From assembly GCA_963848295.1 (NCBI GenBank), contig CAWKDB010000010.1, positions 1,792,001 through 1,856,000 of the forward strand: a stretch of 64,000 nt of DNA, in the 5' to 3' direction. Numbering within the stretch: the stretch's first letter is position 1; every line of letters starts with the position of its first letter. This DNA is from an uncultured delta proteobacterium (GTDB lineage Bacteria; Myxococcota_A; Polyangia; Haliangiales; Haliangiaceae). The translations under genes were made by a program, and so were the position numbers. Shown piece after piece: positions 1 through 64,000 of this stretch. A model generated the notes under the pieces. It was given only the letters and a program-made list of their open reading frames with translations, was not told the origin of the DNA and ran no database searches.

Positions 1-1143
1 GTCGCGACCAAGCACGACGCAGAAGAATCGATGCCGTGGGATCTGATGAAGGCCGCGCAGGCTTTCGGCATGACCCAGAGCTCGCTGCTCGACGGCCGCA
101 AGCAGCTGACCGGGGTCGACGAGGATCCCGATCCGAAGAAGCCGAAGATGCAAGCGCGGCTCGCGGTCGCGGCGAGTGAAGAGCTCGCATGGGGCTGCGC
201 CGGCATCGCGCTCGCGCTCGGCGGCTCCGGCCTCGCGTGCGCACCGGTCGCGCGCATGGGCAACGACGAGCAGAAAGACGAGTTCCGCAAGCTGCTCAAA
301 GGCCCCGACGACAAGGGCCACATCAAGGTCGCGGCGATGGCGCTGTCCGAGCCCGGCACCGGCTCCGACATCTCGGGTCTGAAGACCACCGCGCAGCCAG
401 ACGGCGATCACTGGATCATCCGCGGCAGCAAGCAGTGGATCACGAACGGCCAGTCGGCGTCGGTCTACGTCGTGTGGGCGCAGACCGATCCGTCGGCGGG
501 TCGCGCCGGCGTGCGCGGCTTCATCGTCGCGCGTGGCACGCCCGGGCTCGTGCCCGGCAAGAAGGAGACGAAGCTCGGCATCCGCGCCTCGGAGACCGCG
601 CAGGTCCACTTCGAGGACGTCCGCGTCCACAAGGCGATGATGCTCGGCGCGAGCGGCGGTCACGGCGGCGAATCGGCCGGGGGCCTCGCCGACACCAAGA
701 AGATGCTCGACTCGACCCGCCCGGTCGTCGGCTCGCAAGCGGTCGGCATCGCGCGCGCGGCGTTCGAGTTCCTGCTCGAGCGCGTGCGCGGCGGCTCGCT
801 GCACGGCACGCCGATGGCGAACCACCAGCACATCATGTTCGAGCTCGCCGACATGGCGATGGAGATCCAGTCCGCGCGCCTGCTCGCGCAGCGCGCCGCG
901 TGGCTCGCCGATCACCACCAAGACAACGTGATGGACGCGTCGATGGCGAAGGCCCACGGCGCGCGCACCGCGCAAGCGGTCACGACGCGCGCGATGGTCC
1001 TGCTCGGCGAAGAAGCGCTCGAGCCCGGCCATCCCGTCGAGAAGTGGTACCGCGACGCGAAGATCTACGACATCTTCGAAGGCACCGGCCAGATCCAGCG
1101 CCGGATCATCGCGAAGCAGCTGACCGGCCAGAACCCGACGTAG
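1..1143 (+). CDS. Acyl-CoA dehydrogenase (5' end lies outside the window)
   Basis: Frame is open from base 1. Motifs ALSEPGTGSD, GSKQWITNG, KLGIRAS and YRDAKIYDIFEGTGQIQR are typical of ACADs. Confidence 0.93.
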   Translation, partial: VATKHDAEESMPWDLMKAAQAFGMTQSSLLDGRKQLTGVDEDPDPKKPKMQARLAVAASEELAWGCAGIALALGGSGLACAPVARMGNDEQKDEFRKLLKGPDDKGHIKVAAMALSEPGTGSDISGLKTTAQPDGDHWIIRGSKQWITNGQSASVYVVWAQTDPSAGRAGVRGFIVARGTPGLVPGKKETKLGIRASETAQVHFEDVRVHKAMMLGASGGHGGESAGGLADTKKMLDSTRPVVGSQAVGIARAAFEFLLERVRGGSLHGTPMANHQHIMFELADMAMEIQSARLLAQRAAWLADHHQDNVMDASMAKAHGARTAQAVTTRAMVLLGEEALEPGHPVEKWYRDAKIYDIFEGTGQIQRRIIAKQLTGQNPT

Positions 1144-1145
1144 GG

Positions 1146-1252
1146 TTCGCGCCACATTCTGGCGCGAATCCAATGATTCGCGCCACTTGATCTGTAAGAT
1201 TCTAGTTTTATTAAGATAATAATGGCGCGATTCGGCTGATTCGCGCCAGAAT
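1146..1252. promoter_or_regulatory. Array of TTCGCGCCA/TGGCGCGAA half-sites around an AT-rich core upstream of the Fic gene (probable operators)
   Basis: Half-sites at 1146, 1160, 1175, 1223 and 1238. Perfect 15-bp inverted repeat 1156-1170 / 1238-1252. Confidence 0.65.
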
Positions 1253-1257
1253 AGCCC

Positions 1258-2622
1258 GTGGCCCGTCCCGGCGATCCGAACGCGTTCGAGGAGATTCTCG
1301 AGGCACTCCGGCGTCATCCAGCAGGTGCTGCGATGGAACAGCTCGCCGCTCTCACCAAGACTCCTCGTCGGACGCTGCAGCGGAGATTGGCCGAGCTGAT
1401 CGAGAGTGACCGCGTCCGTGCAATCGGGAACCGCAAGGAGCGCCGGTATCAAGTCACAGACGCTGAGCAGAGCAGCTCCGAAGAGCTGTCGGTCTCGCGC
1501 TCGGGACGAGAGGTTCGCGCCTCGGTCCGACGACCGCTGATCGAACGCATCCCGGTCGGCTACGTCACCAGCTTCCTGGAAGGCTATCGCCCGAATCGGG
1601 ACTTCTATCTCGGTGCGTCCATGCGCTCGCGACTACATGACTTGGGTCGTGCGCCCGGCGTCGAGCGTCCTGCAGGCACGTACGCACGGCAGATCCTGAA
1701 CCGGCTGCTGATCGACCTGTCATGGGCTTCGAGCCGGCTCGAAGGCAACACGTACACGCGGCTCGACACGCAGAATCTAATCGAGCTCGGCAGGCGCGCG
1801 CCCGGCAAGGACCAACGCGAAGCCCAGATGATCCTGAACCACAAAGCCGCGATCGAGATGCTCGTGAACAACGTCGAGGAGGTTCGCTTCGATCGCTACA
1901 CGATCTGCAACCTGCACGCGCTGCTCGCCGACAATCTCCTGGCCGATCCATCCGCGGCGGGTCGGATCCGCAAGATCGATGTTGGGATCTCGGGAACGGT
2001 CTATCAGCCGCTGGCGATCCCGCAGCAGCTGGAGCACCTCTTCGACCTGTTGCTCGAAAAGGCGTCGGAGATCTCGGATCCATTCGAGCAGGCGTTCTTC
2101 GCAATGGTCCACCTGCCGTACCTCCAACCATTCGAGGATGTAAACAAACGCGTCTCGCGGCTCGCGGCAAACATCCCGTTCCTGAAGCACAACCTTGCGC
2201 CGCTATCGTTCGTAGACGTGCCGAACCGCGACTACGTCGACGGACTGCTCGGCGTCTACGAGCTCCAGAAGGTGGACCTACTACGCGACGTTTTCTCCTG
2301 GGCGTACGAACGATCGTGCCAACGCTACACGGTCGCCCGCGACGTGGTTCCACAACCCGATCCGATGCGCCTGCGAAACCGCGAACAGCTCGCTGAGGTC
2401 GTGAACACGATCGTCCGAGATGATCTGCCGATCGACGACGCGAGGATCCGAGCCATCGCCGCGACGATCGTGGCTCCGGAAGATCTCGAGGACTTCGTCG
2501 CCATGACGGTCAGCGAGCTGAGCGGCTTGCACGAGGGCAACATCGCGCGTTACCGGTTGCGCCTGAGCGAGCTCCGTCGCTGGCGCGGGAAGCTGTCCCT
2601 TGACGATAAAGCCCATTCGTAG
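1258..2622 (+). CDS. Fic-domain protein with N-terminal HTH
   Basis: SSRLEGN and Fic-like motif YLQPFEDVNKRVSR. N-terminal RRTLQRRLAEL resembles a wHTH. Confidence 0.88.
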   Translation: MARPGDPNAFEEILEALRRHPAGAAMEQLAALTKTPRRTLQRRLAELIESDRVRAIGNRKERRYQVTDAEQSSSEELSVSRSGREVRASVRRPLIERIPVGYVTSFLEGYRPNRDFYLGASMRSRLHDLGRAPGVERPAGTYARQILNRLLIDLSWASSRLEGNTYTRLDTQNLIELGRRAPGKDQREAQMILNHKAAIEMLVNNVEEVRFDRYTICNLHALLADNLLADPSAAGRIRKIDVGISGTVYQPLAIPQQLEHLFDLLLEKASEISDPFEQAFFAMVHLPYLQPFEDVNKRVSRLAANIPFLKHNLAPLSFVDVPNRDYVDGLLGVYELQKVDLLRDVFSWAYERSCQRYTVARDVVPQPDPMRLRNREQLAEVVNTIVRDDLPIDDARIRAIAATIVAPEDLEDFVAMTVSELSGLHEGNIARYRLRLSELRRWRGKLSLDDKAHS

Positions 2623-2754
2623 CGGCGCCGCGAGCTAGCAGGCTGTGCGGTCTGGCACGTTGCAGCAGCGTCGCGCCATTGTGGCATTTTGCCGTTCCAC
2701 GCCGAGCATCCTCTTGATAGGGTCCGCCGCAAATCGGAACCCTGAAGAGGCAAC

Positions 2755-4167
2755 ATGACTAAGTTTGGAACGATCGTTCTCGTCCTCGGTATCGCGGCTG
2801 CTGGCTGCAGCAGCGATGACAAGACCACCCCGACCGCCAGCGGCGTGTTCCCGGCGAGCGGCTTCGCGGGACGCACGGTGCGCGTCGAGATCAGCGGCGA
2901 TGCGACCAACTGGACCGACGGCGCGACCGTCGACTTCGGCGCCGGCATCACCGCTTCGAACGTGACGGTCGCGAGCCCGACCGATATCTTCGCAGACATC
3001 GCGATCGATCCGACCGCGACCGCCGGCCTCAACGATGTGACGGTGACCAGCGGTGGCACGTTCACGCTGACACAGGCGTTCGAGATCGACTCGGCGATCG
3101 ACATCGGAACGACGACGCTGAGGCAGGGATCGCTGGCAACGTTGACGATCCAGAACCACGACATCGAGCACCCATTCGACGCGACGTCCTCGGGTACCGA
3201 TCCCAACACCGGCGCTACTATTTATTCGAACATCGCGCTGACGGGTCCGGCCGGCTTGACGTTCATCGTCAATTCCGTCGCCGACAACCAAATCAGCGTC
3301 TTCACCGAGGTCGACCTCGACGCCGCAGCTAGCGGAACGCTGACTCTCGCGAGTGGCCCTGCAGCGGGCACGCCGATCACGTCGGAGATCCCGCTGACGG
3401 TTGCCGCGACGACACCCGTCGCGCTCAGCGGTACTGCCACCGGTATGATCGCGTCTCCGGGCGACCTGACCGCGTACACGATCACCGCGGCGGGCAGCCC
3501 GTCGGAGATCGACTTCGTTACTCCGCCGCCGTCGGACGCCGCCGCGCTTGCTAGCGTGTACGTGCTCGGGCCGTCCGGGCACTGGAGCGACTTTGTGACC
3601 ACGAACTTCGAGTCGTCGTTCTTCGGCGACTTCACGCTCGGCTCGGTGGGCCTGCTCGCCCCGACGGGTGGGACGTACTACGCGATCATGATGGACGCTG
3701 GCACCGAGTCGGGCTACTCGTACACGATCACGGGCCATACCGCGACGTTCACCGACGTCGCTGAGACCGGCGCCGGTGGCGACGCTGGCTCGACGGTCGG
3801 CACCGCTGAAGCGGTTGCAATGCTCCCGGGCCTCGTCACCCCGGCGACGCTCGGCACCAATGACGCTGGTGACTGGTACAAGTTCACGACCGGCACCCAA
3901 GGCATGTACGTCCATGCGGTGACGTTCGGCGACGACGGCACCGACACCGCGATCGAGATCGACGACCTCGCGACGTGCGACGCCAACAACGCAATCTCGT
4001 CTGACCCCAACACCGGCGACCCCGTTGTCGACGACTTCAATAACGAAGACACCGTCGCGGGCCCGCTCTCGAGCACCGGCTTCTGCGTCAAGGTCACACA
4101 GGGATCGGAGTTCTCGTCGGCCAACAACGACTACCAGCTCGCCGTCTGGCTCGAAGCCGCCGAATAA
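2755..4167 (+). CDS. Acidic surface lipoprotein with Ig-like (IPT/TIG-type) and PPC-like beta domains
   Basis: GAGG RBS, lipobox AAGC, VDFGAGIT..VTV Ig-type segment, DWYKF segment. Confidence 0.7.
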   Translation: MTKFGTIVLVLGIAAAGCSSDDKTTPTASGVFPASGFAGRTVRVEISGDATNWTDGATVDFGAGITASNVTVASPTDIFADIAIDPTATAGLNDVTVTSGGTFTLTQAFEIDSAIDIGTTTLRQGSLATLTIQNHDIEHPFDATSSGTDPNTGATIYSNIALTGPAGLTFIVNSVADNQISVFTEVDLDAAASGTLTLASGPAAGTPITSEIPLTVAATTPVALSGTATGMIASPGDLTAYTITAAGSPSEIDFVTPPPSDAAALASVYVLGPSGHWSDFVTTNFESSFFGDFTLGSVGLLAPTGGTYYAIMMDAGTESGYSYTITGHTATFTDVAETGAGGDAGSTVGTAEAVAMLPGLVTPATLGTNDAGDWYKFTTGTQGMYVHAVTFGDDGTDTAIEIDDLATCDANNAISSDPNTGDPVVDDFNNEDTVAGPLSSTGFCVKVTQGSEFSSANNDYQLAVWLEAAE

Positions 4168-4191
4168 CGCGTCGTCGCTGACGACTCAACG

Positions 4192-4214
4192 CCCCGCCCC
4201 ATCGGCGGGGTTTT
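4192..4214 (+). terminator. Rho-independent terminator
   Basis: CCCCGCC-ccatc-GGCGGGG-TTTT, 25 nt after the stop codon, between convergent genes. Confidence 0.8.
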
Positions 4215-4225
4215 GTATTTTCGGC

Positions 4226-5761
4226 TCAGTCCGGCGGCGCGCACGTCAGGCTCGCGCCCGCGTGATAGAGCGGATCCTGATACGCGATCGTGTTGTCGAT
4301 CGCGGTGGCGCTGGTCAGCGTGACGACGGTCGAGCCGCCGCGCACGAGCTTGAACGTCGGGGTGCCCTCGACCAGCGGGATCGTGAACGACTGGATGCCG
4401 GCGGGCACGTCGAGGGTCTGGGTCGTCGCGCCGACGTCGATCTCGAGCGTGCCGGGCGCGGTCAGAAAGCCTACGACCTCGATGTCGTTCGCCATCGTCG
4501 AGCCGTTGACCGCCGTGAACGGCATCGTCTGCATCGCCGACGGCGGCGCGACCGTCGGGTCCATGCTGTGGGCGCGATGGAAGTAGTACAGCGCATCGCG
4601 CTCGATCGGCGGTTGCGCGCCGGTCTTGAGCCAGGTCGTGTAGTAACCGGACAGATCGTAGAACGCGTCGTTGGTCTGCGACGACGGCGAGATCTCGCTG
4701 TCCTCGGAGTAGTCGTTCCAGGTCACGAGCTGGATCCAATCGGCGCCGCCGGTGATCGCCGCGTCCCACTGCGCGCGAAACGCGGCGGAGTTGTTAGCCT
4801 CGGTGAAGTTGAAGTCCTTCGGCCGGCTGTCTTGCGGCGCGACCGGGCCCATCCATAGCAAGCCCGCCGCGTGGACCTGCGCCGGCACGTCGTGCAGGCC
4901 GGCCGCGCCCGCGACGGTGCGCACGCCCCACGACGACGCGCCGTACAGCGGCACGCCATCGAACGACGCCGCATTCTAGCCGCCGACCGGCATCGGGATC
5001 AGCGCGAGGTCGTAGCCCGCGGTCGATGCGGACTGCAGCACGCCATTCCAGAAAGCGGCGCTGCGCGCATCGGCGGCGAACGCCGACACCACGAGCTTGC
5101 CGTCCGCGGTGCGCAGCAGCGACGGATCGTGACCGACCGCCGCGAGCGTCGTCATGATGCCGGCGCTCGCCGTGTCGTCGGTGCCGCCGCCGCCACCGAA
5201 GGCCGCCGCGGTCATGTCGAACACGAGCTGCACGCGGAAGTCGGGCGCGACGTTCGGGATCGCCGCGAGGATCTTGACGAGCCGCGTCCAGTTCGGCTGG
5301 GTCGTCGTCGTGGTCAGCAGATCGAACGTGAAGCCGTCGAGCCCGATCGCGGACGCGCGCTGGAGCTCGATCGCGAGGTTCGCCGCGTCGTAGTCGACAT
5401 CGGTCGGCCACGGCGTCTGCGGCAGCGGGCGCTCGCGCAAGTAGCCGCCGTACGCGAGGTGCTTGCCGGCTTCGCCGTCGGGCGCGAGGAACTGCGTCGT
5501 GTAGTAGTCGGTCGCGGCGGGCTTGTTGTCGATCGAGATCGGAAACGGCGCGAAGTAGTGCGCGAACACCTTGTGCGGCGAGGCGTGCAACGTCGCGAGC
5601 GACGGCTGATCGTAAGGCCAGCACGGCGTGCTCGAGACCGCGGCATCGATCGCCGTGGCGCTATCGGCACTGCCCGCGGCCGCATCGGGCACCGCATCCA
5701 TCGAGTGCGAGCCGCAGCCGGCCAAGACGAGCGCGGCGGACAGCGCGATTCGCTTCTGCAT
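4226..5761 (-). pseudogene. GH71-family endo-alpha-1,3-glucanase lipoprotein interrupted by an in-frame TAG at 4976-4978
   Basis: Lipobox LAGC; motifs KVFAHY, GLDGFTFD and QLVTWNDYSE. The two ORF-track pieces are in the same frame (PVGG*NAASFDGVPLYG). Confidence 0.75.
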
Positions 5762-5822
5762 CACCCGATAATCGCCGCCCCCGCCTGCCTCCGTGCGCCA
5801 ATCGACGTCGCGCCTCGCGCCA

Positions 5823-6434
5823 TCAACCGCCGCGCAAACGGCGGTACATGGCCACGAGGTCCGAGCGCTCGAGCGCGCGATCGAGCTGCTCGAGCAGCGC
5901 GACGATGAGCCTGCTGTCGATGTCTTTGCGCCGCGCGAGGAGCTGGCGAACGTCCTCGACATCCTTCTCGCGCCCCGCGAGCAACTTCGTGACGATGAGG
6001 TTCTCGACCGAGAGGACCGGGATCATGCGATTCGCGCTGCGGTGGAGCTCGACCTCGTCGAGAAACCGCTGTTCCAAGCCGGGACCGGCCAGCACGAGGT
6101 CGACGGGTAGCTTGGTCGCACGATGGACGACGGGAATCACGCGCGCCGCTGCGATGAATTCATCGTCAGAAAACCGCGCGGCGAACCCCGCTCGATCGAG
6201 CTGGCGCACGAATGTCCGCGGCGAGAGTTTCCCGAGCTCGATCGTCAGATCGAGATCCGCGGTCGTGCGCGGGAACCCCTGGAAATTGACCGCTTGCGCG
6301 CCGAACACGTACCAGCGAATTCCCAGCCGCTTCGCGAGATCAGCGAACGCGCGGAGTGCGCTTTCGTACGGGGCGCGGCGCGGTGCGGGCGAGCGCCTCC
6401 GCGACGCGCTTGTGGGTTTCGAAGTCTTCGTCAC
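5823..6434 (-). CDS. Nucleotidyltransferase (DUF6036/AbiEii-like)
   Basis: GAQAV..G.PRTTADLD metal-binding motif and C-terminal KLLAGREKDVED. Confidence 0.78.
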   Translation of the reverse strand: MTKTSKPTSASRRRSPAPRRAPYESALRAFADLAKRLGIRWYVFGAQAVNFQGFPRTTADLDLTIELGKLSPRTFVRQLDRAGFAARFSDDEFIAAARVIPVVHRATKLPVDLVLAGPGLEQRFLDEVELHRSANRMIPVLSVENLIVTKLLAGREKDVEDVRQLLARRKDIDSRLIVALLEQLDRALERSDLVAMYRRLRGG

Positions 6435-6738
6435 GGTCTTGCGAAGTTGGCCAACTCGGGTGGCGCGCGCGCATCCACTCGTACAGCTGATCGGTCACCC
6501 GGAGCGCCTCCGCCAGGCCACCACGATCCAGACGCTCGCGCCAGTAGTTACGCTTGCCCTCGCGGAGCCCCGCCCAGTCTCGGCCGACGTACGCCCGGAC
6601 CGATGCGGGATCGATTTCGCGAGCCGCGGAAGTGAGACGAGCGTGGTGGCCACGCCCTGGCCGTCGACGAAACCGCTGATCGTCGAGCTCGGGCATGTCT
6701 GCGAGAGACTCGGGGCTGGGTTCATCGGGGTTCTTCAT
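6340..6738 (-). CDS. Small helical partner protein upstream of the nucleotidyltransferase (candidate antitoxin)
   Basis: ATG at 6738, overlaps the NTase start, contains RDWAGL..K..YW and WMRARHPSWP. Confidence 0.6.
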   Translation of the reverse strand: MKNPDEPSPESLADMPELDDQRFRRRPGRGHHARLTSAAREIDPASVRAYVGRDWAGLREGKRNYWRERLDRGGLAEALRVTDQLYEWMRARHPSWPTSQDRDEDFETHKRVAEALARTAPRPVRKRTPRVR

Positions 6739-6856
6739 AACGCCGCCGTGCATGTCGAGTTTACCAGCACTCGGACGGGCCGAGCGCCGCCGCGATTCGG
6801 CCCGGTAGGCATCAATTAGACCCTGGGCCGTCGCTGGGTTACGATTTTCACGCGTC

Positions 6857-8476
6857 ATGGGCGTCGCGCTAGGCATCGATCTGGGGACCACGAACTCGTG
6901 CGCGGCCGTCGCGACCGCGACCGGCGTCGAGTTCATCCTCGGCCCCAAGGGCGAGCGCGTGCATCCGTCGGTCGTCGCGTTCCCGAACGCGGGCGACGTC
7001 GTGGTCGGCGCCGACGCGAAGCGCTACCGCCTGACCGAGCCGATGAACGTCATCCACTCGGCGAAGCGGTTCATCGGCCAGAACATCCGCGCGCCGCTGG
7101 TCCAGCTCGCGATGACCGGCGTCCGCTACAAGATCGCCGAGGGTCCGAACCAGGCGCCGATCGCGCTGGTCCGCGACCGCCGGTTGACGATGCCCGAGGT
7201 GTCGTCGCACGTGCTGATCAACTTGCGCCGCAACGCCGAGCGCCAGCTCGGCCAGCCGGTGCCGGACGCGGTGATCACCGTGCCCGCGAACTTCACCGAC
7301 GCGCAACGCACCGCGACCAAAGAAGCGGGCCGGCTCGCCGGCTTGAACGTCACGCGGTTGATCAACGAGCCGACGGCCGCCGCGGTCGCGTACGGCTTCG
7401 GCAAGGAGCGCGATCAGCTGATCTGCGTGTTCGACTTCGGCGGCGGCACGTTCGACGCGAGCATCCTGAAGCTCAAGGGCGAGGTGTTCGAGGTGCTCGC
7501 CTCGGACGGCGACTTCTTCCTCGGCGGCGATGACCTCGATCGCGCGCTCGCCGAGGTGCTCGCCGCGGAGTGCAACCGCACGCTCAACTTCGATCCGCGC
7601 CAGAACCCGGTGCTGATGATGAAGCTGACGATGGCGGCCGAGGCGATCAAGTGCCATCTATCGGAGGCCGGCGCCGCCGAGGGCGAGATCGATGGCATCG
7701 ACTTGCCGAACGGCCAGGTCTCGTCGCTGCCGTTCTCGCTGACCCGCGAGCAGTTCGAAGAGCTGGTCGGCGGCATCGTCCAGCGCACGATCGACGTCAC
7801 GCGCCAGGTGATCGCGCAGTCGCGGCTGTCGACGTCGGCGATCAGCGAGATCTTGTGCGTCGGCGGATCGACGCGCATCCCGCTGGTCCGGCAACGGCTC
7901 GCCGAGCTGTTCGGCAAGCCGCCGAACGTCAGCATCAACCCGGACGAGGTCGTCGCGCAGGGCGCCGCGATCCAGGCCGGCAGCTTGTCGGGCTCGCTGT
8001 CGGCCGGCACCGGGATGGGCGTGCAAGACGCGGTGCCGACCGCCGCGCTGTCGCCGCTGGTCCATCGCAACGCGCAGCAGATCACCGCGGTCAAGCGCCC
8101 GGTGCTGCTCGACGTCAACCCGGCGACGCTGTCGATCCAGACCGCGGGCGGCTTCGCCGACCGCCTGCTCGAGAAGAACTCGCCGATCCCGATCGAGCGG
8201 TCGCGCGTGTTCACGACCGCGCGCGATGGCCAGACCCGGGTCGAGATCGATTGCTGCCGGGGCGAGTCGCGGCGCTACGCGGAGAACGAGCCGCTCGGCA
8301 AGCTCGTGCTCGACAACCTGCCGGCGAAGCCGCGCGGCGATCTGAAGATCGAGGTGTCGTTCCGCGTCGATCCCGACGGGATCTTGCACGTCAGCGCGGC
8401 CGACGCCGAATCGGGCGCGCGCCAAGAGGCACATCTGGTGATGTTGGGCGCTCCCGTGGAGGCCGAGGCGTCGTGA
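6857..8476 (+). CDS. Hsp70/DnaK-family paralog without the C-terminal helical lid
   Basis: GIDLGTTNS, VITVPANF, INEPTAAA, DFGGGTFD, VGGSTRIP, NPDEVVAQGAA and VLLDV linker. The ORF ends right after the SBD-beta domain. Confidence 0.92.
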   Translation: MGVALGIDLGTTNSCAAVATATGVEFILGPKGERVHPSVVAFPNAGDVVVGADAKRYRLTEPMNVIHSAKRFIGQNIRAPLVQLAMTGVRYKIAEGPNQAPIALVRDRRLTMPEVSSHVLINLRRNAERQLGQPVPDAVITVPANFTDAQRTATKEAGRLAGLNVTRLINEPTAAAVAYGFGKERDQLICVFDFGGGTFDASILKLKGEVFEVLASDGDFFLGGDDLDRALAEVLAAECNRTLNFDPRQNPVLMMKLTMAAEAIKCHLSEAGAAEGEIDGIDLPNGQVSSLPFSLTREQFEELVGGIVQRTIDVTRQVIAQSRLSTSAISEILCVGGSTRIPLVRQRLAELFGKPPNVSINPDEVVAQGAAIQAGSLSGSLSAGTGMGVQDAVPTAALSPLVHRNAQQITAVKRPVLLDVNPATLSIQTAGGFADRLLEKNSPIPIERSRVFTTARDGQTRVEIDCCRGESRRYAENEPLGKLVLDNLPAKPRGDLKIEVSFRVDPDGILHVSAADAESGARQEAHLVMLGAPVEAEAS

Positions 8477-8958
8477 GCACGCGGTCGGATGTGTTGATGT
8501 GGGCGCAACGCGTCGTCGGCCGCAAGCACCCGCAGCCGCACGAGCTGCTCGGCATCCCGGCCGGCTCGGGGCTGGACGCCGCGCAAGCCGCGTTTCACAA
8601 GATCGCGCAGCAGGCGCACCCGGATCTGCATCGCACCGGGCTGTCCGAAGACGAGCTCGAGTTGGTGACGACCGCGTACGCGATCGTCGCCGGTGCATAT
8701 CAAGAGTTCCGCACGAAGTCCGGCGCCGACCGCGACGTGCCGGTCACGCCGTCGGGCGCTGCGCCGATCGCGAACGCCGCGCAATCGATGTCGAGCAAGG
8801 CACTGGTCTACTACCGCAAGGCCGAGTCGTCGCTCCGCCGCGGCGATCTGAAGGGCGCGCTGCTCCAGCTCAAGATGGCGATCGCGGCGGACCCACACAG
8901 CCCGTTCCTGCGCACCGCGATCGCGGAAGTTGAATCCGAAGTACGCAAGATTCCTTGA
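8473..8958 (+). CDS. J-domain protein with C-terminal TPR
   Basis: GTG overlaps the Hsp70 stop (GTGA). Contains ELLGI...AFHKIAQQAHPD and a TPR-like YYRKAESSLRRGDLKGA...AADP. Confidence 0.82.
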   Translation: MSTRSDVLMWAQRVVGRKHPQPHELLGIPAGSGLDAAQAAFHKIAQQAHPDLHRTGLSEDELELVTTAYAIVAGAYQEFRTKSGADRDVPVTPSGAAPIANAAQSMSSKALVYYRKAESSLRRGDLKGALLQLKMAIAADPHSPFLRTAIAEVESEVRKIP

Positions 8959-9030
8959 GCTCCGGTCCGACCGAGATCTCGACGCAAATTCGCTATGCGA
9001 TCCAAGTGACGCGTGTAAGGTACGCGGCAA

Positions 9031-10164
9031 ATGTCGCCCCGGACCACGACCGGAACCTCGATCACTGGCTGGGGTGTCTGGCACCCGGACACCACGCTCG
9101 AAAACGACGAGCTATGCGTCGCGTTCAACGAGTTCGTTCACCGCGACAACGCGAAGCACGCCGCCGAGATCGCCGCGGGCACGCGCGAGCCGCTCAAGGA
9201 GAGCTCGTCCGAGTTCATCGTCAAGGCGTCGGGGATTCACTCGCGCTACGTCCAGGACAAGACCGGCCTGCTCGATCCCGAGCGGATGTGCCCGAACCTT
9301 CCGGACCGGCCCGAAGACCAGCTCAGCTATCAAGCCGAGTACAGCGTCAACGCCGCGAAGCGCGCGCTCGCGTCCGCGGGCAAGACCGGGGAAGACGTCG
9401 ACTTCGTCGTGCTCGGCGCGTCGAACTTGCAGCGGCTCTACCCGGCGATCGCGATCGAAGTGCAAGACGCGCTCGGCGCGCGCGGTTACGGCCTCGACAT
9501 GTCGCTCGGTTGCTCGGCGGCGACCGGCGCGGCGACCGTCGCGGCGCAGCAGGTCCAGCTCGGCCTGTCGAAGTGCGCGCTCGTCGTCGTGCCCGAGCTG
9601 ACGACCGGCCACATGAACTGGCGCGAGCGCGACAGCCACTTCATCTTCGGCGACGCCTCGGTCGCGCTCGTGATCGAGCCGACCGCCGCCGCGAAGCCGG
9701 GCTCGTGGGAGATCTTGTCGACGAAGATGTTGTCGAAGTGGTCGAACAACATTCGCAACAACAAGGGCTACCTCGATCGCTGCGATCCCACGACCGAGCA
9801 CAACATCGACAAGCTGTTCCACCAGAACGGCCGCCGCGTGTTCAAGGACGTCGTGCCGCTCGCCGCGAAGTTCATCACCGAGCACCTCGCGGCGCATCAG
9901 CTCGCGCCGAGTCAGGTCGGCCGGTTCTGGCTGCATCAAGCGAACAGCAAGATGAACGACCTGATCGCCGAGCGCGTGCTCGGCCGGCCCGCGACGCAAG
10001 AGGAGTCGCCGGTGATCATCGGCGAGTACGGCAACACCGCATCGGCCGGGTCGCTGATCGCGTTCTCGAACCACAACGAAGACCTCGCGGCCGGGACGTA
10101 CGGCGTGATGTGCTCGTTCGGAGCCGGCTACTCGCTCGGCTCGCTGCTGTTACAGCGCGCGTAG
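9031..10164 (+). CDS. Beta-ketoacyl-ACP synthase III (FabH-like)
   Basis: Catalytic Cys (LGCSAA), HQAN and YGNTASAG; also IFGDA and SFGAG. Confidence 0.9.
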   Translation: MSPRTTTGTSITGWGVWHPDTTLENDELCVAFNEFVHRDNAKHAAEIAAGTREPLKESSSEFIVKASGIHSRYVQDKTGLLDPERMCPNLPDRPEDQLSYQAEYSVNAAKRALASAGKTGEDVDFVVLGASNLQRLYPAIAIEVQDALGARGYGLDMSLGCSAATGAATVAAQQVQLGLSKCALVVVPELTTGHMNWRERDSHFIFGDASVALVIEPTAAAKPGSWEILSTKMLSKWSNNIRNNKGYLDRCDPTTEHNIDKLFHQNGRRVFKDVVPLAAKFITEHLAAHQLAPSQVGRFWLHQANSKMNDLIAERVLGRPATQEESPVIIGEYGNTASAGSLIAFSNHNEDLAAGTYGVMCSFGAGYSLGSLLLQRA

Positions 10165-10203
10165 CCGCGTTCGGCGTCAGACCGAGCTGCTACCGTGCCG
10201 GCG

Positions 10204-12087
10204 ATGCTCGGCACGGCCACCCACGCGCACGACGCCAGCGCCGGCGAGGAGATCCTCGCTCGCGCGCTCGCGCGGTTCGGCCATACGTCGTTGCGGCCCG
10301 GCCAAGCGGATGTGATCGCCGACATCTTCGCGGCGCGGCCGGTGATCGCGGTGATGCCGACCGGCGCCGGCAAGTCATTGTGCTTTCAGTTGCCGGCGAT
10401 CGTGCTCGGCGAGAAGGGCGGCGTCACGCTCGTGATCTCGCCGCTGATCGCGCTGATGAAAGATCAGGTCGACGTGTTGCGGCAACGCGGCGTCGCCGCG
10501 GTCGCGTTGACCTCGGCCGCGGGCCAGGACGAGCAGCGCGAGATCCTCGACGGCATCCGCGCCGGCGCCTACACGCTGGTCTACGTCGCGCCCGAGCGGT
10601 TTCGCAGCCCGCGGTTCGTCGACGCGCTGCGGGCGAGCGCGGGCAAGCTCGCGCTGGTCGCGGTCGACGAGGCGCACTGCATCTCGGAGTGGGGCCACGA
10701 CTTCCGCCCGGACTACCGCCGGATCGGCGAGGTGATTCGCGAGCTGGGCGTCGCGCGGGTCGCCGCGTTCACCGCGACCGCGACGCCCGAGGTCCGCCGC
10801 GATATCGCGGTCCAGCTAGGGTTCGCCGAGCCGCGGTTGCACGTCCGCGGCTTCGACCGGCCGAACCTGCGCTACGAGGTCGTCAAGTGCGGCGGCGCGG
10901 CGGACAAGAACGAAAAGCTCGCGGACCTGGTGCGCACGCGCGACGGCGGCGTCGCGCTGGTCTACGCATCGACTCGCAAGAACGCCGAGACGTACTCGGC
11001 GGCACTGCGCAAGTCCGGGATGCGCGTCCGCGTCTATCACGCGGGGCTCGAGGGCGACGTTCGCGAGCGCGCGCAAGACGTGTTCATGTCGGGCAAGCTC
11101 GACGTCATCGTCGCGACCAACGCGTTCGGCATGGGCGTCGACAAGAGCGACATCCGGCTCGTCGTCCACGCTGATATTCCGCGCAGCCCCGAGGCATACT
11201 ACCAAGAAGCCGGCCGCGGCGGACGCGATGGCCTGCCGACCCGCTGCGTGCTGTTGTTCAACCACAGCGACGTGCGGATGCAGGAGTTCCTGATCGACGC
11301 GTCGTATCCGTCGACCGAGGTGCTGCGCGGTCTGTGGAAGCTGCTGCGCGAACGGCCGGAGCTCGGCACGTTCGAGCGCGGCCAAGACGCGGTCGAGGCG
11401 AAGCTGCGCGAGCTCGTGCCCGGTAGCCCGAGCGGCGCGATGATCAGCTCGGCGCTGCGCATCTTGGAACGCCACGGCATGTTGCATCGCGACGACGAAC
11501 GCTACCTGGCGACCCGGCCCGAGCCCGGTCAGTTCGCGCCGCTCGATGTCGAGTCGCTGGCGCGCCGCGCGGACAACGAGCGCGGCAAACTGCGCACGAT
11601 GGTCGAGTATGCGTACTACACGCAGTGCCGGCGCCAGTTCGTGCTCGAATACTTCGGCGACGAAGACTGGCTCGATCGCTCGCGGCGGTGCGGCGCCTGC
11701 GATACCTGCGACGCCGTCGCGCACGGCCGTACCGTCGCGCTCGCGGATGGCGAGCTCGACGCGATCCGCAACGTCCTCGCGATGATCGGCGCCCTCTCCG
11801 GCCGATTCGGGCGCAAGCGCGTCGCGGATCTCGCGAACGCGACCGACGACGACGAACGGTTCACCGAGCTACCGCAACGCGGCTGCCTGCGCGGATGGTC
11901 GCAGCGCCACGTCATGGACCTGCTGCGCGCGCTCGAAGCCGCCGGGCTGATCGAAGCATCGCGCGGCGAGTACCCGACGATCGCGACGACCCGCCGCGGT
12001 GATCTCGCCGCGATCGGCAAGCTCGAAGGCGCCGAGCTGGGCGTGCAGATGCCGACCGTCGCGAAGCGCAAGCCCCGCAAACGCTGA
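10204..12087 (+). CDS. recQ: RecQ-family ATP-dependent DNA helicase
   Basis: MPTGAGKSLC, DEAHCISEWGHDFRPDY, ATNAFGMGVD, QEAGRGGRDG, Zn site CRR..CGACDTC and RQC domain. Confidence 0.93.
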   Translation: MLGTATHAHDASAGEEILARALARFGHTSLRPGQADVIADIFAARPVIAVMPTGAGKSLCFQLPAIVLGEKGGVTLVISPLIALMKDQVDVLRQRGVAAVALTSAAGQDEQREILDGIRAGAYTLVYVAPERFRSPRFVDALRASAGKLALVAVDEAHCISEWGHDFRPDYRRIGEVIRELGVARVAAFTATATPEVRRDIAVQLGFAEPRLHVRGFDRPNLRYEVVKCGGAADKNEKLADLVRTRDGGVALVYASTRKNAETYSAALRKSGMRVRVYHAGLEGDVRERAQDVFMSGKLDVIVATNAFGMGVDKSDIRLVVHADIPRSPEAYYQEAGRGGRDGLPTRCVLLFNHSDVRMQEFLIDASYPSTEVLRGLWKLLRERPELGTFERGQDAVEAKLRELVPGSPSGAMISSALRILERHGMLHRDDERYLATRPEPGQFAPLDVESLARRADNERGKLRTMVEYAYYTQCRRQFVLEYFGDEDWLDRSRRCGACDTCDAVAHGRTVALADGELDAIRNVLAMIGALSGRFGRKRVADLANATDDDERFTELPQRGCLRGWSQRHVMDLLRALEAAGLIEASRGEYPTIATTRRGDLAAIGKLEGAELGVQMPTVAKRKPRKR

Positions 12088-12151
12088 CGTAGCCGTGGAC
12101 GGTGGAACCTTTGTCAACTTGCTCGCGGCTCCGGTAGGCTGGGGCCAGGCC

Positions 12152-12403
12152 ATGCACTCGCGAGACACCTCGGACGCCGCACATCTCGCACAACTGCGCG
12201 TGTACGCGGGCATGACCGGCGAGCAGCGCGTCGAGCTCGCGATGGCGCTCTCGGAACGCGTGCGCGAGATCGCTCGCGAAGGGATTCGCGCGCGGCACCC
12301 GGACTACACGGCTCGTCAGGTCGAGCTCGCGCTCCTCTGCACGCTTTACGGCGCAGATCTGATTCGCCGCGCCTTCCCCTCGGAAGCTCCGCTCCCGCCA
12401 TGA
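12152..12403 (+). CDS. Small partner protein of a nucleotidyltransferase (candidate antitoxin)
   Basis: DTSDAA...MTGEQRVELA...GIRARHPDY; ATGA overlap with the next gene. Confidence 0.7.
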   Translation: MHSRDTSDAAHLAQLRVYAGMTGEQRVELAMALSERVREIAREGIRARHPDYTARQVELALLCTLYGADLIRRAFPSEAPLPP

Positions 12404-12948
12404 GCGCGGAGCTGCTGCTACGCATCGTGAGCATGATCGAGACCGCGCACGTTCCGTACATGATCACCGGTTCGTTTTCGAGCACGCACCACGGCGCCCC
12501 GCGCGCGACACACGATATCGACATCGTCATCGACCCGACGGTGGACACGTTCGACCTTCTACTGGGACAGATGAACGAGGCCGACTACTACGTCGACTCC
12601 GATACCGCGCGAGACGCACTGCGCCGGCGATCGCAGTTCAACGTGATCGACCTCGCCACGGGGTGGAAAGTCGACCTGGTGATTCGCAAAGACCGGCCCT
12701 TCAGCGTCGAGGAGCTCCGCCGCCGCATGCCGGCGACCATGCTCGGCGTCGCGGTGTTCGTTGCGACCGCCGAGGACGCCATCTTGTCAAAGCTCGAGTG
12801 GGCAAAGCTCGGCGACTCGGAACGGCAGCTCAGAGATGCCGCGAACATCCTGGCGGTCCACCGTGACACGCTCGACACGGCATACGTGGAGCGCTGGGCC
12901 GATGCCCTCGGCGTCCGAGCGCTGTGGAATCAGATCACCACGCGGTGA
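12400..12948 (+). CDS. Nucleotidyltransferase (DUF6036/AbiEii-like)
   Basis: GSFSS..HG.PRATHDID, KVDL and EDAILSKL..SERQLRD. Confidence 0.8.
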   Translation: MSAELLLRIVSMIETAHVPYMITGSFSSTHHGAPRATHDIDIVIDPTVDTFDLLLGQMNEADYYVDSDTARDALRRRSQFNVIDLATGWKVDLVIRKDRPFSVEELRRRMPATMLGVAVFVATAEDAILSKLEWAKLGDSERQLRDAANILAVHRDTLDTAYVERWADALGVRALWNQITTR

Positions 12949-13334
12949 CCGGGTCCTGTCGGACCGCAAGTTGACAATAGAGACAGCGTCCCCAGCTCAC
13001 TGGACAGCGAGCCGTCTTTCGCCTCGCGAATCACGGTAGGCGCATCCCACGAGGCGAGGTAGCCGCCGGGAATCGCCTGCCACGACTCCGGCGCGCCGTT
13101 GATGTTCAGGCCGCGAATCGGTCGCCTGCGCCGCGGCGAGCCGTCGATCGCGGAGCGCTCGGCGATCGCGCCGTCGCCGTCGCGATTCCATTCGTACAGC
13201 GTGTCGCCGATCATCCCGACGAACTCACCGGCCAGGGCCCACGGTGCCGGGCTTTTCGCGGGCGCCGCGCCCACGTGCGGGACCGCGATCGCCGTTGCGA
13301 GCGCCGAGACCAGGCAGCCGACCAGGAGCTTCAT
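12930..13334 (-). CDS. Exported hypothetical protein, possibly 3'-truncated
   Basis: Signal peptide MKLLVGCLVSALATAIA. The C-terminus runs through the inverted repeat into the NTase gene. Confidence 0.45.
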   Translation of the reverse strand: MKLLVGCLVSALATAIAVPHVGAAPAKSPAPWALAGEFVGMIGDTLYEWNRDGDGAIAERSAIDGSPRRRRPIRGLNINGAPESWQAIPGGYLASWDAPTVIREAKDGSLSSELGTLSLLSTCGPTGPGHRVVI

Positions 13335-13408
13335 GGTGGTCCGGACGTATGGCTCCGGCCAATGGTCTCACCCGATGTGCAGCTCGACTGCGGGTGTACG
13401 CTGCGGTC

Positions 13409-15679
13409 GTGGTCGACGACGATGCGCATGCCGACGTCGAGCTCGCCGAGCTCGAGCTGACGGATCCGCCGCGCACCGCCGGCGGGCTCAAGGCGCTGTT
13501 CGTCACGGCGCAGCATCTCCAACGCGACTCCGGCCTCGGCCGCGGCGCCCGCGCGCTGGCGGCGATGAACCAGCCGACCGGGTTCGATTGCCCGGGGTGC
13601 GCGTGGCCCGAGCCCGCCGCGGAGTCGCGCCCGAAGATCGAGTTCTGCGAGAACGGCGCGAAGGCGCTCGCCGAGGAGGCGATGACCGCCCGCGCGACAC
13701 CGGAGCTGTTCGCGGAGCTCTCGGTCGACGAGCTGCGAACGCTGTCCGACTTCGAGCTCGGCCAGCTCGGCCGGTTGACCCATCCGATGGTGCTCGAGGG
13801 TCGCCACTACCGGCCGATCGAGTGGGCTGGCGCGTTCGAGCTGATCGCGAGCGAGCTGCGCACCGCCGGGCCGCGCGGCTCGGCGTTCTACACGTCGGGG
13901 CGAACGTCGAACGAAGCGGCGTTTCTGTATCAGCTCGTGGGCCGGATGCTCGGCACGAACAACTTCCCCGATTGCTCGAACATGTGCCACGAGTCGAGCG
14001 GCGTCGCGCTCGGCGAGACGATCGGCATCGGCAAAGGTACCGTCACGCTCGCGGACTTCGATCACGCGGATCTGATCTTCGTCGTCGGCCAGAACCCGGG
14101 CACGAACCACCCACGCATGCTGACGACGCTGCGCGAGTGCGCGAAGCGCGGCGCGACGATCGTCAGCATCAACCCGTTGCGCGAGGTCGGCCTGTCGCGA
14201 TTCGCACATCCGCAGCATCCGCTCGATCTGCTGGCCGGCGGCGTCGCGCTCGCCAAAGAGTTCGTCCAGGTCCAGATCGGCGGCGATCAGGCGTTCTTCC
14301 TCGGCCTCGGCAAGGCGGTGCTCGAAGCCGATGGACTGGCCCATGCGTTCATCGCGGACCGCACGCAAGGCTTCGAGGACTGGGCCGCGCATGCGCGCGC
14401 CACGGCGTGGACGACGATCACCGAATGCGCCGGCATCGACGAAGCCACGATCCGTCGCATCGCTCAGCTCTATGCGAGCTCGCACGCGGTGATCACGTGC
14501 TGGGCGATGGGCCTGACCCAGCACAAGCACGCGGTCGCGACGATCCAGGAGATCGTCAACCTGACGCTGCTCCGCGGCAACCTCGGCCGCGCCGGCGCCG
14601 GGCTCTGTCCGGTGCGCGGACACTCGAACGTCCAGGGCGATCGCACGATGGGCATCGATCATCACCCGTCGCAGCAGTTCCTCGACGCGCTCGCGGCGGT
14701 CGCGGGCTTCGTGCCGCCGCGCGGCAAAGGCCTCGACACGGTCGACACGCTGCGCGCGATCGAGCGCGACGAAGTGCAGGCGCTCGTCATGCTCGGTGGC
14801 AACCTCGCTGCGGCGAGCCCCGACACCGAGCGCGTCGCGCGCGGTCTCGAGCGCTGCGAGCTCACCGCGTCGATCTCGACGAAGCTCAACCGCACGCACC
14901 TTCACCCCGGCCGGCGCGCGCTGATCCTGCCGTGCCTCGGCCGCAGCGAGCGCGATGTCCAAGCCGGCGGCGAACAGTTCGTCACGGTCGAAGACTCGAT
15001 GAGCATGGTGCACAGCTCGCGCGGCGTGCTCGACCCGGCGAGTCCCGAGCTGCGCAGCGAACCCGCGATCGTCGCCGGCCTCGGCCGTGCGCTGTTCGGC
15101 GATAACATCGCGTGGGCGAACCTGATCGCCGACTACGATCACATCCGCGATTGGATCGCGCGCGTCGTGCCCGGGTTCGCCGACTTCAACGCGCGCGTGC
15201 GCGAACCGAGCGGCTTCGAGCTGCCGAGCTCGGCGCGCGACGGCACGTTCACCGCGATGGCCGGTCGCGTGAAGTTCACGACCTCGCCGTTGCCCGACCT
15301 CGCGCTGCCGCCCGGCCGACTGCGGCTGATGACGATCCGCAGCCACGACCAGTACAACACGACGATCTACGGCCTCGACGACCGCTATCGCGGCGTCCGG
15401 GGCGAGCGCCGCGTCGTGTTCATGAACGCCGCAGATATGATCGAGCTCGGGCTCGCCGAGCGCCAGGTCGTGGATCTCATCTCCGAGTGGACCGACGGCG
15501 AGCGCATCGCGCCGAGGTTCATCGTCGTGCCGTACCACCTGCCGCGACGCAACGCCGCGGCGTACTTCCCCGAGGCGAACGCGCTCGTCCCGCTCGACAG
15601 CGTCGCGGACAAGTCGAACACGCCGACGTCGAAGTCGGTGACGGTCCGGATCGAGCCGACGCGTCGCTCGAGCGACTAG
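13409..15679 (+). CDS. FdhF/YdeP-family molybdopterin oxidoreductase
   Basis: GFDCPGCAWP, EFCENGAKA, YTSGRTSNE, CSNMCHESS, VRGHSNVQGDRTMGI and RSHDQYNTTIYG. Start position inferred. Confidence 0.92.
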   Translation: MVDDDAHADVELAELELTDPPRTAGGLKALFVTAQHLQRDSGLGRGARALAAMNQPTGFDCPGCAWPEPAAESRPKIEFCENGAKALAEEAMTARATPELFAELSVDELRTLSDFELGQLGRLTHPMVLEGRHYRPIEWAGAFELIASELRTAGPRGSAFYTSGRTSNEAAFLYQLVGRMLGTNNFPDCSNMCHESSGVALGETIGIGKGTVTLADFDHADLIFVVGQNPGTNHPRMLTTLRECAKRGATIVSINPLREVGLSRFAHPQHPLDLLAGGVALAKEFVQVQIGGDQAFFLGLGKAVLEADGLAHAFIADRTQGFEDWAAHARATAWTTITECAGIDEATIRRIAQLYASSHAVITCWAMGLTQHKHAVATIQEIVNLTLLRGNLGRAGAGLCPVRGHSNVQGDRTMGIDHHPSQQFLDALAAVAGFVPPRGKGLDTVDTLRAIERDEVQALVMLGGNLAAASPDTERVARGLERCELTASISTKLNRTHLHPGRRALILPCLGRSERDVQAGGEQFVTVEDSMSMVHSSRGVLDPASPELRSEPAIVAGLGRALFGDNIAWANLIADYDHIRDWIARVVPGFADFNARVREPSGFELPSSARDGTFTAMAGRVKFTTSPLPDLALPPGRLRLMTIRSHDQYNTTIYGLDDRYRGVRGERRVVFMNAADMIELGLAERQVVDLISEWTDGERIAPRFIVVPYHLPRRNAAAYFPEANALVPLDSVADKSNTPTSKSVTVRIEPTRRSSD

Positions 15680-16923
15680 AAGTCGAGCTTGATCGTCGCG
15701 CCGCCACCGCCGGGCAAGATCACCGGCGTGACGACGAATTGATCTTTGTGCTTGCGATGGCCCTGGGCATGCTCGGTCGACGTCTGGGAGTCCTTGTTGA
15801 TGACGAACGCCTCGACGAACGCGACGATCGTGAAGCCGGCCGCGACGCCGGTGCCGATCGTGCCGACATAGGACACGGCCTGGTTGCGTCCACCCGCGCT
15901 GCAGGACTTACCGAGGCCCGTCGGATCCGCCGCAATATTCGCCTCGGTGCATTTGCTGCCGTACTGCGGGAGAAACCCACCTGGATCGTTGGGGTCGCTG
16001 CTATTCCACCGACCGGTCGGGTGCAGCTGCGAGTACCCGTAGGCCCACGTCGCACCGAATGCGGCCGTCGCGATCGCGCCGCCGATGAACGCCTTCTTCC
16101 AGCCGTTCCCGCCCGTCCGGGGCACCGTGCCGCCGCCCATGTGCGAGCCGTCATCGCAATCCGGCGCGCCCGGACAGTGCGGCGGCGGAGGCGTGATCGT
16201 CGTCGACATCGGCACCGGCTCGGCCGGGACGCTCGTCGACTGCCCCGCAGTGATCGTGATGTCGGTGTCGTACGGCTGGAAGCCCTGCGCTTCGATCCGC
16301 AGCTTGTAATGACCTTCGGGCAGGCCGCTGATCTGGGCCCGTCCGGCGACGATGTTGCCCCGCTCTTCGTTGTCGATCAGCACGGTGCCGCGATCGATGT
16401 TCTTCGCGATGATGACGAGCTGGCCGGAGCTGGTCTCGCCCGTGAGCTTGGCGTAGCCGGTCATCGCCCAGCGCTGCAGGCCTTGTCCGGTCGCTTGAGC
16501 GAGCGGAATCTGCTCGCTCCACGTCTTCTCCATCTGCTTCTTCGTGACATTCAGCAGCTTGAGGTCGACGCGGTACGACTTACCTTCCTTCGAGATCTTG
16601 CCGAACATCAGCATCTCGGCGCCGATGTCGTTGCCGATCGACGCCATGCACGCGGGTGCCTCGTTGTCGCAGTTCTTGATCAGCTTCTCGTCGATCAGCT
16701 CCCTGTCACTGCCGGGCGCGAGCGAGTACGGACCCGAGCCGACCTTCGCTCGCGAGCGCAGGCCCTCGGTCAGCTCCTTCGCTACGGTCGTGTCGGCTGC
16801 TGCGATGCCGTTGGTGTCGGCGACCTCGATGCCGAGGACGGCGATCGACGGCTTCGGGCCCGCGTGGGCGCTCGCAGCCGCCAGCACCACGGCGATGCAG
16901 GCTAGCGGAAGGACTCGGATCAT
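15676..16923 (-). CDS. PEGA-domain exported protein
   Basis: GAGGAG RBS, signal peptide, PEGA-like VLIDN..G...LPEGHYKLRIEAQGF, and a myxobacterial-type hydrophobic/beta C-terminus ending in F. Confidence 0.75.
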   Translation of the reverse strand: MIRVLPLACIAVVLAAASAHAGPKPSIAVLGIEVADTNGIAAADTTVAKELTEGLRSRAKVGSGPYSLAPGSDRELIDEKLIKNCDNEAPACMASIGNDIGAEMLMFGKISKEGKSYRVDLKLLNVTKKQMEKTWSEQIPLAQATGQGLQRWAMTGYAKLTGETSSGQLVIIAKNIDRGTVLIDNEERGNIVAGRAQISGLPEGHYKLRIEAQGFQPYDTDITITAGQSTSVPAEPVPMSTTITPPPPHCPGAPDCDDGSHMGGGTVPRTGGNGWKKAFIGGAIATAAFGATWAYGYSQLHPTGRWNSSDPNDPGGFLPQYGSKCTEANIAADPTGLGKSCSAGGRNQAVSYVGTIGTGVAAGFTIVAFVEAFVINKDSQTSTEHAQGHRKHKDQFVVTPVILPGGGGATIKLDF

Positions 16924-17007
16924 GGCTCCTCGGCCAAATAGTATACACGTTTGGTCGAGCGGGTAACCTGGCTTGCCGGAATTGACCGGGCTAGGCTTGC
17001 CGAGCGA

Positions 17008-18471
17008 ATGCGGACGCTATCAGCGCGGATCCTCCTCGGTTTTACCGCGCTGACCGTGGCCTTCGGGGTGATCACCGCGACCGTCGTGGTCAACATGCAG
17101 AAGGTCGAGGACCAGATCCTCCTGGTCAGCGCCGCTTACGTCCCGCTGGCGCTGACCAGCAAGGACCTCGCGGTCCACCAACGCGACCTCAAGACGCTCG
17201 TCGATGACGGGTTCGAAGACGCTCCCGGGCTGACCCGCGCCCGCCTCCTCCGCGACCAGTCGCTGACCCGGACGTTGCAGATCCTCGATCAGCGCGATGA
17301 GCCGGTCACCGCCGATATCTCCGACTTCCACGACAAGATCCTGCACATGCAGACCGAGGCGTCGAACATCAAGCCGCTATACGTCAACCTGATCGCGAAG
17401 CTTCACAATCATGTGAACCTCTCGACCGACCCGACGATCGGCCAGCTGCGCAACGCCGAGACCCAGCTCGAGCACGAGGCATCGGAGCTGACGCGGAGCC
17501 TCGAAGAGCGCGTGCGCAGCACCGCGAGCCAGCTGCGCTCGCGCGAGCACACGCTGCGGCTCGGGACGATTTACCTCGGGATCACCGCGATCGTGCTCGG
17601 CTTGCTGATCACGATCTGGGTGTTGATCACGCTGCGGCCGCTGCGCCGGCTGCAGATCGCGGCTCGTCGGGTCGCATCCGGTGACTACGCGAGCCGGATC
17701 CCGGTCAAGGGGCCGCTCGAGGTCGCCGATCTCGCCCGCGAGCTCAACTCGATGGCGCACGCGATCGAGGAACGCGAGCACGAGCTCGTGCGGTCCGAGC
17801 GGCTCGCGGCGGTCGGCAAGATCGCGGCGATGATCACGCACGAGGTGCGCAATCCGCTGTCATCGATCGGGCTCAACACCGAGCTGCTCGAGGACGAGCT
17901 CGGCAAGCCGGGCGACGCGACCGAAGCGCGCGAGCTGTGCCGCTCGATCCACCGCGAGGTCGATCGGCTGACGCAGATCACCGAGGAGTATTTGGCATTC
18001 GCGCGCCTGCCGAAGCCGAAGCTCGCCTACGAGCAGATCAACCCGTTGGTCGAAGCGCTCGCCGGGTTCGTGCGCGAGGATCTGGCCGCAAAGCACGTGA
18101 GGCTGACGGTCGAGCTCGGCGCGAGCGACCCGGCGGCGATGGTCGACGCGGCACAACTGCGCCAGTGCCTGATGAACCTCGTGCGCAACGCATCCGAAGC
18201 GGTGGTCGCGAAGGGCGGCGGAAATGTGGCACTGCGCACGATCCTCCGGGATAACAGGGTCGTGATCGAGGTCTCCGATGATGGCGTCGGGGTTTCGGCG
18301 GAGGTGCTACCGCGGTTGTTCGATCCGTTCTTCTCCACCAAAGAAGGCGGCAGCGGCTTGGGCCTGGCGCTCACCCAGCAGATCGTCAAAGACCACGATG
18401 GCGATCTGAGCGTGGAGAGCACGGTCGGGCGCGGGACGACCTTCACGATCAGCGTGCAAGCGCGCGGGTGA
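17008..18471 (+). CDS. Membrane sensor histidine kinase (HAMP-HisKA-HATPase)
   Basis: Two TM segments, HAMP, H-box THEVRNPL, N-box NLVRNA, DDGVG, PFFSTK and GSGLGL. Confidence 0.93.
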   Translation: MRTLSARILLGFTALTVAFGVITATVVVNMQKVEDQILLVSAAYVPLALTSKDLAVHQRDLKTLVDDGFEDAPGLTRARLLRDQSLTRTLQILDQRDEPVTADISDFHDKILHMQTEASNIKPLYVNLIAKLHNHVNLSTDPTIGQLRNAETQLEHEASELTRSLEERVRSTASQLRSREHTLRLGTIYLGITAIVLGLLITIWVLITLRPLRRLQIAARRVASGDYASRIPVKGPLEVADLARELNSMAHAIEEREHELVRSERLAAVGKIAAMITHEVRNPLSSIGLNTELLEDELGKPGDATEARELCRSIHREVDRLTQITEEYLAFARLPKPKLAYEQINPLVEALAGFVREDLAAKHVRLTVELGASDPAAMVDAAQLRQCLMNLVRNASEAVVAKGGGNVALRTILRDNRVVIEVSDDGVGVSAEVLPRLFDPFFSTKEGGSGLGLALTQQIVKDHDGDLSVESTVGRGTTFTISVQARG

Positions 18472-18513
18472 AGCTTGCGATCGCCGCCATGCCGGGGGAT
18501 CATCTCCGCTCGC

Positions 18514-19248
18514 ATGGCAGTATCGGACGACGAAAAGCGCAACAGCGACCGCGAGCCGGTCACGCTGTTCGTCGAATACGAAGGCGCCGAGGATCTGGTC
18601 GGCGACTACACCGAGAACCTGTCGCACGGCGGCACGTTCGTCGCCACGAACCGCGAGCTGCCGATCGGCACGAGGGTGCACCTCGTGCTCAGCTTCCCGG
18701 GGTTGCTCGAGGCGGTCTCGATCGAGGGGGTCGTGCGATGGACTCGCGGCGACGACGCCGGCGCGGGCTGCGGTCTCGAGTTCGCCGCCGGTCCGGCCCG
18801 CGACCAGCTCGGCGCCGTGATCGATCGGATCCGCGCCCGCGACCCCAAGACGATGACGCGGTTGTTTCGCGTGCTCGTCGTCGAAGACAACCGCCATGTC
18901 GCGAACCTGATCCACGACGGCTTGAAGGGCAGCTCGCGCCGCGATTTCGGCGGCGGCCTGTCGTTCCACGTGCGCAGTGCCGAGGACGGCCGGCAAGCGA
19001 TCGAGGTGCTGCGCAAAGAGACGTTCGATGCGCTGATCATCGACGTCTACCTGCCCGTCCTCGACGGCGCGAAGGTGATCCAGGTCGCGCGCACCGAGCT
19101 GGGCCTGACCGACGTGCCGATCATCGCCGTGTCCGCCGGTGGCGACGCCGCTCGGCGCTCGGCGCTCGAAGCCGGCGCGAACATCTTTCTCGACAAGCCG
19201 ATGCGCCTGCGCCAGGTCATCGAGACGATCCAGCGCCTGCTCGTCTAG
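18514..19248 (+). CDS. PilZ-domain (myxobacterial TIGR02266-like) + receiver hybrid response regulator
   Basis: RNSDR and NLSHGG PilZ motifs; REC with VVED, IIDVYLP (phospho-Asp) and DKP. Confidence 0.85.
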   Translation: MAVSDDEKRNSDREPVTLFVEYEGAEDLVGDYTENLSHGGTFVATNRELPIGTRVHLVLSFPGLLEAVSIEGVVRWTRGDDAGAGCGLEFAAGPARDQLGAVIDRIRARDPKTMTRLFRVLVVEDNRHVANLIHDGLKGSSRRDFGGGLSFHVRSAEDGRQAIEVLRKETFDALIIDVYLPVLDGAKVIQVARTELGLTDVPIIAVSAGGDAARRSALEAGANIFLDKPMRLRQVIETIQRLLV

Positions 19249-19311
19249 GCTGGCGCGAAACGCGCCGTGGTCTGGCGCCGGCGGTCACCGCGACGCAGGT
19301 ACGCTCTTTCG

Positions 19312-19949
19312 ATGATCAAGGGAATCGCGCTGACCGCGTTGCTCGTTGGCTGTGCCAGCAAACCGACGCCCGCCGAGAATCCTCAGTTGAACCTGGTGTG
19401 CCAAGGATTCATGTGCCCGGACAACCCGCTCCTCGGTGTGGGCGGCGTGATCTACGACTACGGCGGCAGCGCCGGGAACCTGACGTCGGCGAACGGCTAT
19501 GTGGAGCTCGCCCCGGCGATGGACGAGGGAGATTTCGTGGTTCAAGTCACCGCGATGGCACCTGGCGACGACGACCTGCTGCTGATCGACAACGACGAAG
19601 TCGCGCTCGAGGCGTCGGTCCAGATCGCCGAGCTCACCGAGCTCCGTCTCGAGGCACCGGGCATCGAAGGTCCGCTCGCGACCGAGATCTACGACGCGAG
19701 CTACAACGTCGCGGCCGGCGTGGCGGTCGAGCTCGAGTTCTTTCCGCAGATCGAAGGTCAGGTCTCGAGCGGCACGCACTTCTACGACGTGGCGTTCGAC
19801 AACGTCGCGCTCGGTGCGCGGGGGCGTCCTGTTCGGGCACACAGTTCTCGGAAGGCGTGACGATCACACCCGCCGCGGGCAACCACGTGTTGACGCTGAC
19901 CTCGACCAACGGTGGCCGCAGCTTCATGTTCAGCATCGTCGCGAGCTAG
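19312..19949 (+). pseudogene. Lipoprotein with an apparent 1-nt frameshift near 19813
   Basis: Lipobox LVGC. After DNVAL the plausible coding continues in another frame (CAGASCSGTQFSEGVTITPAAGNHVLTLT) to the stop at 19949. Confidence 0.55.
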
Positions 19950-19950
19950 C

Positions 19951-20790
19951 TCAGCTGCGGCGAAGCTTGTCCCAGTACGGCGAGTTTACGTTCTTGAACC
20001 AGGCGATGTCGTCGCTCACCTGCCAGAACCGATATTCGAACTGCGCGGGCACCATCCGCGGCCCCTGATAGCCTGCAGCGTTCGACTCGACGTTCCAGGC
20101 GCCGGTCACGACGTACTGGCCGTGGTCGACCGCGACGCCCTTGATCTTCGTGGTCTCGGTGGAATCGGGCCATTTCGGATCGACCGGGATATGCTTCGTG
20201 GTCACCCGGATCTCGTCGCCGGCGAGCTCGACGAATTCTTGGAAGCCTTTACCGCCACTGTCCTCGGTCCAATGACCGTCGAAGTGCGCGTGAAAGTCGT
20301 GCGCGTTCGGCGCGAGCAGCAGGCCGTCGAAGATCTTCGCGTCGTACGCGATGTGCTTCGCGTCGAAGTACGCGCGCGACGCCGCGAGGATGTCGTGAAA
20401 CTCGTAGTGCTCGGGACCGTGCATCCACGGGATCGCGAGCTGGTTCTCGTTGTAGCCGATCTTCGGCAACAGCGCGTGGATCGCGATCTCGCGAATGCAC
20501 AGGTCCGAGTGGCGAGCCCATTTGATCAGCCGCGGCAGGTCCGCGGCGTTCGCGATCGGGACCTTGGTGCCGAGGGCGCGCAGGTGCGTGTACGTCGAGC
20601 CGCCGCCGTGCGCGCACATCGTAGAGGCGCCGTTTTGCTCGGAGAGGGTGTCGGCCGGCGGCAGCCCGCGCTCGAGTCGGCGAAACGTGTCGTCGATCGC
20701 ACTCGTAGGGGTCGGAGCGGACGCGCCGGCGAACGCGCTGCACGCGAGCGTACCGAGCACGAGGGCGCGTACGGTGGAGGCGAAACGCAT
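19951..20790 (-). CDS. Exported hypothetical protein
   Basis: Signal peptide or lipobox LAC; GC3-rich codon usage. Confidence 0.65.
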   Translation of the reverse strand: MRFASTVRALVLGTLACSAFAGASAPTPTSAIDDTFRRLERGLPPADTLSEQNGASTMCAHGGGSTYTHLRALGTKVPIANAADLPRLIKWARHSDLCIREIAIHALLPKIGYNENQLAIPWMHGPEHYEFHDILAASRAYFDAKHIAYDAKIFDGLLLAPNAHDFHAHFDGHWTEDSGGKGFQEFVELAGDEIRVTTKHIPVDPKWPDSTETTKIKGVAVDHGQYVVTGAWNVESNAAGYQGPRMVPAQFEYRFWQVSDDIAWFKNVNSPYWDKLRRS

Positions 20791-20844
20791 GCCGCCGCTA
20801 ACGCACCACTCCAGCTGCCGGTCTACGCGTGCTAGCGTCGCCGC

Positions 20845-22062
20845 GTGAAACGGGCGCTACTCCTCGCGAGCCTGGTTGGATGCGGCGGTGGTCATCACAC
20901 CGCCGATGCGATGGTCGACGCGCCGCCCGCGAGCGATCTCGTGACGGTGACGCTGATCGATCCGACCTTGACGCAAGCCACGCCGCTCTCCGGCGCGACC
21001 GTCGTGTTCATCGACGACAACGGCACGCAGAGCGTGCCGACCGACGCGAACGGCGTGGCGCAGGCGGCGGTGCTCGCCGGGGGCAGCGTGACGAGCGTGC
21101 GGTTCTCCGGCGGCGTCGCGTTCGTCACGTCGGTGCTCGCGGTGCAACCGGGCGACTCGATCGCGCTCGGCCTCCCGGGGCAAGACCTGGGCTCGCCCGG
21201 CACGGTCAACGCGAGCTTCGATACGACGTCGCCGTCGAGCGACGGCTACACGATCAGCACGGCATGCGGAGTCACTCAGGGCGCGACCAGCCCGATCACC
21301 GTCATGCTCTACAACGACTGCGCGCACAACCCGCTCGAGCTCGTACTCGAGGGCTCACCCGGCGGGGTGCCGTCGTTCGCGATCGCGTCCGGCATCGCGT
21401 TCATTTCGGGCGAGACCGTCGCGGTCCCGGCGATGACCGCGGAGCCGACGTTCACGTCGATGCTGTCCGGAATCCCGGCGACGGCGGTCGCGACGATGTC
21501 GCGCACGTCCGACTACGCGACGAGCAGCGCGGCGATTACCACCGGCACGAGCGCGACCGTGTCGTTTCCCGGGGTCGTCGGCTCGACCGCCTACTTCCGC
21601 GGCGACTTCACCGCGCCGAGTGGCGCACAGTCGGTCTACTTCCAAGCCGCGCCGACCTCGCCGCAGTACAACCTCGACGTCGGCGACACGCTGCTGCCGT
21701 GGATCGCCGCACCGACCGTCGATCAGGGCACCGGCGCGATCAGCGCGGCGCTGACGACCGCCGGCACGAGCGGCGACGCGCCCGATGTCGCGATCGCCTC
21801 GCTGTCGTTCATCACCGGCGGCTCGACGAGCGTCGAGTGGACGGTCTACGGCCCGGACCCGACGATGCTGGCGTTGCCCGCGCTACCGGCCGAGCTCGCG
21901 GTCACCGGCGGAACGCTGACGTCTGGTTCGGTCGAGCTCGTCGAGCTCGACGCGCTCGCGAGCTACGACGCCGTTCGCCCGAGCCCCGACACCGTGCTCG
22001 GCACGCTGACGACCGCGACCGGCCGCTCGCGGGTGAGCCAGTCTCCGCCGCCCGCGATCTAG
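20845..22062 (+). CDS. Beta-rich lipoprotein, unknown function
   Basis: Lipobox LVGC, DA-rich linker, and a carboxypeptidase-regulatory-like GATVVF...TDANGVA segment. Confidence 0.7.
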   Translation: MKRALLLASLVGCGGGHHTADAMVDAPPASDLVTVTLIDPTLTQATPLSGATVVFIDDNGTQSVPTDANGVAQAAVLAGGSVTSVRFSGGVAFVTSVLAVQPGDSIALGLPGQDLGSPGTVNASFDTTSPSSDGYTISTACGVTQGATSPITVMLYNDCAHNPLELVLEGSPGGVPSFAIASGIAFISGETVAVPAMTAEPTFTSMLSGIPATAVATMSRTSDYATSSAAITTGTSATVSFPGVVGSTAYFRGDFTAPSGAQSVYFQAAPTSPQYNLDVGDTLLPWIAAPTVDQGTGAISAALTTAGTSGDAPDVAIASLSFITGGSTSVEWTVYGPDPTMLALPALPAELAVTGGTLTSGSVELVELDALASYDAVRPSPDTVLGTLTTATGRSRVSQSPPPAI

Positions 22063-23168
22063 CCGCGGCTCGGCGACGTGCCCGGCCGCAGCGCCTCGAC
22101 CAGCAAGCTCGCGACGCGCTGGGCCTCGGCCGGGTCGTCGGGATAGTCGAGCTCGCGGTACATGCGCGCGAGCCGCTCGACGCGATCGAGCTGGTGGCTG
22201 GCGCCGGCGAGCGCGTGGGCGTGCGCGACGAAGAATAGCGCGTAGCCGCGCAGCACCTGGTCGTCGCGCATCGGCGACAGCCGCCAGGTCTGCCACGCGA
22301 ACTGAAAGTACGGGCCGACCATGTCGCGGACCGCGGCGCTGTGGGCGGCGAGCGCGGCGCGTACGTCGGCGACGGTCGCGAGCCCGACCGAGACGAGCAT
22401 CGTCACCAGATAATCCGGGAAGAACACGTCGGCGCCGAGCCGCGCGCCGAGCGCCTCCGCGATGCCGCGATCGAGCGCACCGACCTCGTCGCCGGCGACC
22501 AGCGCGTTGAGCGCGAAGCCGTCGAGCGCCACGCCGGGCTCGGCGGCGGCGAGCCGCCCGGGGAGCGCGCGCTCGTACTCGTCGAGCTCGTCGCGGATCG
22601 CGACGAACTCGTGGTCTGCGATCTCGAGCAAGCCGGCGAGCCGGCTGAGCCGGCGCCGCATCGCCGCGGGGACCGCACCGGGTGCCTTGTAGCCGAGGTC
22701 GTGCTCGATCTCGGCCCACGTGTGCTCGAGCAGCGTCCGGACCTGGATCTCGGCGCGCGCCGCATCGGGTAGCCCGGCGCGGTGATCGGCGATGCCGAAC
22801 ACGTAGTGCAACGAGCGGTAGCCGAACACCCGCGGCTCGATCCGCGCGCGCTTGTCGTTCGAGCGCGACAGGTCGATGCGCAGCCGACCCTGGAGCAGCC
22901 GGCCGACCTCGTCGACGTCGTCCTCGAAGTACGTGATGACGCGCAGCCCGAGGAGATCGGTGACGCTCCACAGCTCGCCGTAGTTGCGATCGGGTCGCGC
23001 GAGCTTGCGCGCGAGGCTCGCCGGATCCTTCGCACGCGCGGTGACCGAGTGGACCTTGAGGCCGTGCCCGCGCAACCACCCGGCGATATCGTCGCGCAGC
23101 GCCTCGCCGCGCGACGCGAGCACCGGCCGCACCGCGGCGAAGGCTTCGAGCAGCTCGGCGTGAGGCAT
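22059..23168 (-). CDS. RelA/SpoT-domain small alarmone synthetase with C-terminal extension
   Basis: RAKDPASLARK, DLLGLRVI, GYRSLHY, EIQVRT and HTWAEIEHDLGYK. Confidence 0.88.
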   Translation of the reverse strand: MPHAELLEAFAAVRPVLASRGEALRDDIAGWLRGHGLKVHSVTARAKDPASLARKLARPDRNYGELWSVTDLLGLRVITYFEDDVDEVGRLLQGRLRIDLSRSNDKRARIEPRVFGYRSLHYVFGIADHRAGLPDAARAEIQVRTLLEHTWAEIEHDLGYKAPGAVPAAMRRRLSRLAGLLEIADHEFVAIRDELDEYERALPGRLAAAEPGVALDGFALNALVAGDEVGALDRGIAEALGARLGADVFFPDYLVTMLVSVGLATVADVRAALAAHSAAVRDMVGPYFQFAWQTWRLSPMRDDQVLRGYALFFVAHAHALAGASHQLDRVERLARMYRELDYPDDPAEAQRVASLLVEALRPGTSPSRG

Positions 23169-23177
23169 CGCGTAGTT

Positions 23178-26010
23178 CTACTTCAGCTTCGCTTTGAGCT
23201 CGAGGATCTCGGCGTTCTCCGGCTCGGTCTGCATCGCGAGGCCGATCGCCGCCCTCGCGTCGCGCGGCTTGCGGAGCAAGAGGAACGCCTTCGCGCGACC
23301 GAGCTGGATCAGCGCGGGCCGGCGCGGCTGCGGGTTCGTCACGAGCGCGGTGTCGTACGTGTAGAGCGCACGGTTGCCGTCGCCGAGCTCGAGATAGGCG
23401 CGGCCGAGGCCGAGCAAGATGTCGTCATCTTGCGGGTTGATGAACGTCGCGAGCTCGCCATACGTGCGGACCTTGGCCCACTTGCCGAGCTTCGCGTAGC
23501 CGAGGACGAGCTCCTTGAGCGGCGACAGCTCCATCTGCTCGATGTACGCGTAGTCCTCGAGCTCGGCGAGCTGCTTCTCGACGGCGCCTTGCTTCTTGTA
23601 GAGCTCGGCGAGCGCCTGGTAGGGGTAGCTGCGCTCGGGGTCGAGCTTCTTCGCCGCGCATAGCTGCTTCTCGAATTCGGCGACGTCGTGCTCGTTCTCG
23701 GCGATGCGCGCGAGCTGCGTGCGCAGGTCGTAGCTGTCGTGACCGTCGGCGGCGAGCCCGGAGTAGAGTTGTTTCGCCGAGGCGAAGTCCTCCTCGTGCA
23801 TCGCGATCTCGGCGAGGATGTAGCGCGCGATCGGCTGCTTCGGATCGAGCGCGAGCGCGGCGTGGGCCGCGACCCCGGCTTTGTCTTCGTCGCCGCCGTA
23901 GGTGTAGGCCAGCGCGACGTACGCGCGGGCCTTCGCGTCTTTCGGAGCGGCATCCGCGGCGATCTCGAGCTTGGTCGGATCGTCGAATCCGCGCGTCGGC
24001 AGCTTGAACGTACCGGCGTACGGAGCGAGCCGGATGTCGAGGTACTTGTGGAAGTCGCTGTCGAGCTGCGCGATCGTCTTGCCGGTGATCGTCTGCAACA
24101 CCTCGGGGGTCTCCTTGCCCTTGCCGTAGAGCTTGAGCGCCTCGACGATCTTCGGGAACCCGTAGGTCTGCGGCGAGGTATTCGATCGTGACCGCCGATT
24201 GGAAGTACGCGACGACGACCGCGTTCTGATCCGGCTGCATGAACTCGGAGTTCAAGTCGCCGATCGACGGCAGCGTGCCCGAGACCACCGCGCCGTAGAG
24301 ATCCGCGTCGTTCTCGCGCCGCCACTCGGGGCGCGCGATCAGCGTCTCGTATTCGGACAGGCCTTCGGTGAACCACCGCGGCACGCGCGAGTTCGACAGC
24401 TGGATCGCGAACACGTGGCCGAGCTCGTGCCACAGCACCATCCCCCAGTTGAGGTCGCCGGTCGCGGGTGACATCGCGGTGATCACCTGGCCGAAGCACA
24501 CGCCGAGCGCGCCGATGTCGGGCAGCCCGACCGTGCGCACCGCGTAGTCGGTCTTGTCGGCGTAGAGCTCGAGCGTCACCGGCGTCTTCGGCGTGAAGCC
24601 GTAGCGCTTCACCATGTCGGCGAACGCGCGCTCCATCGTGGGCTCGAGGTAGCGGGACAGCGCCGGCTTCTCCTCGTTGTGGTAACGGATCTTGAAGTCC
24701 TTGGTCGTCGCGAACGTATATTCGCGCGGCAGGCGATCGAACAGGTTGAGCGTGTTGAACGCGCGCACGTTGTAGCCGTCGCCGTGGAACGACTTGCGTA
24801 GCCAATCCAGGCCCTCGGTCTCGAGCCCCATCCGCAAGTAGCCGAGGCCGGCGCCTGCCATCGCCTCGTAGAAATCGGGCTTGAGCTTGATCGCCTCCTT
24901 CTCGAGCTCGATCGCCTCGGTGTAGCGATGCTCGCGCACCGCCGACCGCGCGACGATGCGATAGAACTGCGCGTACGCCTTGTCGACGGCGAACACCTTC
25001 GTGCGCGCCGCTTCGTAACCTGCGGTGTCGTCGCGCAGCCACTTGATCGTCGCGCGCATCGCGAGCGCCTCGACGTCCTGCGAGTTCGTCGCGAGCACTT
25101 GATCGAGCGTCTTGCCCGCGACGTCCCACTGGTTCTGGTCGATCTCGACCGATGCGCGAACCTTCAGCGCGCGCGCGTTCTTTGGATTGACGGCGAGCGC
25201 GGCGTCGAGGTGATGGCGCACCGCCGCGAGGTCGTACGTGGTCTCGACCAGCACGCCCGCCATCGCCGCGTGCGCGTCCGGATAGTTCGGGTTGACCTTG
25301 AACACCTCTTCGAGGGTCTGGCCGCCCGGTTCGGCCGCGTACTTCTGCGAGAACAGATCGGCCCACGCGACGCCTGCCTCGGAGAACCGCTCGCCGAGCG
25401 CGCGCACCGGATGCTTGGGATCGGGATGCTGCGGCGGTTCGATCTTGAGCGCCGCGCGATACGAATCGTTCGCGAGCTCGAACTGCTCGGTGTACTTCGC
25501 GGCCTCGGCGAGCTGGTAGAGCTGGATCGCATCGTCCAGGTCGATCTTGTGCGCGTCGAACTCTTTGATCGTCTCGTCGAACAGCAACTTCGCGTCGACC
25601 GTGTCGCCCTGCCAGAACCGCAGCTCGGCGAGGGCCGTGCGCACGCCGCGATCGTCGGGCCGATCCTTGAACAGCTGCTCGAGATCGGCTCGCGCATCGC
25701 TGCTCCGGCCGGTCAGCGTGCGCTCGCGATCGAGCTCGAGGCGCGCATCGATCCAGACGCCGGCGGCATCCTTGGCCGCGGCGAGTGGAGTCGCGGTCGC
25801 CTCGGCCGCCGCGTAGTCGCCGGTCTCGATCTGTGCGCGAGCGAGCAGCAAGCGCGCGGCCGGCTTGTCCTTGCCGGTGACCGCGGCGAGATCGGTGATC
25901 GCGCCCTTGTAGTCGCCGGCGATCAGCTTGTCGCGGCCGCTGCCGAGATCAGCGTTCGCGATTCCGCTCAGAGCGCAAACCGCGCACACCGCTCCCAGGC
26001 TCGTTCGCAT
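23178..26010 (-). pseudogene. Exported TPR-repeat protein with MA-clan metallopeptidase domain; +1 frameshift near 24170
   Basis: Signal peptide, many TPRs, HELGH...WFTEGLSEYE. Removing one base in GAA TAC CTC GCC G CAG ACC TAC joins it to the 23178-24101 TPR ORF. Confidence 0.75.
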
Positions 26011-26080
26011 GCCCTCGAATCTGTGCGACCGCGATACCCCTGTCAAACGCGATATCGGGGAACGGTGCTATCCTCGGGAG

Positions 26081-26587
26081 GTGGCCGAGCCCTCGAAGGA
26101 ACCAGCCGCAGGCGCGCAGGGGATTTACACCTCGTTCGATGCGTTCCTGAAGCAGGCGATCCGCGAGTATTACGATCGCAGCTGGACCACGCGTAAGGGC
26201 AACTTCATCGCGTTGCTCATCGCCTCGGGCCAGACGTCGTTGGCGTTAGCCAAGGACTCGGTCGTCGACGGCTCGGGCACGAAGAAGGTCGCGATCGGCG
26301 CGGGGCTGTTACTCGCGCTTCGCATCGGGCTGCGCTACGCGCTCGGCGGACCGCTCGGCCTCGTGCTCGGCGTCGCGGCCGGAGCGTCGATGGTCGCGTA
26401 TTTCGTGCGCAATCAGAAAGACATCATCAAGAAGGTCTCGGTCTACAAGGCCGCGATCGCCGATAACGACACGCGTTACACCGAGGTCCAGACAGGTTGG
26501 CGGGACGGGAAGTATCAGATCACGGACCGCAACCTCATGATCGATGGGCTGATGAAGCAATTCATCGCCAAGATCGATGAAACCTGA
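26081..26587 (+). CDS. Hypothetical membrane protein
   Basis: GTG after GGGAG; Gly-rich hydrophobic hairpin. Confidence 0.65.
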   Translation: MAEPSKEPAAGAQGIYTSFDAFLKQAIREYYDRSWTTRKGNFIALLIASGQTSLALAKDSVVDGSGTKKVAIGAGLLLALRIGLRYALGGPLGLVLGVAAGASMVAYFVRNQKDIIKKVSVYKAAIADNDTRYTEVQTGWRDGKYQITDRNLMIDGLMKQFIAKIDET

Positions 26588-26590
26588 CGT

Positions 26591-27373
26591 TTGCTGACGA
26601 CGCCTCGCCTGCTCGTCGCGTCTATGGCGGTCGCGCTCGCCGCCGCGCCGGCCGTGGCAGCGCCGAGGCGCACGCCGCCACCAGCGCCCGGCCCCGCGAT
26701 CCCGGATCCGAGTGATCACCGCCGGATCATCGGCATTCTCGATGTGCGGGTCGATGGCGTCCCGCCGGAGGTCGCGACGCAGTTTCAAGCGAACCTCGAG
26801 GAGCAACTCGACACCAAGCTGTTCTGGCTCGTGCCGCGTCCCCGGATGCGCGAGCTGATGGCGAACTCGACGCGGTGGACCGAGGGCTGCCTCGTCGGTA
26901 TGTGCCTGCGCGAGATCCGCACCCAGACCCGCGCCGACCTCGTGTTGCTCGCCGCGATGTCGGGCGGCGGAACGAGCTTCGGCTGGACCGTGACCTTGGT
27001 CCGCACCGATTCCGGGCGCGTGCTGTCGCAGGACTCCGCGCGCTGCGACGTCTGTACCGTCAACGAAGCGGTCACCGGCGCGACGCTCGGGACGCTGAAG
27101 CTGCTCGAGGATATACCCGACAAGCTGCCGGATCAGGCGAGCGAAGAGACCGCGGCGTACAACATGTTGCTCAAGCCGATTCGCGGCCAGGTCAAAGGCC
27201 TCGAGCGCGGACGCCGGCGAGTCGGCATCACCTTGTCGATCACCGGGCTCGTCGTCGCGGCGGCCGGCGTGGCGCTGTACGAGAGCGGCTCGTCGAATCG
27301 CGATGTCGGCGAAATCACTGCGGCCGCGGGCGGTGGGATCGCGGGCAGCGGCGTGATCGTCCTCGCGTTCTGA
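26591..27373 (+). CDS. Exported protein with C-terminal TM hairpin
   Basis: Signal peptide, CLVGMC and CDVC pairs, two C-terminal hydrophobic helices. Confidence 0.65.
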   Translation: MLTTPRLLVASMAVALAAAPAVAAPRRTPPPAPGPAIPDPSDHRRIIGILDVRVDGVPPEVATQFQANLEEQLDTKLFWLVPRPRMRELMANSTRWTEGCLVGMCLREIRTQTRADLVLLAAMSGGGTSFGWTVTLVRTDSGRVLSQDSARCDVCTVNEAVTGATLGTLKLLEDIPDKLPDQASEETAAYNMLLKPIRGQVKGLERGRRRVGITLSITGLVVAAAGVALYESGSSNRDVGEITAAAGGGIAGSGVIVLAF

Positions 27374-27491
27374 TCACGCCTTCGGGTCGCGGCGAGCCGA
27401 CCGCGGCGGTGACGGCGCACATTCAAGCGGGGCGGAAGGGGACCGCGTTTTCACGTTGGCACGTCGACGGGCCGGGATTAGTGTCGGCGCC

Positions 27492-29363
27492 ATGACATCT
27501 CGCTGTTACGTCCTCGCGTGCCTCGCCGTCGTCGGTGCGTGCAACTCGACGACCGGAACGCACGCGCTGTTCGAGCAGCAAGGCAGCGACTTCTACGCGT
27601 TGCCGTTTCCGAACGACTTGCACCGCAATGCTGACGGCACGCTCGATCTTACGAACTTTCCGACGAACAGCTTGATCGTCGACGAATACCGGATGGACGC
27701 ACAGGTGCTCGACGGGTTCTCGCTCAACGCCGCCGAGTTCGCGCTGTTCGATGGACCGCTCGATCCGGCGTCGCTGCCCGACGAAGCCGGCTCGACGCAA
27801 CCCGGCGCGTCGGTCTACGTCGTCAACATCGATCCCAAGTCGCCGAACCTCGGCAAGCGTACGCCGGTGATCGTGCACTTCCGAGCGGATGGCACGATGA
27901 CGATCGGACCGAACCGTCTCGTCGTCCGCCCCGTGCCGGGGTTCACGCTCGACGAGGGCACGGTCTACGCGCTGATCATCACGAACCGGGTCAACGCCGC
28001 CGACGGCACTCCGATCGTGGCGCAGAGCGAGTTCGAACAGCTGCGCGACGACACCGGCGCGACCGACGCGTACTCGCCGCTGCGCTCGTATCTCGCGAGC
28101 TCGGGCGATGAGGACCCGAAGAATGTCGTCTCGGCCGCGGTGTTCACGACCCAGCACGCGACGTTCGTGGCGCCCGGCATACGCCGGGCGGTGTACGCGA
28201 CCGCGATGCCCGTCGCGACGTCGGTGGTGACGTCCGGCCCGACCGCGACGTGGACCGAGTGGACCGGCAGCTACATGGCGCCGAACTTCCAGACCGGCAC
28301 GCCGCCGTACCTCAACGCCGGCGGCGAGATCCAGTTCGATGCGACGAACACCGCGATCGTCCAGCGCACCGAGACGATGCGGTTCGCGTTGACCGTCCCG
28401 CCCGGGGCGACGCCGGCGACCGGGTGGCCGATCGCGATCTACCAGCACGGCACGGGCGGCGATTATCAATCGTTCATCCAGGATGGCACCGCGGATCGGC
28501 TCGCGGCACAGGGCATCGCCGTGATCTCGACCGACCAAGTGCTGCACGGTCCGCGCGATCCGGCCGGCACCGATCCCGGCGTCGCGTTCTATAACTTCTC
28601 GAACCCGTTCGCCGGCCGCGACAACGCGCTGCAGGGCTACGCGGATGCGTGGTCACAGCTCCGGCTCGCGATGGGCATGTCGATCGTCGACACCGATCGC
28701 ACGATCACGTTCGACCCGGATCGCGTGATGTTCTTCGGTCACTCGCAGGGCAGCGAGACCAGCCCCGGGTTCATCGCGTACGAGCCGCAGGTCAAGGGCG
28801 CGGTGTTGTCCGGCGCGGGCGGCGTGCTTTATCTGAGCCTGTTGCTGAAGACCCAGCCGGTCGACCTCACGCAGCTCGTCACCGCGCTCGTCCGCGACGA
28901 TCCGGTCGACGAGGACAACCCGACGCTCGCGCTCGCGCAGATGTGGATCGAGCGCGCCGATCCGGCGAATTACGGACGCTACTTCACGCGCGAGCCGCAA
29001 CTCGGACCGGATGGCACGCAGATGGCGCCGCGCGACATCTTCCAGAGCGAGGGCTTCGTCGACACGTATGCCCCGAACCCGGGGATCGAAGCGTTCGCGA
29101 CCGCGATCGGCGGCAACGAGGTCGTCACCGCGAACGAGAAGGACATCGACGGCCTGACGTTGCGCGGCAACACCAGCCTCGCGCCGCCGATCACCGGCAA
29201 CTTGAACGGCGCGACCGCGGTGCTCGCGCAGTACAACATGGCGCCGGGCTCGGACGGCCACTTCGTCGTGTTCGAGATTCCAGCGGCCGAGCAGCAGTCC
29301 GCGGAATTCCTCGGCACGCTCGCCGCGACCGGCAAAGCGACGGTCGTCGTCCCGACGAACTGA
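27492..29363 (+). CDS. Lipoprotein alpha/beta hydrolase (extracellular lipase-like) with Ig-like N-terminal domain
   Basis: Lipobox VGAC, PFPND, IYQHGTGG, nucleophile GHSQG and C-terminal DGHF. Confidence 0.78.
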   Translation: MTSRCYVLACLAVVGACNSTTGTHALFEQQGSDFYALPFPNDLHRNADGTLDLTNFPTNSLIVDEYRMDAQVLDGFSLNAAEFALFDGPLDPASLPDEAGSTQPGASVYVVNIDPKSPNLGKRTPVIVHFRADGTMTIGPNRLVVRPVPGFTLDEGTVYALIITNRVNAADGTPIVAQSEFEQLRDDTGATDAYSPLRSYLASSGDEDPKNVVSAAVFTTQHATFVAPGIRRAVYATAMPVATSVVTSGPTATWTEWTGSYMAPNFQTGTPPYLNAGGEIQFDATNTAIVQRTETMRFALTVPPGATPATGWPIAIYQHGTGGDYQSFIQDGTADRLAAQGIAVISTDQVLHGPRDPAGTDPGVAFYNFSNPFAGRDNALQGYADAWSQLRLAMGMSIVDTDRTITFDPDRVMFFGHSQGSETSPGFIAYEPQVKGAVLSGAGGVLYLSLLLKTQPVDLTQLVTALVRDDPVDEDNPTLALAQMWIERADPANYGRYFTREPQLGPDGTQMAPRDIFQSEGFVDTYAPNPGIEAFATAIGGNEVVTANEKDIDGLTLRGNTSLAPPITGNLNGATAVLAQYNMAPGSDGHFVVFEIPAAEQQSAEFLGTLAATGKATVVVPTN

Positions 29364-29971
29364 TGGAGCGCAAGAAGCTAGGCGAGCTGCTGATCGAGGC
29401 CGGCGCCTTGAGCGAAGCCGCGCTCGCGTCCGCGCTCAAGGAGCAGCGCCGGTGGGGCGGCTCGCTCGGCCGCATGCTCGTCGACATGAAGCTGGTCGGC
29501 GAGGACGAGCTCGTGCGCGTGTTGTCGCGCCAGCTCGGGCTCGCCGCGGTCGATCTCGATGCGCGTGTGATCGATCCGGCGGTGCTCGCGCTCGTGCCGA
29601 GCGAGCTCGCGCAGCAGTTCACGCTCGTGCCGTTCGCGAAGACCGCGACGACGCTCGACCTCGCGATGGCAGATCCGACGAACCTGGGGATCGTCGACGA
29701 GCTCAGGCTGCGCACGCAGCTCGCGATCGTCACGTACCTCGCGGGTCCGAAGATGATCGAGCGCGCCCTCGCCGCGCACTACGGCCACGGCCGCCGACCG
29801 GCGGTGCCGGAGGTGACCGCGCGCGATATCGAGATCGCCGCGCTCCAGGAGCGGATCTCGACACTCGAAGCCGCGGTCGCCCGCGACGAGCAGCTCGTGC
29901 GAAACCTCCTGGCGTTGCTCGTCGATCGAGGGGTCGTGACGCGCGACGACGTTCTCGACAAGCTGCGCTAG
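29363..29971 (+). CDS. Stand-alone MshEN/GspE N-terminal domain protein
   Basis: KLGELLIEAGAL....L..AL.EQ repeat and LAMADP; TGATG coupling with the upstream gene. Confidence 0.85.
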   Translation: MERKKLGELLIEAGALSEAALASALKEQRRWGGSLGRMLVDMKLVGEDELVRVLSRQLGLAAVDLDARVIDPAVLALVPSELAQQFTLVPFAKTATTLDLAMADPTNLGIVDELRLRTQLAIVTYLAGPKMIERALAAHYGHGRRPAVPEVTARDIEIAALQERISTLEAAVARDEQLVRNLLALLVDRGVVTRDDVLDKLR

Positions 29972-29981
29972 ACTACAGCGG

Positions 29982-31316
29982 ATGCGCACCGCAGCCGTCG
30001 TCACCGCGATGATCCTCGCTGCCAGCGTGGCTCGTGCCGGCAGTGACCCGCGGATCCCGACGTTGGTCGAGCAGCTCGACAAGATCACGTCCGCGCTGAG
30101 CTTCGCCGAGACCGATCCGATCGCGAAGCAGCTGATCGATATCGGCGAGCCGGCGGTCGACGCGCTGATCGACGTGATCGCGTGGGATCCTCGCATGACC
30201 CGCGCGACGTTCGATCGCGAGAGCGAGCTCGACCAGCCGATCGTCGTACCGGTCTATGTCGCGGCTTACACGATCGTCGAGCGGATCATCAACACGAGCT
30301 TCTTCTCGAGCGAGCGTTACGGCCGGCTGGTCGGCGGAGACCGCGCCGAGGTCGTCGCCGAGCTGCGCGCGCACTGGGCCGCGGTCCGCAAGTTTCCGCA
30401 CCGGGCCGATCGCTGGTTCGCGATCCTGTCCGATGACAATGCGACGCCGGACGATTGGGTCGACTCTGCGGGCCGGATCACCGGGCCGACCAAGGAGTTC
30501 TTCGCGCCCGATCGGCGACTGCCGGTGCGCGACGGGATCCGCGGCGAAGAGCTGCGCAGCCGCACGACGCCATCGGTGACCGAGCTGATCGAGAAGCGGA
30601 TCGCCGAAGTCCCGGTCGACGACGGCTGCACGTTGACCGAGATGCTCGTCCGCTGGGATTCGACGATCGCGCTGCCGATCGTGCGCTCGCAGATGGCACG
30701 CGCGTTCGCCCAGACCGGCACGACGCACGAGCTGCACGGCTGCTTGTCGTCGCTCGTCGAGCTCCGCTCCGCCCTCGGTGATCTGACCGGGGTCGACGAG
30801 TACGCGACGTGGCTCGCCGGGACGGTCGCGCCCGACAGCTACGTCACCGGCGAGCTCGAGCCGCTCGGCGCGCACGCCGATCGGCCAGCGGCGCAGCACG
30901 CGGCCGAGATCCTGTTCGGCCGCGGGTCGCCGTGGCTACCTCTCGTCGACCTCGCGAACATCGAGAACAGCGCGATCCATCCGTGGATCGCGTTGCCGCT
31001 CTACGGCCTCGCCGGCTTCCGCGCGCACCTGGCGGCCGCGCTCGCCGACACGCACGTCGTCGCGACGGTCGTGACCGAGCCGCCGCGGCGCTATCGGGTC
31101 GACCACGCCGACTGGACGTACGGCTACGACCTCGCGGCCGGCGACGCCACGCTCGGCAAGGTCGTGTCGCAGCCGGTTCGCGTCTGCGATTTCTACGCGC
31201 ACGAGATCGCCAAGCGCGAGGGCGCCCCGAAGTTCGAGCTCTACTGGTCGCTCGCGCGCCGCACCGCGGCGATCAAGGCTCAGCTCGGGTGGCTCGCGAC
31301 GCTCGCGAAGCACTGA
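29982..31316 (+). CDS. Exported helical hypothetical protein
   Basis: Signal peptide; HEAT-like LIDIGEPAVDALI; coding-type codon bias. Confidence 0.62.
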   Translation: MRTAAVVTAMILAASVARAGSDPRIPTLVEQLDKITSALSFAETDPIAKQLIDIGEPAVDALIDVIAWDPRMTRATFDRESELDQPIVVPVYVAAYTIVERIINTSFFSSERYGRLVGGDRAEVVAELRAHWAAVRKFPHRADRWFAILSDDNATPDDWVDSAGRITGPTKEFFAPDRRLPVRDGIRGEELRSRTTPSVTELIEKRIAEVPVDDGCTLTEMLVRWDSTIALPIVRSQMARAFAQTGTTHELHGCLSSLVELRSALGDLTGVDEYATWLAGTVAPDSYVTGELEPLGAHADRPAAQHAAEILFGRGSPWLPLVDLANIENSAIHPWIALPLYGLAGFRAHLAAALADTHVVATVVTEPPRRYRVDHADWTYGYDLAAGDATLGKVVSQPVRVCDFYAHEIAKREGAPKFELYWSLARRTAAIKAQLGWLATLAKH

Positions 31317-31320
31317 CCCG

Positions 31321-32820
<1,500 letters not shown>

Positions 32821-32838
32821 CACAGCGACGGTATCACG

Positions 32839-33558
32839 TCAGTTGACCCAGCGTTGCTGGTCGCGCTTCGGCTTGCCGCCCTCGAGCACGGTCAGTCGCG
32901 CGCGCGCGCGTTTGATCCGCCAGCGTTTCCACGCGAGTCCCGGGTTCATCGTCCGCGAGGTCAGCAACGCCGCCGCCGCGATCGCCGACGCGTACGCCGC
33001 GCCCTCTTCCCACTTCTGTTGCAGCACGATGAACAGCGTGACGAAGCCGAGGAAGCCGAACATCATCTGTCGGCCTGTCATCTTGATGTAAAACGAGAAC
33101 GTCACTTGCTGGCGCGGATACATGATGCCGTACGCGACGATCGCGGCGTACATGAACGGGCTGAGGCCCGAGATCGCGACCGGGCTGTCGGTGCCGCCCA
33201 GCGCGAGCCCGAGCAGGCACCCGCCGAGCGTGCCCGCGATCGAGGTGATCGCGACGAACCGATAGAGCCGCGGCGTGCCCCAGAACCGTTCGAGCGTCGG
33301 CACGAACATCCACAAGATCAGGCCGCTCATGATCAGCTGGACGAAGCTCACCTCGAGCAACGGGCTCGTGACGAGCGTCCACACGTGGCCGGCGTCGAAC
33401 ACCGATCGCGGCGAGGCGGCGACCCATTCTGCGAGCGATTGCTTGGCCTCGGGGGCGGCGAGCAGCCACAGCACCGACATCGCGAGCTCGACGACGAGGA
33501 TCGTCAGCGCGCCGCGCGTGAATCGCGCTTGCTTGAGGCTGTCGCGAAAGCTGCTCAC
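32839..33558 (-). CDS. Rhomboid-like intramembrane protein (catalytic His not evident)
   Basis: VWTLVTSPLL, LERFWG, GLSP and about 6 TM helices. Confidence 0.75.
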   Translation of the reverse strand: MSSFRDSLKQARFTRGALTILVVELAMSVLWLLAAPEAKQSLAEWVAASPRSVFDAGHVWTLVTSPLLEVSFVQLIMSGLILWMFVPTLERFWGTPRLYRFVAITSIAGTLGGCLLGLALGGTDSPVAISGLSPFMYAAIVAYGIMYPRQQVTFSFYIKMTGRQMMFGFLGFVTLFIVLQQKWEEGAAYASAIAAAALLTSRTMNPGLAWKRWRIKRARARLTVLEGGKPKRDQQRWVN

Positions 33559-33684
33559 AGAAGTGAAGTTAGCACGCTGGCTCGACCAGCCTTTGCCACC
33601 CCCTGTGATCGCCCAGGTAACCGCGTCGCGATTCGACCCGATCCGACTTCAACGCATGGACTGGGGCATGTTATCCCTGTGGGC

Positions 33685-34134
33685 ATGAGGAAAATCCTGG
33701 TTGGTCTTGTTCTATCTTTGGCTATCGCCGCCTGCAGCAGCAGCGACGACAGCGCGGCGGTTCCCGAGGGGAACTGGGACGTCACGCTGACGTTCTTGTC
33801 GGGCGGCACCTGCACGGGTCTGCCAGCCACGTTCGACATCAACTTCGACATCACCGACGACGGCGCGGGCGGCTACAACCTCGCCGCGAACACCGGTCTC
33901 ACCGGCGACACGGTGGGTGGATCGATGGATTGCACCTCGGTCACCGAGTGCGACCTCCAGTTCACCGATAGCGGCCCGGGCTCGGAAGACTCCGACGTCG
34001 ATACCCAGACGATCTCGGCTGATCTCGTCGAGGACAACGCAGATCAGGTCACCGGCACCGGCACGATCAACTTCGTCCTGACCGACGGCTCGGACTGCAG
34101 CGTCAACTTCGACGCCGACGGCGACGTCATCTAG
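33685..34134 (+). CDS. Small acidic lipoprotein
   Basis: MRKILVGLVLSLAIAAC lipobox; forms the 3' end of the long 31585-34134 track ORF. Confidence 0.75.
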   Translation: MRKILVGLVLSLAIAACSSSDDSAAVPEGNWDVTLTFLSGGTCTGLPATFDINFDITDDGAGGYNLAANTGLTGDTVGGSMDCTSVTECDLQFTDSGPGSEDSDVDTQTISADLVEDNADQVTGTGTINFVLTDGSDCSVNFDADGDVI

Positions 34135-34149
34135 TCCTTGTCGGGCGGC

Positions 34150-34854
34150 CTACTGGCCGTCGATCGAAATCATCACCGAGCCTAGCTCGGTGACCTGATT
34201 GGGGGTCGTGATCTCGCGGTTCGCGAGGCTCGCGTAGGCCCCGTCGTGGCTCCCGCCGGTCTCGGCGCCGATCGCGACGTCGTACGTGCCGGCGACGATC
34301 GCCGGCGTGTACGCCGATCCGAGCTCGCACTCGAGCAGGGTGTCGGCGCTCGCGTTCGCGCTCGTGCTCGCGACCTCGATGCCGTCGATCGCGATCGCGC
34401 CGCAGTCGAGCGTCGATCCCGACGTCGCGCCGACCAACGTCCACGCCAGGTGAAAGTAGCCGGCGTCGTCGTAGAGGATCGTCGCGAACGCCTGATCGAC
34501 CTCGTGCAGGTCGAGCGTCTGGTGCAGGGACGTCGCCCACACCGTGCCGTCCGAGCTCTCGATCACGAGCCCGGTGTCGTAGGTCGCCGGTGTCACCGGC
34601 GCGCTCGTACCTTCGCCGTCGTCGCACGGAAACTGCGTCGTCGTGGCCGCGCCCGATGGCAGGCCGGAGCTGTCATCGAGCGGCTGGGTGACGAGCGCCG
34701 CGATCGGGAACCCACTCGGACACGCGATCGGATCGCCGGACTCGAGATCGCCGAGCTGCCAGGTCGCGGTGACGAACGCTTGATCGCTGTTGCCACCGCT
34801 GTGGATGTCGCAACCCGCGACGAGCGCGACCGGGATCAGGGTTCGCAGATGCAT
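34150..34854 (-). CDS. Lipoprotein with two tandem Cys-containing beta domains
   Basis: Lipobox VAGC; internal repeat TWQL..C..FPC..G / AWTL..C..LEC..G. Confidence 0.7.
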   Translation of the reverse strand: MHLRTLIPVALVAGCDIHSGGNSDQAFVTATWQLGDLESGDPIACPSGFPIAALVTQPLDDSSGLPSGAATTTQFPCDDGEGTSAPVTPATYDTGLVIESSDGTVWATSLHQTLDLHEVDQAFATILYDDAGYFHLAWTLVGATSGSTLDCGAIAIDGIEVASTSANASADTLLECELGSAYTPAIVAGTYDVAIGAETGGSHDGAYASLANREITTPNQVTELGSVMISIDGQ

Positions 34855-35333
34855 GGGTGGGTCGCCGGATCGCACGATGACACTTGGAGCACGAGCTCGA
34901 CCGCGCCGAGGTTGACGATGTTGCCGGTCACGACGCTGCGCTGGATCGGTGCCGCGGCTTCATACGACAACGGCGATGCCGGACCATCCGCGCACACCGG
35001 CGTGATCGTGAGCAGCGCATCACCCTCGTCGAGATCGAAACCGGTGACACCGTGATTCTGCGTGCAGTCCCAGCGCGCGGTGCAGCGCTCGCCGGTGCAC
35101 GGCGACCACGCGATCTCGATCTCGCTCACCGGCGAGGTATCCGGCAACTCCTTGCCGTTCTGCGTGATGTTGCAGTCGAGGAAGGGGTTCTTCGGATCGC
35201 TCGCCGGTCCGCTCGCGGGTCGCAGCTTCCACGACAGCTCGACCGCGCCGCCGTCGACGCGGGTACAGCCGCATGCGACGACGAGCGCGGCGCAAGCGAT
35301 TCGTCGTCGGCTGCTCAATTGACCCGGCATCAT
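34836..35333 (-). CDS. Cys-rich lipoprotein, single-domain relative of the downstream gene
   Basis: Lipobox ACGC, ELSWKL..C..WDC..G and VNLGAV. Start uncertain. Confidence 0.65.
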
Positions 35334-35358
35334 GGCGCGTGCTATCGAAGCCGTCATT

Positions 35359-36075
35359 ATGCCAGGGTTTTCGCCGGCACACGCAACGTCGGCCCTCGCG
35401 GCAAGCCTCGACATCCCGCAGCTGTTCAACCAGGCGCATTGGACCGTCCAGGCCGTGATGATCCTGCTCGTGATCATGTTCGTGATCGGGCTCTACATCA
35501 TCATCTACAAGCGGCTGTACATCGGCCGCGCCGCGAACGAGTCGCAGCAGTTCACCGACGCGTTCTGGAAATCGCGCGACATCGAGCAGATCTACAAGCA
35601 GGCGCAGCAGATGCGGAACAGTCCGGTCGCACAGATGTTCGTCGCCGGCTACACCGAGCTCGCGAAGCTCGCGTCGGACGAGGCGCTCAAGGGCGATCGC
35701 GAAGGCAACCTCGCGAACATCGAGCGCGCGCTGCGCCGCTCGCAGACCCACGAGACGACCAAGCTCGAGTCGATGGTGCCGTTCCTCGCGACGACCGGCT
35801 CGGCCGCACCGTTCATCGGCCTGCTCGGCACGGTCATGGGCATCTTGTTCGCGTTCCTCGACATCGCCGATTCGAAGAACTCGGCGCCGACGATCAAGAC
35901 CGTCGGCCCTCACATAGCCGAAGCGCTGTTCGCGACCGCGATCGGCCTCGCTGCGGCGATCCCGGCGGTCATGGCGTACAACTACTTCACGCGGCGCATC
36001 CGCGTGCTGAGATCCGAGATGGAGACGTTCGAGCAGGACTATCTCAACATCATCAAGCGGCACTTCCTGAGGTAG
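35359..36075 (+). CDS. tolQ: TolQ proton-channel protein
   Basis: [21 protein letters not shown] and [19 protein letters not shown]. Confidence 0.88.
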
Positions 36076-36081
36076 CGCGCG

Positions 36082-36540
36082 ATGGCGATGAAAGCGGGCG
36101 GCGACGGCGAGCTCAACTCCGACATCAACGTGACCCCGATGGTCGACGTCATGCTCGTACTGCTCATCATCTTCATGATCACCGCGCCGATGATGAACAC
36201 CGGGGTCGAGATCGAGCTGCCGCAGGTCACCGCGAAGAACATCGAAGATCCCGAGGGCAAGCTCGTGCTGACGATCGATCAAGACCGCAAGATCACGCTC
36301 GGCGGAACGCCGATCAAATGGGAAGAGCTCGCGGCCAAGCTCAAGCTCAACAACCGGGTCCAGACCGAAAGCGCGATCTACATCGACGCCGCGGACAACC
36401 TGCAATATGGCGCGGTCGCCAGGGCCATGGCGGTCGCGAAAAACGCCGGGGTAGCCAAGGTCATGCTCCTGACCAACCCCGAAGACGACGCTAAGCTCGC
36501 GGACGATATGAAGAAGCTCGACGAGAACAAGAGCCCCTGA
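36082..36540 (+). CDS. tolR: TolR/ExbD protein
   Basis: [22 protein letters not shown]. Confidence 0.87.
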
Positions 36541-36561
36541 CGGACGTCTTAGTAGAGAGCC

Positions 36562-37263
36562 ATGAGCCTGCGCGACAACGACATCACGGTGGTCTCGATC
36601 GTGGCCACCGCCGTGGTCAGCGGGGCCCTGTTCGCGCTCATGGTCTACATGCAAGTCGAGAAAGTGGACGTCAAGCCGGACCTCGGCAACGAGAACGTGA
36701 TCGAGGCGTCGATCGCGTATCGCAGCGCGCCGCACAAGCAGCCGCAGAAAGAATTCAAGCCGCCCGATCCGGTCGTGAAGCCGGTCGGCGTGTCGCACGA
36801 CGATAAGGCCAAGCCGGTGGAGCCGAAGAAAGACCCGCCGAAGAAACCGGACGACAAGACCGTCGACCAGAAGCTCAACCAGTTCCACCACTCGAGCGAC
36901 GACGACCCCACCGGCCCGCTGACCAAGCCCACGGTCGGCGATCTGAACGGTGCCGCGGACGGCAACGCGGCGGTGTCGAAGGGCGACCCGTTCTTCGCCC
37001 GGCTCAACCGCGACATGCATTATCAGCCGCCGGCGATCGCGAAGGGCGATAGCGTGCCCGTCGGGTGCATCTTGCTCGCGCCCGATGGCAAGATCACGGA
37101 TTACAAGTTCAAGGTGAAGACCGACGACGACCTGCAGATCGCCGCCGAAGCTTCGCTCAGAGGCCTGCAGAAGATCCGCAACGAGACTCCCGAGGAAGTG
37201 CCGACCCGTCTGCTTCACTTCACCGAGCACTACTTATGCTTCAAGTTCACGCTCACGCCGTAA
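36562..37263 (+). CDS. TolA/TonB-like energy transducer
   Basis: N-terminal TM, Pro/Lys-rich spacer and TonB-C-like domain; lies between tolR and tolB. Confidence 0.7.
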
Positions 37264-38516
37264 TCGCCGCCCTCGCGCTCTCGCTCGTGGCGCCCGCCTT
37301 GGCGCACGCGGATGACGTGTCGATCGACGTCGGCGGTCACAAGAAGGGCCTGTATCCCATCGCGACGCCGGTGGCCGTCGAAGGCGATCTCGCCGCGGCG
37401 AAGGAGATCGCGCAGATCGAGTCGTTCGATCTCTCGGTCGCCGGCGTGTTCAAGGTGCTCGATCCGCAATCGTTCCTCGCCGATCTCAAGTCCGAGGGCA
37501 TGTCGATCGATCCGCAGAAGTGGCAAGACGTCGGCGCGTACGGCGTGATCAAGTTCAAGGCGACCGCCGATTCCGTCGAGTTCCGGCTCTACGAGGTCTC
37601 GAAGGGCGCGACCGCGACGCTGACCAAGACATTTCCGCGCAAGGGCGACATGCGCACGCTCGTCCATCGCTGGTGCAACGACGTGGTCAAGTACTACACG
37701 AACGAGCCCGGGTTCTTCGGCTCGAAGATCGCGTTCACCGCGAAGGGCAGAGGCACCAGCTCGATCATGGCGATGGACTTCGACGGCGCGAACGCCTACT
37801 CGGTGTCGCACAACACGTCGACGAACATCTTGCCGGCGTGGTCGCCGACCGGCGCGCAGATCGCCTACACGTCGTTCATGCGCGAGAACCCCGACCTCTA
37901 CGTCTCGGCGGGCAGCTCGCGACCGAAGAGGCTGAGCGCGCAGCGCGGGATGAACACCGGCGCGTCGTGGTCGCCGGACGGCAGCAAGATCGCGCTGACG
38001 TTGTCGAAGGACGGCAACCCGGAGATCTACATCATCAACGCGAACGACGGCGCGATCATCAAGCGGATCACGAACGACAAGGCGATCGACACCTCGCCCG
38101 CGTGGTCACCGGATGGCTCGACGCTGGCGTTCGTCAGCGATCGCAACGGCGGTCCGCAGATCTTCGTCGTGCCCGCGAGCGGCGGGACGCCGAAGCAAGT
38201 CTCGTTCGACGGCAACTACAACACGACGCCGGCATGGTCGCCGAAAGCCGGCAAGCACGTCATCGCATACACCACGCGCGATGGCGGCACCTACGACATC
38301 GTCACGCTCGATCTCGACACCGGCGTCAGCACGCGCATCACCCAGAACATGGGCCAAAACGAAGAGCCATCGTTCTCGCCGAACGGGCGAGCGATCGCGT
38401 TCGCGCGCCAGGGCCAGGGCATCTTCATCGCAAATGCGGATGGCACGGGCACGCCGGTCAAGGTCTGGAGCGGCAGCGCGACCGGCGTCGACTGGGGCCC
38501 TGCCCCGAGCCAGTAG
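37236..38516 (+). CDS. tolB: TolB beta-propeller protein
   Basis: Signal peptide, TolB-N-like region, repeated PD40 motifs ([29 protein letters not shown]). Confidence 0.88.
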
Positions 38517-38557
38517 CCGCGTTCGCCGCTGCGATAGTCGCAGAGGTATGCTGCGCC

Positions 38558-40114
38558 ATGCTCGGTGTCTCGAAGATCATCGCGGGCGAGCCGCCGCGGG
38601 TCAAGCTGCCTCGCGCGTACAACGCCGCGGTCGATCTGATCGACCGGCATGTCGCCGAGGGTCGCGGCGATCGCGCCGCGGTGATCGACGACGACGGCCG
38701 ATTCACGTATCGCGAGCTCGCCGAGCGCAGCGATCGCGCGGCCACCGCACTCGCCGGGCTCGGAGTCCGTGCCGAACAACGCGTAGCGCTGTGCCTGCTC
38801 GATTCGATCGAGTTTCCGACCGCGTTCGCCGGCGCGATGAAGCTCGGCGCCGTGCCGGTCCCGCTCAACACGCTGCTCACCGCCGACGACTACGTCTACC
38901 TGCTGCGCGACATGCGGGCGAGCGCGCTCGTCGTGAGCGAACCGTTGCTCGGCAAGCTCGCGCCCGCGATCGCGGCCGGCCCGGGCCTCGCGGTCGCGGT
39001 CGTCGGCGCTGCGGGCGTGTACCCGGCGTGGCGAGCGCTCGTCGAGCAGGCCCAGCCGATCGCCGCGGCCGCCGAGACCACGCCGGACGATGTCGGGTTC
39101 TGGCTGTACTCGTCGGGCTCGACCGGCAAGCCGAAGGGCGCGATGCACCTGCACGCCAGCTTGCCGTGGACCGCCGCACTCTACGCGCAGGCGATCCTCG
39201 GGATCCGGCCGGACGACGTCGTGTACTCCGCCGCGAAGTTGTTCTTCGCGTACGGCCTCGGCAACGCGCTGACGTTCCCGTTCTCGGTCGGCGCGACCGC
39301 GGTGCTGTGCTCGGACCGGCCGACGCCCGCGACCGTGATGCGCGTGATGCGGACGCACCAACCGACGATCTTCGGCGGGGTCCCGACGTTGTACGCGTCG
39401 CTGCTCGCCGACCCGGCGCTGACGCGCGAGGTCGCGCCCGGTTTGCGCGTCTCGACATCCGCGGGCGAGGCGCTGCCGAAGCACATCGGCGAGCGCTGGC
39501 GCGACCGCATGGGCAGCGAGATCCTCGACGGCATCGGCTCGACCGAGATGCTGCACATCTTCTTGTCGAATGCGCCGGGCGACGTCCATTACGGCACGAC
39601 CGGGCGGCCGGTGCCCGGCTACGAGCTCGAGCTGCGCCAAGACGACGGCTCGCCGTGTACCGGCGACGAAGGCTCGCTGTGGGTGCGCGGCCCGTCGAGC
39701 GCGATCGCGTACTGGAACGATCGAGTACGCAGCGTGTCGACGTTTCACGGCCCGTGGACGCGCACCGGCGATCGCTACCTGCGCAACCCCGACGGCACGT
39801 GGACGTACTGCGGCCGCGCCGACGACATGCTCAAGGTCGGCGGGATCTGGGTGTCGCCGTTCGAGGTCGAGTCGGCGCTCGCGTCGCATCCGGCCGTGCT
39901 CGAGTGCGCGGTCGTCGGCGCCGAGGACAAAGACGGCCTGACCAAGCCGAAAGCGTTCGTCGTGTTGCGCGCGGAGGCGAAGGCCGAGCCGACCGAGTTG
40001 CAAGCCTTCGTCAAGGACCGGCTCGCGCCGTTCAAGTATCCGCGCTGGGTCGATCTCGTGACCGAGCTGCCGAAGACTGCGACCGGCAAGATCCAGCGGT
40101 TCAAGCTCCGGTGA
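38558..40114 (+). CDS. Benzoate-CoA ligase family
   Basis: YNAAVDLI, FWLYSSGSTGKPKG, AKLFFAYGLGN, DGIGSTEMLHIFLS and LPKTATGKIQRF. Confidence 0.9.
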   Translation: MLGVSKIIAGEPPRVKLPRAYNAAVDLIDRHVAEGRGDRAAVIDDDGRFTYRELAERSDRAATALAGLGVRAEQRVALCLLDSIEFPTAFAGAMKLGAVPVPLNTLLTADDYVYLLRDMRASALVVSEPLLGKLAPAIAAGPGLAVAVVGAAGVYPAWRALVEQAQPIAAAAETTPDDVGFWLYSSGSTGKPKGAMHLHASLPWTAALYAQAILGIRPDDVVYSAAKLFFAYGLGNALTFPFSVGATAVLCSDRPTPATVMRVMRTHQPTIFGGVPTLYASLLADPALTREVAPGLRVSTSAGEALPKHIGERWRDRMGSEILDGIGSTEMLHIFLSNAPGDVHYGTTGRPVPGYELELRQDDGSPCTGDEGSLWVRGPSSAIAYWNDRVRSVSTFHGPWTRTGDRYLRNPDGTWTYCGRADDMLKVGGIWVSPFEVESALASHPAVLECAVVGAEDKDGLTKPKAFVVLRAEAKAEPTELQAFVKDRLAPFKYPRWVDLVTELPKTATGKIQRFKLR

Positions 40115-40866
40115 TCAATGTCGACGGGATCGAGCTCGAGACCGCGTGGATCGGCGAGCCGGCGTCCGGCCCGGTGCTCGTATTCCTGCACGAGGGGCTC
40201 GGCTCGCTCGAGCAGTGGCGCGAGATGCCGGCCGAGCTCGTTCGCCGCACCGGCTTGCCCGCGTTCGTATATTCGCGCCAGGGCTACGGCGCGTCATCGC
40301 CGGTCGCAGTGCCGCGACCGCTGACCTACATGCACGACGAGGCGGTGCGACTGCCGCGGATCCTCGCGGCGGCAGGGGTCGCCGATCCGATCCTCGTCGG
40401 GCACAGCGACGGCGCGTCGATCGCGATCATCGCCGCCGGCTCGCATGTCGTGTCGCCGCGCGCCCTCGTGCTGATCGCGCCGCACGTCTTCGTCGAGCAG
40501 GTCTCGGTGACTTCGATCGCGGCGGCGGCCGATGCGTATCGCACGGGAGACCTGCGCGCACGCCTCGCGCGCTTTCACCGCGACGTCGACGGCGCATTCT
40601 GGGGCTGGAACCGCGCTTGGCTCGATCCCGCGTTCCGCGCGTGGAACCTCGAGATCTACCTGCCGGCGATCACGGCACCGGCCCTCGTCGTCCAGGGCGA
40701 TGCCGACGAGTACGGCACGCGTGCGCAAGTCGACGCGATCGCGCGCCAGCTCGGCGGCCGATGCGAGGTCGCGATGATCGCGGCGGCCGGCCACGCACCG
40801 CAGCGGCAGCAACCGGAGGCGGTCTACGCCCGGATCGCCGGGTTCGTCGCGAGTGTCATCCGGTGA
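40111..40866 (+). CDS. Alpha/beta hydrolase
   Basis: FLHEGLGS, GHSDG, QGDADEYG and GHAP; GTGA overlap with the ligase. Confidence 0.88.
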   Translation: MINVDGIELETAWIGEPASGPVLVFLHEGLGSLEQWREMPAELVRRTGLPAFVYSRQGYGASSPVAVPRPLTYMHDEAVRLPRILAAAGVADPILVGHSDGASIAIIAAGSHVVSPRALVLIAPHVFVEQVSVTSIAAAADAYRTGDLRARLARFHRDVDGAFWGWNRAWLDPAFRAWNLEIYLPAITAPALVVQGDADEYGTRAQVDAIARQLGGRCEVAMIAAAGHAPQRQQPEAVYARIAGFVASVIR

Positions 40867-41173
40867 GCGCGGACATCGCGGCCCACGAGGCGGCGAGCAT
40901 CGACGCGGCGAACGCGAACGCGGCGGGCCTGTCCCACCACCGCACCGGCGGCTCGAACACGCGCGCGACCGACGCGCGAATGCGCAGGCGCAGCGCGTCG
41001 CTCGGCGGTGCACTGTCGGCGCCGGTCTCGATCGCGCGCTTGACCTCGAGCAGCTCTCGCAGGCACGCGCCGCACGTCATCAGGTGCGCTTCGATCGAAG
41101 CTCGCTCGGCGAGCGTCACCACGCCGAAGTGAAAACCGACGAGCTGAGGCTGGATCGCTTCGCAGTCGCTCAT
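40856..41173 (-). CDS. Zinc-binding (zf-HC2/ZAS) anti-sigma factor
   Basis: HLMTCGAC (HxxxCxxC) and C-terminal TM; ATGA overlap with the sigma gene. Confidence 0.85.
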   Translation of the reverse strand: MSDCEAIQPQLVGFHFGVVTLAERASIEAHLMTCGACLRELLEVKRAIETGADSAPPSDALRLRIRASVARVFEPPVRWWDRPAAFAFAASMLAASWAAMSALTG

Positions 41174-41685
41174 GTCATCTCCTCGCGCAGTCGTTTGACC
41201 ATGTCGTGCATCCGCGACTTCACGGTGCCGACTGGAAGCTGCAAGATCGCGGCGACCTCGGCGTATGACAGACCACTCGCCCGGAGCTGATAGAGCTCGG
41301 CCAGCGTCGCCGGCAGGCGAGCGATCGCATCCTGCAAGGGAGCCGCGTCGGGCTCGCGGTCCAGCGCCGATGGCGCCATCTCGGCGAGCCGAGCCGCGGA
41401 CTCGACGGCCAGGCGCGCGCGCTGTCGCGATCGCACTCGATTCAGGCAGAGATTGCGCGCGACCTGGAACAGCCACGCTTTGAAGCTGTGCAACTCGGTG
41501 TGCGTGCGGCGCGCGTGCAGCAGCGCTAGAAACGTCTCGTGCACGACGTCCTCGGCCTCGCCGACGTCGCCGAGCTGCGCCGACACGAACCCGAGCAAGC
41601 GTCGATCGTAGCGTTCGTACAGCGCGTCGAATGCCGCGAGCTCGCCGCCGAGCAGCCGCGCGTACAGGACCTCGTCGCTCGCCAT
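41170..41685 (-). CDS. ECF RNA polymerase sigma factor
   Basis: Region 2 AEDVVHETF..FKAWLFQVARN; region 4 GLSYAEVA..L..PVGTVKSR. Confidence 0.92.
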   Translation of the reverse strand: MASDEVLYARLLGGELAAFDALYERYDRRLLGFVSAQLGDVGEAEDVVHETFLALLHARRTHTELHSFKAWLFQVARNLCLNRVRSRQRARLAVESAARLAEMAPSALDREPDAAPLQDAIARLPATLAELYQLRASGLSYAEVAAILQLPVGTVKSRMHDMVKRLREEMT

Positions 41686-41687
41686 GA

Positions 41688-42056
41688 TCAGCGCGGGCTC
41701 ATCGGTTCGACCGACGTGCGTCGCCGCAGGGCCGCGACCGTCGCGATCAGTCCTGCGATCAGCACGATGATCAGCGCGAGCACGAGGTCGTGTAGTGACT
41801 CTTCCGTGCCGAGCGCGAACACGGCGAGCTGGCGATCGGGCGGCAGCTGCGACAGGTCGTGCGCCGACTTGCAGATGCCGATCACCGTGCCGAGCACGCC
41901 GCTCGCGAGCGTCATGACGCCGAGCAGCAGGCCGAGTCGCTCGAAGTGCCGATCGCGGCGCAACACGAGCAGCGCGACCGCCGCGAGCAACGCGAAGCCA
42001 AACAGGATGGTCGGGTACATGCCGGGACCGCCCGCTGCGAAGAAATGGGACCACAT
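41688..42056 (-). CDS. Small three-TM membrane protein (MotA/TolQ-like fragments)
   Basis: GGPGMYP and GVLGTVIG; co-oriented with the ECF sigma. Confidence 0.6.
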   Translation of the reverse strand: MWSHFFAAGGPGMYPTILFGFALLAAVALLVLRRDRHFERLGLLLGVMTLASGVLGTVIGICKSAHDLSQLPPDRQLAVFALGTEESLHDLVLALIIVLIAGLIATVAALRRRTSVEPMSPR

Positions 42057-42202
42057 CGAGAGCTCCTTCGTGACCGCCCATGACGGGCTGCACCTGAGGA
42101 ACCGCTCCGAGGAAAAAGTTCGCTGCAACGTGAGCCGCGCATCGCGTGTCAGGGTTGTGTAACGGCGTGGATCGAACGCTGCCTGCGCTCGTTTGCACGG
42201 CG

Positions 42203-44878
42203 ATGACCACCGCCATGCCGACAGGCTTGCCGCGCGCGCTCGTCTTCATCGTGCTCGGGTCGTGCTCCGCGGGCCCGAAGCCCACGCCGGTCGCGCCTCC
42301 GGCCGCCGTAACTCGGCCGGTCAGCGCCGACGCCGCGACCCCTCAGCACCGGTGCCTGGCATCGGTGTGGCCGGAGTACAACCGAGACGCAGAGGACTGG
42401 CCCGAACCGGTGCCGGGCCCAGCCGACGCGGATGCAAACCCAGCCGACGTCGAGGAAGACAAACAGTACGCCGGCAAGTCGCGCGACGAGCTCGCGGCCG
42501 AAGCGAGCGCCGCGGTGCCGATCGGCGGCGTGTGCGATACCCGCCATCGCCCCGAGGTCGAGAGCGCCGTGCTCGCCGAGACCAAGCCGAGCCCCGCGCG
42601 CGCCGGTGCCGCGTGGAATCGCAGGTCGCCACCCGCGTATCGCGATGCGGTCCGCGGCGCGCTCGCCCTGACCGCCGCCGAGCAGGCCAAGCTCGCGCGG
42701 AATGGCTTCGTCGTCGCCGCTCGGCTCGGCTACGCGAACTACACCTCGGCGTTCTACGATATCCACCGCGCCCAGCTGCCGGTGTTCGTCAGCGCCGGTG
42801 CGATCCTGCACGCGGTCTACGCGTCGCACGATTTACTCGTCGCGAGCCTCGAGAAGGCGCAGCTCGTCGGGCGGCTCGACGCGGCGCTCGGCGCGATGGA
42901 GTGCGGGCTCGCCGCCGCGGCCGCCGATTATCCGCGCGATACGGTGCACGACCTCGACGTCTATCTCACCGTCGCGCGCAGCTTGCTGGTCAGCGCCGAC
43001 CAGGGCCTCGACGTCACGTCCGAGCTCGGCAACACCGACGAGGTCGAGGCGTTGGTCAAGCTCGTACGCGCCGGCGACGGCGTTCACGAGGTCGCGCTGT
43101 TCGGCCGCACGCGCAACCTCGACGCGAGCCAGTTCACGCCGCGCGGTCACTACACCGGTGAGCTCGCCGGCTACTTTCAAGCCGCGATGTGGCTGTCGCG
43201 CGTCGAGCTCAACCTGGTGTCGCGCGATTCGCGCAGCTCGCAGCCCGGGTACGTCCCCGACCCACGCGAGACCCCGCGCGAAGCGGTCGACGCGCTCGCG
43301 CTCGCGGATCTCGCGCGGCGCACCGGTGCGCTCGCCGACTTCGCGGCGCTCGATCGAGCGTGGGCCGCGCTCGCCGGCTCGCGGGTCGACGTCTCGCTCG
43401 CCGATCTCGTCGCGTTGCGCACGAAGGCCGGGATCACCGATCTGCGTCGCGCCGACACCTCGGTGCGCTTGCGCGATGCGATCGGCGATGGCTGGAAGCG
43501 CACGATCAACACGAGCCCGATGCCTGACGTCGCGAACCTACCGGTGATCGCGACGCCGATCGGTGCGCGGTTCACCGCCGACAACGGCGCGCTCGACGCG
43601 CTGATCACGCGGCGCGGCGACGTCCACGATGGCGTCGAGATCGGCTACGCGCTCGGTCACGACCGCGCGAAGGCGTATACCGATCCGCACATCGCGCGCG
43701 AGCTGGCCACGGCGCGTGACTCGTTGAGCCACGTGCCGGTCGGACCGGATCTTTATTCCAGCTGGCTCGCGGCGATCCGCACGCTCGCGATCAAGCCGGC
43801 CGGCGCGCTGCCGTCGTTCATGGATGGCTCGGCGTTCGCCGACCTCCGGCTCGACACCGCGCTCGTCGCATACGGCCAGCTCCGCCACGATCACGTGTTA
43901 ATCGAGGCGCAGGTCTATGACGTCGGCGGCTGCGAGATCCCCGACGGCTATGTCGAACCCGTGCCGGCGACGTATCGCGCGATCGCAGACCTCGCGGCGA
44001 AGGGTGCCGCCACGTTCGCCTCGCTCGATCCGAAGGATGCGAGCGGTGGCGTGAAGTACTTCGAGCGCCTCGAGCACCTCATGCAGGTGCTGGAGACCAT
44101 CTCGAATGACGAGCTCGCGAACCGGCCGCTGTCCGCGGATGAGAAGCGGTTCCTCGCGATGGTGGTCGAGGAGCGCGACGCCGATGCCTGGGACTACAAC
44201 CACCACTTTGCGGTCCCGACCTACGATGGCTGGTACATCGATCTGTTCCCGACGATCGAGGTCTCGACGCAGAGCGCGGCGTTCATGGCCGACTACGCGA
44301 CGGTCGATCGCAACGACCACCAGCTGATCCACTACCTCGGCGCGAAAGGGCCCGAGCTCGGCGTGTTCGTCGTCGACACCGGCGGCGGCCCGCGCATGAT
44401 GGTCGGCCCGGTGCCGCACGGGTTCGTCGCGACCGGTCCGTTGACGCATCGCTACACCGATGCCGACGCGACCACGGTCGCCGGCCGCGATCCCTGGGCC
44501 GCGAGCTACACCGTCGCCGCGCCGCGCGAGCCCGCGTTCGCCGCGACGTTGCAGCCGGAGACCGAGCACCGGGTGACGACGCGACGGCCCGTGCGCAGGG
44601 ACGGGCCGCCCGCCGTGCTCGTCCTCGACGCGACCGGCGACCTCGGCGACGCGACGGTCGAGCTCTACGATCACCACTTCGTCACCGCCGCCACGGTTCA
44701 CGTTCACGCCGGCGCCGGCGATACTACGATCGCGCTGCCGAAGCTCGCGACTCGGATCGAAGGCGCGCGAATCCGGATCGGCGACTTCGTCGGCCGGGTC
44801 GACGCGGATCGCTCCGGCAACGGCGACGCGAGGTTCGGCGGCTTCACGCCACGTGCGACCGCACCGCCGCAGCAATAG
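42203..44878 (+). CDS. DUF3160-domain lipoprotein
   Basis: Lipobox LGSC; NGFVV, LPVFVS..ILH, FTPRGHYT, YFQAAMWL, LRHD.VL and GYVEP. Confidence 0.75.
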   Translation: MTTAMPTGLPRALVFIVLGSCSAGPKPTPVAPPAAVTRPVSADAATPQHRCLASVWPEYNRDAEDWPEPVPGPADADANPADVEEDKQYAGKSRDELAAEASAAVPIGGVCDTRHRPEVESAVLAETKPSPARAGAAWNRRSPPAYRDAVRGALALTAAEQAKLARNGFVVAARLGYANYTSAFYDIHRAQLPVFVSAGAILHAVYASHDLLVASLEKAQLVGRLDAALGAMECGLAAAAADYPRDTVHDLDVYLTVARSLLVSADQGLDVTSELGNTDEVEALVKLVRAGDGVHEVALFGRTRNLDASQFTPRGHYTGELAGYFQAAMWLSRVELNLVSRDSRSSQPGYVPDPRETPREAVDALALADLARRTGALADFAALDRAWAALAGSRVDVSLADLVALRTKAGITDLRRADTSVRLRDAIGDGWKRTINTSPMPDVANLPVIATPIGARFTADNGALDALITRRGDVHDGVEIGYALGHDRAKAYTDPHIARELATARDSLSHVPVGPDLYSSWLAAIRTLAIKPAGALPSFMDGSAFADLRLDTALVAYGQLRHDHVLIEAQVYDVGGCEIPDGYVEPVPATYRAIADLAAKGAATFASLDPKDASGGVKYFERLEHLMQVLETISNDELANRPLSADEKRFLAMVVEERDADAWDYNHHFAVPTYDGWYIDLFPTIEVSTQSAAFMADYATVDRNDHQLIHYLGAKGPELGVFVVDTGGGPRMMVGPVPHGFVATGPLTHRYTDADATTVAGRDPWAASYTVAAPREPAFAATLQPETEHRVTTRRPVRRDGPPAVLVLDATGDLGDATVELYDHHFVTAATVHVHAGAGDTTIALPKLATRIEGARIRIGDFVGRVDADRSGNGDARFGGFTPRATAPPQQ

Positions 44879-45728
44879 CATCGGCGACGCAGATCTGGTT
44901 CGACGCGTGCGCGATCGTGTTGCACGTGACGATGCCCGCGGCACCCGCAGCGGCGAGCTCCGCTTGCAGCGCGTCGGCGAACACCGCGTGGATCGCGACG
45001 CACATCGGCGGTGCGCCGCCGGCGGCGACGACCTGGCGCGTCGCCTCGATCATCGTCTTGCCGGTCGACACGATGTCGTCGATCACGACCGGCGTGTGAC
45101 CGTTCCACGCGCCCGATGGTGGCGTGATCGAGACATCGCGATCGCCGCGCCGGGTCTTCTCGAGGATCACGTACGGCGCGCCACAAGCCGCCGCGACCGC
45201 CGAGACCCACTGCGCGCTCTCGGCGTCGGGTCCGATCAACACCGGCGACCGCACCGACGATTCGATCCACGATGCGATCGCCGAGGCCGCATGGGCGACC
45301 GCGGTGGGAATCGTGTACAGCTCGGCGAGCGACGCGTGGCGGTGCAGGTGCGGATCGACCGTGACGAGCCAATCGACCGCACGCGAGACGAGCTTCGCGA
45401 AGTATCCCGACGTCACGCCTTCGCCCGGCTTGAACCGATGGTCCTGGCGCATGAACGCCAGGTACGGAGCGACTAACCCGACGCGACGCGCACCGAGCTC
45501 GCGCGCGGTCTCGGCGATGAAAGCGACGCGCATGAACTGCTCCGCCGGCCGCGGATACAGGCTCGCGACGATCGCGACCGATTCGCTCGAGAGATCGTCA
45601 TCGATCCGGACGTAGATCTCGCCGTCGGGAAACTCGCGCAGCTCCGGTCGCACGAGCCGCGCCCCCACTCGCGTCGCGAGCTTGTCGGCATGGTCTTCGC
45701 TGCCCGGCAGCGCGACGACGATCGTCAC
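44844..45728 (-). CDS. prs: Ribose-phosphate pyrophosphokinase
   Basis: FPDGE, PYLAFMRQD, VDPHLH, GPDAES and IDDIVSTGKT. Confidence 0.9.
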   Translation of the reverse strand: MTIVVALPGSEDHADKLATRVGARLVRPELREFPDGEIYVRIDDDLSSESVAIVASLYPRPAEQFMRVAFIAETARELGARRVGLVAPYLAFMRQDHRFKPGEGVTSGYFAKLVSRAVDWLVTVDPHLHRHASLAELYTIPTAVAHAASAIASWIESSVRSPVLIGPDAESAQWVSAVAAACGAPYVILEKTRRGDRDVSITPPSGAWNGHTPVVIDDIVSTGKTMIEATRQVVAAGGAPPMCVAIHAVFADALQAELAAAGAAGIVTCNTIAHASNQICVADAIAAAVRSHVA

Positions 45729-45740
45729 GCTCTCAAGCTA

Positions 45741-46739
45741 TCAGATCGCTTTGAGCGGCGTGAGATGCAGCAACACCGGAATCACCTTGCCGCTCGTCAC
45801 GATCGCCATGTGCTCGTACTGCGACCGCACGTACAGCAGCCTGGCGCCGCGCTCGCGCTTCGTAAAGCCGCTCGCGGTCGCCGGCATGCCCTCGCGTGCG
45901 ACCGCGAACTTGTACTTCTTCGCGAACCCCGCCGACTCCTGCGCGGTGCTCGCACCGACGACGATCAGCTTGTGCTCGTCGGCGTGCTTGCCGGATCCGA
46001 TGTACTCGTCGAACGCGGACTCGCCGGCGTACATCGCATCGAGCAAGATGATCTGCTCGACGAGCCGGTGGTCGACCCATTGCATCACGGTGCGGAACGC
46101 GCCGGAGTGGCCCATCACGATCGTCGGCCCGTCGGGGATTTTCAAATTAGCGCGAGCGACCGCGTGGCGTAGCTCTTTGAGCGCGGGCCAGTTGACGCTG
46201 TCGTCGTTGCCCGCGGGTGCGTCGGGCACGATGAACATCGCGTTCTGATGGCTGGCGCGAAACTGCTTCGCGAGCTGGTGATCGCGCCACGCGCCATCGG
46301 CGTCGGTGTAGTAACCGTGGACGTAGATCACGGTGCCGGCGGTATCGCGATCGTAACCGTCCGGGATCCACACGTGGACCGCGCCCTCGGACGTCTTGAT
46401 CCGCCAGTGCGTGCCGCCCGCGACCGTGTCTTCGCGCTTGGCGAGCCTCGACTCGCCATCGTCTTTCGGCGCGCGATGTTCGACGTGCGTGCGCGGCGAC
46501 TGCGTGGTCATCCGAGCCGCTTTGCCCGGCGGCGCGACCGGCGCCGGTGCGGGATCGTCGGCAGCGGGCGGGGCGTTCTCGCCCGGCGTGCCCGGCGCGT
46601 CATCCGCGGTCGACACCGACGTCTTGGGAGGAGGCGACGGCGGCGCCGAATCGTCGCTGGTCGCCGGGGTCGCGGCCGGTTGGTCGGCGAACGCGGGGGC
46701 AGAGACGAGCAGCGCGACGAGGACCGCGAGTGATTTCAT
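45741..46739 (-). CDS. Exported alpha/beta-hydrolase-like protein with Pro/Ala linker
   Basis: Signal peptide, IYVHGY, GHSGA, LLDAMY and a C-terminal His. Confidence 0.65.
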   Translation of the reverse strand: MKSLAVLVALLVSAPAFADQPAATPATSDDSAPPSPPPKTSVSTADDAPGTPGENAPPAADDPAPAPVAPPGKAARMTTQSPRTHVEHRAPKDDGESRLAKREDTVAGGTHWRIKTSEGAVHVWIPDGYDRDTAGTVIYVHGYYTDADGAWRDHQLAKQFRASHQNAMFIVPDAPAGNDDSVNWPALKELRHAVARANLKIPDGPTIVMGHSGAFRTVMQWVDHRLVEQIILLDAMYAGESAFDEYIGSGKHADEHKLIVVGASTAQESAGFAKKYKFAVAREGMPATASGFTKRERGARLLYVRSQYEHMAIVTSGKVIPVLLHLTPLKAI

Positions 46740-47914
46740 TTCGGATCCTTTGGCGCCGTGATCATCAGGTGCACGGCTTTCTCGGAGTCTGGGTAGCCGA
46801 AGCGGAACATCAGCTTGCGGTGCGGCTGGGACGCCCACAGCTTGACCATCTCGTCGCTGACATCCTTGTTCGCCTCGTCGAGGAACGCGCCCGCGAACGA
46901 GCCGAACGTGGTCTGCTTGAAGCCGGCCTTCCTCGCCGAGTGCGGCGCGATGCCGGTCGAGTCCGATGCCATCCACGTCATGTTCGCCAACAAATAATCG
47001 CGGATTCCGGAGAACCCCGAGTCCCAGATCAGATAGCTCGCGGCCTTCGTGATCGCCGCGACCTTGCCCTTGGCGAGCAAGTACTTCTCGAGGCCCGAGC
47101 CCTTGAACGCCTTGTCGGCGAGGTTCCACGCGATGTGGCGATGCGTGACGAGCGGCGCGGTGGGGTCGCCGGCCTTGCGGAACGTCAGCTCCATGTTCGT
47201 GAACGCCGTCGAAAAGTCGGTGTCGACCCAGCCCGACTTGATCTTGCGCGCCTTCTTCGGGGCGAGCTCGTCGATCTCGGCCTGCGTGAAGTAATGCAGC
47301 GTGCCGTCGTCGTTGACCGAGAAGAACTTCAGCGACACCGGTTCGAAGCCGAGCGCGGTCATGCCGGTGATGTGAAACGACAGCTGCCCGGGGATGCCGC
47401 CGCGTTCGAGCTTGCGCATGTTCTCGGTCGTCGAGTCGTTGAGCGCGAGCAGGCCATCGATCCGCTCGCGATACTCGGCGAGCGCCGAGCGGAGCCCGTT
47501 CTTGTCGAGGGTCGCGAGTCGCGTGGGGTCGCCCGCGTGCTCGAGCGAGATCGTCGTGATGTCGCGCGCGTCGGGGAACGTGACGAGCGCCGAGCCCAGG
47601 TCGCCGCCGCCGAACGGATAGACGATCGTCGTCGGAACGTTCGCGGGCCGCACGGTCGCGAAGAACGCCCGCGCCGGCGTCACGTACTTATCGGTGAAGT
47701 GCTGGTAGCGCTTCGCCATCTCCGCGCAGTGCTTGTCGACGAGCGCGGCATCGACGTTCGCCGGCAACGCGTCGCTGCCCCCGCACGCGACGATGCGATA
47801 GAACAGCTTCGCGTCGCTGATAAAGTCGCGTGGTTCGTCGGCGCGCGCGCTGCTCGCGGTCGAGAGCGCGATCACGGCGGCGAGCGAGGCGAGCATGCGA
47901 CTACGATTAGACAT
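46736..47914 (-). CDS. Exported hypothetical protein
   Basis: Signal peptide; conserved-looking YPFGGGDL, KAASYL and FRFGYP; strong codon bias. Confidence 0.7.
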   Translation of the reverse strand: MSNRSRMLASLAAVIALSTASSARADEPRDFISDAKLFYRIVACGGSDALPANVDAALVDKHCAEMAKRYQHFTDKYVTPARAFFATVRPANVPTTIVYPFGGGDLGSALVTFPDARDITTISLEHAGDPTRLATLDKNGLRSALAEYRERIDGLLALNDSTTENMRKLERGGIPGQLSFHITGMTALGFEPVSLKFFSVNDDGTLHYFTQAEIDELAPKKARKIKSGWVDTDFSTAFTNMELTFRKAGDPTAPLVTHRHIAWNLADKAFKGSGLEKYLLAKGKVAAITKAASYLIWDSGFSGIRDYLLANMTWMASDSTGIAPHSARKAGFKQTTFGSFAGAFLDEANKDVSDEMVKLWASQPHRKLMFRFGYPDSEKAVHLMITAPKDPK

Positions 47915-47938
47915 ACGGCGGCTCGCTCCCCTGCGCCA

Positions 47939-48505
47939 TTAATTGACGTCGTGGCGCGGGTCGCGAGTGTCGCGGGCGCTACGGACGCCGGGCTTCGGTC
48001 CGACGAGGCTGTGCAAGATGGCCTTGGCGACCTGTTCGCCGGATTCGTCGCGCAGGGTGACCGGGACATCGAGCGTGGCCCGCGCCGAGGTCCGCGGCAC
48101 CGGGGGCTCGCCGATCGCGATGATCTTGCCGCGCGCCTTCTTCGTGTACTCGATCTCCATCCCGCTGACGATGAACCGAGCGTCGTCGGGCAACGAGTAG
48201 AACAACGCGACGTTGCCCGCGAGCTCGGCGAGGTTCGCGAGCGCGATCGCGTGGACGCAGTCGAGGTGATTGCGCACCGACCGGCGGTCGGCCATGTGGA
48301 CCTCGGAGTAGCCCGGCCGCAGCACGGCGACTTGAGCGTGGATCGTGCCGGTGTACGGCGCCATCCGGCCGACGATCGCGGAGAACAGCGCCTTGCCACC
48401 GGGCACGCCGCGCAACAGGTTCCATGCGTCGCGGATCAGGTTGCGCCCGCCGCGCCCGGACGGGATCAGCTTGGCGAGCGGCCCTAGGCGGTCGGCAAAC
48501 GGCAT
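47939..48505 (-). CDS. Hotdog-fold thioesterase (PaaI/DUF4442-like)
   Basis: APYTGTI, NHLDCVHAIAL and IEYTKKARG. Confidence 0.8.
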   Translation of the reverse strand: MPFADRLGPLAKLIPSGRGGRNLIRDAWNLLRGVPGGKALFSAIVGRMAPYTGTIHAQVAVLRPGYSEVHMADRRSVRNHLDCVHAIALANLAELAGNVALFYSLPDDARFIVSGMEIEYTKKARGKIIAIGEPPVPRTSARATLDVPVTLRDESGEQVAKAILHSLVGPKPGVRSARDTRDPRHDVN

Positions 48506-48601
48506 CGCCGGACCATACCGGAAAGCCCCATCGATCCGGACCGTTTTCATGCGTTCCGCGCAGCCCCATGCATACTCGGTAAGGGTAGGATGATCGGGCT
48601 C

Positions 48602-49240
48602 ATGTCGACCACGACTCGCCTCGCGTGCCTGCTCGTCGCGCTCTCGCTGGGAGCGTGCGGGCCCGCGAGCACCCACGAGCTCACGCTCGCCGAAGTCATC
48701 GCCTCCGATCCGCTCCCACTCGCGAAGGGTGCGAAGTGGACGTACGAAGTCACGGTCAAGCGCTTCGACCCCGACGCTAACAAAGAGCTCACCAAGACCC
48801 TGTCGTGGACAACCGAGGTCGTCGACGCGCGCGAAGCCAACGGCGTGACCGCGTATCGCGTCCGCGGTTGGCCGAGCGATCTCGCGTCACTGGAGTCGGG
48901 CGACGCGCTGCCGACCCCGAGCGAGAAGACCGTGCTGCGATCGGGCAACAGCTTCTTGTTCGGCGCGACTGCGGATCCGACGCTCGACGGCTCGGAAGGT
49001 TGGTTCACGTGGCCGCTGATGGACGGACAGAAGATCTGCCCGCGCGCCGACATGGTGTACTGCTGGCAGGTAACCGCCGCCGACAAGGGCGGTGACTATG
49101 CGCTGTCGTTCTTCACCGGGCCTGACGAGCAGACCTTCGAGCTCCAACCGAACACCGGGATCGCGCGTTATCACTACGCGCACCACGGCACGACCAACGA
49201 GGTCGAGGCCAAGCTCGTGACGTACACCAAGGGCAAGTAG
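48602..49240 (+). CDS. Lipoprotein, unknown function
   Basis: Lipobox LGAC; PLAKGAKWTY. Confidence 0.7.
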   Translation: MSTTTRLACLLVALSLGACGPASTHELTLAEVIASDPLPLAKGAKWTYEVTVKRFDPDANKELTKTLSWTTEVVDAREANGVTAYRVRGWPSDLASLESGDALPTPSEKTVLRSGNSFLFGATADPTLDGSEGWFTWPLMDGQKICPRADMVYCWQVTAADKGGDYALSFFTGPDEQTFELQPNTGIARYHYAHHGTTNEVEAKLVTYTKGK

Positions 49241-49250
49241 CCCGCGCCCG

Positions 49251-49853
49251 CTAGTCAGGGATCGGCTCGCCGCGCACGGCGCGCAGCGGGACGATGCCCG
49301 ACCAGTGCGGTAGCAGCGCGTCTTCCGGCGTGTCCGCGATCGGCGGACCGCTACGGACCTTCGCAGACGCTTCCGCGATCGGAAATGCGATGACCAGCGT
49401 CGCCGACAGCTCGGTCGGATTCGGTAACCGACACGCTGCCGAGCGGCCGGGCTCGAGCTTCTCGATCAGCGCGGCGAGCACGCGCGCTTTCATGGGATGC
49501 GCCTCGACGGTCGCGCCGCGGCCGAACAGGACCACCGAGCGGTAGTTCATCGAGTGATGAAATGCGGTGCGCGCGAGCACGAGCGCGTCGACGAGCGTGA
49601 CCGCGACGCACGCTTCGACGTTCGCGCCGACCGCGCGCAGCAGGTGATTCGCGGGCGAGCCGTGGATGTAGATCTGATCGTCGACCCGGACGAACGTCGT
49701 CGGCAGCACGACCGGGCCATGCTCGGACCCGAACGCGACGTGGCAGACCAGAGCCTCATCGAGGATCGCGTAGACGAGGGCGCGATCGTACGAACCGCGT
49801 GCCGGCTTGCGACGAACGCGCGTGCGATCGGTAACGGAGAGTGATTCGGACAT
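49251..49853 (-). CDS. Pyridoxamine 5'-phosphate oxidase-family flavin-binding protein
   Basis: ILDEALVCHV, YIHGS, HSMNYRSVV and SAKVRSG. Confidence 0.88.
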   Translation of the reverse strand: MSESLSVTDRTRVRRKPARGSYDRALVYAILDEALVCHVAFGSEHGPVVLPTTFVRVDDQIYIHGSPANHLLRAVGANVEACVAVTLVDALVLARTAFHHSMNYRSVVLFGRGATVEAHPMKARVLAALIEKLEPGRSAACRLPNPTELSATLVIAFPIAEASAKVRSGPPIADTPEDALLPHWSGIVPLRAVRGEPIPD

Positions 49854-49875
49854 GCGCTCACGCTAGCGATTGCTC

Positions 49876-49918
49876 GGACTATCTCATAGGTCCATAATAG
49901 GTATTCTATGTGGTCCAT
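49876..49918. promoter_or_regulatory. Probable MocR operator
   Basis: GGTCCAT direct repeats (49889, 49912) plus inverted GGAC (49876) in the AT-rich divergent gap. Confidence 0.5.
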
Positions 49919-51353
49919 CGAGGACGCGCTGCCACGGCGCCGCCGGGGCGTCGGCGGCGAGGCGATGTACGCGCGGATCGCGCTCGCGATCGTCGGCGAT
50001 ATCAAGCGCGGCTCGTTGCGGCCCGGCGATCGGCTGCCGAGCACGCGCGATGTCGCCCGCCGGTTCTCGGTCAATCGCAACACGATCGTCGCCGCGTACG
50101 ACGAGCTCGTCGCGCAAGGCTGGGTCGCATCGCGCGGCCAAGCCGGATCGTACGTCGCCGACACGCTGCCCGATCCGAGGCCGCAGCGCAGTCCGACCGC
50201 GGGCATGGTGGCGCGCCCGAGCTTTGCGTTCCGAGCGATCGCGCCATCGCGCACCGTGCTCGATGCCACCGGCATTCGCTATCACTTGTCGGCCGGCGTG
50301 CCCGACACCCGAATCCTACCGACCGCCGCGCTCGCGCGTGCCTATCGCCGCGTGTTGCGGTCGCGCGGTGCCGGGTCCGCGCTCGACTACGGGGATTCGC
50401 GCGGCATGGTGCGGTTGCGCACGGCGCTCGCGGCGATGGTCCGCGAAGATCGCGCGATTCCCGCCGGCGCCGAGAACATCCTCGTCACGAACGGCAGCCA
50501 GAACGCACTCGATCTCGTCGCGCGGTTGCTCGTCAAGCCGGGCGCGATCGCGGCGGTCGAACGGCTCGGCTACCGCCCGGCGTGGCGCGCGTTCGAAGAA
50601 GCGGGCGCGACGCTCGCGCCGATCGCGCTCGACCGTGAAGGCTTGATCGTCGACTCGATCCCGGCGCGCACGACCTGCCTCTATGCGACGCCACATCATC
50701 AGTACCCGACGACCGTCTTGCTCTCCGCGGTGCGCCGGCTCGCGCTGCTCGCGCGCGCACGCGCCGACGGGCTCGCGATCATCGAAGACGACTACGATCA
50801 CGAATTTCACTTCGTCGGCCGCCCGGTCGCACCGCTCGCCGCGATGGACCAGGGCCGCAACGTCATCTACATCGGCACGCTGTCGAAGATCCTCGCGCCC
50901 GGCTTGCGCTTGGGGTTCATCGTCGCATCGGAGCGCGTGATCGACGAGCTCGCGCGGCTGCGCACCGTCGCAGATCGCCACGGCAATCACGTGACCGAGC
51001 TCGCGATCGCCGAGCTGATCGAAGACGGCGAGCTCCAACGTCACGCGCGCAAGATGCGGCGGATCTACGGCGCTCGGCGCGATGTGCTCCTCGCCGCGCT
51101 CGATCGCGAGCTCGGGGGCGCGGTCGAGTGCGAGCCGCCACCGGGTGGGCTGTCGCTGTGGGTGCGCGTCGCAGACGACATCGCCGTCGACGCGTGGTGC
51201 CGACGCGCGGCGGCTCGTGGTGTGCACGTCACACCGGCGCGCGAGCTCGACCTCGAAGCCAAGTCACATCCGTTCATCCGGCTGACCTACGGTGCCTACG
51301 ACGAACCCGAGCTCGTCGACGCCGTGCGCCGCATGCGCGCCGCGCTCACCTGA
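49908..51353 (+). CDS. MocR-family (GntR-aminotransferase) regulator
   Basis: [21 protein letters not shown] and [13 protein letters not shown] (PLP Lys). Confidence 0.92.
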
Positions 51354-51425
51354 CCGAACTGGCAGGCTGGATCTGCCTCTCCAGCGCGTTGCACGGTTCG
51401 CGTTGCGCTCGTAGAGTCGATAGCA

Positions 51426-52058
51426 ATGAAGCCCGCCGAGATGAGCTATCTGATCCCGACCGTGATCGAGCAAACCCACCGCGGCGAGCGCGGCTGGGAC
51501 ATCTTCTCGCGCCTGCTCAAGGACCGCATCGTGTTCCTCGGCACGCAGATCGACGACACGGTCGCGAACGTGATCATCGCGCAGCTGTTGTTCCTCGACT
51601 CCGAAGAGCCCGAGAAGGACATCATGCTGTACATCAACTCGCCCGGCGGCATCGTGTCGTCGGGGTTGGCGATCTACGATACGATGCAATACCTGCACTG
51701 CGACGTCGCGACGATCTGCATCGGCCAAGCCGCATCGATGGGTAGCTTCCTGCTCGCCGCCGGCACGAAGGGCAAGCGCTACGCCCTGCCCCACGCGCGG
51801 GTCATGATCCACCAGCCGCTCGCCGGGTTTCAGGGCCAAGCGACCGACATCGAGATCCACGCCCGCGAGATCTTGCAGACCCGCGAGACGCTCAACCAGA
51901 TCTACGCGAAGCACACCGGGCAATCGATGGAGAAGATCAAGCACGACACCGAGCGCGACAACTTCATGTCGGCGGCGAGCGCAAAAGAGTACGGCCTGAT
52001 CGACGAGGTCTTGATCACGGCGAAGAAGAAGCCCGACGACAAGTCCGAGAAGAAGTAG
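51426..52058 (+). CDS. clpP: ATP-dependent Clp protease proteolytic subunit
   Basis: [18 protein letters not shown]; triad GQAASMG / MIHQP / ERDNF. Confidence 0.97.
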
Positions 52059-52103
52059 CGTCACTCCCCCGGCGAGCGGATCTGCGCTAGGCTTTGGGCA
52101 GTA

Positions 52104-53366
<1,263 letters not shown>

Positions 53367-53474
53367 GGCCGATCGATCGATCGGAGTCCGCAAGGCCCTC
53401 CGGTACGGAGGCGTGACTTGGGTCACGATCGCCGCGGTTGTCGGCGCACGGTCGCTCGGGCTAGGCTAGACGCC

Positions 53475-53822
53475 ATGGAGTGGCGACGGCGTTTGGTCGA
53501 GCTGGTCAAGGCGGGCGGCGTGATTGGCGGCCTATCCGCCTGCGGTGTCGTTGGTGGCATTCCGTGCGGGAATGCCAACCCGGACCCGTGCATCTGCGGC
53601 CGCACACCGGCCGACGACCCGCAGTGCGTCGCCGAGAAAATGTGCAAGGACAGTGGCGACTACTGGGCATTCGACGACATGCCCAACGGCTCCGACGGTC
53701 TCAGGGGCCGCTGCGAAAGCTCTCTACCCGACGCTGCGATCGATGCGCGACCGGATGCGGAGGCGATCGACGCCGCCATCGATGCCACCATTCCTGACGC
53801 TGTCGGCTCGACCGCTCACTGA
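53475..53822 (+). CDS. Small Cys-rich twin-Arg-like lipoprotein (CGNANPDPCIC)
   Basis: WRRRL signal, lipobox LSAC, six further Cys, DA-rich tail. Confidence 0.7.
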   Translation: MEWRRRLVELVKAGGVIGGLSACGVVGGIPCGNANPDPCICGRTPADDPQCVAEKMCKDSGDYWAFDDMPNGSDGLRGRCESSLPDAAIDARPDAEAIDAAIDATIPDAVGSTAH

Positions 53823-53831
53823 GCTCGGCCG

Positions 53832-54575
53832 ATGCGCGTGCAGGTCGAGCTTCCCGCGGCCAAGCTCGACCGCTTCTCCAGAGCGCAGATCGAATTCGCG
53901 AGCGCGGCTTGGCCACTGCGCGCCGCCGAGGAGCTGCGGTCCGCGCTGATCTATCGTGCGCTCGCGCGATCGAGTCACGACGTGCTCCCGGCATTCGCGG
54001 ATCGATTCTTGGCTGTGGCGAGCGAGGAGGTCGGGCATGCCCGGCTGTGCGCGATCTTGGGGGCGCGATTCGGAGCACACGCACCTCACTACGACGCCGA
54101 GCCAGTCCGCGTCCGGCTCGCACGGGTTCCCGACCGGCTTGGCCGAACGATCGCGCTGGTCACCGGGGAGGTCGCGATCGGCGAGACGATCTCGATGGCG
54201 ATGTTTCGAGAGAGCCGGCGGGCCGCGACCGAGCCACTGTCGCTCGCCGCGATCGAGCTCATCCTTGCCGACGAAGCCCGCCACCATCAGCTCGGATGGG
54301 ATGCCCTCGAGGCGCTCGGCCCGAGCGAGGCGATGCAGCGCGAGGCGACGAGCGCGCTCGCGAGCTCCGAACAACAGATCGCCGTGCCCGCCATGCGCTT
54401 CCTCGAGCGCGGCGCCCATTTCGATCCGGCCTGGGCTGCGCTCGGTGTGATCGAGCCGGGGCGCCGCGTGGATGCGTTCTACGACGCGGTCGAGCAGCTC
54501 GTCTTGCCACGACTCGATCGGCTCGGACTCGACGGCGCGCGCGCGTTCACCGACCGCTATCGCTCAGGCGGCTAG
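53832..54575 (+). CDS. Ferritin-like diiron-carboxylate protein
   Basis: E(AEE)...EVGH...E(GET)...EARH ligand pattern; no signal peptide. Confidence 0.82.
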   Translation: MRVQVELPAAKLDRFSRAQIEFASAAWPLRAAEELRSALIYRALARSSHDVLPAFADRFLAVASEEVGHARLCAILGARFGAHAPHYDAEPVRVRLARVPDRLGRTIALVTGEVAIGETISMAMFRESRRAATEPLSLAAIELILADEARHHQLGWDALEALGPSEAMQREATSALASSEQQIAVPAMRFLERGAHFDPAWAALGVIEPGRRVDAFYDAVEQLVLPRLDRLGLDGARAFTDRYRSGG

Positions 54576-55634
54576 CGCGATCACGAACAGCGCACCGCCG
54601 CCCGGACCATCCTCGACGTGGATCGTGCCGCCGTGGCCTTCGACGATGCGCTGGCAGATCGCGAGGCCGAGGCCGAAGCCCTTGCCGGCCGCGCGATCGG
54701 TCGCCTTGTGCACGCCGCGCGCGAACGGTTCGAAGATCCGCTCGCGCATGTCGGCCGGCACGCCGGGCCCATGATCTTCCACGCTGAGCCTGCGCGCGCT
54801 ACCGACCTTCACGGTGACCGCGGCGTTCGCCGGCGAGTGGTTGATCGCGTTGCGCAGCAGGTTGTCGAACACGATCCCGAAGGCGCCGGGATCGACATCG
54901 GCGGTCGCAGGCGCACCCGGTGCGAGCTCGAGGATGACATCGTGCTCGGCGGCGTAAGCCGATGCACGCTCGATCGCGGCCGCAGCGAGCGTACGCAGCT
55001 CGCGCGGCTCCCGCTTGAGCGCCGCCGCGCCAGCGCGCGATAGCACGAGTAGCTTCTCGACGATGTCGCCCATCCGATGGACCTCGGCTAGTGCGTCGTC
55101 GGCGACATGCTCCCAGTGGCTCGCGGCGCGCGGCTTGCGGCGCGCGACCTCGAGGTTCGTCGAGATCACGGTCAGCGGCGTGCGCAGCTCGTGCGATGCG
55201 TTCGCGGCGAATTGCTTCTGCTCTTTGACCCCGACCTCGATCCGCTCGAGCGCGTCGTTGAGCGCGAGCGACAGCCGATCGAGCGCGTCGCCGTCGCCGC
55301 TGACCGGCAGCCGCTCCTCGAGCCGTTGCCCGCTGAGCGCGGATGCGTGCGCGATGACCTCGTCGAGTCGCTTCGTCGTGCGCTGGGTCAGCGTCCGCCC
55401 GAGCACGAGCGATAGCCCGATGCCGATCGGAGCCGCGAATGCGAGCGCGGCGCCGACCTCCTTGATGATCACGATCGGCGGATCGTCGATGTACACGCCC
55501 GGTGCACACTCCTCGTGGAGCTCGGAAATGTAAATGACGATCGCGACGACGGTTCCGAACATCGCCATGCCGAGCACCATCGCCACCGCGATCGCGCGGC
55601 CGAGGCCGCGGCCCAGCGTGGTCTGTTCGCTCAT
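54564..55634 (-). CDS. Sensor histidine kinase (OmpR-partner type)
   Basis: Two TM, HAMP, SHELRTPL, NLLRNA, DHGPG and GFGLGL. Confidence 0.92.
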   Translation of the reverse strand: MSEQTTLGRGLGRAIAVAMVLGMAMFGTVVAIVIYISELHEECAPGVYIDDPPIVIIKEVGAALAFAAPIGIGLSLVLGRTLTQRTTKRLDEVIAHASALSGQRLEERLPVSGDGDALDRLSLALNDALERIEVGVKEQKQFAANASHELRTPLTVISTNLEVARRKPRAASHWEHVADDALAEVHRMGDIVEKLLVLSRAGAAALKREPRELRTLAAAAIERASAYAAEHDVILELAPGAPATADVDPGAFGIVFDNLLRNAINHSPANAAVTVKVGSARRLSVEDHGPGVPADMRERIFEPFARGVHKATDRAAGKGFGLGLAICQRIVEGHGGTIHVEDGPGGGALFVIALAA

Positions 55635-56323
55635 CCCGCAACTACGAGTCTGATGCCGGCGCCGCGAACGGTCTCGATCGTGATCGGGAACCCGGTGAGC
55701 TTCTTGCGCAGGTGCGTGAGGTGAACGTCGATGACGTTCGTCCCCGGATCGAAGTCGTAGCCGAACGCTTCGCGCAAGATCTCCGACCGCGTCACGACCT
55801 CGCCACGACGCCGTACGAGCGTGCCGAGCAACGCGTACTCGCGCGGCGACAGCGCCGCACTCATCTCGCCCGACTCGACGACCAGATCATCGCGCATCCG
55901 CAACGGCACGTCGGACGACGGCGTCCACCGCGGGCCACCGGCGCGGCGGGTCAGCGCACCGATGCGTGCGACGAGCTCGGCGAACACGAACGGCTTGACG
56001 AGGTAGTCGTCGGCCCCGCGGTTGAGCGCTTCGACTCGCGCATCGACCGCATCGCGCGCGGTGAGCACGAAGATCGGCACGTGAACGTGGGCTTGGCGCA
56101 GCTCGCGCAACACGTCGAGGCCATCGCGATCGGGCAAGCCGAGATCGAGGATCATCAAGTCCAGGTCGCGGCGCGTGCCGCGCTCGACCGCCTTCGCGGC
56201 GGTATCGAGCACCTCGACGGTGAATCCGTCCTCGGTCAGCCCCTCGGCGATCGTCGTCGCGAGCTGGTGATTGTCCTCGACCAACACGATCCGGACCCCG
56301 GCGGGGTGTTTCGACTCGCTCAT
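55631..56323 (-). CDS. OmpR-family response regulator
   Basis: LVED, ILDLGLP, GADDYLVKP and wHTH ETVRGAG. Confidence 0.93.
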   Translation of the reverse strand: MSESKHPAGVRIVLVEDNHQLATTIAEGLTEDGFTVEVLDTAAKAVERGTRRDLDLMILDLGLPDRDGLDVLRELRQAHVHVPIFVLTARDAVDARVEALNRGADDYLVKPFVFAELVARIGALTRRAGGPRWTPSSDVPLRMRDDLVVESGEMSAALSPREYALLGTLVRRRGEVVTRSEILREAFGYDFDPGTNVIDVHLTHLRKKLTGFPITIETVRGAGIRLVVAG

Positions 56324-56385
56324 CCTCACCAGCGTCGTACGAAGCCGAGCGCCGAACCATTAAGTCTGGCCGAAATCCGCTGGCG

Positions 56386-56976
56386 TCAGTACCAGTTCAG
56401 CCCGAGACCGACCGTGAACGACGTGATGTTGTCGTCGATGCCGTTGTACGCGGCGTCGATCACGCGCGCCTGCAGATCCATCGCGAAGAACCGCGCCGAC
56501 AAGACCTCGAACCCGATCGCGCCCATCACCACTGCGCCACCGTCGATCGCAGGCACGTCGTCGAAATTGAGGTGCGCGTAACCGATGCCACCTTTGACCC
56601 ATAGCTGCGGCAGCAGCCAGTACTGGCCGGCGAGCATCAGCGCGGTCTGGTTCAGCACGTCCCCGTTGCTGCTGACGGTCTGCACGTTCTCCTGTGCTTC
56701 GAACAGCAGCGCGAAGTTGTTCGTCAGCATGCCGCCGAGGTGGCCGTCGAACTCGACCGTCCACGGGTTGTAGTCGCAGTTGGGGCAGTCGGTGATGCCG
56801 CTGCCGCCGTCGTGCATGCCGCCGATGCCGAGGCTGAAGCCCCACGCGAGCCGCCCCGCGCGCCGGTGGAACCCGCGATAGTGGCCGCCGTCCGGGCGGC
56901 CGTAGTAGCCCTGGGCAGAAGCGATCGCGGGAGCGACCAGGAGCGCGAGCACGACTAGTGACTTGATAGGCTTCAT
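56386..56976 (-). CDS. Outer-membrane beta-barrel protein
   Basis: Signal peptide, alternating beta strands, C-terminal GLNWY. Confidence 0.78.
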   Translation of the reverse strand: MKPIKSLVVLALLVAPAIASAQGYYGRPDGGHYRGFHRRAGRLAWGFSLGIGGMHDGGSGITDCPNCDYNPWTVEFDGHLGGMLTNNFALLFEAQENVQTVSSNGDVLNQTALMLAGQYWLLPQLWVKGGIGYAHLNFDDVPAIDGGAVVMGAIGFEVLSARFFAMDLQARVIDAAYNGIDDNITSFTVGLGLNWY

Positions 56977-57029
56977 AAAACAGGACCCTCGTGGCGGCAG
57001 GCATGCCGCATTTATCTACGACGAGCATC

Positions 57030-57044
57030 GCAAGAGTCTTGCCA
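57030..57044 (-). promoter_or_regulatory. Sigma54 -24/-12 promoter
   Basis: TGGCAAG-ACTC-TTGC with exact GG-N10-GC spacing, about 54 nt upstream of the OMP ATG. Confidence 0.7.
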
Positions 57045-57189
57045 GTGCGCGAGTGGCCGGCCGGACGTAGATGCGGGGGGTTACGGCGATGTGGCACACG
57101 TGCACTGTGCCCCTGGACCACGTCGTGAACGCGCAGCTACGTCAGCGCTCGGTCGGGCCAACATGCCCCAAGCTTTTCTCGCCGGTCGA

Positions 57190-58920
57190 CTAAACGTTTA
57201 CGTCGAGTAAGCGGTCGATCGTGGTTCGAGCGCGGCGCGGATCGCCGTGCATGGTCACGCACGGGACGTTGCGCGCCGAGAACAAGCTCTCGACCCACGA
57301 GGCCGATGCGCCGTTCTGCAGCCACCCCGCGTCGATCAAGACGGCATCGGCGGGACGGGTGTCCGCGCTCGCGAGCTGCACGAGCGCTCCGGGGTCGGTA
57401 CCGCCGGTAACCGCGTAGCCTGCGGCCGCGAGCGTCGATTGCAGCTCGGTGAGCCGCTCCGGCGAAGCGCCGATCAACACGCGCTTGTCGGCGCGTCGCT
57501 CGATCCGTGCGAGGAAGCCGAACCAACGCATGCGATCGGCTTCGCCCATGTCGACGATGCTCAAGCCAAAGCCCGGGACCAGCCCGCACGCGCGCGCGTC
57601 GGCATCTCCGATCTGACGAACGACCTTCGCGCGACCCGCGACCGGCGAGCCGATGTCGTCGAGCAGGATCGAGAAGTTCACGGTCTCGTCGAGCCGGAGC
57701 GAGATCGTCGGTCGCACGAACATCCCCTGCGCCGAGACGTCGAGCGCCTCGGCCTTGACCGCACCGCGCAACGTGGCGATCGAGACCGGCCAGTCCACCG
57801 GAAACCGGCGCGTCGAGCGCGGCGGCGGAGGCTTGATCGTGACGTTCGCGGCGCGCGCGGCGGTGAGCAGCCCGGTCAGCTGGCGTCGCGCCGCATCGTC
57901 GAGCTCGAACGTCGCCGAGAACGTCGCGGTGCCCGAGCTCGACTGCTCGAGCGCACCCGAGACCTTCACGACCGCGCCGCGCACCAACGCGCGATGGGCG
58001 CCAAACGCGAGCGCGATGTCGACGTGATCCTGCAGCCGTGGCAGCGCGCCGGTCATCAGCGCCGCTCCTTTGAGGCTGAGTGCGCCGATGCGCGCCGGCA
58101 CCCAGCGACCGCTGCGCAGATAGCGCGCGTAGATCATCGTCGAGGGCACAGGCCCGGTCGCGGTCGGCAGATACGGCTCGGTCACCTGCTTCGGCGGCTC
58201 TTGATCGACGTCGGCGATCGAGTTGAGCCGGATCTTGACCGGCGATGGCTCGCGACGGATCACGTTGCGCGACGACGTACGCGCTGCCGGCGGCTCCGAG
58301 CCCGCGCGTTGCGGCGGCTCCGAGCCCGCGCGTTGCGGCGGTTCCGAGCCCGCGCGATGGGGTCGCTGCAGCTGGGTCGCGTCGTCGCGCGTCGATCTCG
58401 CGACGATATTCGGCGGATCATCAATCTCGCGCGTGCCTCGCGCCGGGACCAGCAACACCGGATCGTCGGTGTCGCCGCGCGCCGCCCTCGGGATCGGCGG
58501 CGGCAGCTTCAACCCGACCTGCGGTTTCGGCTTCGCGCCGCGGATCTGCTTGACCAGCTCGGTCAGAGCGCCGACGACGTCGCGGCGATGCATGACTTGA
58601 TGCGTACAGCGCGCGAGCCGCTCGATCAGGAACCGCTTGCGCTCGTAGTCCGACAGCTCCGCGGGCTGAATCATCCCGATCTCGGCGAGCAGCGCGATCT
58701 CGACGACGTACGACAGGCGATGCGGCCCGAGCGCCATCTCGTCGTAGCGCAGGTTGATCAGCGCGTGGTCGACGACCGGATCGTAAAACGCGAGGACGGC
58801 CGCGAGCGGCGGTGCGCTCGGAGCATCGAGCGTGGCGAGGACTTGGGCCCAGTGGCCGACGCGTTGCCGAGGCTGTTCGATGACGAGAAAGGCCTCGACA
58901 AGTGGCGAAAATTGAGACAT
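57190..58920 (-). CDS. Tandem PilZ-domain protein with degenerate C-terminal receiver-like domain
   Basis: ALSLKGA; RSTRRFP + DVSAQG; VLIDAGW; Pro-rich linker. Confidence 0.75.
   Translation of the reverse strand: MSQFSPLVEAFLVIEQPRQRVGHWAQVLATLDAPSAPPLAAVLAFYDPVVDHALINLRYDEMALGPHRLSYVVEIALLAEIGMIQPAELSDYERKRFLIERLARCTHQVMHRRDVVGALTELVKQIRGAKPKPQVGLKLPPPIPRAARGDTDDPVLLVPARGTREIDDPPNIVARSTRDDATQLQRPHRAGSEPPQRAGSEPPQRAGSEPPAARTSSRNVIRREPSPVKIRLNSIADVDQEPPKQVTEPYLPTATGPVPSTMIYARYLRSGRWVPARIGALSLKGAALMTGALPRLQDHVDIALAFGAHRALVRGAVVKVSGALEQSSSGTATFSATFELDDAARRQLTGLLTAARAANVTIKPPPPRSTRRFPVDWPVSIATLRGAVKAEALDVSAQGMFVRPTISLRLDETVNFSILLDDIGSPVAGRAKVVRQIGDADARACGLVPGFGLSIVDMGEADRMRWFGFLARIERRADKRVLIGASPERLTELQSTLAAAGYAVTGGTDPGALVQLASADTRPADAVLIDAGWLQNGASASWVESLFSARNVPCVTMHGDPRRARTTIDRLLDVNV
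58289..58356. repeat. 24-bp in-frame tandem repeat, about 2.8 copies (RAGSEPPQ)
   Basis: GGCGGCTCCGAGCCCGCGCGTTGC at 58289 and 58313, near-copy at 58337. Confidence 0.9.
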
Positions 58921-58938
58921 CGCGCGTGCACACGTACA

Positions 58939-58953
58939 GCACTGGCGATGCCA
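58939..58953 (-). promoter_or_regulatory. Possible sigma54 promoter of the PilZ gene
   Basis: TGGCATC-GCCA-GTGC with correct spacing; imperfect -12 and very short leader. Confidence 0.4.
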
Positions 58954-59130
58954 CGAAGCCCGGTTGCAAGCGGGCTTACAACGCATCCCGGATCATCTTG
59001 TGATCACTTTCTACGTAGTTAAGCCACTCCCGGGCCGACTATGGCACCACAGCCATGTTTAGCATGGCATCAACACCATGATCTGCCGCGAATTCTTGCT
59101 CAAGTCCTCGTCCCCCTTAAAGTATCGGAC

Positions 59131-61557
<2,427 letters not shown>

Positions 61558-61561
61558 GCGA

Positions 61562-62401
61562 TCACGGGACGACCTCGACATCCTCGAGATGTTCACCTTC
61601 GTCGAAGAACTCGACCTCGGCGGTCGTAAACCGCCGAGCCGGAAGCTGCTCTGATTGCACGGGCAGGTGTGGCTCGGTAGGCATCTCGTCGATGATGAAC
61701 GCGGCTGGCAGCCGGTAACCCAGCGACGGCAATCCGATCACGCGAAGGTACGAGCCGAGCGCGCGCTTCGCGACGGCGAGCACGACCCCGCTGACGAGCG
61801 CGCACGCCGCGCCGAACGCCCACATCGCGCTCGCCATCGCCAACGTCGCATCGCTATCAGCCCCGGCGATCACGAGCACGGTGTCGTAGATCGCGGCCGC
61901 AACCCCTTGGGCGAGCACCAACGCGAACACCGCTCGCAACCACGTCTGCCGCCCATCGAGCGCGCGGTTCATCGCCGACATCGCAAACACCACGACGAAC
62001 AGCGCACCGCCCAGCGCCGCTGCCATCGCGAGCGGCGCGAGCCCGAAGTCGCAGATCGCGAGCACCGCAATGCTCGAAAGCGTGGCGGTGAGCACGAGCG
62101 CGAGTGCACGACGTCGAGCGTAGACCTCGCAGACGATCAGAGCCGCGGTGAGCGCGACCGGCGCGAGCAAAGCGCCCGTCGGCATCGTCGCGAGCGGAAG
62201 CTCGATGCCGAGCGTATCCGTCACATCGAGGATGGTCCCACCGACGAGCGCCGCGGCGACCGTCGTCGAGAGCACGATCGCTGCAAACACCAGGAACGTG
62301 CCTTCGCGCCGGCCGTGCAGCGTGGCCTCGGGCAAGAGAGCGAGACCAGGGCGCTCGCACTGACACGTAGGGAGCAACCAACGATCTTGTTGCGTCTTCA
62401 T
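61562..62401 (-). CDS. Polytopic membrane protein, divergent VUT/YhhQ-like
   Basis: About 6 TM; PTGALLAP...IVCEVYARRRA resembles the VUT signature. Confidence 0.5.
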   Translation of the reverse strand: MKTQQDRWLLPTCQCERPGLALLPEATLHGRREGTFLVFAAIVLSTTVAAALVGGTILDVTDTLGIELPLATMPTGALLAPVALTAALIVCEVYARRRALALVLTATLSSIAVLAICDFGLAPLAMAAALGGALFVVVFAMSAMNRALDGRQTWLRAVFALVLAQGVAAAIYDTVLVIAGADSDATLAMASAMWAFGAACALVSGVVLAVAKRALGSYLRVIGLPSLGYRLPAAFIIDEMPTEPHLPVQSEQLPARRFTTAEVEFFDEGEHLEDVEVVP

Positions 62402-62464
62402 GCCCCGAGGCGGAGCAAGACCGCTGCCAGTTCTTCCCCGGGCGCTCGCGCGCGCCGTGCGAAT

Positions 62465-62650
62465 CTACCCGAGCTGTTGCGAAGCGCGCGGAACCGCGAG
62501 ATTCGTATCGACGCGGGGCGCGTGATCAGCGGGCGCGGCGATCGAGCGGAACCACATATCGCTCTGCGTCGGCATCTGCATCGACGCACGCGACGGCGCA
62601 TGCGCACAGCCCCCGAGGGCGCACGCGAGGACGATGGTTCGCACGAACAT
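62465..62650 (-). CDS. Small putative lipoprotein
   Basis: MFVRTIVLACALGGC lipobox. Confidence 0.45.
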   Translation of the reverse strand: MFVRTIVLACALGGCAHAPSRASMQMPTQSDMWFRSIAAPADHAPRVDTNLAVPRASQQLG

Positions 62651-62758
62651 GCGGCCCGTATTGCACGTCGTTGGGACCGAGCGCAAGTCTGCAGCTCACG
62701 GCGTCGAGCAAGCGCCAGAAATAACGAGCAAAAGGCCGGCTCGGCGCGTGGACCTCTC

Positions 62759-62787
62759 TTGACACCGACCGGCTATCCGATTAAGAA
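62759..62787 (+). promoter_or_regulatory. Sigma70-type promoter of the tRNA operon
   Basis: TTGACA-N17-TAAGAA, 17 nt upstream of tRNA-Val. Confidence 0.6.
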
Positions 62788-62804
62788 CCTGTTCCTCGGA
62801 AGTC

Positions 62805-62876
62805 GGGCGAATAGCTCAGCGGAAGAGCGTCGCCTTTACACGGCGATGGTCGCAGGTTCGAACCCTGCTTCGCCTA
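62805..62876 (+). tRNA. tRNA-Val(TAC)
   Basis: Acceptor GGGCGAA/TTCGCCT, anticodon arm TCGCC-TTTACAC-GGCGA, T-loop TTCGAAC; CCA not encoded. Confidence 0.95.
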
Positions 62877-62885
62877 CTGAAATCT

Positions 62886-63252
<367 letters not shown>

Positions 63253-63262
<10 letters not shown>

Positions 63263-64000
63263 ACCAGACGTTTGCGTCTCAAACAGCGACAGCGCCATCA
63301 AAGCAGTTCCTAAGAACGGTCTTCGAGTTACGCGCAAGACGCGTGTTCGCGGTTCGCGCTGCGGGACGAATCGGATGGATTCGAGAGACCGGAGCGCGTC
63401 TTCGGATGATCGACGTCGTTGAAACGCAGCTCTTGGTCCAGCGCGCGCGTTGGGACGACATAGCAGAGCCCCTGGACGCCAACGTGGTTGCTATCTTCCT
63501 TGAATGGACGTGGACCCAGCCCGAGGTTCAGTCGGCGATCCAAGAATCGTATCGCCTCGACGAAGATGTGGGGACAGACACGGTGAAGACCGCTTTCTTC
63601 GCCACAGTCAACGCTTGGTTGCGAGGGAGCCGCTTTCGCGAGGTGGCTACGCTCTCGCAGCAGGACATCGACGACGTTCTTGGCATCCACGGAAGAGTGG
63701 TGTCCTATTTGCTTCAGACCCTCGTTGAACAGGCCGTTGCATTGCTGGCGAGGTTGCTCGAAGCACGCGGCGAGATCCTATCGCCTGCAGTCCAAGCCTT
63801 CCCGGACTATCTGCGCTTCGGCGTACCGAATGCGGTTGCGCGACTTCTTGCGCCCATTGACGCCCTGGCGGCCAAGACGTTGCCGGGTCTGCAGCGTGCG
63901 GTGAAGTGGGGCATGGCGTACTACGGCGCGGATGGCGGCTGGTGCTTCACGTCCGGAGGCTTTGTCGGCCATGTGAAACTGATGTTCATACGCGGCACGG
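63253..64000 (+). pseudogene. Open frame (not in the ORF track): Ski2-like helicase C-terminal fragment joined in frame to a DUF1801-like fragment
   Basis: Manual translation gives FADQTFA...NAWLRGSRFREVA...YLRFGVPN, then from about 63856 IDALAAKTLPGLQRAVKWGMAYYG...GHVKLMFIRGT. No stop before the window end. Confidence 0.6.

Follow-up and report, generated by a model that had tools for sequence, protein, structure and literature searches.

A lipoprotein-like precursor and a ferritin-like diiron enzyme as a candidate peptide-modification cassette of Polyangia

When a gene for a small Cys-rich, lipoprotein-like protein is directly followed by a gene for a ferritin-like diiron enzyme, the question arises whether the enzyme acts on its neighbour before export, and if so, on which residue. 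Such a pair is found in the window, that is, the whole stretch of 64,000 nucleotides analysed here. An earlier note on this DNA had proposed that the enzyme oxidatively modifies the Cys-rich core of the small protein; homologue comparison, structure prediction and complex modelling are used below to follow up this proposal.

The gene pair and its distribution

Both genes lie on the + strand and form a two-gene unit, in which the precursor gene (53475..53822, product P0001) is separated by a 9-nt gap from the enzyme gene (53832..54575, product P0002), and the enzyme-gene end of the unit overlaps the 3' end of a convergent histidine-kinase gene. P0001, recognized as a lipoprotein-like protein of 115 aa by its translation and homologue alignment, matched no Pfam or NCBIfam family. 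It carries a WRRRL motif, an LSAC sequence that contains Cys23, the core GIPCGNANPDPCICGR and a DA-rich tail, together with six non-lipobox cysteines (31, 39, 41, 51, 57 and 80). The gap and all of these features agree with the description in the earlier note, and so does the TAGGCT hexamer resembling a -10 box, which is located at 53462..53467 (+ strand), 7 nt 5' of the ATG at 53475. A leaderless -10 box for the precursor gene is plausible at this position, because TANNNT peaks 6-7 nt before the called starts throughout this genome (415 and 272 genes, compared to 13-40 at spacers of 0-4 and 12-19, among 6444 genes from our own codon-model gene calls); TAGGCT is among the commoner hexamers at this spacing. 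A scan of the locus returned no canonical sigma-70 promoter, a repeat search gave matches at chance level only, and the sequencing runs listed include no RNA run. The box is not a family trait, as TANNNT occurs 4-8 nt before the start in 8/69 homologous precursors. In addition, a sigma54-like TGGY-N7-TTGC element lies within 80 nt of the precursor in 14/68 homologues versus 11/4243 control windows.

To assess the pairing of the two genes, 104 loci were compared, comprising 23 genome loci, the best 80 of 100 metagenome loci and the window. A CxNxxxDPC precursor is directly upstream of the enzyme in 81 of the 92 loci that have at least 400 nt of upstream sequence, hence enzyme homologues almost never occur without a precursor, and after clustering at 90% identity the two adjoin in 69/78 clusters. 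The nine missed clusters include one with the precursor placed downstream (L046), two with variant cores that still contain C-x-N (L082, L120/121), three with decayed precursors (L049, L072, L118) and three enzyme fragments (L050-052). There is no conserved third gene, since no neighbour family recurs in more than 3/104 loci, and a link to the convergent two-component genes was rejected for this reason. A link to clpP-clpX was also rejected, as the pair is absent after clpX in 10/10 relatives with sequence there (own gene calls). Among the source genome's own paralogues, no fused precursor-enzyme form was found.

The distribution of the pair is restricted. In a class-wide draw of 401 genomes, a close enzyme was detected in 12 and a precursor match in 19, while a phylum-wide draw of 401 genomes, with 12 candidates scored per genome, recovered the precursor only in the source genome and in G289, both of which belong to the class. 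In G289 (97% complete) and G290 (80% complete), the precursor lies at the end of a contig, and the search for the enzyme gave no match. When core subtypes were placed on the enzyme tree (72 rows; 7 loci were dropped as partial, as out of frame or for lack of a core match), 6 changes were counted versus 23.7 in shuffles, which indicates clustering and not co-evolution. Judged by these sequence comparisons, the pair is a conserved, patchy, self-contained two-gene cassette of Polyangia, and the dedicated, adjacent gene pair that the earlier note had envisaged is borne out.

The enzyme and its predicted grip on the signal peptide

P0002 (247 aa) is assigned as a ferritin-like diiron-carboxylate protein on the basis of a Pfam Rubrerythrin match (E 1.7e-5, residues 33-151), ligand conservation and an all-helical AF2 model with a pLDDT of 96.4. 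It has 285 homologues at E<=0.001, the names of which point to Kofleriaceae and Polyangiaceae. The predicted ligands E34, E66xxH69, E118 and E148xxH151 are invariant in 60/60 close and 109/109 broad homologues, in line with the complete E..ExxH..E..ExxH set claimed earlier. The claim that the enzyme has no export signal holds as well, because P0002 lacks a hydrophobic N-terminus, and only 2/120 enzyme N-termini exceed a hydrophobicity of 1.9. Judging from its ligands, P0002 would be expected to bind two metals, Fe or Mn, and to activate O2.

The fold of the model is closest to the PaaA/PaaC-like protein SSO1313 (4mud; Z 19.4, rmsd 2.6, 208 aligned residues), followed by PaaA (3pvr; Z 17.7, rmsd 2.9, 210 aligned) and the aldehyde-deformylating oxygenase ADO (5ux2; Z 17.3, rmsd 3.4, 212 aligned), and ADO holds the top rank in Foldseek; the sequence identity to these fold matches is 10-18%. 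P0002 resembles SSO1313, PaaA, ADO and AurF (3chh) both in fold and in the E/ExxH/E/ExxH pattern. PaaA-type, ADO and AurF diiron oxygenases act on small molecules. AurF has a third His, placed four residues ahead of the second ExxH, as an extra metal ligand. The AurF segment H-L-R-D-E(-T-A-H) aligns with I-L-A-D-E in P0002, where the position of the third His is taken by I144, and this position is Ile in 91, Leu in 16 and His in none of the 109 homologues. Hydroxylase-type chemistry is favoured over N-oxygenase chemistry by the missing third His, and judging from its residues the site looks like that of a 2-His/4-carboxylate hydroxylase.

Two other assignments were considered and rejected. An AurF/CmlI-type N-oxygenase is contradicted by the lack of the third His and by an NF045603 score of 16 against a cut-off of 620 (P0079); Pfam PF11583 is just passed by three close homologues (30-40 bits, cut-off 29.6), with no such match for P0002. 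In rubrerythrin peroxidases, the diiron bundle is followed by a rubredoxin-like Cys4 domain. A peroxidase of this type was rejected, as the Pfam match ends at residue 151, and P0002 contains a single Cys and an all-helical C-terminal extension. Neither protein matched DUF692 in the Pfam and NCBIfam scans. An RRE (PqqD-like) domain was not matched by Pfam in P0002, and clustering of the neighbouring genes revealed no conserved neighbour; no reductase or other subunit is encoded nearby.

How, then, might the enzyme recognize its substrate? The four-helix bundle of P0002 is followed by about 80 residues of extra helices, and residues 177-243 of this extension (54360..54560, + strand) are predicted from the model interface and conservation to form a built-in leader-binding surface. 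Residues E180, L191, Y217, R242 and Y243 are invariant in the close clade and variable between clades. The counterpart on the precursor is a helix within the signal peptide, W3-x-x-R6-L7-x-E9-L10-x-x-A13-G14-G15 (53481..53519, + strand), which was delineated by conservation, AF2 and the complex model, with residues 3-13 helical in the AF2 precursor model. The consensus of 69 distinct precursors is x-W-x-x-R-L-x-[ED]-[LMI]-x-L-A-G-G, in which W and R were the regex anchors used to collect the precursors and the remaining positions are unbiased. Ala is found at W+10 in 68/68 precursors, and Gly occupies the two GG positions in 65 and 66 of 68. In the alignment, the conservation of this leader far exceeds that of an export signal.

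A complex was modelled from the enzyme, precursor residues 1-48 and two irons, and reached a score of 0.82 compared to 0.44 for the best control. The score mark applied is reached by 116/157 solved and 2/215 mismatched pairs, a calibration that fits only roughly, given that own alignments and iron were included here. At least 57% of contacts are shared between the model runs, the partner pLDDT being at least 55, and the peptide-plus-enzyme modelling suggested by the earlier note thus supports binding. The precursor interface consists of residues 2-3, 6-7, 10 and 13-19, and also 32-33. The best-defined contacts are those of W3, R6, L7, L10, A13, G14 and G15 with enzyme residues 177-192, 209-217 and 240-243, which predicts that the leader helix docks on the C-terminal extension. 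In the best run, the interface list also includes residues 32-33 of the precursor and, on the enzyme side, residues 29 and 33, which neighbour the ligand E34. G32/N33 may therefore touch enzyme residues 29/33, as far as a residue list that names no pair, with a partner pLDDT of 56-67, can indicate. At position 33 the enzymes of this clade have Glu, those of other clades Ala, Asn or Gln, as might be expected of a specificity residue.

The leader is followed by the lipobox-like LSAC (53532..53543, + strand), in which Cys23 is the predicted lipidation site by its position and the small residues before it. The first Cys after the leader is at position 19-27 in 69/69 precursors, mostly at 22, and is likewise preceded by small residues; many lipoboxes are of non-canonical form (AAAC, AAGC), and the signal stretch is weakly hydrophobic and mostly has an acidic residue at W+6. 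The precursor is probably lipid-anchored, as judged from the position of Cys23. The twin-Arg appearance of this copy, which reads RRRLV, the weakly hydrophobic signal and the RRxF-like leaders of some distant clades would also suit a Tat precursor that carries the folded diiron protein out of the cell, giving a membrane-anchored redox or metal-handling complex. However, RR is present in 15/68 precursors, D, G, E, N or Q being common at the first Arg position, and the Tat-like pentamer RRx[FLIVM][hydrophobic] in 1/69; furthermore, the part of the precursor that the enzyme grips in the model is the signal peptide, and cleavage would remove it. The Tat export put forward earlier is therefore not supported, the precursor was rejected as a Tat substrate, and we regard co-export of the enzyme as highly improbable.

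The core loop, its orphan relatives and the wider family

The core C31-G-N33-A-N-P-D-P-C39-I-C41 (53565..53597, + strand), which the earlier note had singled out, proved to be conserved across the precursor homologues, with C31, C39 and C41 invariant in the alignment. Conservation and the model interface point to Asn33 (53571-53573) as the proposed modification site. The loop belongs to a six-Cys mini-domain that extends from C31 to C80 (53565..53714, + strand) and consists, according to AF2 (pLDDT 76-90 for residues 31-70), of the loop, a helix at 49-59 and a beta pair at 63-66/78-81; it probably forms three disulfides after export. The precursor model yielded no useful fold match (best Z 2.3; none in Foldseek at E<=0.001), a result that does not show a new fold. 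Family scans of P0001, P0002 and of 16 and 12 sample partners identified no defining family, and the protein atlas clusters for the proteins are unnamed or automatically named only. A single MYXO-CTERM match was noted among the sample partners, on L184. The six-Cys domain is repeated two to three times in some homologues, repeated cores (2-3 copies) are present in 9/69 precursors, and 13/104 loci contain two or more leader-bearing precursor genes, near-duplicates included. A conserved leader, a separate core, repeated cores and several precursors per enzyme are all traits of the RiPP type.

A natural control is offered by orphan proteins of one genus, which have the same six-Cys domain behind an ordinary signal and no adjacent enzyme. 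Their loops are C-P-S-Q-N-P-D-P-C-like, with the first Asn absent. To avoid circularity, a profile starting after Asn33 was used, from which both the leader and Asn33 were left out, and the top 8000 candidates and proteins of at least 89 aa were scored. The 90 matches fall into 69 proteins with Asn33 and 21 without it. Among the former, 60 have a WxxR/K leader, 7 the AGG end only and 2 neither, whereas the leader is present in 0/21 of the Asn-less proteins, all of which (21/21) retain the six Cys. The G-N-x-x-x loop is found in 69/69 Asn-class proteins versus 11 different segments among the 21 orphans, and outside this varied loop the orphan domain shows tight conservation. The leaders are also less hydrophobic than the orphan signals: the best 10-residue Kyte-Doolittle mean is 1.91 +/- 0.34 for the leaders (n=69) versus 2.56 +/- 0.22 for 16 hand-picked complete orphans. 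No close enzyme was found in 8 orphan genomes that are 73-91% complete, where the best match has an E of 2.5e-24 versus <=2e-56 for the clade. Because the orphans form one clade (SH-aLRT 93, from a quick tree of 52 columns), the joint absence of leader, Asn33 and enzyme is read from the tree as a single evolutionary event, in either direction. The earlier note had counted independent occurrence of the two homologues against the system; the Cys-rich domain is indeed found without the enzyme, but only in this altered form. Since the orphans keep the six Cys without the leader, Asn33 or a close enzyme, the Cys are probably structural and Asn33 probably tracks the enzyme.

Beyond the close clade, distant enzyme homologues (25-35% identity) also follow lipoprotein-like ORFs, which have clade-specific basic leaders. 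A strict script, from which 5 loci with short upstream sequence were dropped, scored a lipoprotein-like partner in 56/101 distant loci versus 48/600 control genes; several of the 45 loci without a scored partner have visibly missed lipoboxes. One locus (L010) and one alignment row of this wider family come from the unpublished genome G010, and none of the conclusions rests on them. Asn-Pro-type motifs occur in 37 of the 56 partners, three of these calls (L187, L202, L218) looking spurious, compared to 14/600 control genes. Many distant partners combine a lipobox Cys as their only Cys with repeated Asn-Pro-type motifs, and as many as 6 copies of the Asn motif can be embedded in low-complexity spacers. 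A further 12 of the 56 have a Gly-Pro-x-x-Pro-Pro tail instead, and 7 have other motifs. Asn chemistry is consequently not universal in the superfamily, given these tails and the partnerless loci.

These comparisons bear on what the enzyme does to the precursor. Modification of the core Cys (to an MNIO-like heterocycle or a thioether), perhaps along with Asn33, would agree with the invariance of C31, C39 and C41, which flank Asn33, and, in the parts of the literature consulted, MNIO RiPPs that bear a signal are as a rule modified on Cys (PMC11626156, PMC13056109). Nonetheless, the orphans keep their six Cys, as structural disulfides would be kept, and many distant partners have the lipobox Cys only. 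The Cys as the main target are weakened by these findings, and we consider this reading distinctly improbable. Oxidative backbone cleavage at Asn33 (MovX-like, at N-Calpha) would free the Cys-rich domain or leave a short amidated lipopeptide. The length of the linker between lipobox and core varies freely, which would be compatible with a cut, and Asn-directed oxidative amide formation is described for an MNIO in a portion of PMC12452194. A cut in the cytoplasm, on the other hand, would leave the domain without its export signal. The orphans export this domain uncut with an ordinary signal in front, and in the known case the Asn is C-terminal; cleavage is very doubtful.

Alternatively, Asn33 might have been retained for its part in binding or folding, with no modification taking place. 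In one such reading, the enzyme would be a signal-peptide holding chaperone or an iron-, oxygen- or peroxide-sensing export gate, the precursor would stay unaltered and Asn33 would be a contact. The leader interface is the confident part of the model, any dedicated interaction would account for the leader and Asn33 being lost together, and the Pfam match is to Rubrerythrin. However, all six ligands are kept throughout the 109 homologues, the nearest folds, PaaA-like and ADO, are oxygenases with substrate channels, and the multiple Asn motifs of the distant partners suit repeated modification over a single docking site. A role of this kind is unlikely, and oxidation of Asn33 is the reading preferred here.

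Proposed mechanism and relation to known systems

We lean slightly towards a mechanism in which the signal-less diiron enzyme grips the leader helix and oxidizes Asn33 in the cytoplasm, followed by export, lipidation of Cys23 and disulfide folding. The enzyme would bind the nascent precursor through its signal helix in the cytoplasm; in the complex model, W3, R6, L10 and A13 dock on the C-terminal extension, and G32/N33 belong to the interface as well. The O2-activating dimetal centre would then act on Asn33 of the C-x-N-x-x-x-D-P-C loop, and host carriers would have to supply the electrons, since no reductase gene accompanies the pair. Export would proceed via Sec/SPII, the weakly hydrophobic signal possibly leaving time for modification, and Cys23 would be lipidated before the disulfides close. 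The likeliest single chemistry is C-H oxygenation of Asn33 to beta-hydroxy-Asn (+16 Da), which is a tentative assignment; the next candidates are a 2- or 4-electron oxidation that connects Asn33 with Cys31 or with the backbone, and MovX-like cleavage of the N-Calpha bond at Asn. The product would be a membrane-anchored mini-protein that displays the modified Asn loop, and by analogy with the bufferins one may speculate that it is a metal-binding or envelope-stress factor. Sequence and model together make the cassette well supported as a system, while its chemistry is a prediction.

The cassette may represent one subfamily of a large, as yet undescribed lipoprotein-anchored RiPP class in Polyangia, in which stand-alone ferritin-like diiron oxygenases would use the export signal as leader and oxidize internal Asn, or other motifs in other clades, to give membrane-tethered, multivalent metal-binding or signalling mini-proteins; the arguments for and against this generalization appear evenly balanced. 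If true, ferritin-like enzymes would join the RiPP maturases, lipoprotein-RiPP chemistry would extend beyond the MNIOs, and a signal peptide would be seen to double as a leader. Oxidation of a conserved Asn before export, by an enzyme that grips the export signal, would represent a form of surface-protein tailoring not yet described. The cassette would also point to overlooked envelope chemistry in soil myxobacteria, and a leader-guided enzyme for the oxidation of an internal Asn within a portable loop could serve as a tool in protein engineering. With two genes and no partner protein, the system is directly testable in E. coli, and the orphan clade can serve as a negative control and shows which residue should be mutated.

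In the literature searched, which covered few subscription papers, neither a published description of this precursor-enzyme pair nor an example of a ferritin-like diiron peptide maturase was found. AurF-like genes co-occur with RRE-containing RiPP-type clusters according to a passage of PMC13622209 that is silent on peptide action, and a review of heme-oxygenase-like enzymes, in the section consulted, treats ferritin-like ones only as a distinct class (PMC13108848). The bufferins and oxazolins, as presented in parts of two papers (PMC11626156, PMC12452194), derive from small folded precursors that are rich in Cys and bear a signal peptide; some have a duplicated domain or a lipoprotein signal. 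The present pair resembles them in its signal-bearing, Cys-rich small precursor and in the proposed cytoplasmic iron-dependent modification, but their MNIO acts with a DUF2063 partner and converts Cys to thiooxazole, and no such family was matched here. The same sources report that the bufferin signal peptide is dispensable for modification upon overexpression (PMC11626156) and that MNIOs acting on C-terminal Asn are known (PMC12452194).

The nearest parallel is provided by the DAG-RiPPs (DybA/DybH, NedA/NedBC), in which, as far as the consulted part of PMC13056109 describes them, a precursor with a lipoprotein signal is paired with a cytoplasmic non-heme iron enzyme. Modification is proposed to occur before export and lipidation, DybH works without a partner protein, and the words 'ferritin' and 'diiron' have 0 occurrences in the main text of that paper. 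Both systems place a precursor with a lipoprotein-type signal, recognized here by sequence, beside a signal-less modifying enzyme. Within the same part of that source, the differences are fourfold: the DAG-RiPP enzyme is an MNIO with a DUF692 TIM barrel, whereas a ferritin-like four-helix diiron protein is encoded here; its target is Cys, whereas here it is probably Asn; its modification is proven, whereas here it is predicted from sequence and model; and its recognition is expected to be leader-independent, whereas the signal of the present precursor is conserved and modelled as a docking leader (PMC13056109).

Genomic setting and probable loss of the cassette

In the window, the precursor and diiron enzyme genes form a block (53367-56329) together with a convergent kinase/response-regulator pair, flanked by clpX and an outer-membrane-protein gene. 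In two relatives (loci L250 and L254) the outer-membrane-protein gene directly follows clpX, and judging from this gene order, the window block therefore looks like an insertion between the two genes. The closest family of the convergent kinase/response-regulator pair is the heavy-metal sensor TIGR01386, with a match below the cut-off, and elsewhere the precursor-enzyme pair lacks these two-component genes as recurrent neighbours.

Several homologous cassettes are decayed, with frameshifted, truncated or inverted precursors and enzyme fragments (L049/L139, L050-L053, L072 and L118). Such copies suggest that the cassette is frequently lost, and some of them may be assembly errors.

Candidate promoters and possible leaderless transcription

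A sigma54-like -24/-12 motif is present upstream of some homologous precursors (for example in L031, L032, L054, L056, L060, L064 and L131). Of the 18 loose matches to this motif, 10 end exactly 13 nt upstream of the start codon, a spacing that suggests leaderless sigma54 transcripts in these homologues. The window's precursor carries a -10 box in place of this motif. Across the whole genome (G000), the -10-like hexamer TANNNT is strongly enriched 5-9 nt 5' of the called start codons, which suggests that leaderless transcription is widespread in this organism.

Leader-core fusions and distant enzyme partners

The conserved leader and core are also found fused to far longer bodies, in a 318-aa protein of genome G018 (L036 4033-4989, the same as L002) and in a long but frameshifted ORF whose core reads C-V-N-C (L165 218-1148), and thus the leader-core unit is able to front larger proteins.

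G000 encodes further enzyme paralogues. A second cassette (L242, C10:3636900-3639900) consists of a tandem pair of genes for Cys-rich, lipoprotein-like proteins, which have an F-A-x-P-F leader and carry C-N-P-P-P motifs, followed by a distant paralogue on the minus strand (C10:3637226-3637993); cassettes of this type recur in related genomes, where about 20 loci have one. Upstream of the third paralogue (L243, C10:4563400-4566400) lies a small lipoprotein-like ORF that has a single Cys and repeats W-x-I-I-D-like words, and the fourth paralogue (C2:546821-547666) has no obvious partner.

Among the partners of distant homologues, one class (L171, L172, L188, L189, L192, L209, L215, L217, L227, L232, L238 and L241) lacks the Asn-Pro-type motif and has a Cys-rich stretch followed by a terminal (W/E/I/P)-G-P-x-x-P-P; here, the same enzyme superfamily may perform a different chemistry, on Gly, Trp or Pro. 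The L184 partner ORF (1571-1897) combines a YDGGFHG motif with a sorting domain of the MYXO-CTERM type, which scores 20.5 bits against a cut-off of 20 and would be a second anchoring mode.
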